IMG/VR virus record: IMGVR_UViG_3300044976_000013 | Span: 1-31,670 of that record | Length of the DNA: 31,670 nt | Direction: 5' to 3' (one strand) | From: a virus | Taxonomy: Duplodnaviria > Caudoviricetes | Shown here: positions 1 to 31,670 of the stretch, in pieces | Position numbering within the stretch: position 1 is the first letter of the stretch | Layout: every line of letters begins with the position of its first letter | Notes under the pieces: model-generated | The model's input: the letters and a program-made list of their open reading frames with translations, nothing else | What the model was told of the DNA's origin: nothing | Databases searched by the model: none | Program-made: the position numbers and the translations under genes

Positions 1-152
1 TCCAGGCGGGCGTGCCCGCCAACCGGGCGGCCGTCGCCAGCATCATCGGCGGCGCGCTGTACGCGGGCATCCGCGCGGCCATCGGTACCGCGAAGGAAGC
101 CGTGACCGGCGTCCCCTTCAAGGTGGATACCGAGGACCCGGCCGCCGAGTAA
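1..152 (+). CDS. 3' end of a convergent gene (partial), hydrophobic and possibly holin-like
   Basis: Frame 3 reads QAGVPANRAAVASIIGGALYAGIRAAIGTAKEAVTGVPFKVDTEDPAAE* (TAA at 150-152). Codons are strongly G/C-ending. A hydrophobic segment is followed by an acidic tail. Confidence 0.65.
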   Translation, partial: QAGVPANRAAVASIIGGALYAGIRAAIGTAKEAVTGVPFKVDTEDPAAE

Positions 153-285
153 CCACCTCGCTGGACATACGGGCCTCCCTTCGACGGATGCGGAGGACGA
201 AGCAGCGAGGGGAGGGGTCATTTCCGGGGCGGTGCAGACCTTCCCCGGCCACCAGGTCTGCTAGTGCGGACCCCTCCAGGAACAA

Positions 286-315
286 AGAAAGGCCCCCCTT
301 ACGGGGGGCCTTTCT
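286..315. terminator. Bidirectional intrinsic terminator
   Basis: Perfect 13-bp stem agaaaggcccccc-TTAC-ggggggcctttct with A/T-rich flanks, located between convergent genes. Confidence 0.88.
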
Positions 316-339
316 GCTACCCGGGGAGGACGGGTAGGC

Positions 340-465
340 TTAGATGAGGATGGCAACGGCTACCGCTACGACGCCCAGCGCGATGCAGGGCACGAAGGGT
401 GCGAGCCCGAGGGCTCCCACCACAACAGCGGCGATAGCGACGCCAGCGAGAATCTTGCTGACCAT
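340..465 (-). CDS. 41-aa hydrophobic membrane peptide (lysis cassette, holin-like); absent from the ORF track
   Basis: MVSKILAGVAIAAVVVGALGLAPFVPCIALGVVAVAVAILI*. A strong RBS (GAGAGGAGG) precedes the ATG at 465; TAA at 340-342. Confidence 0.72.
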   Translation of the reverse strand: MVSKILAGVAIAAVVVGALGLAPFVPCIALGVVAVAVAILI

Positions 466-499
466 GCTACCTCCTCTCTCCTCGCGACTGCGCGAGGTC

Positions 500-769
500 T
501 TACGGCGTAGCGACCGGCGGCGGCTCTAGTCCGGCGTCGATGAAGCACTTGGCGACATCGCCTGGGTCGCGCCCCGTGTGGGGGTCCGACGGGATGGACA
601 GCTCGCACGCGATGGCGCGCTGGTACTGCGCTGCCACCTGCTGCTGGTTGCCGAACGCGAACGTCAACACGACGAGCAGAAGGATGAGCACTACGGCCTG
701 CGTCGCGCCAACGATGAGCCCGTCAACCCAGGCTCCCCGCCTCCGCCTCGCATCGAATGTGTCGCTCAT
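500..769 (-). CDS. Single-TM membrane protein of the lysis cassette
   Basis: Arg-rich N-terminus, one long hydrophobic helix and a C-terminal domain with two Cys. Lies downstream of the endolysin. Confidence 0.75.
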   Translation of the reverse strand: MSDTFDARRRRGAWVDGLIVGATQAVVLILLLVVLTFAFGNQQQVAAQYQRAIACELSIPSDPHTGRDPGDVAKCFIDAGLEPPPVATP

Positions 770-773
770 GGCC

Positions 774-1097
774 TTACCTTTCCCGGCGCTCCCAGGCCTG
801 GATGCCGTGCGCGTCGGTCTTACGCTCGTGCGCGGCCAGCTCGCGCTTCGACTGCTGGAGGTCCGTGTACATCAGCTCCACCAGTTCTCCTAGGGTCTTG
901 TTCGACCCGTTCGTCTTGGTGTTCTTCTCGATTGCGTCCAGACTCACGGCCGCTCGCCCTGCTGATTCCATGGCGATGTCTGCGGCCTTCAGCGCCGCGT
1001 CCTCCGCGCGCGCAGCCTTTCGGAGGCCCATCGTCACAAGGGCGGTGAGCGTAGACCCGAAGGCCATCACGAGAGCGGCGATGACAGCGGGGTCCAT
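774..1097 (-). CDS. Putative holin-like membrane protein (N-terminal TM plus coiled coil)
   Basis: N-terminal hydrophobic helix MDPAVIAALVMAFGSTLTALVTMGL; abuts the endolysin stop codon. Confidence 0.7.
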   Translation of the reverse strand: MDPAVIAALVMAFGSTLTALVTMGLRKAARAEDAALKAADIAMESAGRAAVSLDAIEKNTKTNGSNKTLGELVELMYTDLQQSKRELAAHERKTDAHGIQAWERRER

Positions 1098-1535
1098 CTA
1101 TGCCGTCACAGCGTAACTGAAGTGCCACGGCTCGTCGTCCGGGCGCGACTGGTGAAAGCCCTCGGCGTAGAGCGCTGCGCGCACCTTGGTCTTCAGCTCG
1201 GGGTCCGCCGTGGTCACGTCGAACGCGAGCGCCTGGCAGTGCACGCCCACACTCGGCGCGGCGTAACGCGACGGGTCCTTGCGGTACAGCTCGGCCTGGT
1301 ACTCGCACGAGCGAGCGCTGCCGGTCACCACAATCTGGCGACCCAGACGCTTCTCGGCCGCACGCAGTGCCTTCAGCGCCGGACGCTGGATGGTGATGGC
1401 GACAGGGCGCTTCTTGAAGATGACGCCGTAGCGGCGGTAGTAGGACGACGTGACGATGTTGTCGTAGTCGTCCTTGCAGCCGCCGACGTAGCGGTACACG
1501 TCGCCGTACTTGGTGGGGATGGTGGTCACAGCCAT
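1098..1535 (-). CDS. Endolysin, M15-family Zn peptidase (VanY/Ply500-like)
   Basis: Motifs VTGSARSCEYQAELY, HxxxxAFD (VHCQALAFD) and EPWHF. RBS GGAGG is present. Confidence 0.88.
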   Translation of the reverse strand: MAVTTIPTKYGDVYRYVGGCKDDYDNIVTSSYYRRYGVIFKKRPVAITIQRPALKALRAAEKRLGRQIVVTGSARSCEYQAELYRKDPSRYAAPSVGVHCQALAFDVTTADPELKTKVRAALYAEGFHQSRPDDEPWHFSYAVTA

Positions 1536-1547
1536 TTCTCTACCTCC

Positions 1548-4500
1548 CTATGCGGCGGCCGCGTCAGTGGGCGGCCCCGCCTGGATTCCCAGCTTCTTCA
1601 GAATCTGGTCTGTGGTGCCGAGCGTTGCGGACAGGTCGTCCGTCGTCGGCAGGGTATAGCCGGTGCCGCGCAGGTAGTCCATCGTGGGGAGCACCTGGTC
1701 GTAGTAGAAGTTCAGCTCGGTGGAGCTGAGCGCTGCCTGGTCAACCGGCCGGAGCTGGAGACCGAACGCTGCCGACGCGATGACGTTCATGCGCTTCGAC
1801 GCGCTCGCCCCGTTCGGGTCCTCGAAGATGAAGTTCTTGAACCGCGAGTAGATGGGGATGATGCCGAGCAGGTTGTTAGTCTGGTCGGACATGTACGCCT
1901 TGCCGTCCGCCCCCCTCGTCACGAGGCCCGTGGCCGAGAGGAGCCCGGCGATGGGCGTGAAGATGGGGTTCATCTCGACCGGCTTGCCGGTGAGCGGCTT
2001 CGCGGAGAACGTGCTCTGGTGGAAGATGTAGCTCTCCAGGAACGGGCGCACCGTCGGCAGGAACGAGCTGACGAACTCGCGCCCCGACATGAACATGTCC
2101 GACATCGGCAGGTCCAGCATCACGGTGTCGTACGTGGACAGGCCGCTCTTGGGGTCCTTCGCCACTCCGAATGGGATGGTGAACGAGTCGCCCATCCACT
2201 CTGGCACGCGGTGCTGCTCGGCGTCGTAGTTGAGGCCCTTGGCCGAGTAGACCGCGCGCTGTGCCTTCTGCACTGCGAGCAGCTTGCCCGGGGACTCCAG
2301 GAGCTGGTGAATCTGGAACGGCGTGTTCGTCCGCATCCACTTGTAGAACGGGATGAGGTCGCGCACCCACTTGTACTCCCAGTCCGTGAGGTCCTCGTAG
2401 TCGCCGTGACGCATCATCGTGAACGCGCGGGACTCCATGACCGAGCGGCCGTCACGCAGCCCTCGCACGAACGAAGCGCCTCGCAGGACGTTCTCCGTCA
2501 TGGTGCCCGCGCCGCGCATCGGCTTGGTGTAGAACTTGGGGATGCGCTCGACGAAGTTCTTGCGGCCCGCGTACTTCTTCGCCTCAATCTCGGCGGGGAG
2601 CGCCGCCTCGGCGAACATGCGGCCGTTCGACGCGTTGATGTTCAGCGACTGCGTGAGCTTGGCGAGGTCGCCGTAGGTGAGGTCCTTCAGCTCCTTGCCC
2701 ATCAGCACGCCCGACGGCTCGGCCATGAGCAGCGAGCGTACCAGGTCGGGCTCCTTCGAGCTGAGGGTCATCTTCGCCCACTTGCCCGGCTCGCCCCGGC
2801 TGATTTCGCGGGCGGCCATGCGGATACGGCCGGTGGTGAAGTAGTCGTGCACCGTCACGCCACCCAGCCAGTTGTTGAAGATTCCGCCCTCCATGTTGCG
2901 CACGTGGAAGCCTGGGTTCACCCAGGTTGCCATCGTCTTCCACCACGACATGAACTGGCGGAAGTGCGCGTGCGCGCCGTCCAGCTTGGGGAACCCGCGC
3001 ATTGCGTGCTCGAACTCCTCGGCCATGAAGGCTGGCATGGCGTGGTCCTCGAAGCCCGGCAGAGCCACGGTACGCATGCCGGTCAGACGAAGCGCGTCCT
3101 CCTTCGGCACGAGCGCGGCCATGACCGGCGCGCGCTCCGACGACTGACGGTACGCGATGTTGTTCAGCTCCTGCTCGATGCCCAGCGCCTCCTGGCTGGC
3201 GTCATCGAGCTTCTTCTGCGCGTCGCGGTACTGGCGCTCCAGGCCCTTCGCGCGGCTGCGCGCATCCTTCATGATGCTCTGGGCCTGACGCTTGACGTAC
3301 TTGGCGGCCATGCCGCCCCCGGTCCCGTAGAACTCCTGGGCGGCGATAGCGCGCGACATCTTGTCCCAGTCGCCGGAGATGCCCATGTCGTGCCAGTGCA
3401 CATCAGCCAGCTCTCCGCCCAATCCCAGGTGCTCGTAACCGTCTCGCGTGAGCGCGGCGCTGACGTTGCGCTCCACGGTGTCGGTGATGCTCGCGCCGAC
3501 CTTGCGCATCGAGATGATGTGACGCGTGCCGTCCTTCGCCTGCTCAACCGTGACGTATGTCACGCCCTTGGTGATGTCCTGGGGGTCCCCGACACGATAA
3601 ATCTGGGCACCGGGAACGGCCGAACTCTCGCCGATGTGCGTGTAGGCCGCTGGGTCGCCCTCGTTGAAGGCCATGTCCATGGCGCGGCCGAATGTGTCCA
3701 TCTTGCGCGCCGCATCCTCGGGCGTCGCCATGCGCTCCTCGTCCTTGGTGTTCCGTCGGATTTCGTTGAGCACTCCGTTCAGCCGGGAGGAGTTGTTCTC
3801 GGCCAGCTCGTCGAGGTGGCGCTGCGCGTTCTGCGTCTCCTCGCCGAGGCGCTCCGCCTCGCGACGAAGCACGGCCAGGTGCTCGTCGCTTACCTGCGCA
3901 GCGCGCTGCATCGCGCTCTTGCGCGCGTCGTCGAGCCCCTGCGCCCAGCGAGCGCCCTGCTCGCTCAGCACCACGTTGTACTTGGCGAGGCCGACAGGTC
4001 CCGCGCCGTACCCGCCCCGCGACAGCCCCAGGTTCTCGGCGCTGCGCATGGCCTTGCCGATGAACTGGTTGCGAACGCGAGAAGCAGCGTCGTGCGACGC
4101 CTGCTCCAGAGCGGCCAGTGGCTTGGTCTCGAAGAAGGCCTCGTGCGGCTTCAGCGCCTTGCCTGCCTCGGCCATCATCGCGCGTGCCTTGCGCTCGGCC
4201 GCGTCACGCGGCATGTTGGAGGTGGCCCGCATGATGCTGCGGATGAGCTGGTTGCCCTTGCTGCTGTCCACGCCCGACGCTGCCTCGCGTGCGGCGCTCG
4301 TCGTGGCGCGCAGCTGCGAGCCGCCGTCTACGACCCGCGCCGCTCCGGGGTTGACACGGGCCATCGGCACCGTACCCGTGCCGGGGTCGAACAGCGAGAC
4401 GACCTCGGTGCCACCGTCGTGGGCAATCTCCACGTCGGTGTACCCGCGCTTGCGGAGGATTTCGGTGGTGATGTCCGCTAGCTGGGCGTCCAGCTTGTCC

Positions 4501-7307
4501 TCGTGCTCCAGTACGTCGCGCACCACCTGTGCAGCGTCTTCGTCCAGGCCGTCGAGCGCGGGCTTCTGCCCATCTCGCATGGCCTCCAGTACGGGACGAA
4601 TCTCGTTCTCGATTTCCGCCACGGGGTCAACGGCCTCGTCGGCCTTCTTCAGCTCGCCCGTGGTGGTTGAGCGGTCGATGTGCAGCGTCCGGCGGGGGCC
4701 GACGAACGCGAGCTGCGGGTGCTCCTTGAACGCGACCTCCTCCGGGGAGAGTGAGGTCTCGCGCGCCTGGCGCTCCATGATGTTCGCGGCCTCCTCCTGG
4801 AGGGACGAGAACATGTCGCTGGCCGGACGGTTGGCGTTGTTCGAGCGCACCAGGATGCCCTGCGCCTTCGCGCGAGCGATGCGCAGGTGGTCGAGCACCG
4901 TCTGGGTCTCCTCCGGGGATAGGCCCTTGGTGACCTCCTCCCACGTGCCGGACCCGTTCTTCGCGACCTTGCCTGCTAGGCCGCTGGGCTCCGCTCCGAA
5001 CAGGATGGACTCTCCCTGCGCGTTCGCCAGCTCCTGTACCAGGTCGCCGTGCTCCCCTGTGGTCACGTCGGCCAGACGTGGCGAGTCACCAATCTGGCCC
5101 ACCTTGCGGCCGTGCAGGCCACGGATGGCAACGCCGGAGTCGCCGGTATCGGTGAGCACCTGGTCGTTCAGCTCAGTCGTGGTGGAGACGCCATCGGCCT
5201 CCCACGTGGTCTGGTCCGGGGAGTAACGCGTGGCGTCATCAGGGTGGATGTCGTCGAGCGTCTGAAGCTCCTCGTTCCAGGTGTCGGGCGTCTCGCCCGC
5301 GCCGATTACGGCGTTCGTGCGGTTCTCCTCGACCTGACGCCAGATGTCGCCCAGGTCGCTGTCCTGAGACAGCTCCTTGATGCGAGCCTCGACCTTCACG
5401 GCCCGGTCCTTCGCCTCGCGCACGTGCGCCAGCTCGCCCTCGTAGGACTCGCCGTTCTCGACGATGGCCTTGATGCGCGCGTCGTAGACGTTCGACGCCG
5501 TGGTGCCGGGGGTCGGGACCAGGCTGCGGTACTCGTTGAGGGCGTCGTACAGCTCCAGCTGCCCTGCCTCGTCCAGCTTCGACTCAGCCTGGCCCACGCG
5601 CTCCGCGACCTGTCGGCCGTTCAGGGCCTTGTCGCCCACGCGAACGGTCTGGATGTCGTCGATGGCCTGCTGGTAGATGTGGTTCGACATGACGTTGGTC
5701 TGGGCCGCGTATCGCGCGCCCAGGCCGCCGCCGCGCAGGACCTTGGCGTGGCTGCTGAAGTGCGCCGTGAGTCCACCGACGGCCTCGCTCGCGCTGTAGA
5801 ACGGCGAGCGGGCACCGCCGCCGAGCTTGCGCGCGACGGCCGGGTTGGCCTTCTTCAGCTCCTTGTACCCGCCGTGCCAGAAGGCTTCCATGTCAGAGGT
5901 CGCCGCCTCGGTGCGCGAAATCATCTTCATCAGCCGGACCTGACCCGAGAGCCCGGCGGCGAACCGGCGGCCAAGCGAGAAGTCCATGGTGCGGGGGATG
6001 AACGCGAGGCGCTGTCCGGCCATGCGGATGTCCAGCACCGGGATGCTGAAGCGCAGGCGCACGCCGCCGAGCGACGCCGCCGCCTCCTTGCCGAACTGGT
6101 ACGCGGTCTTGTCGATTCCCACGCCGGTTCCCCGGCCCACGTAGGACTTCAGGATGTTCTCGACGGCGCTCTTGTCGATACCGAACTTGGAGGCCGCCTC
6201 CGCGCTCCAACGCGCGAAGCCGCCCGTGGACGACTGCTTGAAGCCCACGTCGGCGAGACGCAGCACCTCCTGAAGCGCCTGCTGCTGACCGAACTCCGTG
6301 GTGGCGAACATCGCGCCTGCGCGCGCGTCCGGGTGCACGAGCCCGAGCAGCTCGCGCGCGCGTCCAACGACGCCCGTCGCGGCCTTCTCGGCCAGCGCCT
6401 GACCTGGCTCGGTGAGCCCGAACAGGCCCTTGGCGGCCTGCGTGACCAGCTCGTCCTCGGTGAGCTTGACGCCCGCCTTCTCGGCCGCCTTGCGCGCAAC
6501 GCCGACGGCCTCCTGGAGGAGCACGTTGCTCCCTTCGATGGAACCCGAGCGCAGCGCCGCCTCGGTGGTGGCGATGGCTGCGGTCTTGGCGGCCGCCTCG
6601 CGGCCGAGCCCGCCCATGCCGAGCGTGACGTAGGTCAGCGGGTCGGTGGCGATGTCCAGGCCGAAGCCGATGACGCTGCCAAGGAGCCCATGACCCAGGA
6701 CGCCGGAGTCCGCGAGCACGTCGTCCCACGAAGTGGTGCTGTGGCCCGACAGGGACTGCCACGTGTTCTGCCAGACCGACTCCTTGCCCCAGTCGTGCAC
6801 GATTTCCGGCACGATGTGGGCCGTGCGGCCCATGACCTCCATCACCTGGTCCAGGTGCGTGACATGCAGGATTTCGCCTACGCCGCCGATGACCTTCTGG
6901 AAGAAGCTCCGGTTGTCGGGGGCCTCGACCTGCTTGCCTGCCTGCGCGGCTAGCGTGCGCGCCAGCTCCGGGTTGGCCTGGCCGATGCGAGCCAGGGCAC
7001 GGTCGGTCTGTGCGGCCGCTTCCTCGGGGGTCCAGACGCGGGGGTCGTTGCTAGCCGACACGGCTCCGCCGGTCTGCTGCGCGAGGAACGCCATGGCCTG
7101 GCTGTTGGGGAGCGGAGCCATGCTGGTCTGAACCATCGGCCGGGTCTGAAGCGAGGGGATGGCCGCCTGAAGCGAGCGCTCGTTGGAGGTCAGGCCGAGG
7201 TAGGGTACCGGCTGGAACGCCGCGCCCTGCGGCTGGAACAGGCCGCCCGTGGGCTGATACAGCTGCGGCTGGCCCTGTGGGGCTAGTGCAGAAGCGGGGG
7301 TTGACAT
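1548..7307 (-). CDS. Giant internal virion/DNA-ejection protein (1919 aa), polyvalent-protein-like
   Basis: Last and largest of three genes after the nozzle. Largely helical, with DxxxDPLTY, NPGFHVRN and PFYKWMRTN motifs typical of such proteins. Confidence 0.8.
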   Translation of the reverse strand: MSTPASALAPQGQPQLYQPTGGLFQPQGAAFQPVPYLGLTSNERSLQAAIPSLQTRPMVQTSMAPLPNSQAMAFLAQQTGGAVSASNDPRVWTPEEAAAQTDRALARIGQANPELARTLAAQAGKQVEAPDNRSFFQKVIGGVGEILHVTHLDQVMEVMGRTAHIVPEIVHDWGKESVWQNTWQSLSGHSTTSWDDVLADSGVLGHGLLGSVIGFGLDIATDPLTYVTLGMGGLGREAAAKTAAIATTEAALRSGSIEGSNVLLQEAVGVARKAAEKAGVKLTEDELVTQAAKGLFGLTEPGQALAEKAATGVVGRARELLGLVHPDARAGAMFATTEFGQQQALQEVLRLADVGFKQSSTGGFARWSAEAASKFGIDKSAVENILKSYVGRGTGVGIDKTAYQFGKEAAASLGGVRLRFSIPVLDIRMAGQRLAFIPRTMDFSLGRRFAAGLSGQVRLMKMISRTEAATSDMEAFWHGGYKELKKANPAVARKLGGGARSPFYSASEAVGGLTAHFSSHAKVLRGGGLGARYAAQTNVMSNHIYQQAIDDIQTVRVGDKALNGRQVAERVGQAESKLDEAGQLELYDALNEYRSLVPTPGTTASNVYDARIKAIVENGESYEGELAHVREAKDRAVKVEARIKELSQDSDLGDIWRQVEENRTNAVIGAGETPDTWNEELQTLDDIHPDDATRYSPDQTTWEADGVSTTTELNDQVLTDTGDSGVAIRGLHGRKVGQIGDSPRLADVTTGEHGDLVQELANAQGESILFGAEPSGLAGKVAKNGSGTWEEVTKGLSPEETQTVLDHLRIARAKAQGILVRSNNANRPASDMFSSLQEEAANIMERQARETSLSPEEVAFKEHPQLAFVGPRRTLHIDRSTTTGELKKADEAVDPVAEIENEIRPVLEAMRDGQKPALDGLDEDAAQVVRDVLEHEDKLDAQLADITTEILRKRGYTDVEIAHDGGTEVVSLFDPGTGTVPMARVNPGAARVVDGGSQLRATTSAAREAASGVDSSKGNQLIRSIMRATSNMPRDAAERKARAMMAEAGKALKPHEAFFETKPLAALEQASHDAASRVRNQFIGKAMRSAENLGLSRGGYGAGPVGLAKYNVVLSEQGARWAQGLDDARKSAMQRAAQVSDEHLAVLRREAERLGEETQNAQRHLDELAENNSSRLNGVLNEIRRNTKDEERMATPEDAARKMDTFGRAMDMAFNEGDPAAYTHIGESSAVPGAQIYRVGDPQDITKGVTYVTVEQAKDGTRHIISMRKVGASITDTVERNVSAALTRDGYEHLGLGGELADVHWHDMGISGDWDKMSRAIAAQEFYGTGGGMAAKYVKRQAQSIMKDARSRAKGLERQYRDAQKKLDDASQEALGIEQELNNIAYRQSSERAPVMAALVPKEDALRLTGMRTVALPGFEDHAMPAFMAEEFEHAMRGFPKLDGAHAHFRQFMSWWKTMATWVNPGFHVRNMEGGIFNNWLGGVTVHDYFTTGRIRMAAREISRGEPGKWAKMTLSSKEPDLVRSLLMAEPSGVLMGKELKDLTYGDLAKLTQSLNINASNGRMFAEAALPAEIEAKKYAGRKNFVERIPKFYTKPMRGAGTMTENVLRGASFVRGLRDGRSVMESRAFTMMRHGDYEDLTDWEYKWVRDLIPFYKWMRTNTPFQIHQLLESPGKLLAVQKAQRAVYSAKGLNYDAEQHRVPEWMGDSFTIPFGVAKDPKSGLSTYDTVMLDLPMSDMFMSGREFVSSFLPTVRPFLESYIFHQSTFSAKPLTGKPVEMNPIFTPIAGLLSATGLVTRGADGKAYMSDQTNNLLGIIPIYSRFKNFIFEDPNGASASKRMNVIASAAFGLQLRPVDQAALSSTELNFYYDQVLPTMDYLRGTGYTLPTTDDLSATLGTTDQILKKLGIQAGPPTDAAAA

Positions 7308-7367
7308 GTCGTGCTCCCTTGCGACATCACGCGCGGGCTACGCCCGCTGTTCGATGGGTCGCCTCGG

Positions 7368-8732
7368 TTAGCCCAGCCCGCGCGGGCGCGGTGCCGGGGT
7401 GGAACTAGAAGCGGCAGGAACACTGCCGCCGCCGCTGTTGCTGAACTCGTAGCCCTCCGTCACGCCTGAGTTGAGCGTGCCGAGGTATGCGTCGATGGCG
7501 CTGTCCGACCAGTTGGTCTGGCCGCGCAGCCATGCCTTGGCCGTCGGCGCGCCGTACTGCTCCTGGATGTGGTAGGCGGCTGCGTCACGGAACCCGACGG
7601 TTGTGGCACCCGCCGAAGCAGCGTCGCGCGCCTGCTTGTTGATGTCGCCCAGGAACCCGCCGCCGAAGCCCTGCGAGCTGATGGAGACGTTGAGAGCGCC
7701 GAGCGCCTGGAGGTTCGCGGTGGCGATGCCCTCGGTGGCGGCACCGATGCCTGCTGTGATGGACGAGAGCTGCTTCGGTGCCATCTTGTCCCAGCCCTGC
7801 ATGCCGCCGTACAGCGTGTTGAGCGCGGTGGTCGTGGCCGTGTTGATGTCGGCCCCGTTCTGCACCTCGCGGGCGATACCGAGCACCACGTCTAGGCGCG
7901 TGGCGTCCTGTGACCCGGGCGCAACGGCCGCCGGGTCAATGCCGATGTGCGTGGCGTAGGCATCCTTCAGCGCTGCGATGTCCAGCTGGCCGTCCTTGTA
8001 GTAGGTGTCGTGGTTCGTGTCCAGCTCGTTCTGCATCCATGCGCCGATTTCTGGCGTGGACTCCTGGAGGAATCCGAGGGTGTCGCGGGTCTGGGCCAGC
8101 TCCGCCTTCTTGGCGTCGGCCGCAGCGTCCGCGCGCTGCTGCTGGTACATCTGCATCTGCGCGTTGTACGCGAGGCTCTGCTTGTACAGGTCCTCCGTGA
8201 GACCGGCCAGCGTCTGGTTGTCCACGATGGTACGCTGCTGGAGCGCCTGGTTCAGGCTGTACTTGGCCGCTGCGTTCTGTGCTGCGACCTCGTTTCCAGC
8301 GAACGCCGCAACGGTTCCCGCGATGGCCTGCATGGCCTTGCCCGCCTTGGCCTGGCCGCCCACGACCTGCGCCCCGGCCTTCGCCGTGGCCCTAGCCTGG
8401 CCGAACTGAGAGGAGGCTGAGCCAGCGAGGGCCGAGCCGTAGCGGCTCACGCTGTTCGCCTGCTTGTTGGCGACCTGGCGCTGCGAGGCACGCGCGCGGT
8501 CCGACAGGCGGCCGATGGCGGCCGCGTTCTGCTTCTGCCCGAGCACGAGCCCGCGCGAGAGCGCGCGCGTCTGTCGCGCCAGGTTCGCCTGCCCGGCGGC
8601 GCTGGCCGAGGCGGCGACCTTGTAGTCGCCCATGCGCTCCTGACCCATCTGCTTGCCCATGCTGTTCACGGCCGCGAGGGCCTGTCGCAGGCCCGGCAGC
8701 TGGTAGGTCTTCGACCCGCCCTTCTTCGCCAT
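7368..8732 (-). CDS. Internal virion (ejection) protein
   Basis: Ala/Gln-rich helical protein in the podovirus ejectosome position. Confidence 0.7.
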   Translation of the reverse strand: MAKKGGSKTYQLPGLRQALAAVNSMGKQMGQERMGDYKVAASASAAGQANLARQTRALSRGLVLGQKQNAAAIGRLSDRARASQRQVANKQANSVSRYGSALAGSASSQFGQARATAKAGAQVVGGQAKAGKAMQAIAGTVAAFAGNEVAAQNAAAKYSLNQALQQRTIVDNQTLAGLTEDLYKQSLAYNAQMQMYQQQRADAAADAKKAELAQTRDTLGFLQESTPEIGAWMQNELDTNHDTYYKDGQLDIAALKDAYATHIGIDPAAVAPGSQDATRLDVVLGIAREVQNGADINTATTTALNTLYGGMQGWDKMAPKQLSSITAGIGAATEGIATANLQALGALNVSISSQGFGGGFLGDINKQARDAASAGATTVGFRDAAAYHIQEQYGAPTAKAWLRGQTNWSDSAIDAYLGTLNSGVTEGYEFSNSGGGSVPAASSSTPAPRPRGLG

Positions 8733-8733
8733 C

Positions 8734-9507
8734 TTATGCCCCGATTCCTAGCTTGTCGGCCCAGATGTGCTGGAGGTACCCTCCCACGTCGTCGCCGTAG
8801 CCCGCGCGCCTGGCCTGGTCCTTCTGCCACTGCTGGATGTTGAACCCTGGCTGCCTCTGTCCGGGCTGCTGCCCGTTGCCGGTCTGGCCGCCACCGCCGC
8901 CCTGCATGAGGGACTGGTAGATGGCCTTCAGTGCGTCCATCTGGGTCTCCTGGCCGCTGACGATGAGGTTCGACTGGAGCTGCTGCGCGAGCGTCGCCTG
9001 CTGCTGCGCGAGCTTCTGCGCCTCCAGCTGCTGCGAGGACTGGAAGAAGTCCACGCCCGCCTGCTGGTCCTGGAGACGAGACCCCGCGAGGCCTTCGAGC
9101 ATCTGCCGCTTGGCCGTGGCCGTCTGCGCAGCCGCGTCGGCGCGTACGCCGATTTCCTGCTGTGAGGCGGCGGAGCTGCCAGCGACACCACGCTCGATGT
9201 TCGCGTTCTGGGTCTGGGAGATGCCGCTGACGAGCTGTGCACGGATGCCCGCCTGCGCCTCGCCGAACCCGGCGCGCAGCCCGACGCGCTGCTGCTTCTG
9301 CGCGAGCAGCTGCGTCTGATACCCGGCGTAGAGCCCGCCCAGCTGGGAGTAGTAGTTCGCCGTGGACGCGGGGTCCAGCGCCGGAAGCGCCTGCGCCCCG
9401 CCCGGGTTCTTGTAGTCCACCTGGTACTTGGAAAGCAGGTTCGCCATCGTATTACGCTGACGCCCGCCGTCTCCGACCTTGGGGCCGTTTCCGTCCGTGC
9501 CTGCCAT
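8734..9507 (-). CDS. Internal virion (ejection) protein, Gln/Ala-rich
   Basis: Q/A-rich coiled coil, directly after the nozzle gene. Confidence 0.7.
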   Translation of the reverse strand: MAGTDGNGPKVGDGGRQRNTMANLLSKYQVDYKNPGGAQALPALDPASTANYYSQLGGLYAGYQTQLLAQKQQRVGLRAGFGEAQAGIRAQLVSGISQTQNANIERGVAGSSAASQQEIGVRADAAAQTATAKRQMLEGLAGSRLQDQQAGVDFFQSSQQLEAQKLAQQQATLAQQLQSNLIVSGQETQMDALKAIYQSLMQGGGGGQTGNGQQPGQRQPGFNIQQWQKDQARRAGYGDDVGGYLQHIWADKLGIGA

Positions 9508-9515
9508 GATGCCCC

Positions 9516-11546
9516 CTACTTGTGGAACCGAGTGCGAATCGGCTCCGTGTCGATGCCGAATCCGAACAGCGAGGTCTTCGCTGAGGCGCTGCCGTAGGCG
9601 TAGACCTTCACCGCGTGGGCGTTGGTCGTTTGCCCTACCTTGGCTTCGATGAAGTTGGTGTTGTCGGCGTCGTGCGTCCCGTCGTTTGTCGTGACCGATG
9701 TGTCATCGAAATCCAGAGCCACGTCCACCGTAGTGACCTGGGAAGTCGCACCCCGGACGAGCGCCCACGCGCGCCGGAGTCGCCTCTCCATGTGGGCCAT
9801 GCCGAACTGGAACCACGCTGTCCCGTAGTTCCACCCGATTGCATTAGTATGTGTGCTACCATCAGATGCTTCAAAGTCATCGTCCGTCCAAACCTCGTTC
9901 CCTGGGTCGTCCTTGTACTGGAAGACGCATGGGTACTGCGTCGCCGTGCCCGAGATGGGCGCAGAGAACCATAGGCGGCTCGTGCCCCGCAGCTCCCCGA
10001 CGGCCATGTCCAGCGACTGGAGGTCCGTCAGCCAGAAGCTCTGGAGGCGGGGGTCGTAGACGAGCGTGTTGAAGCTGCCGAGGGCGTCCTGGTTCGGGAG
10101 CGAAATCCAGATGCGACCGTCGTGCGCGACCATCGACGGCTTCCAGTTCTCGTCGTCGTCGGTGCCCGCACCAGCCGCTACCATCTCGTCGATGGCGTTC
10201 TTCATGTACTTTCGAATCTTCTCCATGCCGGGCGCAGTCTCCATCGACGTGCCGTCGGTCATCGTGAGAACACCCTCACGACCGAGCATGTAGCAGATGC
10301 CGTTCAGCACGCAGATTGCCTGCGGGCCGATGGCTCCGTAGTCGCCGAGCTTGCGGACCGTCCAGGTCTGCTCGTTCGTACCGGCCAGCACGTAGGACTG
10401 CCAGCGCCCGGCGATGATGAGGTAGTTGTCGAGCGACTGGAGCGCGCGGATGGCGTCTCCCTTCCCGCTGAAGGGGATGGTCAGCCAGCCTCCGCCGTCG
10501 CCGTCTACGTCGTCAACCGGAGCCCAGTCAGCAGCGCGCCAGTCCAGGTCGGCGATGAGCGAGTCCTTCTCCGCCCGCGCTGGGGCGCTGTACTGGAGCC
10601 GCGCCCAGTTGTCGGCGTCGTCGTGGCGAACCCACAGGCGGTTGCCGTGGTACGCGCCCACGACTCCCTTGCCGGGCAGGGGCATGTATGCCCAGTCCGA
10701 CGTGACCTCGCCGTCCTCGTCCTTGATGTTGCGGAGACGCACCTTCTTCCAGTACGTGCCTGGAGAGCCCGACCCGTCGAAGGGCTTGTTGGTGCTGTCT
10801 GAGTCGTGGCTCTTGATGCACTCGAACGACTTCCAGTACGTCGCCCCCGTGGTGTCCTTTCGGCTGACGCGTTCGCCCTTGCTGTACCGCTGCCCGGTCT
10901 CCCAGGTCTTGTAGCGGATGTCGCGCAGGGCCGAGTAGTACTGGCCGCTGTAGAGCGCCTTCGTCCCCTTCTTGAACGCGTGGTCCCGCCCGTACTGCGA
11001 CGCGGGCGTTACGCTTCCGCCAACTCCGTCCACCCACGTCTTGCTATTGGGCGTCGTCGGGTCGCTGTTCCACCCATCCGTTGGGTGCCAGCTGTAGATG
11101 ACCTCTCCGCGCGTGCCGCCATAGTAGGTACCCTCGACGATGGCGTACCAGTGTTCGGTGTTCGCCTTCGCCCACGAGCGCCCAGCGGTGTCGATGCGGG
11201 TGAACGTGTCGTTCTTCAGGTCGTACGCGTAAATCTTGATGTTGTTCGCAGACGCATTGGTCCCGTTTGTCAGGATGGCGATGAGATAGCGCTTGCGCGT
11301 ACCGGAGTCGATGACCTCGTAGTAGTTCAGGTGCCGAATCCAGTACCCGTTCTGACCCGAGAGGCGACCTGCCGACAGCCGTGCGCTTCCGTTCCGCATC
11401 CGCAGCTCGTTGCCCCACGGCTCGGCAAGCAGGTTGTACACGTCGGCCGACGCGTTCATCGGCGTGCCAGCCGGTAGGGCATCAGGAGCAAAGCCACCCG
11501 ACAGGTCGGACAGCTCGATGCGGTTGGGAGCGATTTCGATGGGCAT
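9516..11546 (-). CDS. Tail nozzle / tail tubular protein B (P22 gp10 / T7 gp12-like beta-propeller)
   Basis: 676 aa and beta-rich. N-terminal DLSGGF...ADVYNL...LRMRNG; internal HGNRLW...LQYS and YGAIGPQAI. Position fits. Confidence 0.8.
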   Translation of the reverse strand: MPIEIAPNRIELSDLSGGFAPDALPAGTPMNASADVYNLLAEPWGNELRMRNGSARLSAGRLSGQNGYWIRHLNYYEVIDSGTRKRYLIAILTNGTNASANNIKIYAYDLKNDTFTRIDTAGRSWAKANTEHWYAIVEGTYYGGTRGEVIYSWHPTDGWNSDPTTPNSKTWVDGVGGSVTPASQYGRDHAFKKGTKALYSGQYYSALRDIRYKTWETGQRYSKGERVSRKDTTGATYWKSFECIKSHDSDSTNKPFDGSGSPGTYWKKVRLRNIKDEDGEVTSDWAYMPLPGKGVVGAYHGNRLWVRHDDADNWARLQYSAPARAEKDSLIADLDWRAADWAPVDDVDGDGGGWLTIPFSGKGDAIRALQSLDNYLIIAGRWQSYVLAGTNEQTWTVRKLGDYGAIGPQAICVLNGICYMLGREGVLTMTDGTSMETAPGMEKIRKYMKNAIDEMVAAGAGTDDDENWKPSMVAHDGRIWISLPNQDALGSFNTLVYDPRLQSFWLTDLQSLDMAVGELRGTSRLWFSAPISGTATQYPCVFQYKDDPGNEVWTDDDFEASDGSTHTNAIGWNYGTAWFQFGMAHMERRLRRAWALVRGATSQVTTVDVALDFDDTSVTTNDGTHDADNTNFIEAKVGQTTNAHAVKVYAYGSASAKTSLFGFGIDTEPIRTRFHK
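9846..9874 (-). promoter_or_regulatory. Candidate internal sigma70-like promoter within the nozzle gene
   Basis: TTGAAG-N17-CATACT inside an abrupt patch of A/T-ending codons. Confidence 0.4.
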
Positions 11547-11888
11547 TTAGGCGGCGTACTTCTCGCCTGTAACCTCAATCGTCACGACGTTGGTGACTGA
11601 CGCGAGCCCCGACATGAAGTCGGTGGTCGTGTACTTGTCGCCAGCGGGGTAGTACATGTCGTACACGTCCGTCGCCGCGATGCTCTTGGACTTCAGGATT
11701 TCGGTGCCACCCGCGCTGCCGCCGGTCGCGCCCTTGTAGAGCGTGACGGTGCGTGCCGACGCGTCCGTGTTCACCAGGTGGATGTGACGCACGAGGTGGT
11801 AGGTGTTCGCCGACGGGTTCACACCCGAGACGTTGGCGGCCGCGTTCGTGAGATACGCGGGACCGGCAACCAGTGGTGTTCCTGGCAT
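11547..11888 (-). CDS. Small beta-rich virion protein
   Basis: Strong RBS AAGGAGG, GC3-biased codons, located in the tail module. Confidence 0.72.
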   Translation of the reverse strand: MPGTPLVAGPAYLTNAAANVSGVNPSANTYHLVRHIHLVNTDASARTVTLYKGATGGSAGGTEILKSKSIAATDVYDMYYPAGDKYTTTDFMSGLASVTNVVTIEVTGEKYAA

Positions 11889-11906
11889 TGTGACTCCTCC
11901 TTCTCT

Positions 11907-12719
11907 CTATCCCCAGACCCCATAGCGGTCCACGGGACGTTCGTTGTACAGGTACGTAGTGGCAAGATTCCAACCAGATTCCGAGGTTCCAGCTCCAACC
12001 GTCGTGTCAGAGGTGTCGTCGTACGTGTTTGTCTCAGCGGCGGTGAGCACCTTGCCGTTCTTGACCTCGACGTAGCCGTACATCCCGACCACGCTTGTCG
12101 CCCACGAGGCGCTGACGCTGTTGTCGCCGCCCCCGCCGCCTCCCTGATGCTGCCCTTCCAGCGAGACGTTCACGCCACCGCCCGGGGAGGTCTGTGAGTC
12201 AGACAGCTCCGTCCAGCCCGCGCGAGGGGTGGTCACCTCGCCCTTTCGGTGCGCCCAGAAGACGTGGCGCGCGTTACTGGGGTCGGCCGGTGCCCCGATG
12301 GAAGCTGATGGTGCAGTGCTCGCGGCGAACGTCGCGCCGCCGGACGCCACGTACGGGGTGGTTGTGTCGAGCGTGCTCGCCGCTGCCGCGTAGCCGTGAA
12401 CCACGACCCACGCCTCGGTGGTCGCGGCGTCGATGGTCACCGTAGTGGCGGTCGCGGTCCCCGACGCCACTGGTCCCGCCGTGAAGATGGCGAAGCCTTC
12501 GTGCGTGTCGGCTGAGTTGACGCTTACCCGCAGAGTCCAGGTCTGGCCGTTCCCGGCGCAGGTCCACGCCGCCGCGTTGTACACGTTCGTCGCGTGAGAG
12601 GCGTAGACCACGCAGATAAGGAAGTCGTTCGTCGCCGGGGTGTGCGAGCCTGACGCCGGAGTGGTGCCCGACGTGGTGCGCGTCATGGCTCCTCGGACCG
12701 TAGGCGCGAGGATGCTCAT
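11907..12719 (-). CDS. Minor tail / receptor-binding-type beta-sandwich protein
   Basis: Thr/Ala/Ser-rich; TAATG coupling with the upstream gene. Confidence 0.7.
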   Translation of the reverse strand: MSILAPTVRGAMTRTTSGTTPASGSHTPATNDFLICVVYASHATNVYNAAAWTCAGNGQTWTLRVSVNSADTHEGFAIFTAGPVASGTATATTVTIDAATTEAWVVVHGYAAAASTLDTTTPYVASGGATFAASTAPSASIGAPADPSNARHVFWAHRKGEVTTPRAGWTELSDSQTSPGGGVNVSLEGQHQGGGGGGDNSVSASWATSVVGMYGYVEVKNGKVLTAAETNTYDDTSDTTVGAGTSESGWNLATTYLYNERPVDRYGVWG

Positions 12720-13762
12720 TAGGTCGCCCTCACGAAATAGGCGTTCGTGCTGACAGTGTACCCGAGAGTGCCCGTTACGCCGTTGAGCGCCGACGAGGGG
12801 CTGATGCAGGTCCAGGTGTTGCCGTCGATGACGATGGTATCACCGGGGGAGGGGGTGATTCCCGTGTATGACGACAGCCCCAGAATCTCCGGCTTCATCA
12901 GGCCGCGAAGCGAGCCATAGGTTTGCGCGGCGCTGGCCGCGTGAGCGAGCGCGATGCGCTGTACCAGCATCTTTCCACTTCCGACCCATCGGTTCAGCGT
13001 CGTATAGGTTTCCGTGGTGTTATGTGTCGGGAAGTTCCAGCTCGTCGCCGTAGTTCCCCACATCGTAGCGCCTCCGGCGCTGGCCGTGACGCCAGGGAGT
13101 CGGCTGAACGAGCCGGAGGACGACGTGATGGCGCACAGGGGCATGACCTCTGTGTCGGTACCAGAGATGAGGCTGTCGAACACCCCGCCGAAGTAGGACG
13201 CAAACGAGGTTCCAATCTTCGTGGTGATGATGATGAAGTTGTGGTCAATCTTCATCCAGTACGCAGCGCCGCCCGCAGCGTTGGTCATCGTCGGCGTGTA
13301 GTCAACCTTCGAAATGCTCGTCGCTACCTGGTACGTCTCGCTGAACGTGAAGTTGGTAGCGTCGGGCGTGGTTCCGGTGACTGGCACCGGGCAGCCGCGC
13401 CGGAACTTCGCGCGGTCCGCGTCGGCCGGGAAGTCTGCGATGCTCTTGTAGTCCTCGGCGATGATGAAGCCGGAAGCGACGCCGTTCGTACCCGACGTGT
13501 TGCCGCCGAGCGCGAAGTAGAAGTCTACGCCAGCGGAGTTGGCCGACGTGCCCGTGCCCTTGCACTTGTACACGTCGAACGTGACGTTGGCGGAGCCTGA
13601 CTGGCCTGCGCCGGTACCGGCCGGGATGTTCTCGACGAACACCCAGTTCTCCAGGCCCGCCCCGCCGATGTTGGCGTTGATGCGGGCTGACAGTGTGGTG
13701 GCCGTGGTCTTGGGTACCCAGAAGTTGGCGACGGGTACGATGGTCCCTGCTTCGTACGACAC
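12719..13762 (-). CDS. Minor tail protein
   Basis: Gly/Thr/Ser-rich beta protein; GTG start overlaps the upstream stop (TAGTG). Confidence 0.7.
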   Translation of the reverse strand: MSYEAGTIVPVANFWVPKTTATTLSARINANIGGAGLENWVFVENIPAGTGAGQSGSANVTFDVYKCKGTGTSANSAGVDFYFALGGNTSGTNGVASGFIIAEDYKSIADFPADADRAKFRRGCPVPVTGTTPDATNFTFSETYQVATSISKVDYTPTMTNAAGGAAYWMKIDHNFIIITTKIGTSFASYFGGVFDSLISGTDTEVMPLCAITSSSGSFSRLPGVTASAGGATMWGTTATSWNFPTHNTTETYTTLNRWVGSGKMLVQRIALAHAASAAQTYGSLRGLMKPEILGLSSYTGITPSPGDTIVIDGNTWTCISPSSALNGVTGTLGYTVSTNAYFVRAT

Positions 13763-15363
13763 TACTTCACCACCTTCATGAATAGTCCGACCGGGCCGTT
13801 GCCGTTGGAGCCGGACAGGTGCACGGTCATCACATCACCGGCCGCCCAATCCTGCGTGTCGGGCTCCCGCGCGGTCCCTGAGGTACTGGCCGCTGCTGGG
13901 ATGTCGGGCTTCGTGGCGCTCGGGAAGACGCTGACTCCGTTCTTCTTGATGTCCACCGTGATGGCGGAGTTGCGCACCGAGTCGTTGTAGGCCCGGTAGC
14001 TCACGATTCGGCAGGGAGCCATCAGCACCCGGCTCGGGAAGACCTGCCCGTCGGTCAGCGTGTACGGGAACGTGAACGTCCACTCGTCGGTGTTGGTGTC
14101 GGTACCCTGCACCGGCATCGTCAGGAAGCGGTCGTCGGCCTCCTCATAGTACGCGCCCGACGGCATGCCCGTCCCGCCGCTGCCACCCGCGCCAGGCGCG
14201 CCGTCGGCTCCGGTCGCTCCGGTTGGCCCAGCCGGGCCGGGGAAGACGATGGTGTCGGCTTCCTCGAAGTAGATGAACCCTGGGACGCCTGCGGCCCCCG
14301 CAGCGCCCGCCGACCCCGTAGCGCCGGTCGAGCCCTTGACACCCACCAGGTTCCAGCGCTGGTCACCCAGGTTGTAAATGAGGAGGACGGTGCCCCCTGG
14401 GCCGATTGACAGGTCTGCTGCGTCAGAGAAGTAGAAGCGGTTGGCGGCGGTTGAGCTGCCGCTTTCGTGCTTCAGTACGATGTTCTGCGACGCGCCCTTC
14501 GGGTTCTGGAACCCAAAGATGGTGCCCTGCGAGAACGGCCCGCTAGCGCCCGTTAGGTCGAGGCCCGTGATGTTACGGTCCGCGCCGGACGGGACGACGT
14601 TGATGCCGGACGCGGAGTCCATGTTGACGACATGGTAGTTGTTCTGGTCGGCGACCAGCGTGTCGCTCAGCCAGTCGAACAGGGAGAACGACCCGTCGAT
14701 TTCCGTCACGCCGGACGGGTACAGGTTTGCCCCGCCGTCGCCCGTGCTGGAGTGCGTGTGGTCGATGACCGACCCGGAGCCGGTCGAGGTGCCACCGGCC
14801 GGAATCCACATCCCGAAGTTCTCGGGGTCCTCCGCCGGAAAGGCCGGAGCCCCTGGGTCGCCCTTGTCGCCCTTGTCGCCCTTGACGCCGGGCGGGGCCA
14901 CGAAGTTGGCGGCCTCGTCCTGCTGCCAGGCCAGGAAGTCGCCGGGGGGCTTCCATCCGCGCCGGGGACCGCGACCTCCGGCCTCGGTCGGGATGTCGTC
15001 GGCAATCCACTTGGCGGCCGTGAGGTCGTAGGTCAGGACCTGCCCGTCACCAGGAGCGTCGGCGCTGTCGCTGTCGCCGTGCGCCGCGTCGAGGATGTTG
15101 TGCACCTCGTCGTGGTGGTCGTCGGCCGATACGCCCTCCAGCTCGTCGTGGTCCATGCTGATGTTGACCGACGTGTCGGGCACTTCACTGCCGCTGCCCC
15201 GGTCAATCTCGACCCCGAGTAGCTCGTAGAGCTTGTCCACGTCCTGAGCGAGCAGATTGAACTTCCGGGCGAACTCGCGTGCCCCGCCCGACAGATGGTC
15301 TGCGTTGGCCTGCGAGCCCCGGATGATGTCTTCAAGCACCTTCCGTAGCTTGCGGTCATCCAT
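13762..15363 (-). CDS. Tail fibre protein with collagen-like segments
   Basis: N-terminal coiled coil, GQVLTYD..KW fibre motif, Gly-X-Y runs and a C-terminal ITVDIKKNG...AAGD domain. Confidence 0.78.
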   Translation of the reverse strand: MDDRKLRKVLEDIIRGSQANADHLSGGAREFARKFNLLAQDVDKLYELLGVEIDRGSGSEVPDTSVNISMDHDELEGVSADDHHDEVHNILDAAHGDSDSADAPGDGQVLTYDLTAAKWIADDIPTEAGGRGPRRGWKPPGDFLAWQQDEAANFVAPPGVKGDKGDKGDPGAPAFPAEDPENFGMWIPAGGTSTGSGSVIDHTHSSTGDGGANLYPSGVTEIDGSFSLFDWLSDTLVADQNNYHVVNMDSASGINVVPSGADRNITGLDLTGASGPFSQGTIFGFQNPKGASQNIVLKHESGSSTAANRFYFSDAADLSIGPGGTVLLIYNLGDQRWNLVGVKGSTGATGSAGAAGAAGVPGFIYFEEADTIVFPGPAGPTGATGADGAPGAGGSGGTGMPSGAYYEEADDRFLTMPVQGTDTNTDEWTFTFPYTLTDGQVFPSRVLMAPCRIVSYRAYNDSVRNSAITVDIKKNGVSVFPSATKPDIPAAASTSGTAREPDTQDWAAGDVMTVHLSGSNGNGPVGLFMKVVK

Positions 15364-16284
15364 CTACAGGTCCCTCAGAAGTCCGGTGTTCAGGTTGTAC
15401 GGGAGCGCCTTGGCGCTGACGCGACGGCGGGCGTACGGGTAGTTGTAGTCCGGGTCGCCGTGCACGTAGTCGATGGCACCTTCGAACTCGATGATGGCGC
15501 GAAATACAGAGGAGCTGGGGGTTGAGACCCCTGTCCACGTCCGCGTCGTCGTGCTCGCCGGGTAACTCGCCCCGGCGGCAAGCAGCTCGTAAGCCGACGC
15601 CCAGCCGGTGTCGTGAGACCCATCGGCGTTCAGCCGAAAGTCGTCGTCCAGCTCAGTCGGCCCCGTCCAAGCCACCGAGACAGCGGTCAGGTCCGTGAAG
15701 TTCCAGTCGCCAGCGGTCACGTAGTACAGAAGCGTGTCTCCTGTGTAGTACGGCGCTGTCAGGGGGTACACTCCGGCCTGGGGTGACGCGCCACCCAGAC
15801 TCACGCTGTTGTCCGTATCTGTGTTGTCGGGGGGAACGTAGGCGTTGGTCACCGTTTCGCCCGACACCGGGCGGACCGCGATACCGCCAGCGATGCGGAT
15901 GTAGCCCTGTCCGCCCGTCACGTTCGTCAGCTCCACCTGTGCGATGATGTCACCTGAGGAGCCAAAGTCAATGAGGTCCTGCGCGGTCACTGCGTGATAG
16001 AAGACCCACCAGTATCCGTCGAAGGTGTTCTGCTGAAACGTGCCCGCCTCGGTCCACTGCCCGGCAGCGCCCCCGAGGTCGTGCAGGACGCGCGCCATGT
16101 TGGTGAAGGTCGCGTCGATGGTCGGCGTTCCTAGGTTGCTTCCCACGGATGCCGCGAAGACGAGCACATCTCCAACGGCCCATGTCGAGGTCGGCGTGAA
16201 GTACGCCTCGGCTGTGTCGAGGTTGCTCATCAGCGCCAGGTTTCCGCCCGGCGCTGGGCTCGCTCCCACCTTCGTGAGGGCCAT
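15364..16284 (-). CDS. Minor tail protein (beta-sandwich)
   Basis: Acidic, aromatic-rich beta protein in the tail module. Confidence 0.7.
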   Translation of the reverse strand: MALTKVGASPAPGGNLALMSNLDTAEAYFTPTSTWAVGDVLVFAASVGSNLGTPTIDATFTNMARVLHDLGGAAGQWTEAGTFQQNTFDGYWWVFYHAVTAQDLIDFGSSGDIIAQVELTNVTGGQGYIRIAGGIAVRPVSGETVTNAYVPPDNTDTDNSVSLGGASPQAGVYPLTAPYYTGDTLLYYVTAGDWNFTDLTAVSVAWTGPTELDDDFRLNADGSHDTGWASAYELLAAGASYPASTTTRTWTGVSTPSSSVFRAIIEFEGAIDYVHGDPDYNYPYARRRVSAKALPYNLNTGLLRDL

Positions 16285-16287
16285 GGA

Positions 16288-17025
16288 TTATCCCAGCTGG
16301 CCGGTGCGGAACAGCGGGTCCATGGTGCTGGCCCAGCGCCCGCGCAGCGGCTGACGCCGACCCCACGCGACAATCTCGTCGGTGTTGAACGACTTGTAGT
16401 CGAGGCGTGCCTGCTCCAGCACCTTAGCGTAGACACCGAACTGCTCGCTCGCCTTCTGGCTGATGGCCTGCTCCTTCAGGAACAGCTTGCCAGCGGCCCA
16501 GGCGGGGATGGCGTCCTGGTACTCCTCGGGAATCATCGGCTCGTCGTTGGCCGCCGCCAGGTCGATGGGGACCGCCATGTACAGCGCCTCCACGTTGTAG
16601 TCCTGGTCCGGCGTCGGGATGACCTTCGCCGTGTAGATGATGGGCGGGGAGTTGTCGTCATTCTGGTTCGAGCGCGCGATGTAGTACCACTGTGGGATGC
16701 CTGTCGCGGCCGAGTTCTGGTGGCGCAGCGCGAAGCCCTCGCGCGCGTCCACGCGCTGTAGGATGCGCGGCCCCGGCAGCGAGTCGCTGTCAATGGACAG
16801 GTTGAACACGCGCGACGCCGAGATGTTGCTCGGCAGCGCCAGCTCTGGGTCGTCGCCGTCGAGGGCCGAGGACCACTCCGTGAGCAGGAACGGCCACTTC
16901 TCCTCGAAGGCGAACCGGCGGATGGCCTCGTTGATAGCGCGGTCCACCTCGGCGTCGGTGAAGAAGTCGGCTGACAGCTCGCCGACGCGCTCGCGTACTT
17001 CCGTGCGGATGGTCGTGAGGTTCAT
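16288..17025 (-). CDS. Head-tail adaptor / tail tubular protein A
   Basis: Likely start MNLTTIRTEV (TAATG overlap at 17025). Motifs FFTDAEVDRAINEA...KWPFL, GIPQWY, PTPDQDY and PMIPEEYQDAI. Confidence 0.82.
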   Translation of the reverse strand: MNLTTIRTEVRERVGELSADFFTDAEVDRAINEAIRRFAFEEKWPFLLTEWSSALDGDDPELALPSNISASRVFNLSIDSDSLPGPRILQRVDAREGFALRHQNSAATGIPQWYYIARSNQNDDNSPPIIYTAKVIPTPDQDYNVEALYMAVPIDLAAANDEPMIPEEYQDAIPAWAAGKLFLKEQAISQKASEQFGVYAKVLEQARLDYKSFNTDEIVAWGRRQPLRGRWASTMDPLFRTGQLG

Positions 17026-17720
17026 TAGTAGGCCGTCACTTCCGCGAATCGAACCGTGAACGAGGCAATCCACACGCCCGTTGCGGGCACGGTGGCCCGA
17101 ATCGACAGGCCCTCGTTCGCTACGAGATGGATGGGGTAGGCGTTCTGGTCGGGAACAGCGGGGCTGGGGTACAGCGGAACCGCGCCGGGGTAGCCGACGC
17201 TGATGGCTGCCGAGGTCATCGCGCCCAGCTCTGTCTCGCCTCCGGCGACCGCGACGCCTGTCGTGGTGTTACCACGGATGGCACGGAACGGCTGCGTCGC
17301 GAGTGTCTTCGTTCCAGCACCCAGCGCCGCCGTGGTGGCGATGCGTACCGTCGCAGTCGGTGCCGCGAAGGACGTGCGCAGCTTCTCGGGGGTTTGCGTA
17401 CCACCGCCCGTGCCGTCCACCGTCCAGTTGGTGGACTTGATGACATCGAACAGATAGGAGCCTGCGGCGAACGCCGTGGTGGCGACGAAGCTCTCCAGCA
17501 CCACATCGTACACGAGCACGGCGTTACCGCCCGTGTAGCGGAGCTGAACAATCTCGCTCAGAGCCCCAGCACCGGCCGCAACTGAGCCCGTCACGCCGTG
17601 GAACACGTACTGCCCGAGGGCTCCAACGTCGTCGGGCTTCACGATGACGTGAAGACCCTTCTGGGCCTCCGCGCCTACGCCCGCGAGCGCGGCAGAAACT
17701 CCACCTTCAAGAACGGCCAT
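17025..17720 (-). CDS. Putative virion structural protein
   Basis: 231-aa Ala/Thr/Gly-rich beta protein in the structural operon. Confidence 0.68.
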   Translation of the reverse strand: MAVLEGGVSAALAGVGAEAQKGLHVIVKPDDVGALGQYVFHGVTGSVAAGAGALSEIVQLRYTGGNAVLVYDVVLESFVATTAFAAGSYLFDVIKSTNWTVDGTGGGTQTPEKLRTSFAAPTATVRIATTAALGAGTKTLATQPFRAIRGNTTTGVAVAGGETELGAMTSAAISVGYPGAVPLYPSPAVPDQNAYPIHLVANEGLSIRATVPATGVWIASFTVRFAEVTAY

Positions 17721-17729
17721 GATTTCCCC

Positions 17730-18737
17730 TTACGCGCTGACTAGGTACGCAAACTTGTAGTTGCCACGGACGCGGTACTTGGACTCCCAGTAGCAGTCGA
17801 TGTTCGTCGTGCTGGTCGTCTTTCCCGTCACGCTGATAACATCCATTTCGGCTTCGTCGGCCCGGGTGCCCTTGCCGGTGTACGAGCCGTTTGCCTGCAC
17901 AATGTCAACATGCTTACCGCTCGTGAGGCCGGAGGTGGTGATGGAGAACTTCCCGTTGCGTCGCGCGGTCGGCGCGCTGCCGAGCGAGACCTCAACCTCG
18001 GTGAAGGTGGGGGGCGCGGCTGCTGGGGTTACTGCCGGGCTTGGCGGGATAGGCATGCCGTACGGGGTGTCGTCCGCGTCAGCTGCGCCGTAGGCGGGCG
18101 GGGGAGGCACCGGAGTAGCGTTTGTACCGGCGGGCCCGTCCGCGCCGTTGACTCCGGCTGGACCTGGGATAAGGAAGGTCGCGCCGTCCTCGCCGTCCGC
18201 GCCCGGGAACGGGATACTCGCGCCGGGCGTACCGGCCGCGCCGTCTACTCCCGGCGTACCAGCAGCACCAGGGACGATGAACGTGAGCCCATCGTCGCCG
18301 TCGTTGCCGGGCCAGGGCGGAGAAGCCGGGCCAGTCGCGCCGGTCGCCCCGTCCACCCCGCTGGTCCCGTCTCGGCCTGGAATAAGGAACGACAGCCCGT
18401 CCTCGCCGTCCGCGCCCGGGAAGGGGATGGACGCGCCGGGCGCACCGGCTGCGCCGTCCACTCCGCTGGTGCCCGGAGTCCCGGGGATGAACATGCCCGG
18501 GTCGCCGTCCTCGGCCGGGAAGGCCGGGATGCCACGCTCGCCCTGCGGCCCCGTGGAGCCGGGTCCGCCACCGCCGCCGTAATAGGACAGGCCGCTCCAG
18601 GCGGTCACGCCGTCGCCGAACTTCAGCTTGGCGGTGTCGGTCTCGATGCCCAGCTCGCCGTTGGCGAGCACCGGGTCCTCCGAGGTCCACGCAGCGGCGG
18701 TGCCTCGGCGGAACTGGATGGGGGGAATGTGGGTCAT
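17730..18737 (-). CDS. Collagen-like fibre protein with an Mtd-N/hyaluronidase-type N-terminal domain
   Basis: IQFRRGTAAAWTSEDPVLANGELGIETDTAKLKFGDGVTAWSGLSY followed by interrupted Gly-X-Y repeats. Confidence 0.85.
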   Translation of the reverse strand: MTHIPPIQFRRGTAAAWTSEDPVLANGELGIETDTAKLKFGDGVTAWSGLSYYGGGGGPGSTGPQGERGIPAFPAEDGDPGMFIPGTPGTSGVDGAAGAPGASIPFPGADGEDGLSFLIPGRDGTSGVDGATGATGPASPPWPGNDGDDGLTFIVPGAAGTPGVDGAAGTPGASIPFPGADGEDGATFLIPGPAGVNGADGPAGTNATPVPPPPAYGAADADDTPYGMPIPPSPAVTPAAAPPTFTEVEVSLGSAPTARRNGKFSITTSGLTSGKHVDIVQANGSYTGKGTRADEAEMDVISVTGKTTSTTNIDCYWESKYRVRGNYKFAYLVSA

Positions 18738-18958
18738 GGTCCGGGCGTCTCCGCGTAGTCACCCCCGACGGTCTCCACCACGGGCGGGGAGAGCGGGCCG
18801 CCGTAGCTGGCCCCTCCGCCCTCGGCCATGAACTTCACCGTGAGCTGAAAGAGGTAGAAGGCCACAACGTCCTTCTCCAGTGGCTTGAACAGCATGAGCT
18901 TGTCGTTGTCGTACGACGCCACAAGCTCCTTCTGGTCGTCCCAAATCGCAATCCGCAT
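18734..18958 (-). CDS. Small hypothetical protein (74 aa)
   Basis: Likely start MRIAIWDD with a TGATG overlap to the upstream stop; its own stop overlaps the next ATG. Confidence 0.62.
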   Translation of the reverse strand: MRIAIWDDQKELVASYDNDKLMLFKPLEKDVVAFYLFQLTVKFMAEGGGASYGGPLSPPVVETVGGDYAETPGP

Positions 18959-19290
18959 CAGAAGACCTTCTTGTCCAGGCCGCTGGGGGTCGCGGGCCTC
19001 TTGTTCTCGGCCGTCGGCTGCACGCTCTCGCGCCAAGCACGAAGACCCTTCTGACCGTCGGGGTCAGAAGGGCCTGCGTAGTCTGCTGCCGTGGGGAGGA
19101 ACTGGTCCTTGTGCGAGCGCAGGCCGAACTCACGCTCGTGCGTGAGCGCGGCCACAGCAAAGCCCACACCTTCGGCGCGGTAGTCGCGCACGATGGGCGA
19201 GGAGCAATGAATCGCGCCCTCGTTCAGGTCGCGGTCCGTGCCTGTCAAAGCCGCCCCGCAATCGGGGCAGCGGTAGCAGTACGTCGCCAC
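18958..19290 (-). CDS. FmdB-like zinc-ribbon protein
   Basis: N-terminal ATYCYRCPDCG...HCSSPIVR; GTG start with RBS GGAG. Confidence 0.75.
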   Translation of the reverse strand: MATYCYRCPDCGAALTGTDRDLNEGAIHCSSPIVRDYRAEGVGFAVAALTHEREFGLRSHKDQFLPTAADYAGPSDPDGQKGLRAWRESVQPTAENKRPATPSGLDKKVF

Positions 19291-19300
19291 GGTTCCTCCC

Positions 19301-19753
19301 TTATGCGTAGAGCGCCTCGGCGGCGTAGTCGGTCGCGGCGTACGCCACGTCAGACCAGCAGACGAGATACACGTTCCCCGTGTTGTCTTCCTTGTTGGCG
19401 GTTGAGGTCATGACCCCGGTACCGGCCACGAAGTCGCCGATGTTGCGGTGACGAACCTTCAGGACGCTGTTCGAGGCTGATGCGCCGTTGGGCTGGAACG
19501 AACCGCCCAGCTGAGCCGACTGCGTGTTGGCGTCGTCGTTCTCCAGAACCACGACTCCGATGACGGTATCGCTGGTGGTCATGTCGGGAACGACTGGGCT
19601 CTCGGCCTCCTCGTCAACGCCTCGAACCACCTCAAAGCGGAGGCGGCCGACGGAGGTCGCGGTGGGGACGGCCGAAGCCAGTCCCACACCGTGAGCCGTT
19701 CCGCCCAGACCGAGCACCGCTCGCTGCGGCTGCGTTCGGTTTGCGCGGGCCAC
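19301..19753 (-). CDS. Putative structural protein
   Basis: GTG start right after the upstream stop, with RBS GGAGG. Confidence 0.65.
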   Translation of the reverse strand: MARANRTQPQRAVLGLGGTAHGVGLASAVPTATSVGRLRFEVVRGVDEEAESPVVPDMTTSDTVIGVVVLENDDANTQSAQLGGSFQPNGASASNSVLKVRHRNIGDFVAGTGVMTSTANKEDNTGNVYLVCWSDVAYAATDYAAEALYA

Positions 19754-19754
19754 G

Positions 19755-20183
19755 TTACACCTCCACGTACAGGTAGACCTCGAAGTAGTCCGTAGCCGTC
19801 GCGCCGTTCAGCACGGTGACGGTTACGGGCGAGGCGCAGATTGCGCCGACGCTCGAACCCTGCGAGGACAGCGCTGCACCCGTGGCGTCCAGCTTCAGGT
19901 CGGAGAGGCCGGTCGCGGTCTCGTCCTGCTGGAAGAAGATGGTCACGAGTGCGGTCTTATAGTCGCGGTCGGCCGCGTCGAGGTACACGATGCGCCCTTC
20001 TGCGTCCGCGAGCTTGACCGACTGGAGGGCGTCGGTACCACCGGCCGCCTTGGCCGAGCTGGCGTAGTTACGGGCCGAGAACCCGAGTACGCGACCATAG
20101 GCCGCGCCGAGCGAGATGGTGCCGAGCGACTGGGTGGTGGATGCGGTCAGCGCTGCTGCCGGTCCACGCTTCTTGATTGCCAT
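19755..20183 (-). CDS. Putative capsid decoration protein, paralog C
   Basis: Start MAIKKRG after RBS GAAAGGA. Shares IVYLDAADRDY, SPVTV and ATDYF with paralogs A and B. Confidence 0.78.
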   Translation of the reverse strand: MAIKKRGPAAALTASTTQSLGTISLGAAYGRVLGFSARNYASSAKAAGGTDALQSVKLADAEGRIVYLDAADRDYKTALVTIFFQQDETATGLSDLKLDATGAALSSQGSSVGAICASPVTVTVLNGATATDYFEVYLYVEV

Positions 20184-20258
20184 TTCAGTTTCCTTTCCCT
20201 GCGGTGTCACGGGCCTGCCGTGCCGCTGAAGCCCCGAGGGGCCGAGTGAGTCGGAGGG

Positions 20259-20705
20259 TTACGGTGCCTTGCGGTCGTACTCGACGAACAGGTACACCTC
20301 GAAGTAGTCGGTGGCCGTACCAGCGTTCACGACGCTTACCGTCACCGGGCTCGCAGCGAGCTGCGTGATGTTGCCCGTCGTTGCGCCCGTCGCCGCGCCC
20401 GTGTTGTCGGCGAACACCGTTCCGGTCAGGCCGGTTACGGTGTCGTCAGGCGCGAACCAAACGAACGTGTTCTGGGTCTTGTAGTCTCGGTCCGCCGCGT
20501 CTAGATAGACGATTTGGCCGTTCGCGTCCACCAGCTTTACGCCGATGAGCGCGTCCGTGCCGCCACCTGCCTTGGCAGAGGAGGCCCAGTTACGGGCCTG
20601 AAACCCGACGATTCGCGCGAGCGAAGTGCCGAGGTTGACGGTACCGAGCGTCTGGGTCGGAGAAGCTGTGACGGCCGCTGCCGGTCCTACACGCCGATAT
20701 GCCAT
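20259..20705 (-). CDS. Putative capsid decoration protein, paralog B
   Basis: Same shared motifs; RBS GAAAGGA. Confidence 0.78.
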   Translation of the reverse strand: MAYRRVGPAAAVTASPTQTLGTVNLGTSLARIVGFQARNWASSAKAGGGTDALIGVKLVDANGQIVYLDAADRDYKTQNTFVWFAPDDTVTGLTGTVFADNTGAATGATTGNITQLAASPVTVSVVNAGTATDYFEVYLFVEYDRKAP

Positions 20706-20725
20706 GGTGGTCCTTTCGCTGAAAT

Positions 20726-20749
20726 GGGAGGGAGCCGAAGCCCCCTCCC
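20726..20749 (-). terminator. GC-rich hairpin with a cUUCGg loop (weak terminator or processing site)
   Basis: GGGAGGGGGC-TTCG-GCTCCCTCCC followed by ATTT, intergenic. Confidence 0.6.
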
Positions 20750-20756
20750 GAGTTGG

Positions 20757-21797
20757 TTACGAGACGACGACCGTGCCGCGAGCGGACCAGGGTCCGCCGT
20801 TGACCAGGTTGCCGCCGCTGGACGGCGAGCCGGTGTAGAGGAACCGACCGTAGAACGCGTACGTGGCGGCTGTGAGGCCGGTCACTGCGTCCGTGATGTC
20901 GGTGCCGCCGTCGGCGCGGAAGCGCGCGACCTCGGTGAGCGTGTCCTCGTCGGTGTCGCCACCGCGCTTGTAGATGACCACCTCAGCGCCAGCACGGAGG
21001 TTTGCGCCACCCGTGATGTCGTCTGCGTGAAGGTCAACCTGGACCTTGCCCGCGCCGCCCACGACGGCGATGGTGCCCGCCGCCGGGTCAGCCGTGGTGC
21101 CCACGAGCGGGATGGTTCCCACCGTGGCGCGGTTCGCGACCGTGCCGAGCCCGATGCTCGACCCGCCGACCTGCGTGGTCGCCGAGCTGCGCGTCGGGCG
21201 AACGCCCACCGTGCGGCTGACGGTCTCGCCGGTCACGGCGTCTGCCGGTCCCGTTCCTGTCGCGATGCTGCCGCGACCCTGACCAACATCCGCGCGGGAG
21301 CCAGCAGTGTTGCTGCGCCCGTCGAAGTTGGTGTAGTCGTAGTAGCCCTTACCAGCTCCGGTTCCCTGAGCGGTCGAGTTCTTGGTGCGACCGAAACGGT
21401 CGAGCCCCGTGCTCTCGGCGCGCCCCGTGGTGTCCACGGGAACGCCCGGCGTTGAGCCGCCCTGCACGCCGTTGGCGACCGAGCCGGTCCACGTGCCGTC
21501 GCCTACGACGTTCGTGCCTGCCTTGCCGCGCGTGGAGGTGTTGACGGTCGCGCCGCCAGACCCCATGAACGCGGCGCTTGCGCCCGAGGCATCGTAGGTG
21601 TCCGACTCGCGGTAGCCCGTCGAGTCCTCTGCGCCACCGGCAGCGATGCCGGTCGAGTGCGAGGTCGCGTTAGGACGTACCGGACCGATGTATACACCAC
21701 CCGCCGCGCCCAGCAGTCCCCTGCGGGGCGTGCTTGAACCGACGCGCCCGGTGTTCTGGGTCGCGTTCGTGATGGCCGTGACGGAGATTGCAACCAT
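20757..21797 (-). CDS. Gly/Thr-rich virion protein with a C-terminal FN3/Ig-like domain
   Basis: Low-complexity N-terminal two thirds; C-terminal GLTAATYAFYGRF...GPWS pattern. Confidence 0.68.
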   Translation of the reverse strand: MVAISVTAITNATQNTGRVGSSTPRRGLLGAAGGVYIGPVRPNATSHSTGIAAGGAEDSTGYRESDTYDASGASAAFMGSGGATVNTSTRGKAGTNVVGDGTWTGSVANGVQGGSTPGVPVDTTGRAESTGLDRFGRTKNSTAQGTGAGKGYYDYTNFDGRSNTAGSRADVGQGRGSIATGTGPADAVTGETVSRTVGVRPTRSSATTQVGGSSIGLGTVANRATVGTIPLVGTTADPAAGTIAVVGGAGKVQVDLHADDITGGANLRAGAEVVIYKRGGDTDEDTLTEVARFRADGGTDITDAVTGLTAATYAFYGRFLYTGSPSSGGNLVNGGPWSARGTVVVS

Positions 21798-21799
21798 GG

Positions 21800-22261
21800 T
21801 TACACCTCCACCAGAAGGTCAACGGAGAAGTAATCCGTGGCCGTCGTGCCGTTGAGGACACGAACCGTGACGGGAGACTGCATGACGATGCCGCCGCCAG
21901 CACCCGCCGACGCTGCTGCGCCGGTCTGGTCCACGGCGATGCCGCCCGTGGTGCTGGTGATGCCTGTTACGGTGTCGTCGGCGCTCGGCCACAGCGTGAC
22001 CTCAGCCGTCGCGTAGTCGCGGTCGGCAGCATCGAGGTACACGATGTCGCCGTTCCCGTCGGTGATACGAAGGCTCGTCAGAACGTCCGCACCAGCGCCG
22101 GACTTCGCCGAGCTGGAGAAGTTACGAGCACGGATGCCGACCAGACGGCCGAACTTCGCGCCCGAGAACGCGCCGACCTGGTTCTGGCCGAGCCCCACTG
22201 CGGGGAGGTCCGTGGGGTTCGCGGAAACCAGTCCCTCGGTGTGTCGCTTGATGATGGTCAT
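21800..22261 (-). CDS. Putative capsid decoration protein, paralog A
   Basis: IVYLDAADRDY, SPVTV and ATDYF motifs. Confidence 0.78.
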   Translation of the reverse strand: MTIIKRHTEGLVSANPTDLPAVGLGQNQVGAFSGAKFGRLVGIRARNFSSSAKSGAGADVLTSLRITDGNGDIVYLDAADRDYATAEVTLWPSADDTVTGITSTTGGIAVDQTGAAASAGAGGGIVMQSPVTVRVLNGTTATDYFSVDLLVEV

Positions 22262-22264
22262 GTC

Positions 22265-22642
22265 TTACTCCTGTTCTGGGTCCCCGCTCGTGTCAGCCGG
22301 GGGTGGAGTGTCGTACTGCTCTTGAACCGCCCGGCGGGGTGCCGGGAAGCTGCCCAGGACGCCCTTGCGATTCGCTCCCGCCTTCTCTGCCAGCAGGAGG
22401 AAGTCCTGCTGCTCCGGTCGGGCCGCTCGAATCAGCTCGATGGCCTGTGCCACGTTGGTGCCGACCAGCAGTCGGGCCGCTTCCTCGACCTGCTGCTCCA
22501 CTGGGATGTGGCCCCTGTGCCCCGCCTTCGCGACGACCCGGGCCTCCTCCTGTGACGCGGCGCGCTGCGCCTCGCGGCGGGCGATGCGTTCGGCACCGCT
22601 CTCCGTTTCAGCTGCTACGCGTCGTCCGGTCATGGTCTCCAT
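22265..22642 (-). CDS. Hypothetical helical protein downstream of the major capsid gene
   Basis: RBS AGGAGG; GC3-biased codons. Confidence 0.7.
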   Translation of the reverse strand: METMTGRRVAAETESGAERIARREAQRAASQEEARVVAKAGHRGHIPVEQQVEEAARLLVGTNVAQAIELIRAARPEQQDFLLLAEKAGANRKGVLGSFPAPRRAVQEQYDTPPPADTSGDPEQE

Positions 22643-22656
22643 CGTGCCTCCCTGGA

Positions 22657-22690
22657 GTGTGGCGGGGGAGGGTCACTCCCCCGCTCACAC
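22657..22690 (-). terminator. Hairpin after the major capsid gene
   Basis: GTGTGAGCGGGGAG-TGACC-CTCCCCCGCCACAC, with no U-tract. Confidence 0.5.
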
Positions 22691-22696
22691 CGTCCG

Positions 22697-23647
22697 TTAC
22701 GACGTGGTGATGCCCGTGAAGTACCCGTGGGCGCGACGCATGTCCGTGATGAGGTTACCCATCGACAGGATGAGTGCGACCTTGGCGTCCTGGTTGTACG
22801 GACGCTGGAAGTCAGTCAGCGTGAGCCAACTGTCAGCGTGCTGTACCAGCTCCAGGTGCGAGCTGTCCAGGAAGTACAGGGTACCCGACGGAGCGTCGGG
22901 GTCGAACGTGATTGGCACGCCACGGTGCGTCAGGCTGGTGAAGCCCAGGTCCGCGAGCGTCGTGTTCTCGAAGCGCAGGTTGGGCACTGCCAGAGCCTCG
23001 TAGGCCTGGTAGACCGCCTGGGTGCCAATCTCGATGTCGGTACGACCACGGTTCACACGAATCGTGTTGAGCATCGCGCCCATGTCGTTGACACCATCGA
23101 ACGTCGTGAGGTCCACGGCGCTGTCCAGCGTGGAGGCCCACCACGTGTAGGTGGAAGGGTTCACGTTTCCGACGGTGGTCGCGCTCTTGACGAGCAGCGG
23201 CACTCCGTCGAAGTCCTTGCCTGAGTTACCGGCCGAAGCCGCCCAGAACATGGCGTTGAAGTCGTCCGCGACGGACACCTTCAGCTGGTTGACCTTGGCC
23301 TGGAGCAGGTTGATGAGCTGCGCCGAGCCAGAGTTCTTCTTGACTTCCTCACCCGAGATGACGACCGAACCACCGTGCTGACGCCAGGTGTACTCGGCCC
23401 ATCCCAGACCTTCCTGCGGAGTCGTGTCGATGAGGTCGTAACCCGAGTAGCTCGACACCGTGTCGTTGAACGCGAAGCTCAGCGGACGCCGGATGACCGA
23501 ACCACCATCGACCGTGATGCGCGCCTTGCTGTTGAGCCAGGCGGTCAGCACGTTCTCGTTGGAAATCTGGTCCACGAGGACAGGACGAACCTTGTCCAGC
23601 GTGGTGGTGATGAGGATGTCGAAGTTGTCAGCGTAGATGCTTGCCAT
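22697..23647 (-). CDS. Major capsid protein (HK97 fold, podovirus-type family)
   Basis: GG..IRRPL...N...YSGYD..., AEYTWRQ..SVVISGEE..NSG..LINLL pattern. Strong RBS AGGAG; follows the scaffold gene. Confidence 0.9.
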   Translation of the reverse strand: MASIYADNFDILITTTLDKVRPVLVDQISNENVLTAWLNSKARITVDGGSVIRRPLSFAFNDTVSSYSGYDLIDTTPQEGLGWAEYTWRQHGGSVVISGEEVKKNSGSAQLINLLQAKVNQLKVSVADDFNAMFWAASAGNSGKDFDGVPLLVKSATTVGNVNPSTYTWWASTLDSAVDLTTFDGVNDMGAMLNTIRVNRGRTDIEIGTQAVYQAYEALAVPNLRFENTTLADLGFTSLTHRGVPITFDPDAPSGTLYFLDSSHLELVQHADSWLTLTDFQRPYNQDAKVALILSMGNLITDMRRAHGYFTGITTS

Positions 23648-23679
23648 CTTCGAAATCTCCTAGTTGGTAGCGCTCCGTT

Positions 23680-24603
23680 CTAGTTGAAGACCGGGCCGTT
23701 GCCCGAAGACTTCTTGCCGAACAGGCTGCGGAGACGAACCCCCTTCTCCTTCTCGGTCTCTGCCATGGCTGCCTTCACCGCATCGTTCAGGGACATGCCC
23801 TTCTTGATGTTGGAGTCCGGGTCACCGCTCGTCGCACGCGGCTTGACGCCGCCGCCCTCGGCCTTCTTCGCCGCTGCCTTGGTGGCAGCCGCTACCGCTC
23901 CCTCCACCTCGGCGCGAGCCGGGGCGGCGATGCGGAAGTAGGCCTCGAACGGGGAAGCGATGCCTTCCTCGATGGCGTACCGAAGCACGTCAACGCGGGA
24001 GACAGGGAGCTTCCCGTACTCCGACTCCAGCTGGTCCAGCCCGCTGTTCCATGCCGTTTCCACCTGTCGGGTGGTCTCGACCTGGGCGAGGCCTTCCACG
24101 CGGTCTTCGAGAGCGAGGACCGTGCGGGCCAGCTGTAGCTCAACCTTCGAGGGCTGGTTGTACGCGTCCTCGGGGTCGTACCCGAGTGCGATTGCCAGCG
24201 CCTCGTCCGATACGTCCTCGTCTAGAGGGGCATCGGCGGGAACTTCGGGGGCCTCTGGCTTTGCCGCCAGACGCTCCTGGAGCTGATGGATGAAACTCTC
24301 CTGCTGCTGGAGGTGGGCGAGAACTTGCTTCGCCTGCTCCTCGGGGAGTCCTTCCAGCGTCTTCCGGTAGAACTCGGGGACCTCGAACTCCTGTACTTCC
24401 GCCTCGGGAGTGGTCTCCTCGTCTCCGGTCTCGGCCGTACTCGGCTCGCTACCGTCGCCCGCCGCAGGTTCCACGGGCTCGTCCGCATCGTCGTACGCGT
24501 CCCAGGAGTCGTTCCCTGTGTCGTCGTCCGCGAAGGGCACTTCGTTCACTGCCTCTGCGAGCGCTGCCCGCAGGTCATTCGCTACTGCGGCCTCATCGGC
24601 CAT
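23680..24603 (-). CDS. Capsid scaffolding protein
   Basis: Real start MADEAAV at 24603 (RBS GGAGG). Very acidic N-terminus, coiled coil and basic C-terminus, immediately upstream of the major capsid gene. Confidence 0.82.
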   Translation of the reverse strand: MADEAAVANDLRAALAEAVNEVPFADDDTGNDSWDAYDDADEPVEPAAGDGSEPSTAETGDEETTPEAEVQEFEVPEFYRKTLEGLPEEQAKQVLAHLQQQESFIHQLQERLAAKPEAPEVPADAPLDEDVSDEALAIALGYDPEDAYNQPSKVELQLARTVLALEDRVEGLAQVETTRQVETAWNSGLDQLESEYGKLPVSRVDVLRYAIEEGIASPFEAYFRIAAPARAEVEGAVAAATKAAAKKAEGGGVKPRATSGDPDSNIKKGMSLNDAVKAAMAETEKEKGVRLRSLFGKKSSGNGPVFN

Positions 24604-24673
24604 GTGATGCCTCCATCTGTACCCTTCGCCTCGGGCGCGGTGCGCCTGTACTAGGGCCTCGGTAGGTGGGTCG

Positions 24674-24745
24674 TGTACACTCCAGGAGTCGAACCTGGTC
24701 CTGCCGGGCTTCAACCGGCCGCTGCTCCGAGTCAGCTTAGTGCAC
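24674..24745 (-). tRNA. tRNA-Phe(GAA)
   Basis: Cloverleaf; loop UUGAAGC; T-loop UUCGACU; A8 and G37. Confidence 0.85.
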
Positions 24746-24746
24746 G

Positions 24747-24826
24747 TGGTGCGCAGGGAGGGAGTCGAACCCCCAGTGCCGTCGGCCACGGCTTTACAGG
24801 CCGCTTCCCCCCGTGGGGTCCTGCAC
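24747..24826 (-). tRNA. tRNA-Tyr(GTA)
   Basis: Loop CUGUAAA, long variable arm, encoded CCA; atypical D-arm CCCC-ACGG-GGGG. Confidence 0.85.
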
Positions 24827-24827
24827 G

Positions 24828-24904
24828 TGGTGGGCAACCTGGGATTCGAACCCAGACTCTCTGGTTTCTGAGACCAGCGCGTTTACCGATTTCGCCAATC
24901 GCCC
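24828..24904 (-). tRNA. tRNA-Leu(CAG), short variable arm
   Basis: Loop CUCAGAA, Leu-type D-arm, A73 and encoded CCA. Confidence 0.85.
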
Positions 24905-24908
24905 GGAG

Positions 24909-24982
24909 TCCACACCCTTGGAGTCGAACCAAGCTGTACGCGCTTATCAGACGCGTCCCTACAACCGGATGGGTCGATGTGG
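24909..24982 (-). tRNA. tRNA-Ile(GAT)
   Basis: Loop CUGAUAA; T-arm CUUGG-UUCGACU-CCAAG; A73. Confidence 0.85.
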
Positions 24983-24983
24983 A

Positions 24984-25061
24984 TGGTCGCGGACGGGAGA
25001 GTCGAACTCCTCTGTGCACGGCTTATGAGACCGGCGAGCCCACCGGGGCTCTACGTCCGCA
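24984..25061 (-). tRNA. tRNA-Met(CAT), or Ile2 if C34 is modified; best folded as 8/4
   Basis: Loop CUCAUAA, encoded ACCA, fMet-like D-stem GAGC/GCUC. Confidence 0.8.
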
Positions 25062-25067
25062 GTGAAG

Positions 25068-25140
25068 ACCCTTCCCCAGGGTTCGAACCTGGCATCTCGA
25101 CGTTCAGAGCGTCGCGTCCTGCCAACTAGACCAGGAAGGG
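25068..25140 (-). tRNA. tRNA-Gln(CTG)
   Basis: Anticodon arm CGACG-CUCUGAA-CGUCG. Confidence 0.85.
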
Positions 25141-25146
25141 GTGGAG

Positions 25147-25230
25147 AGGAAGGCCCGGGAGTCGAACCCGGAGACCGATAACGGCCGCTCCCTTAGCAGG
25201 GGAGGTGCGTCGCCAAGTTGCCGACCTTCC
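25147..25230 (-). tRNA. tRNA-Ser(GCT)
   Basis: CUCCC-CUGCUAA-GGGAG, long variable arm, GGA start. Confidence 0.83.
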
Positions 25231-25235
25231 GTGAG

Positions 25236-25308
25236 AGGCGCGGGCCGGACTCGAACCGGCGTGCCGGAGTTTGCAGTTCCGTTTCTGGAGCCACTCGAAT
25301 ACCGCACC
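25236..25308 (-). tRNA. tRNA-Cys(GCA)
   Basis: Loop CUGCAAA; U73 discriminator. Confidence 0.85.
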
Positions 25309-25313
25309 TGGAG

Positions 25314-25382
25314 CCCCCAGTGTAGGATTCGAACCCACGTTGCCCGGTTTAGGAAACCAGGCGCTTTCCTTTGCAACTGGGG
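25314..25382 (-). tRNA. tRNA-Arg(CCT), truncated D-arm
   Basis: CUGGU-UUCCUAA-ACCGG; perfect acceptor stem; about 69 nt. Confidence 0.78.
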
Positions 25383-25386
25383 AAGC

Positions 25387-25416
25387 TAGATAAAGGATAG
25401 GCCGTATCCTTATCTA
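25387..25416. other. AT-rich hairpin within the tRNA array
   Basis: tagata-a-aggata-ggccg-tatcct-tatcta. Confidence 0.6.
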
Positions 25417-25420
25417 AGAG

Positions 25421-25492
25421 AGCCCCCGCGAGGAATCGAACCCCGTCCTCTGCCGTACGAAGGGAGTGTTCTACCGTTAGCACTACAGGGGC
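25421..25492 (-). tRNA. tRNA-Thr(CGT)
   Basis: Loop UUCGUAC, GCC start, one C-C mismatch in the anticodon stem. Confidence 0.8.
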
Positions 25493-25504
25493 GTGGTGTT
25501 GCAG

Positions 25505-25576
25505 TGGGTCCCCAGGGAATCGAACCCTGTCAGGGCGGGTAAGAGCCGCCTATGCCGCCTCAAACATCTGAGACCC
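25505..25576 (-). tRNA. tRNA-Lys(CTT)
   Basis: GGCGG-CUCUUAC-CCGCC; A73. Confidence 0.85.
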
Positions 25577-25580
25577 GGAG

Positions 25581-25652
25581 AGCGATGCGCGGGGCTTGAA
25601 CCCGCTCCTCGACCTTGGCAAGGTCGCGTGCAGCCAGTGACACCTGCACCGC
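25581..25652 (-). tRNA. tRNA-Gly(GCC)
   Basis: CGACC-UUGCCAA-GGUCG, GCG start, U73. Confidence 0.87.
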
Positions 25653-25653
25653 G

Positions 25654-25741
25654 TGGAGGAAGGAGGACGAATCGAACGCCTGTGGCTCTCACCACCCCCG
25701 GGTTTCGAAGCCGGTAGCCGACCATTCAGCTTTCACCTTCC
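25654..25741 (-). tRNA. tRNA-Ser(CGA), possibly 8/4 fold
   Basis: Loop UUCGAAA, long variable arm, encoded CCA. Confidence 0.8.
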
Positions 25742-25745
25742 AAAG

Positions 25746-25820
25746 AGGGCTCCCGGGGAATCGAACCCCGCTCCGTTCTGGTTCGTAGCCAGATGTCCAC
25801 CTCCAGCGAACTCGGAGCCC
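25746..25820 (-). tRNA. tRNA-Arg(ACG)
   Basis: UCUGG-CUACGAA-CCAGA; perfect acceptor and T stems. Confidence 0.85.
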
Positions 25821-25890
25821 GAGAGAACCGATTTGCGCCTGTACACGGCGTTGGGGTCTCGGTTCTACAACCCGGGGCTCTAGTCCCCAG

Positions 25891-25962
25891 CGCCACAGAC
25901 CGGAATCGAACCGGCCTCACGTGATTGACAATCACGCAGCCACGCCAGCTGCTTCCTGCGGC
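25891..25962 (-). tRNA. tRNA-Asp(GTC)
   Basis: CGUGA-UUGUCAA-UCACG; G73. Confidence 0.85.
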
Positions 25963-25966
25963 AGAG

Positions 25967-26038
25967 TGGAGAACCGGGGAATCGAACCCCGACCGTGTGG
26001 TTGCAGGCCACGCGTGCTACCCTTGACACCAGTCCCCC
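25967..26038 (-). tRNA. tRNA-Ala(TGC)
   Basis: G3:U70 identity pair and A73; loop CCUGCAA (C33). Confidence 0.85.
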
Positions 26039-26042
26039 AGAG

Positions 26043-26114
26043 TGCACGGCCGAGGTGCTGCCCCCCGTACCCGCTCCTTGTAAGGGAGCCGCTCTGCTGA
26101 TGAGCTACCCGTGC
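26043..26114 (-). tRNA. tRNA-Val(TAC) with a non-canonical T-loop
   Basis: GCUCC-CUUACAA-GGAGC; T-loop GGCAGCA; D-loop AUCAGCA. Confidence 0.75.
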
Positions 26115-26162
26115 AGGTGCCGGAAGTGTTCCGGCTGAACCAGGTCACTACCCTGGCCTGAG

Positions 26163-26237
26163 AGCGCCGCGTGGGATTCGAACCCACCCCGCCTGGTTGG
26201 AAGCCAGGTATGCTGTTCCGCTAGACACTAGCGGCGC
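26163..26237 (-). tRNA. tRNA-Gly(TCC)
   Basis: CCUGG-CUUCCAA-CCAGG; U73. Confidence 0.87.
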
Positions 26238-26289
26238 GAGATGGCGGGAGCGACCCGCCTACCCAGGTGCGACCCGGGCCTTGCTCTTT

Positions 26290-26472
26290 CTACTTCGCCT
26301 TCTTCTGCATCAGGCGGCGGTACGCGGCCGACCCCACGTCCCCGAGGTTGGGGATGGGCGGCGCGTTGGTGCTCGTCTGGTGCTTGCCGTGGTAGACGCC
26401 GCGACGCTTCAGGTCAGCGGCGGCCTCCTGCGACTTCGTGCGGCGCGTGCCGCGCTTGTCGGATGCCGACAT
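26290..26472 (-). CDS. Small basic protein (60 aa) embedded in the tRNA array
   Basis: RBS GAAAGGAG, GC3-biased codons, Arg/Lys-rich. Confidence 0.72.
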   Translation of the reverse strand: MSASDKRGTRRTKSQEAAADLKRRGVYHGKHQTSTNAPPIPNLGDVGSAAYRRLMQKKAK

Positions 26473-26537
26473 GAGTGCTCCTTTCGGAGCCCATCTTCAG
26501 GCCCCTATAGGGTTCCACTCATGTCATTCTCCTTTCG
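26468..26537 (-). promoter_or_regulatory. Structured leader with uORF (MSGTL*) sequestering the start of the 60-aa gene
   Basis: 10-bp inverted repeat GACATGAGTG/CACTCATGTC; duplicated CGAAAGGAG RBS. Confidence 0.55.
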
Positions 26538-26611
26538 TGGGGTGACGCACGGGAGTCCAACCCGTGACTGCCGGGACACAACCGGCCGCGTTAGCGTTAC
26601 GCCAGCGTCAC
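26538..26611 (-). tRNA. tRNA-His(GTG)
   Basis: GCCGG-UUGUGUC-CCGGC, C73 and encoded CCA. D-loop GC and T-loop UUGGACU form a compensatory swap. Confidence 0.82.
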
Positions 26612-26613
26612 AC

Positions 26614-26670
26614 TGGTTGGAGCGGCTGCGGCGGTTCCATCCCCTATCGTGCAGGGCGATGCCGCTCCAA
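26614..26670 (-). ncRNA. tRNA-like mini-RNA ending in CCA
   Basis: 10-bp terminal stem UUGGAGCGGC/GCCGCUCCAA followed by CCA, spaced like the flanking tRNAs. Confidence 0.45.
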
Positions 26671-26671
26671 G

Positions 26672-26742
26672 TCGGGTAGGGAGGAATCGAACCTCCGTCA
26701 CGTGAGTCCGAGTCACGCAGCTTACCATTGGCACACCACCCG
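26672..26742 (-). tRNA. tRNA-Pro(CGG)
   Basis: C1-G72 and A73; CGUGA-CUCGGAC-UCACG. Confidence 0.85.
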
Positions 26743-26743
26743 G

Positions 26744-26818
26744 TGGTAGTCCGTACGGGATTCGAACCCGTTCCGCCCAGTTTGAGGGACTGGCGACCTT
26801 CCTGTAGTCTAACGGACC
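26744..26818 (-). tRNA. tRNA-Glu(CTC)
   Basis: CCAGU-CCCUCAA-ACUGG (C33); encoded CCA. Confidence 0.82.
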
Positions 26819-26819
26819 A

Positions 26820-26895
26820 TGGCTCCAGCTCCTGGATTCGGACCAGGCTCTCGCGGGTAACAGCCGCGCGTCTCCGCCAAGTTGACCTAGCTGGA
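26820..26895 (-). tRNA. tRNA-Asn(GTT)
   Basis: UCC start, G73, encoded CCA; loop CUGUUAC. Confidence 0.87.
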
Positions 26896-26896
26896 A

Positions 26897-26967
26897 TGGC
26901 ATCGGGCCGAGGAGTCGAACCCCGTCTGGCAGGTTTGGAATCTGTTACGTTCCCCAACGTGCCCGAT
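26897..26967 (-). tRNA. tRNA-Trp(CCA)
   Basis: Loop UUCCAAA, G73, encoded CCA; atypical D-arm ACGUU-GGGG-AACGU. Confidence 0.82.
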
Positions 26968-27008
26968 ACGTCTTTCCCTATAACGCTAGGGATTGACGTT
27001 CTATTCCC

Positions 27009-28874
27009 CTAGCCGGGAGTGATGCTGAGGCCAGGCGGCGCGCCCGCGCGCTGCTGCGGCGCGACGGCGAGCTGAGCTGCCTGGTCCTGTGCCTGCTTCA
27101 TCGCGACCTCCTGGTCCGAGCGCACGACTGCGCGCACGTCCTCGTCGCGGAAGCCCATCTCGCGGGCCACGAACCGAATCAGCTCGCCCCGGTCCGTTTC
27201 CGGCAGGGGGAGCGCGAGGTTCATGAACTGCATGGCGCGCTGCACGCGCTGGTCACGCGTCAGGTTCTCCTTCGGCGTGATGGCGATGGAGATGTCGGCG
27301 TCGAGCGCGATGTCTTCCTTGTTCCACTTCCACTCGAACTCCTGTCCGAGGTCGTCGGTGAAGCGGAGCATGCGGTCCTGGTCGTAGAAGACCTGCATCA
27401 GCTGGAGCATCGTGCCCGCGATGGCGAGGTACCAGTCGGTCAGCGCGCCGCGCCGCTCGCTCTGGCGCTCCTCGCCCTTGCCGGTGACGATTTGGGTCTC
27501 CGTGGCCGTGGTGCGCTTCGACGGGAAGACGCCACGCATGGGCTCGTTGACCCCGGTGGCCTCCTTCATCTCCGCCTGCACCTGCTCGGGAATCTGGTAG
27601 CTTTCCTGCGGGAGCGACGGGAGCTGTACCTGGCCGATGCTGTCCTTGCCGTGTCCACCCGAGAGCGGAACGTACTCGCCCCACACGTTGGACTTGAACT
27701 TCTCCTTGCCGTCGGAGTCGAGCGCGTCGCTCGGGCCGAAGAACTTGGGGATGGTGCGCGTCACGAAGGTGGCCTGGTTCGACCGATACTCGTCCAGCTC
27801 CTTCAGCCCAGGGTAGATGACTCGCATGTCCCCCAGCCCCTCGAAGTTCTCCGGGTCATCCCGGACCACGAGCGGCTTGAAGGGGTTGCGGTCCTCCAGG
27901 TCGAGGTTGAACATCAGCGGGTTGATGCGCTGATGGAGCACCAGGTCGTCATGCTCCTTGGGGAACACGGTGACCAGGCCAGTCTCAAAGTCCCACAGCT
28001 CGACGACGGTGATGCGGGAGTCGTCCTCCTCCTCGTCCTCGCCGAAGTAGTTGAGCAGGTTCGCGTCGTAGTCGAGGCCGGTGGAGGCGTGCGAATCGGC
28101 GGCAAGGTCGTCCAGCATCTTCGGACCCTTGCGCGCGCCGTAGCGCTCGGCCGCGAACTCCCGCCAGGCGGGGTTGTTCTTGACCTCGGCCTCCGGGAGC
28201 GCCGTGTACTGCGCGACCCAGCGCACGTCTTCAATCTGGCGCGCGGTGGTGTCGTACCGGATGAGGTCCCACGGCACGTAGTCGATGCACACGCGGTCCC
28301 GCATGATGACGGTCACGCTCTCGACGGCCGTGATGTCGCCTGCCTCGACGGCGGCGGCCACCTGGTCGTCGGTGACGTTGGACATGTCGTCGCCGAAGTA
28401 GTCCAGAATCTGCGCTTCCAGCGCCGACTTGGGCACGTCGCGGAGGTCGGTGTCCTCCTTGTAGTCGTAGTACACCTTCACCCAGCCGACATCGGCGAGG
28501 AGCGCGTCCTTGATGGCGCGCTTGGCGCGCTTCTGGCCCTTCGTGTCGCTCCAGGCCTGGTTGAGGCCGCGCGTGGCGACCAGCGCCTGGTCTGCGGTGC
28601 CGTGACCGATGTTCTGGCAGATGAACTCCACGTCCACCGCCACCATGTTGGCGAACATCGTGTCCACGATGCCGACGCCGGTCGCCACCTGCACCACGTG
28701 GCCGTCGTCGGTCACCTGGTCGGCGTTGACTTCTCCCCGGTAGCGGGCGATGAAGCCGCGACGCTCCTCCTCGCCCTTCTCGAACTTTGTGTCGGCCATG
28801 CGAAGGCGGCGGTTGTACACCTTCAGCATCGTCTCCTCGTCCTTGTAGACGCGGAAGACTTCGTTGGCTGCCAT
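27009..28874 (-). CDS. Portal protein (podovirus/P22-like)
   Basis: 621 aa directly after the large terminase. Motifs DALLADVGWVKVYY, VVELWD and ATGVNEPMRG...TATE. Confidence 0.9.
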   Translation of the reverse strand: MAANEVFRVYKDEETMLKVYNRRLRMADTKFEKGEEERRGFIARYRGEVNADQVTDDGHVVQVATGVGIVDTMFANMVAVDVEFICQNIGHGTADQALVATRGLNQAWSDTKGQKRAKRAIKDALLADVGWVKVYYDYKEDTDLRDVPKSALEAQILDYFGDDMSNVTDDQVAAAVEAGDITAVESVTVIMRDRVCIDYVPWDLIRYDTTARQIEDVRWVAQYTALPEAEVKNNPAWREFAAERYGARKGPKMLDDLAADSHASTGLDYDANLLNYFGEDEEEDDSRITVVELWDFETGLVTVFPKEHDDLVLHQRINPLMFNLDLEDRNPFKPLVVRDDPENFEGLGDMRVIYPGLKELDEYRSNQATFVTRTIPKFFGPSDALDSDGKEKFKSNVWGEYVPLSGGHGKDSIGQVQLPSLPQESYQIPEQVQAEMKEATGVNEPMRGVFPSKRTTATETQIVTGKGEERQSERRGALTDWYLAIAGTMLQLMQVFYDQDRMLRFTDDLGQEFEWKWNKEDIALDADISIAITPKENLTRDQRVQRAMQFMNLALPLPETDRGELIRFVAREMGFRDEDVRAVVRSDQEVAMKQAQDQAAQLAVAPQQRAGAPPGLSITPG

Positions 28875-28877
28875 TCG

Positions 28878-30350
28878 CTAGCTCCTCGGGGTGATGGTCG
28901 GGGCGAACGTGACCTTCTTGCGCGCCTGCGGGCCGAGCCAGTTGCGGCCGGGCTTGCGGGTCAGCTGGTCGAACACGTAGCCGTATTCCTGCGGCTCGTA
29001 GTCCCGGTCGCCCTTCATCTCGTCCACGTCTCGTGGGTTGAAGGGGAGGAGCGCGGAGGCTCCGTAACGCACTGCATCCACAAGGTGGCTGGTCCAATCG
29101 TGAACGGGCGTCTCTCCGGTGCGGACCCCGTTCTTGTCCAGCTTCCACTTGTGGGAGGAGAAGGCATCGCTGACACGCTTGGCTCCTTCGCTGTTCACGA
29201 AGACGCGCTCGGCGGCCATCATGTTGGAGAGGATGCGGATGGCGTAGTCCTGCGGGCGCTTCGCGACACCGGACACCGGCACACCGGCCGTGTTCAGGTC
29301 GGTGATGACACTCGTGCCCGTGCTCGGGTTCCTCTGGAGACCGGCGGGGTCGCCGTAGTCGCCGCGCGTGCGGATGTCGCCGCCCGCGACCTCCTGGCGC
29401 GTCAGGTGGTAGTGCTCGGCCCAGTGGCGGGCCGTCCAGTCCTTGTGCTCGGCGCTGTTCAGGATGTAGAAGTACGGCAGCTTCACCGCGCGACCCGGGG
29501 ACAGCTCGGTCGTGCGCCACTCCACCTGCGCGAACACGCACGTGCCGGGGTCTCCGATGCCGAAGTCCCACATGCTGTACAGCGGCAGGTTCGGCTGGTA
29601 CTCCAGCGGGATGCAGAAGCGGTCCGGGTCCCACTCGGGGAACACGCCGCCTTCCACCAGACCGACGAAGCGGCCGAGGACTTCCTGCTCGTACCAGCGC
29701 CCGGAGTAGGACGCCTCCATCATGTCGAGGTAGTCGTCGTCCAGGAACTTGTTCTCGCGCATCGGCGCGTTGTACCAGTGCGCCTCGTTCGGCGTGCCGT
29801 CGGCGTACTCGGCCTGGTGGACCGAGCCGTCGGGGTGGAACACGTCGTACATCCAGTCGAAGCCGTTCGGGGTGGACGCCACGCATGCCATCCGCTTGTA
29901 GCCGGGCTGGCGGAGGCGGCCGGTGATGAGCTTCCAGTCGCTCAGCGAGACGTTGCGGCCCTCGTCGATGAAGGCCCAGGTGTACTCCGGTCCTCGGATG
30001 ATGTTGTCCGGCCGGTCAAGCGAGCGGAGTCGGATGATGGCCCCATTCTTCAGGGTCAGCTCCTTCTCGGACTTCTTGTAGTCCTTCTCCCAGTTGGCGA
30101 GCCCCGTGAGGTACATGACCTCCTGGAGCTTCGGGATGATGATGTCCCGGAGGGCCGGATACGAGACAGCCGCGATGAGCCCATGGGGGGCATGGTACAC
30201 ACCCGCAGGCTTCGGCTGGAGCGCGTACTTCAAACCCCTCGCGATACCGGCCCATGTCTTGCCGCTCCCGAGCCCTCCGATGTAGGCGGAGAACTTCTCC
30301 TCACCCTGGACGAACGCTTCCTGCGCTCCCTCGTTCAGCTGGAGCTTCAA
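28878..30350 (-). CDS. terL: Terminase large subunit
   Basis: Walker A GGLGSGKT, Walker B WAFIDEG, coupling motif ASTP, nuclease motifs WDFGIGD and HLVDAVRY. Confidence 0.96.
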   Translation of the reverse strand: MKLQLNEGAQEAFVQGEEKFSAYIGGLGSGKTWAGIARGLKYALQPKPAGVYHAPHGLIAAVSYPALRDIIIPKLQEVMYLTGLANWEKDYKKSEKELTLKNGAIIRLRSLDRPDNIIRGPEYTWAFIDEGRNVSLSDWKLITGRLRQPGYKRMACVASTPNGFDWMYDVFHPDGSVHQAEYADGTPNEAHWYNAPMRENKFLDDDYLDMMEASYSGRWYEQEVLGRFVGLVEGGVFPEWDPDRFCIPLEYQPNLPLYSMWDFGIGDPGTCVFAQVEWRTTELSPGRAVKLPYFYILNSAEHKDWTARHWAEHYHLTRQEVAGGDIRTRGDYGDPAGLQRNPSTGTSVITDLNTAGVPVSGVAKRPQDYAIRILSNMMAAERVFVNSEGAKRVSDAFSSHKWKLDKNGVRTGETPVHDWTSHLVDAVRYGASALLPFNPRDVDEMKGDRDYEPQEYGYVFDQLTRKPGRNWLGPQARKKVTFAPTITPRS

Positions 30351-30651
30351 TGGGCACCCCCGTGTCTCGATGCTCCGCCTCCCAGAGCGTTGTCCGGCGG
30401 CGAACTTCCTCCGTGTGCGGCCACAGGTAGTCGGCCTTCTTCAGCGCGTCGCGGAGGGACTGCTCAACACGCCCTCCAGCCAGCTCGTTCAGCTGGGGCG
30501 TCTTCAGCACTGCCTCCAGGGACGCGATGAGCCATTCGAGAAGTTCTTCGGTGAGCGAGTGCGTTCCGATGAGCGCGCTGCTTGCGCGAGGGTCTGCGCC
30601 GGGTCCCCTGATAGGGGCGTCCTCCGGGTTCCGCTTGAACGGAAACGGCAC
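30301..30651 (-). CDS. Hypothetical protein between terS and terL
   Basis: GTG start at 30651 after RBS GGGAGGAG; overlaps terL by 50 nt. Confidence 0.62.
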   Translation of the reverse strand: MPFPFKRNPEDAPIRGPGADPRASSALIGTHSLTEELLEWLIASLEAVLKTPQLNELAGGRVEQSLRDALKKADYLWPHTEEVRRRTTLWEAEHRDTGVPIEAPAERGSAGSVRPG

Positions 30652-30664
30652 CGGGGCTCCTCCC

Positions 30665-31030
30665 TCACGACTCGAACAGTTCGTCCCCGGTCTGTGGAAC
30701 GGCCGGGCCGTCTTCCTCCTTGGGCTTGGCGGTCGCACTCGGGCGACCCAGGCCCCACTCCATGAGCTTCACGAGCGCGGTCACCCGCGTCTCGGGCTTC
30801 AGGCCGGGCACGAAGACCCGGCCATCGCCTTCACCCTCCCAGTGGGGGGCGAAGTCTCCTTGACCCAGAGCGGCCGCAACCAGCTCCTCGGTCACATCGT
30901 CCATGGCGCGCCCGATGCTGTCGCGGGCTCGCTCGGCCGGGGTCATCTCTGCCCGGCGGCGGCGGGCGGCGGCGGACGCGCGCCCAGCCTCGCGGGCCGA
31001 TTCAGCCGTGAACTGTCCTTCGTTCGTCAA
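30665..31030 (-). CDS. Putative terminase small subunit
   Basis: TTG start at 31030 after AAGGGGAGG. N-terminal FTAESAREAGRAS motif and C-terminal LMEWGLGRP; lies upstream of terL. Confidence 0.72.
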   Translation of the reverse strand: MTNEGQFTAESAREAGRASAAARRRRAEMTPAERARDSIGRAMDDVTEELVAAALGQGDFAPHWEGEGDGRVFVPGLKPETRVTALVKLMEWGLGRPSATAKPKEEDGPAVPQTGDELFES

Positions 31031-31109
31031 GCGTTGACCCTCCCCTTGGCTTCGCCGTTCAGCTTCGGTTGAGCGAAGCCGTTGAGGCGTTGAAATCGGC
31101 CAGAACGGC

Positions 31110-31600
31110 GCAGCTAGGGCGAGCTTACCGGCTCGCTTCGCTCGCCTTCTTGTTGGGCCTCTCAACAATCCCGGAAGCGTTCGGGTCTATCTCGTTTCCG
31201 CAGGTCAGAGACCTGCAAACTAGGTGTACACTGTAAGCCTGGGACCCCCCAGAACTTGGCTACCTGTGGGAGCCATTGGACCTAGGCCCTTCAGCTGGGG
31301 TGGGAGGTCCGTCCCGACTAGACCTCTTGCCTTCATGTGCGTGCGTTTGGCTTAGGCCTTTCGCCCACCTACCGACCAAAGACCTACGCCCCCTACCCCC
31401 ATGTGGCATGCGCACTAGAGCGGCCCCTCCATCCGTACTAGGCCCAACGCCTAGCCCTTTGGCCGATGTGTGCATATGCCATACGTGGTATCCTACTCCT
31501 GGCGGAGCTTCCACGCCAGAGGGCCTAGGACCTAAGACCTAGGACGAACGAGAGGAGTTGCCAGATGGCCTACTACGATAGGTCCAACGCACTAGTTCGA
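31110..31600. repeat. Divergent intergenic region with clustered CTAG/CCTA short repeats (candidate packaging or terminus region)
   Basis: Ten CTAG copies in about 480 bp, including ggcctaggacctaagacctagg; GC is lower than in the coding regions. Confidence 0.55.
31486..31494 (+). promoter_or_regulatory. Candidate extended -10 promoter for the divergent gene
   Basis: TG-G-TATCCT about 70 nt upstream of the ATG at 31565. Confidence 0.4.
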
Positions 31601-31670
31601 AGGGAGGATGCGCTCCTTAGGGCGAAAGTCCTACGCCATGAGACGAAGGACCTAATGCGTTCGCCAGATG
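31565..31670 (+). CDS. 5' end of a divergent gene (partial)
   Basis: RBS GAGAGGAG, then MAYYDRSNALVRREDALLRAKVLRHETKDLMRSPD, open to the window end. Confidence 0.55.
   Translation, partial: MAYYDRSNALVRREDALLRAKVLRHETKDLMRSPD

Follow-up and report, generated by a model that had tools for sequence, protein, structure and literature searches.

The window, meaning the whole 31.7 kb stretch of DNA analysed here, is a piece of a tailed-phage genome, with PHROGs matches for the large terminase subunit, the portal and the major head protein. A phage tRNA array (24673-26981, minus strand) lies between the portal and head genes. ARAGORN makes 21 calls in it; a tRNA-Ser(CGA) that appears when the threshold is lowered and a manually added tRNA-Val(UAC) bring the count to 23 tRNA genes. 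The portal protein gene (27009-28874, minus strand) was the query for finding relatives. The sequencing runs in which pieces of the array occur are DNA metagenomes from sediment or freshwater. A promoter and terminator scan of the array region was empty, and intrinsic terminators (GC hairpin followed by a U run) occur at no site in 24400-27200.

The tRNA-Val(UAC) (26042-26114, minus strand), missed by ARAGORN, has an unusual T loop and is degenerate, as is the tRNA-His (26538-26611, minus strand), with UUG in its T loop and a U at position -1. Also degenerate is the first tRNA of the array (26897-26981, minus strand), which is called Val(AAC) and has CCA in its loop; relatives have a tRNA-Trp at this place. 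The array also contains a conserved leader (26465-26537, minus strand; 4570-4642 in the related locus L001 and 4988-5062 in L002), found again in L093 at the place matching 3440-3510 of L033. It holds a ribosome-binding site and an upstream ORF of 5-7 codons (26505-26522 in the window, read by eye). The start of this upstream ORF is predicted to pair with both the start codon and the ribosome-binding site of a 60-aa ORF, which is conserved. Across four sequences, 4 of the 22 predicted pairs are changed on both sides, and the leader looks like a translation-coupled switch embedded in the tRNA operon. The 60-aa ORF itself (26290-26472, minus strand) is basic, has no Pfam or PHROGs match, and is conserved in L001 (95%), L033 (55%) and L002 and missing from the arrays of L006 and L048. 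After the last tRNA and ahead of the next gene, the motif CCGAGGCCC ... CCGAG ... GTACAG (24600-24672, minus strand) is conserved in six relatives. As its sequence is conserved and its structure weak (-3.3 kcal/mol), it is possibly a DNA site or a late promoter.

A 57-nt helix-closed unit (26614-26670, minus strand) is located between tRNA-Pro(CGG) upstream (26671-26742, minus strand) and tRNA-His(GUG) downstream (26538-26611, minus strand), both called by ARAGORN. An earlier note had described it as a CCA-ended RNA that is not a tRNA, and its letters are as quoted there. The 5′ arm (26661-26670) and 3′ arm (26617-26626) are an exact inverted repeat, giving the perfect 10-bp closing helix that had been reported, and the encoded CCA (26614-26616) follows directly. 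The last A of the 3′ arm can serve as discriminator. The inner hairpin (26639-26660) consists of 3 bp, one bulged G, 4-5 bp and a loop of 5 or 7 nt, and is followed by a 12-nt linker (26627-26638) that is weakly paired or unpaired in suboptimal folds. The hairpin of the earlier note is thus present in a modified form: a G-U pair closes its 7-nt loop to 5 nt in the predicted fold, which also adds an AUC/GAU extension, so that the hairpin is stacked directly on the closing helix on the 5′ side with no linker. Spacers of 1-2 nt had been given on both sides; the one towards tRNA-His is 2 nt, and the ARAGORN tRNA-Pro touches the unit.

Read in the register of a tRNA end, the first U is a junction and the unit has a terminal stem of 9 bp (U1-A72), then A73 and CCA. 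The stacked length in the predicted fold, with the first U again counted as junction, is 9 + 3 pairs. A cloverleaf with D, anticodon and T arms is absent according to ARAGORN and Rfam, and the reported lack of D and T consensus agrees with this, as neither a tRNA call nor an Rfam match overlaps the unit. An Rfam search with the unit alone gave one chance-level match (E 4.2), and the tRNA model gave none even at E 10. The minimum free energy of the 57 nt is -26 kcal/mol (z -2.84), a value equalled by 4 of 200 shuffles. As for the 10-bp terminal helix, none of 500 dinucleotide shuffles attained one (P 0.002), and one is present in 21 of the 10537 59-nt windows of the minus strand. When the unit was folded together with both adjacent tRNAs, nine of the ten pairs kept probabilities of 0.93-0.98, and the outer U-A pair had 0.63.

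Searches for homologues were negative throughout. No match covering 80% of the unit was found in 50,697 phage records, and no homologue was found in 72,556 plasmids, the best match being inside a traU gene (E 0.002) and taken as chance. Neither blast nor nhmmer found a homologue in the loci compared. Exact patterns of the unit matched 2, 1 and 8 loci in viral contigs, all of them chance or ordinary tRNAs, and a one-sequence covariance model, for which the unit itself was the only positive control, found no homologue in 60 sources and 26 records. A pattern search for the tRNA-His returned 0 metagenome contigs and 2 viral contigs, both already part of the comparison, and a search with the major head protein gave no related loci. 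The same acceptor stem was looked for in cellular tRNAs of 61 genomes of the phylum of G018, a genome tied to the phage solely by a binned portal-bearing contig and possibly not the host, and gave background-level matches only.

The portal search recovered 28 viral loci, 41 viral loci by profile, 21 metagenome loci and 1 genome locus, most without an adjacent array. The Pro-His order is kept in four other arrays, those of L001, L048, L002 and L006 (portal identity to the window 91%, 70%, 68% and 61%, respectively). In L001, L002 and L006, tRNA-Pro and tRNA-His are 1 nt apart and the 57-nt unit is absent, making the unit a clean 58-nt insert (26613-26670) in the window. The junction is equally empty in contigs of sequencing runs X3 and X4; since these contigs look L001-type, they are not independent events. 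In run X2 the junction between tRNA-Pro and the unit is found without differences, but the sequence reaches just 15 nt into the unit, too short for bridging. Run X6 did not cover the unit, and run X1 may be where the window itself comes from. The slot is filled in L048, by a 79-nt unit that begins UUGG, ends CCAA and is closed by at least 8 pairs. Its interior does not align with that of the 57-nt unit, and a three-way alignment of the window unit with units of L048 and L006 shows no inner similarity. The portal tree pairs the window with L001 as sisters (100/100) and places L048 with them in a clade of 11 rows that excludes L002 and L006. The simplest reading is that the window and L048 slots were filled separately, bearing in mind that an array need not follow the portal tree. 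The structural conservation in relatives that had been proposed as a check is therefore divided: the sequence is not conserved, being absent from the empty junctions and without homologue, and the architecture of paired ends and tRNA-like packing does recur, in unrelated units of which one occupies the same slot.

The Pro-His slot is one of several that differ between close relatives. The window has three further inserts missing from L001, and L001 has two missing from the window. The Gly to Val insert (26115-26161, minus strand) consists of two hairpins with a short closing helix, the Asp to Arg insert (25821-25889, minus strand) of a hairpin and a helix-closed unit, and the Thr to Arg insert (25383-25419, minus strand) of a long near-perfect hairpin; all three are absent from L001 and L002. 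One contig of run X5, at depth 3.8, also skips the Asp to Arg insert and otherwise differs at two of 346 bases. The tRNA-Arg(CCU), tRNA-Gln and tRNA-Leu alleles differ between the window and L001 amid near-identical neighbours, whole tRNA alleles being exchanged in as patchy a manner as the inserts.

Endonuclease genes offer a candidate agent for this exchange. Five ORFs of the L006, L048 and L093 arrays were tested, and each of them matches HNH endonucleases in PHROGs (Pfam matches were weak or none); no HNH gene was found among the ORFs examined in the window's own array. In L048, a 5′ stub resembling tRNA-Lys(CUU) (6591-6612) stands directly ahead of an HNH ORF, and suggests that the endonuclease gene entered a tRNA gene. 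HNH genes and pseudogenes are reported to occur with long bacterial tRNA arrays (PMC8421152). The T4 endonuclease SegB is described as recognising a T-loop motif, often cutting right after CCA and converting the tRNA region of T2L (PMC2330249). The likeness lies in a free-standing endonuclease within a tRNA cluster, as SegB swaps its tRNA region between related phages and the relatives described here carry HNH genes in their arrays; SegB, however, is a GIY-YIG enzyme, and the comparison concerns movement of the unit, not its function.

Spacers of the arrays were then considered as a class. All 25-140 nt gaps between same-strand tRNAs were scored, G-U pairs allowed, in nine arrays (window, L001, L002, L006, L015, L017, L048, L055 and L093, the last reached through the small ORF of its array and not through the portal); duplicated contigs and longer ORF-bearing gaps were excluded, giving 30 spacers. 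At least 7 uninterrupted closing pairs were found in 15 of the 30, against 1.47 expected, one of the 15 being a decayed tRNA (L048 7616-7689) from which a low-score ARAGORN call had been removed. The closing helix reached P<0.05 in 13 of the 30; as the phages are related, the 30 spacers are only partly independent of one another. The unrelated mycobacteriophage Erdmann has helix-closed spacers as well (4 of 9), which shows that the trait is not confined to the lineage of the window. End pairing is not obligatory, as the other 15 spacers have no 7-bp terminal helix, and some of these contain two units and are missed by the test. The helix-closed units are mutually unrelated, including long palindromes (one of 22 bp), three-way junctions and decayed tRNAs, and no common loop sequence was seen among them. 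Helix-closed, swappable inserts are a widespread set in phage tRNA arrays, and the class was not found catalogued in a literature search that fell short of most subscription journals, including the old T4/T5 stable-RNA papers.

Some individual units deserve mention. The L048 7616-7689 unit is tRNA-like and 8/4-like, with 8 bp in the terminal stem, 4 bp in the T stem and an anticodon arm that has shrunk; Rfam makes no call on it at gathering threshold. The perfect 22-bp palindrome is at L093 2518-2574, between tRNA-Asp and tRNA-Cys. Erdmann (L094) has two related helix-closed spacers of about 120 nt (5851-5976 and 6780-6897), each with an inner T-loop-like motif, which are unannotated and have no Rfam match at gathering threshold. 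In several units of L006, L048 and L093 the first inner helix abuts the 5′ arm, the mirror image of a tRNA T arm; this linker-free 5′ helix, noted without statistics, is seen in the 57-nt unit as well, and other units differ.

The CCA end of the unit is not above the local background. CCA stands 0-2 nt upstream of 11 of the 23 tRNA genes of the window, and ACCAC also ends two short unstructured spacers (Lys to Thr in the window, Glu to Pro in L001), so that the triplet fits the junction vocabulary of the array. Among the 15 helix-closed units, CCA follows the helix directly in the 57-nt unit only; in 10 of the 15 the first or second tail position is a C, near the expectation from composition (estimated, not computed). 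In six arrays, CCA is encoded by only 33 of the 147 tRNA genes, and the sister units could therefore gain theirs enzymatically.

The insert is shown to be a real, strain-specific, helix-closed unit, and its absence in relatives, the end pairing across its class and the rapid turnover of inserts are shown as well. We hold with moderate confidence that it is a swappable, self-contained passenger cassette rather than a dedicated tRNA mimic, predicted to be released by tRNA processing. What makes the passenger reading likely is that close relatives do without the unit and carry other, unrelated fold-back inserts instead. The array would be one transcript, read from the portal side, and the unit would be set free when the 3′ end of tRNA-Pro is trimmed and RNase P cuts at tRNA-His, these steps being those of established tRNA processing. 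Release by the processing of its neighbours, as the earlier note had also proposed, is reasonable to expect from the packing and the self-contained fold. Once free, the unit with its 9-bp stem, A73 and CCA would resist exonucleases, and the A73-CCA end could itself direct RNase P. Selection would keep the end-to-end pairing and not the inner sequence or the CCA. Paired ends would let an insert fold alone, so that the neighbouring tRNAs fold and mature normally, and the enrichment for end pairing would be explained because an end-paired insert could not misfold with its neighbours and would be cut out like a tRNA. Recombination between the flanking tRNA genes would add and remove units, probably with help from HNH endonucleases of the relatives' arrays, in the manner of SegB.

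By itself, the passenger model leaves unexplained why inserts are so frequent in compact 50-kb phages, and why the unit has the exact register of a tRNA end (U1-A72, A73, CCA). A second reading, which we think possible but unlikely, is that the unit is a purposeful decoy of a tRNA end, its acceptor-like stem with A73-CCA, and perhaps an anticodon-like loop, soaking up host enzymes that attack tRNAs, with the variable units forming an arms-race library. Besides the register of 9 bp, A73 and CCA, the 9 + 3 stacked pairs add up to 12, given as the length of the tRNA acceptor branch (PMC5389517). The open form of the loop has ACG-A at the anticodon positions, as in the phage's tRNA-Arg(ACG). The unit in the same slot of L048 has identical first and last four pairs, and the shared UUGG start and CCAA end could reflect shared ancestry or a shared target; the match is four pairs only, and GG starts and CUU junctions are common in these arrays. 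Inserts turn over among near-identical strains, and such fast turnover is equally expected of a counter-defence cassette. The decoy keeps real weight for this reason, turnover of structured cassettes being typical of counter-defence loci, and for its exact end register.

Against the decoy, no homologue was found in any of the phage, plasmid and model searches described above (50,697 phage records, 72,556 plasmids, 60 sources and 26 model-searched records). The proposal in the earlier note of a tRNA mimic or decoy, or of a minihelix that can be charged, found no direct support, the CCA being a common junction sequence and present in just 1 of 15 helix-closed units; its lack in the sister units is not decisive, since most tRNA genes here do not encode it either. 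The unit has no D/T elbow and no U33, and its inner helix is on the 5′ side, as the mirror image of a T arm. Synthetases that charge minihelices use the signals G3-U70, G-1/C73 and U73, which are absent from the unit. Finally, the 23 real tRNAs of the phage would already serve as decoys. A broader form of the idea, to be regarded as tentative and rather unlikely, is that the arrays of this family are a hypervariable small-RNA library, in which units would be expressed through processing, would inhibit or act as decoys for tRNA-attacking defence, and would be swapped between strains as anti-defence genes are, the 57-nt unit being an acceptor-end decoy with a mirror-image 9+3 branch.

It is improbable that the unit is the eroded remnant of a lost tRNA gene, reduced to its acceptor stem and CCA after collapse of the arms. 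Phage tRNAs that start UGG with U1-A72 do exist (L085, L086), decayed tRNA-like units with a T arm are present in L048 (7616-7689) and L093 (2162-2235), and tRNAs of the array already show degenerate loops. None of the four other arrays with Pro before His, however, has a tRNA in the slot, the tRNA model fails as noted above, and a perfect helix that exceeds an acceptor stem in length does not resemble a product of decay.

We regard as very improbable an RNA anti-CRISPR, i.e., a solitary mimic of a type I-E repeat inside a protective stem. The hairpin and the bases following it align loosely with the I-E repeat of L108 (score 29, equalled by 29 of 1000 shuffles), but 47 of 1664 57-mers of the window and 2 of 29 other family spacers score as high. 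The alignment is gapped and far below the near-full matches that SRUFinder requires as described in PMC10651486; there is also no match to an Rfam CRISPR repeat and no multi-copy plasmid match among the best 20 of 25. A CRISPR-like pattern found nothing in G018 and, across 201 genomes, six matches, each of them single. A solitary CRISPR repeat of the Racr type was rejected for its near-background score against eight real I-E repeats, whose phylum may not be that of the host, following criteria set out in PMC10651486. A self-cleaving theta/HDV-like ribozyme making the 3′ end of tRNA-Pro is hardly credible, for although the unit is directly at a phage tRNA 3′ end and of theta-like length (PMC10879173), its fold is nested and not a double pseudoknot, no hammerhead or pistol core is present in it, and an HDV descriptor (our own, built from recall and not the published theta descriptor file) had 0 fits on the sense strand, with two antisense fits showing its noise.

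Near-identical phages of this family carry one slot in natural filled and empty forms, and the family supplies some 15 unrelated units with paired ends, so that small synthetic constructs could decide directly between passenger and decoy. Should the units be decoys, a class of RNA counter-defence would have been overlooked in spacers to which annotation pays no attention. Should they be passengers, they would explain a frequent false alarm in genome scans, and would show a folding rule governing what a tRNA polycistron can accept as an insert. RNAs of the T4 RNAC/RNAD type in phage tRNA clusters are still without a known job.

Several known systems resemble the unit in part. The YrlA Y RNAs are described as non-coding mimics of tRNA, that of M. 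smegmatis being cut by RNase P and gaining CCA (PMC4201824). YrlA RNAs have D and T arms and a module that binds Ro60, and are found near the Ro60 gene, whereas the unit has neither a D or T arm nor an Rfam match. No Ro60 gene was seen among the window proteins compared with PHROGs (16) and with Pfam (6), which are part of the ORFs of a 31.7-kb piece. Allo-tRNAs with a 9/3 or 8/4 acceptor branch are reported, some of them in phage tRNA clusters (PMC5389517), and the unit resembles them in its 9-bp terminal stem and three stacked pairs. They are full cloverleaves, however, with the T stem, on the 3′ side, as their short stem, and the stacked helix of the unit is on the 5′ side. An allo-tRNA identity was rejected, as the unit has no D, anticodon or T arm. 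Theta ribozymes are small RNAs described as abutting phage tRNA 3′ ends (PMC10879173), and the 5′ end of the unit is likewise within 5 nt of a tRNA 3′ end; their P1-P2-P3-P1.1-P4 double pseudoknot with a catalytic C in J4/2 was not found in the unit with our own descriptor.

The nearest known kind is the pair RNAC and RNAD of phage T4 (T-even RNA species I and II). These RNAs are co-transcribed and processed like tRNAs, end in CCA, and are about twice as long as the unit. Their expression has been shown by experiment, independently of Rfam, whereas the unit is a predicted RNA and strain-specific, with no match at 80% cover among the 50,697 phage records. PMC9697503 and PMC2330249 describe RNAC and RNAD as RNA genes that are not tRNAs, of unknown function, inside a phage tRNA cluster, and the 57-nt unit is like them in being a non-tRNA element packed within such a cluster.
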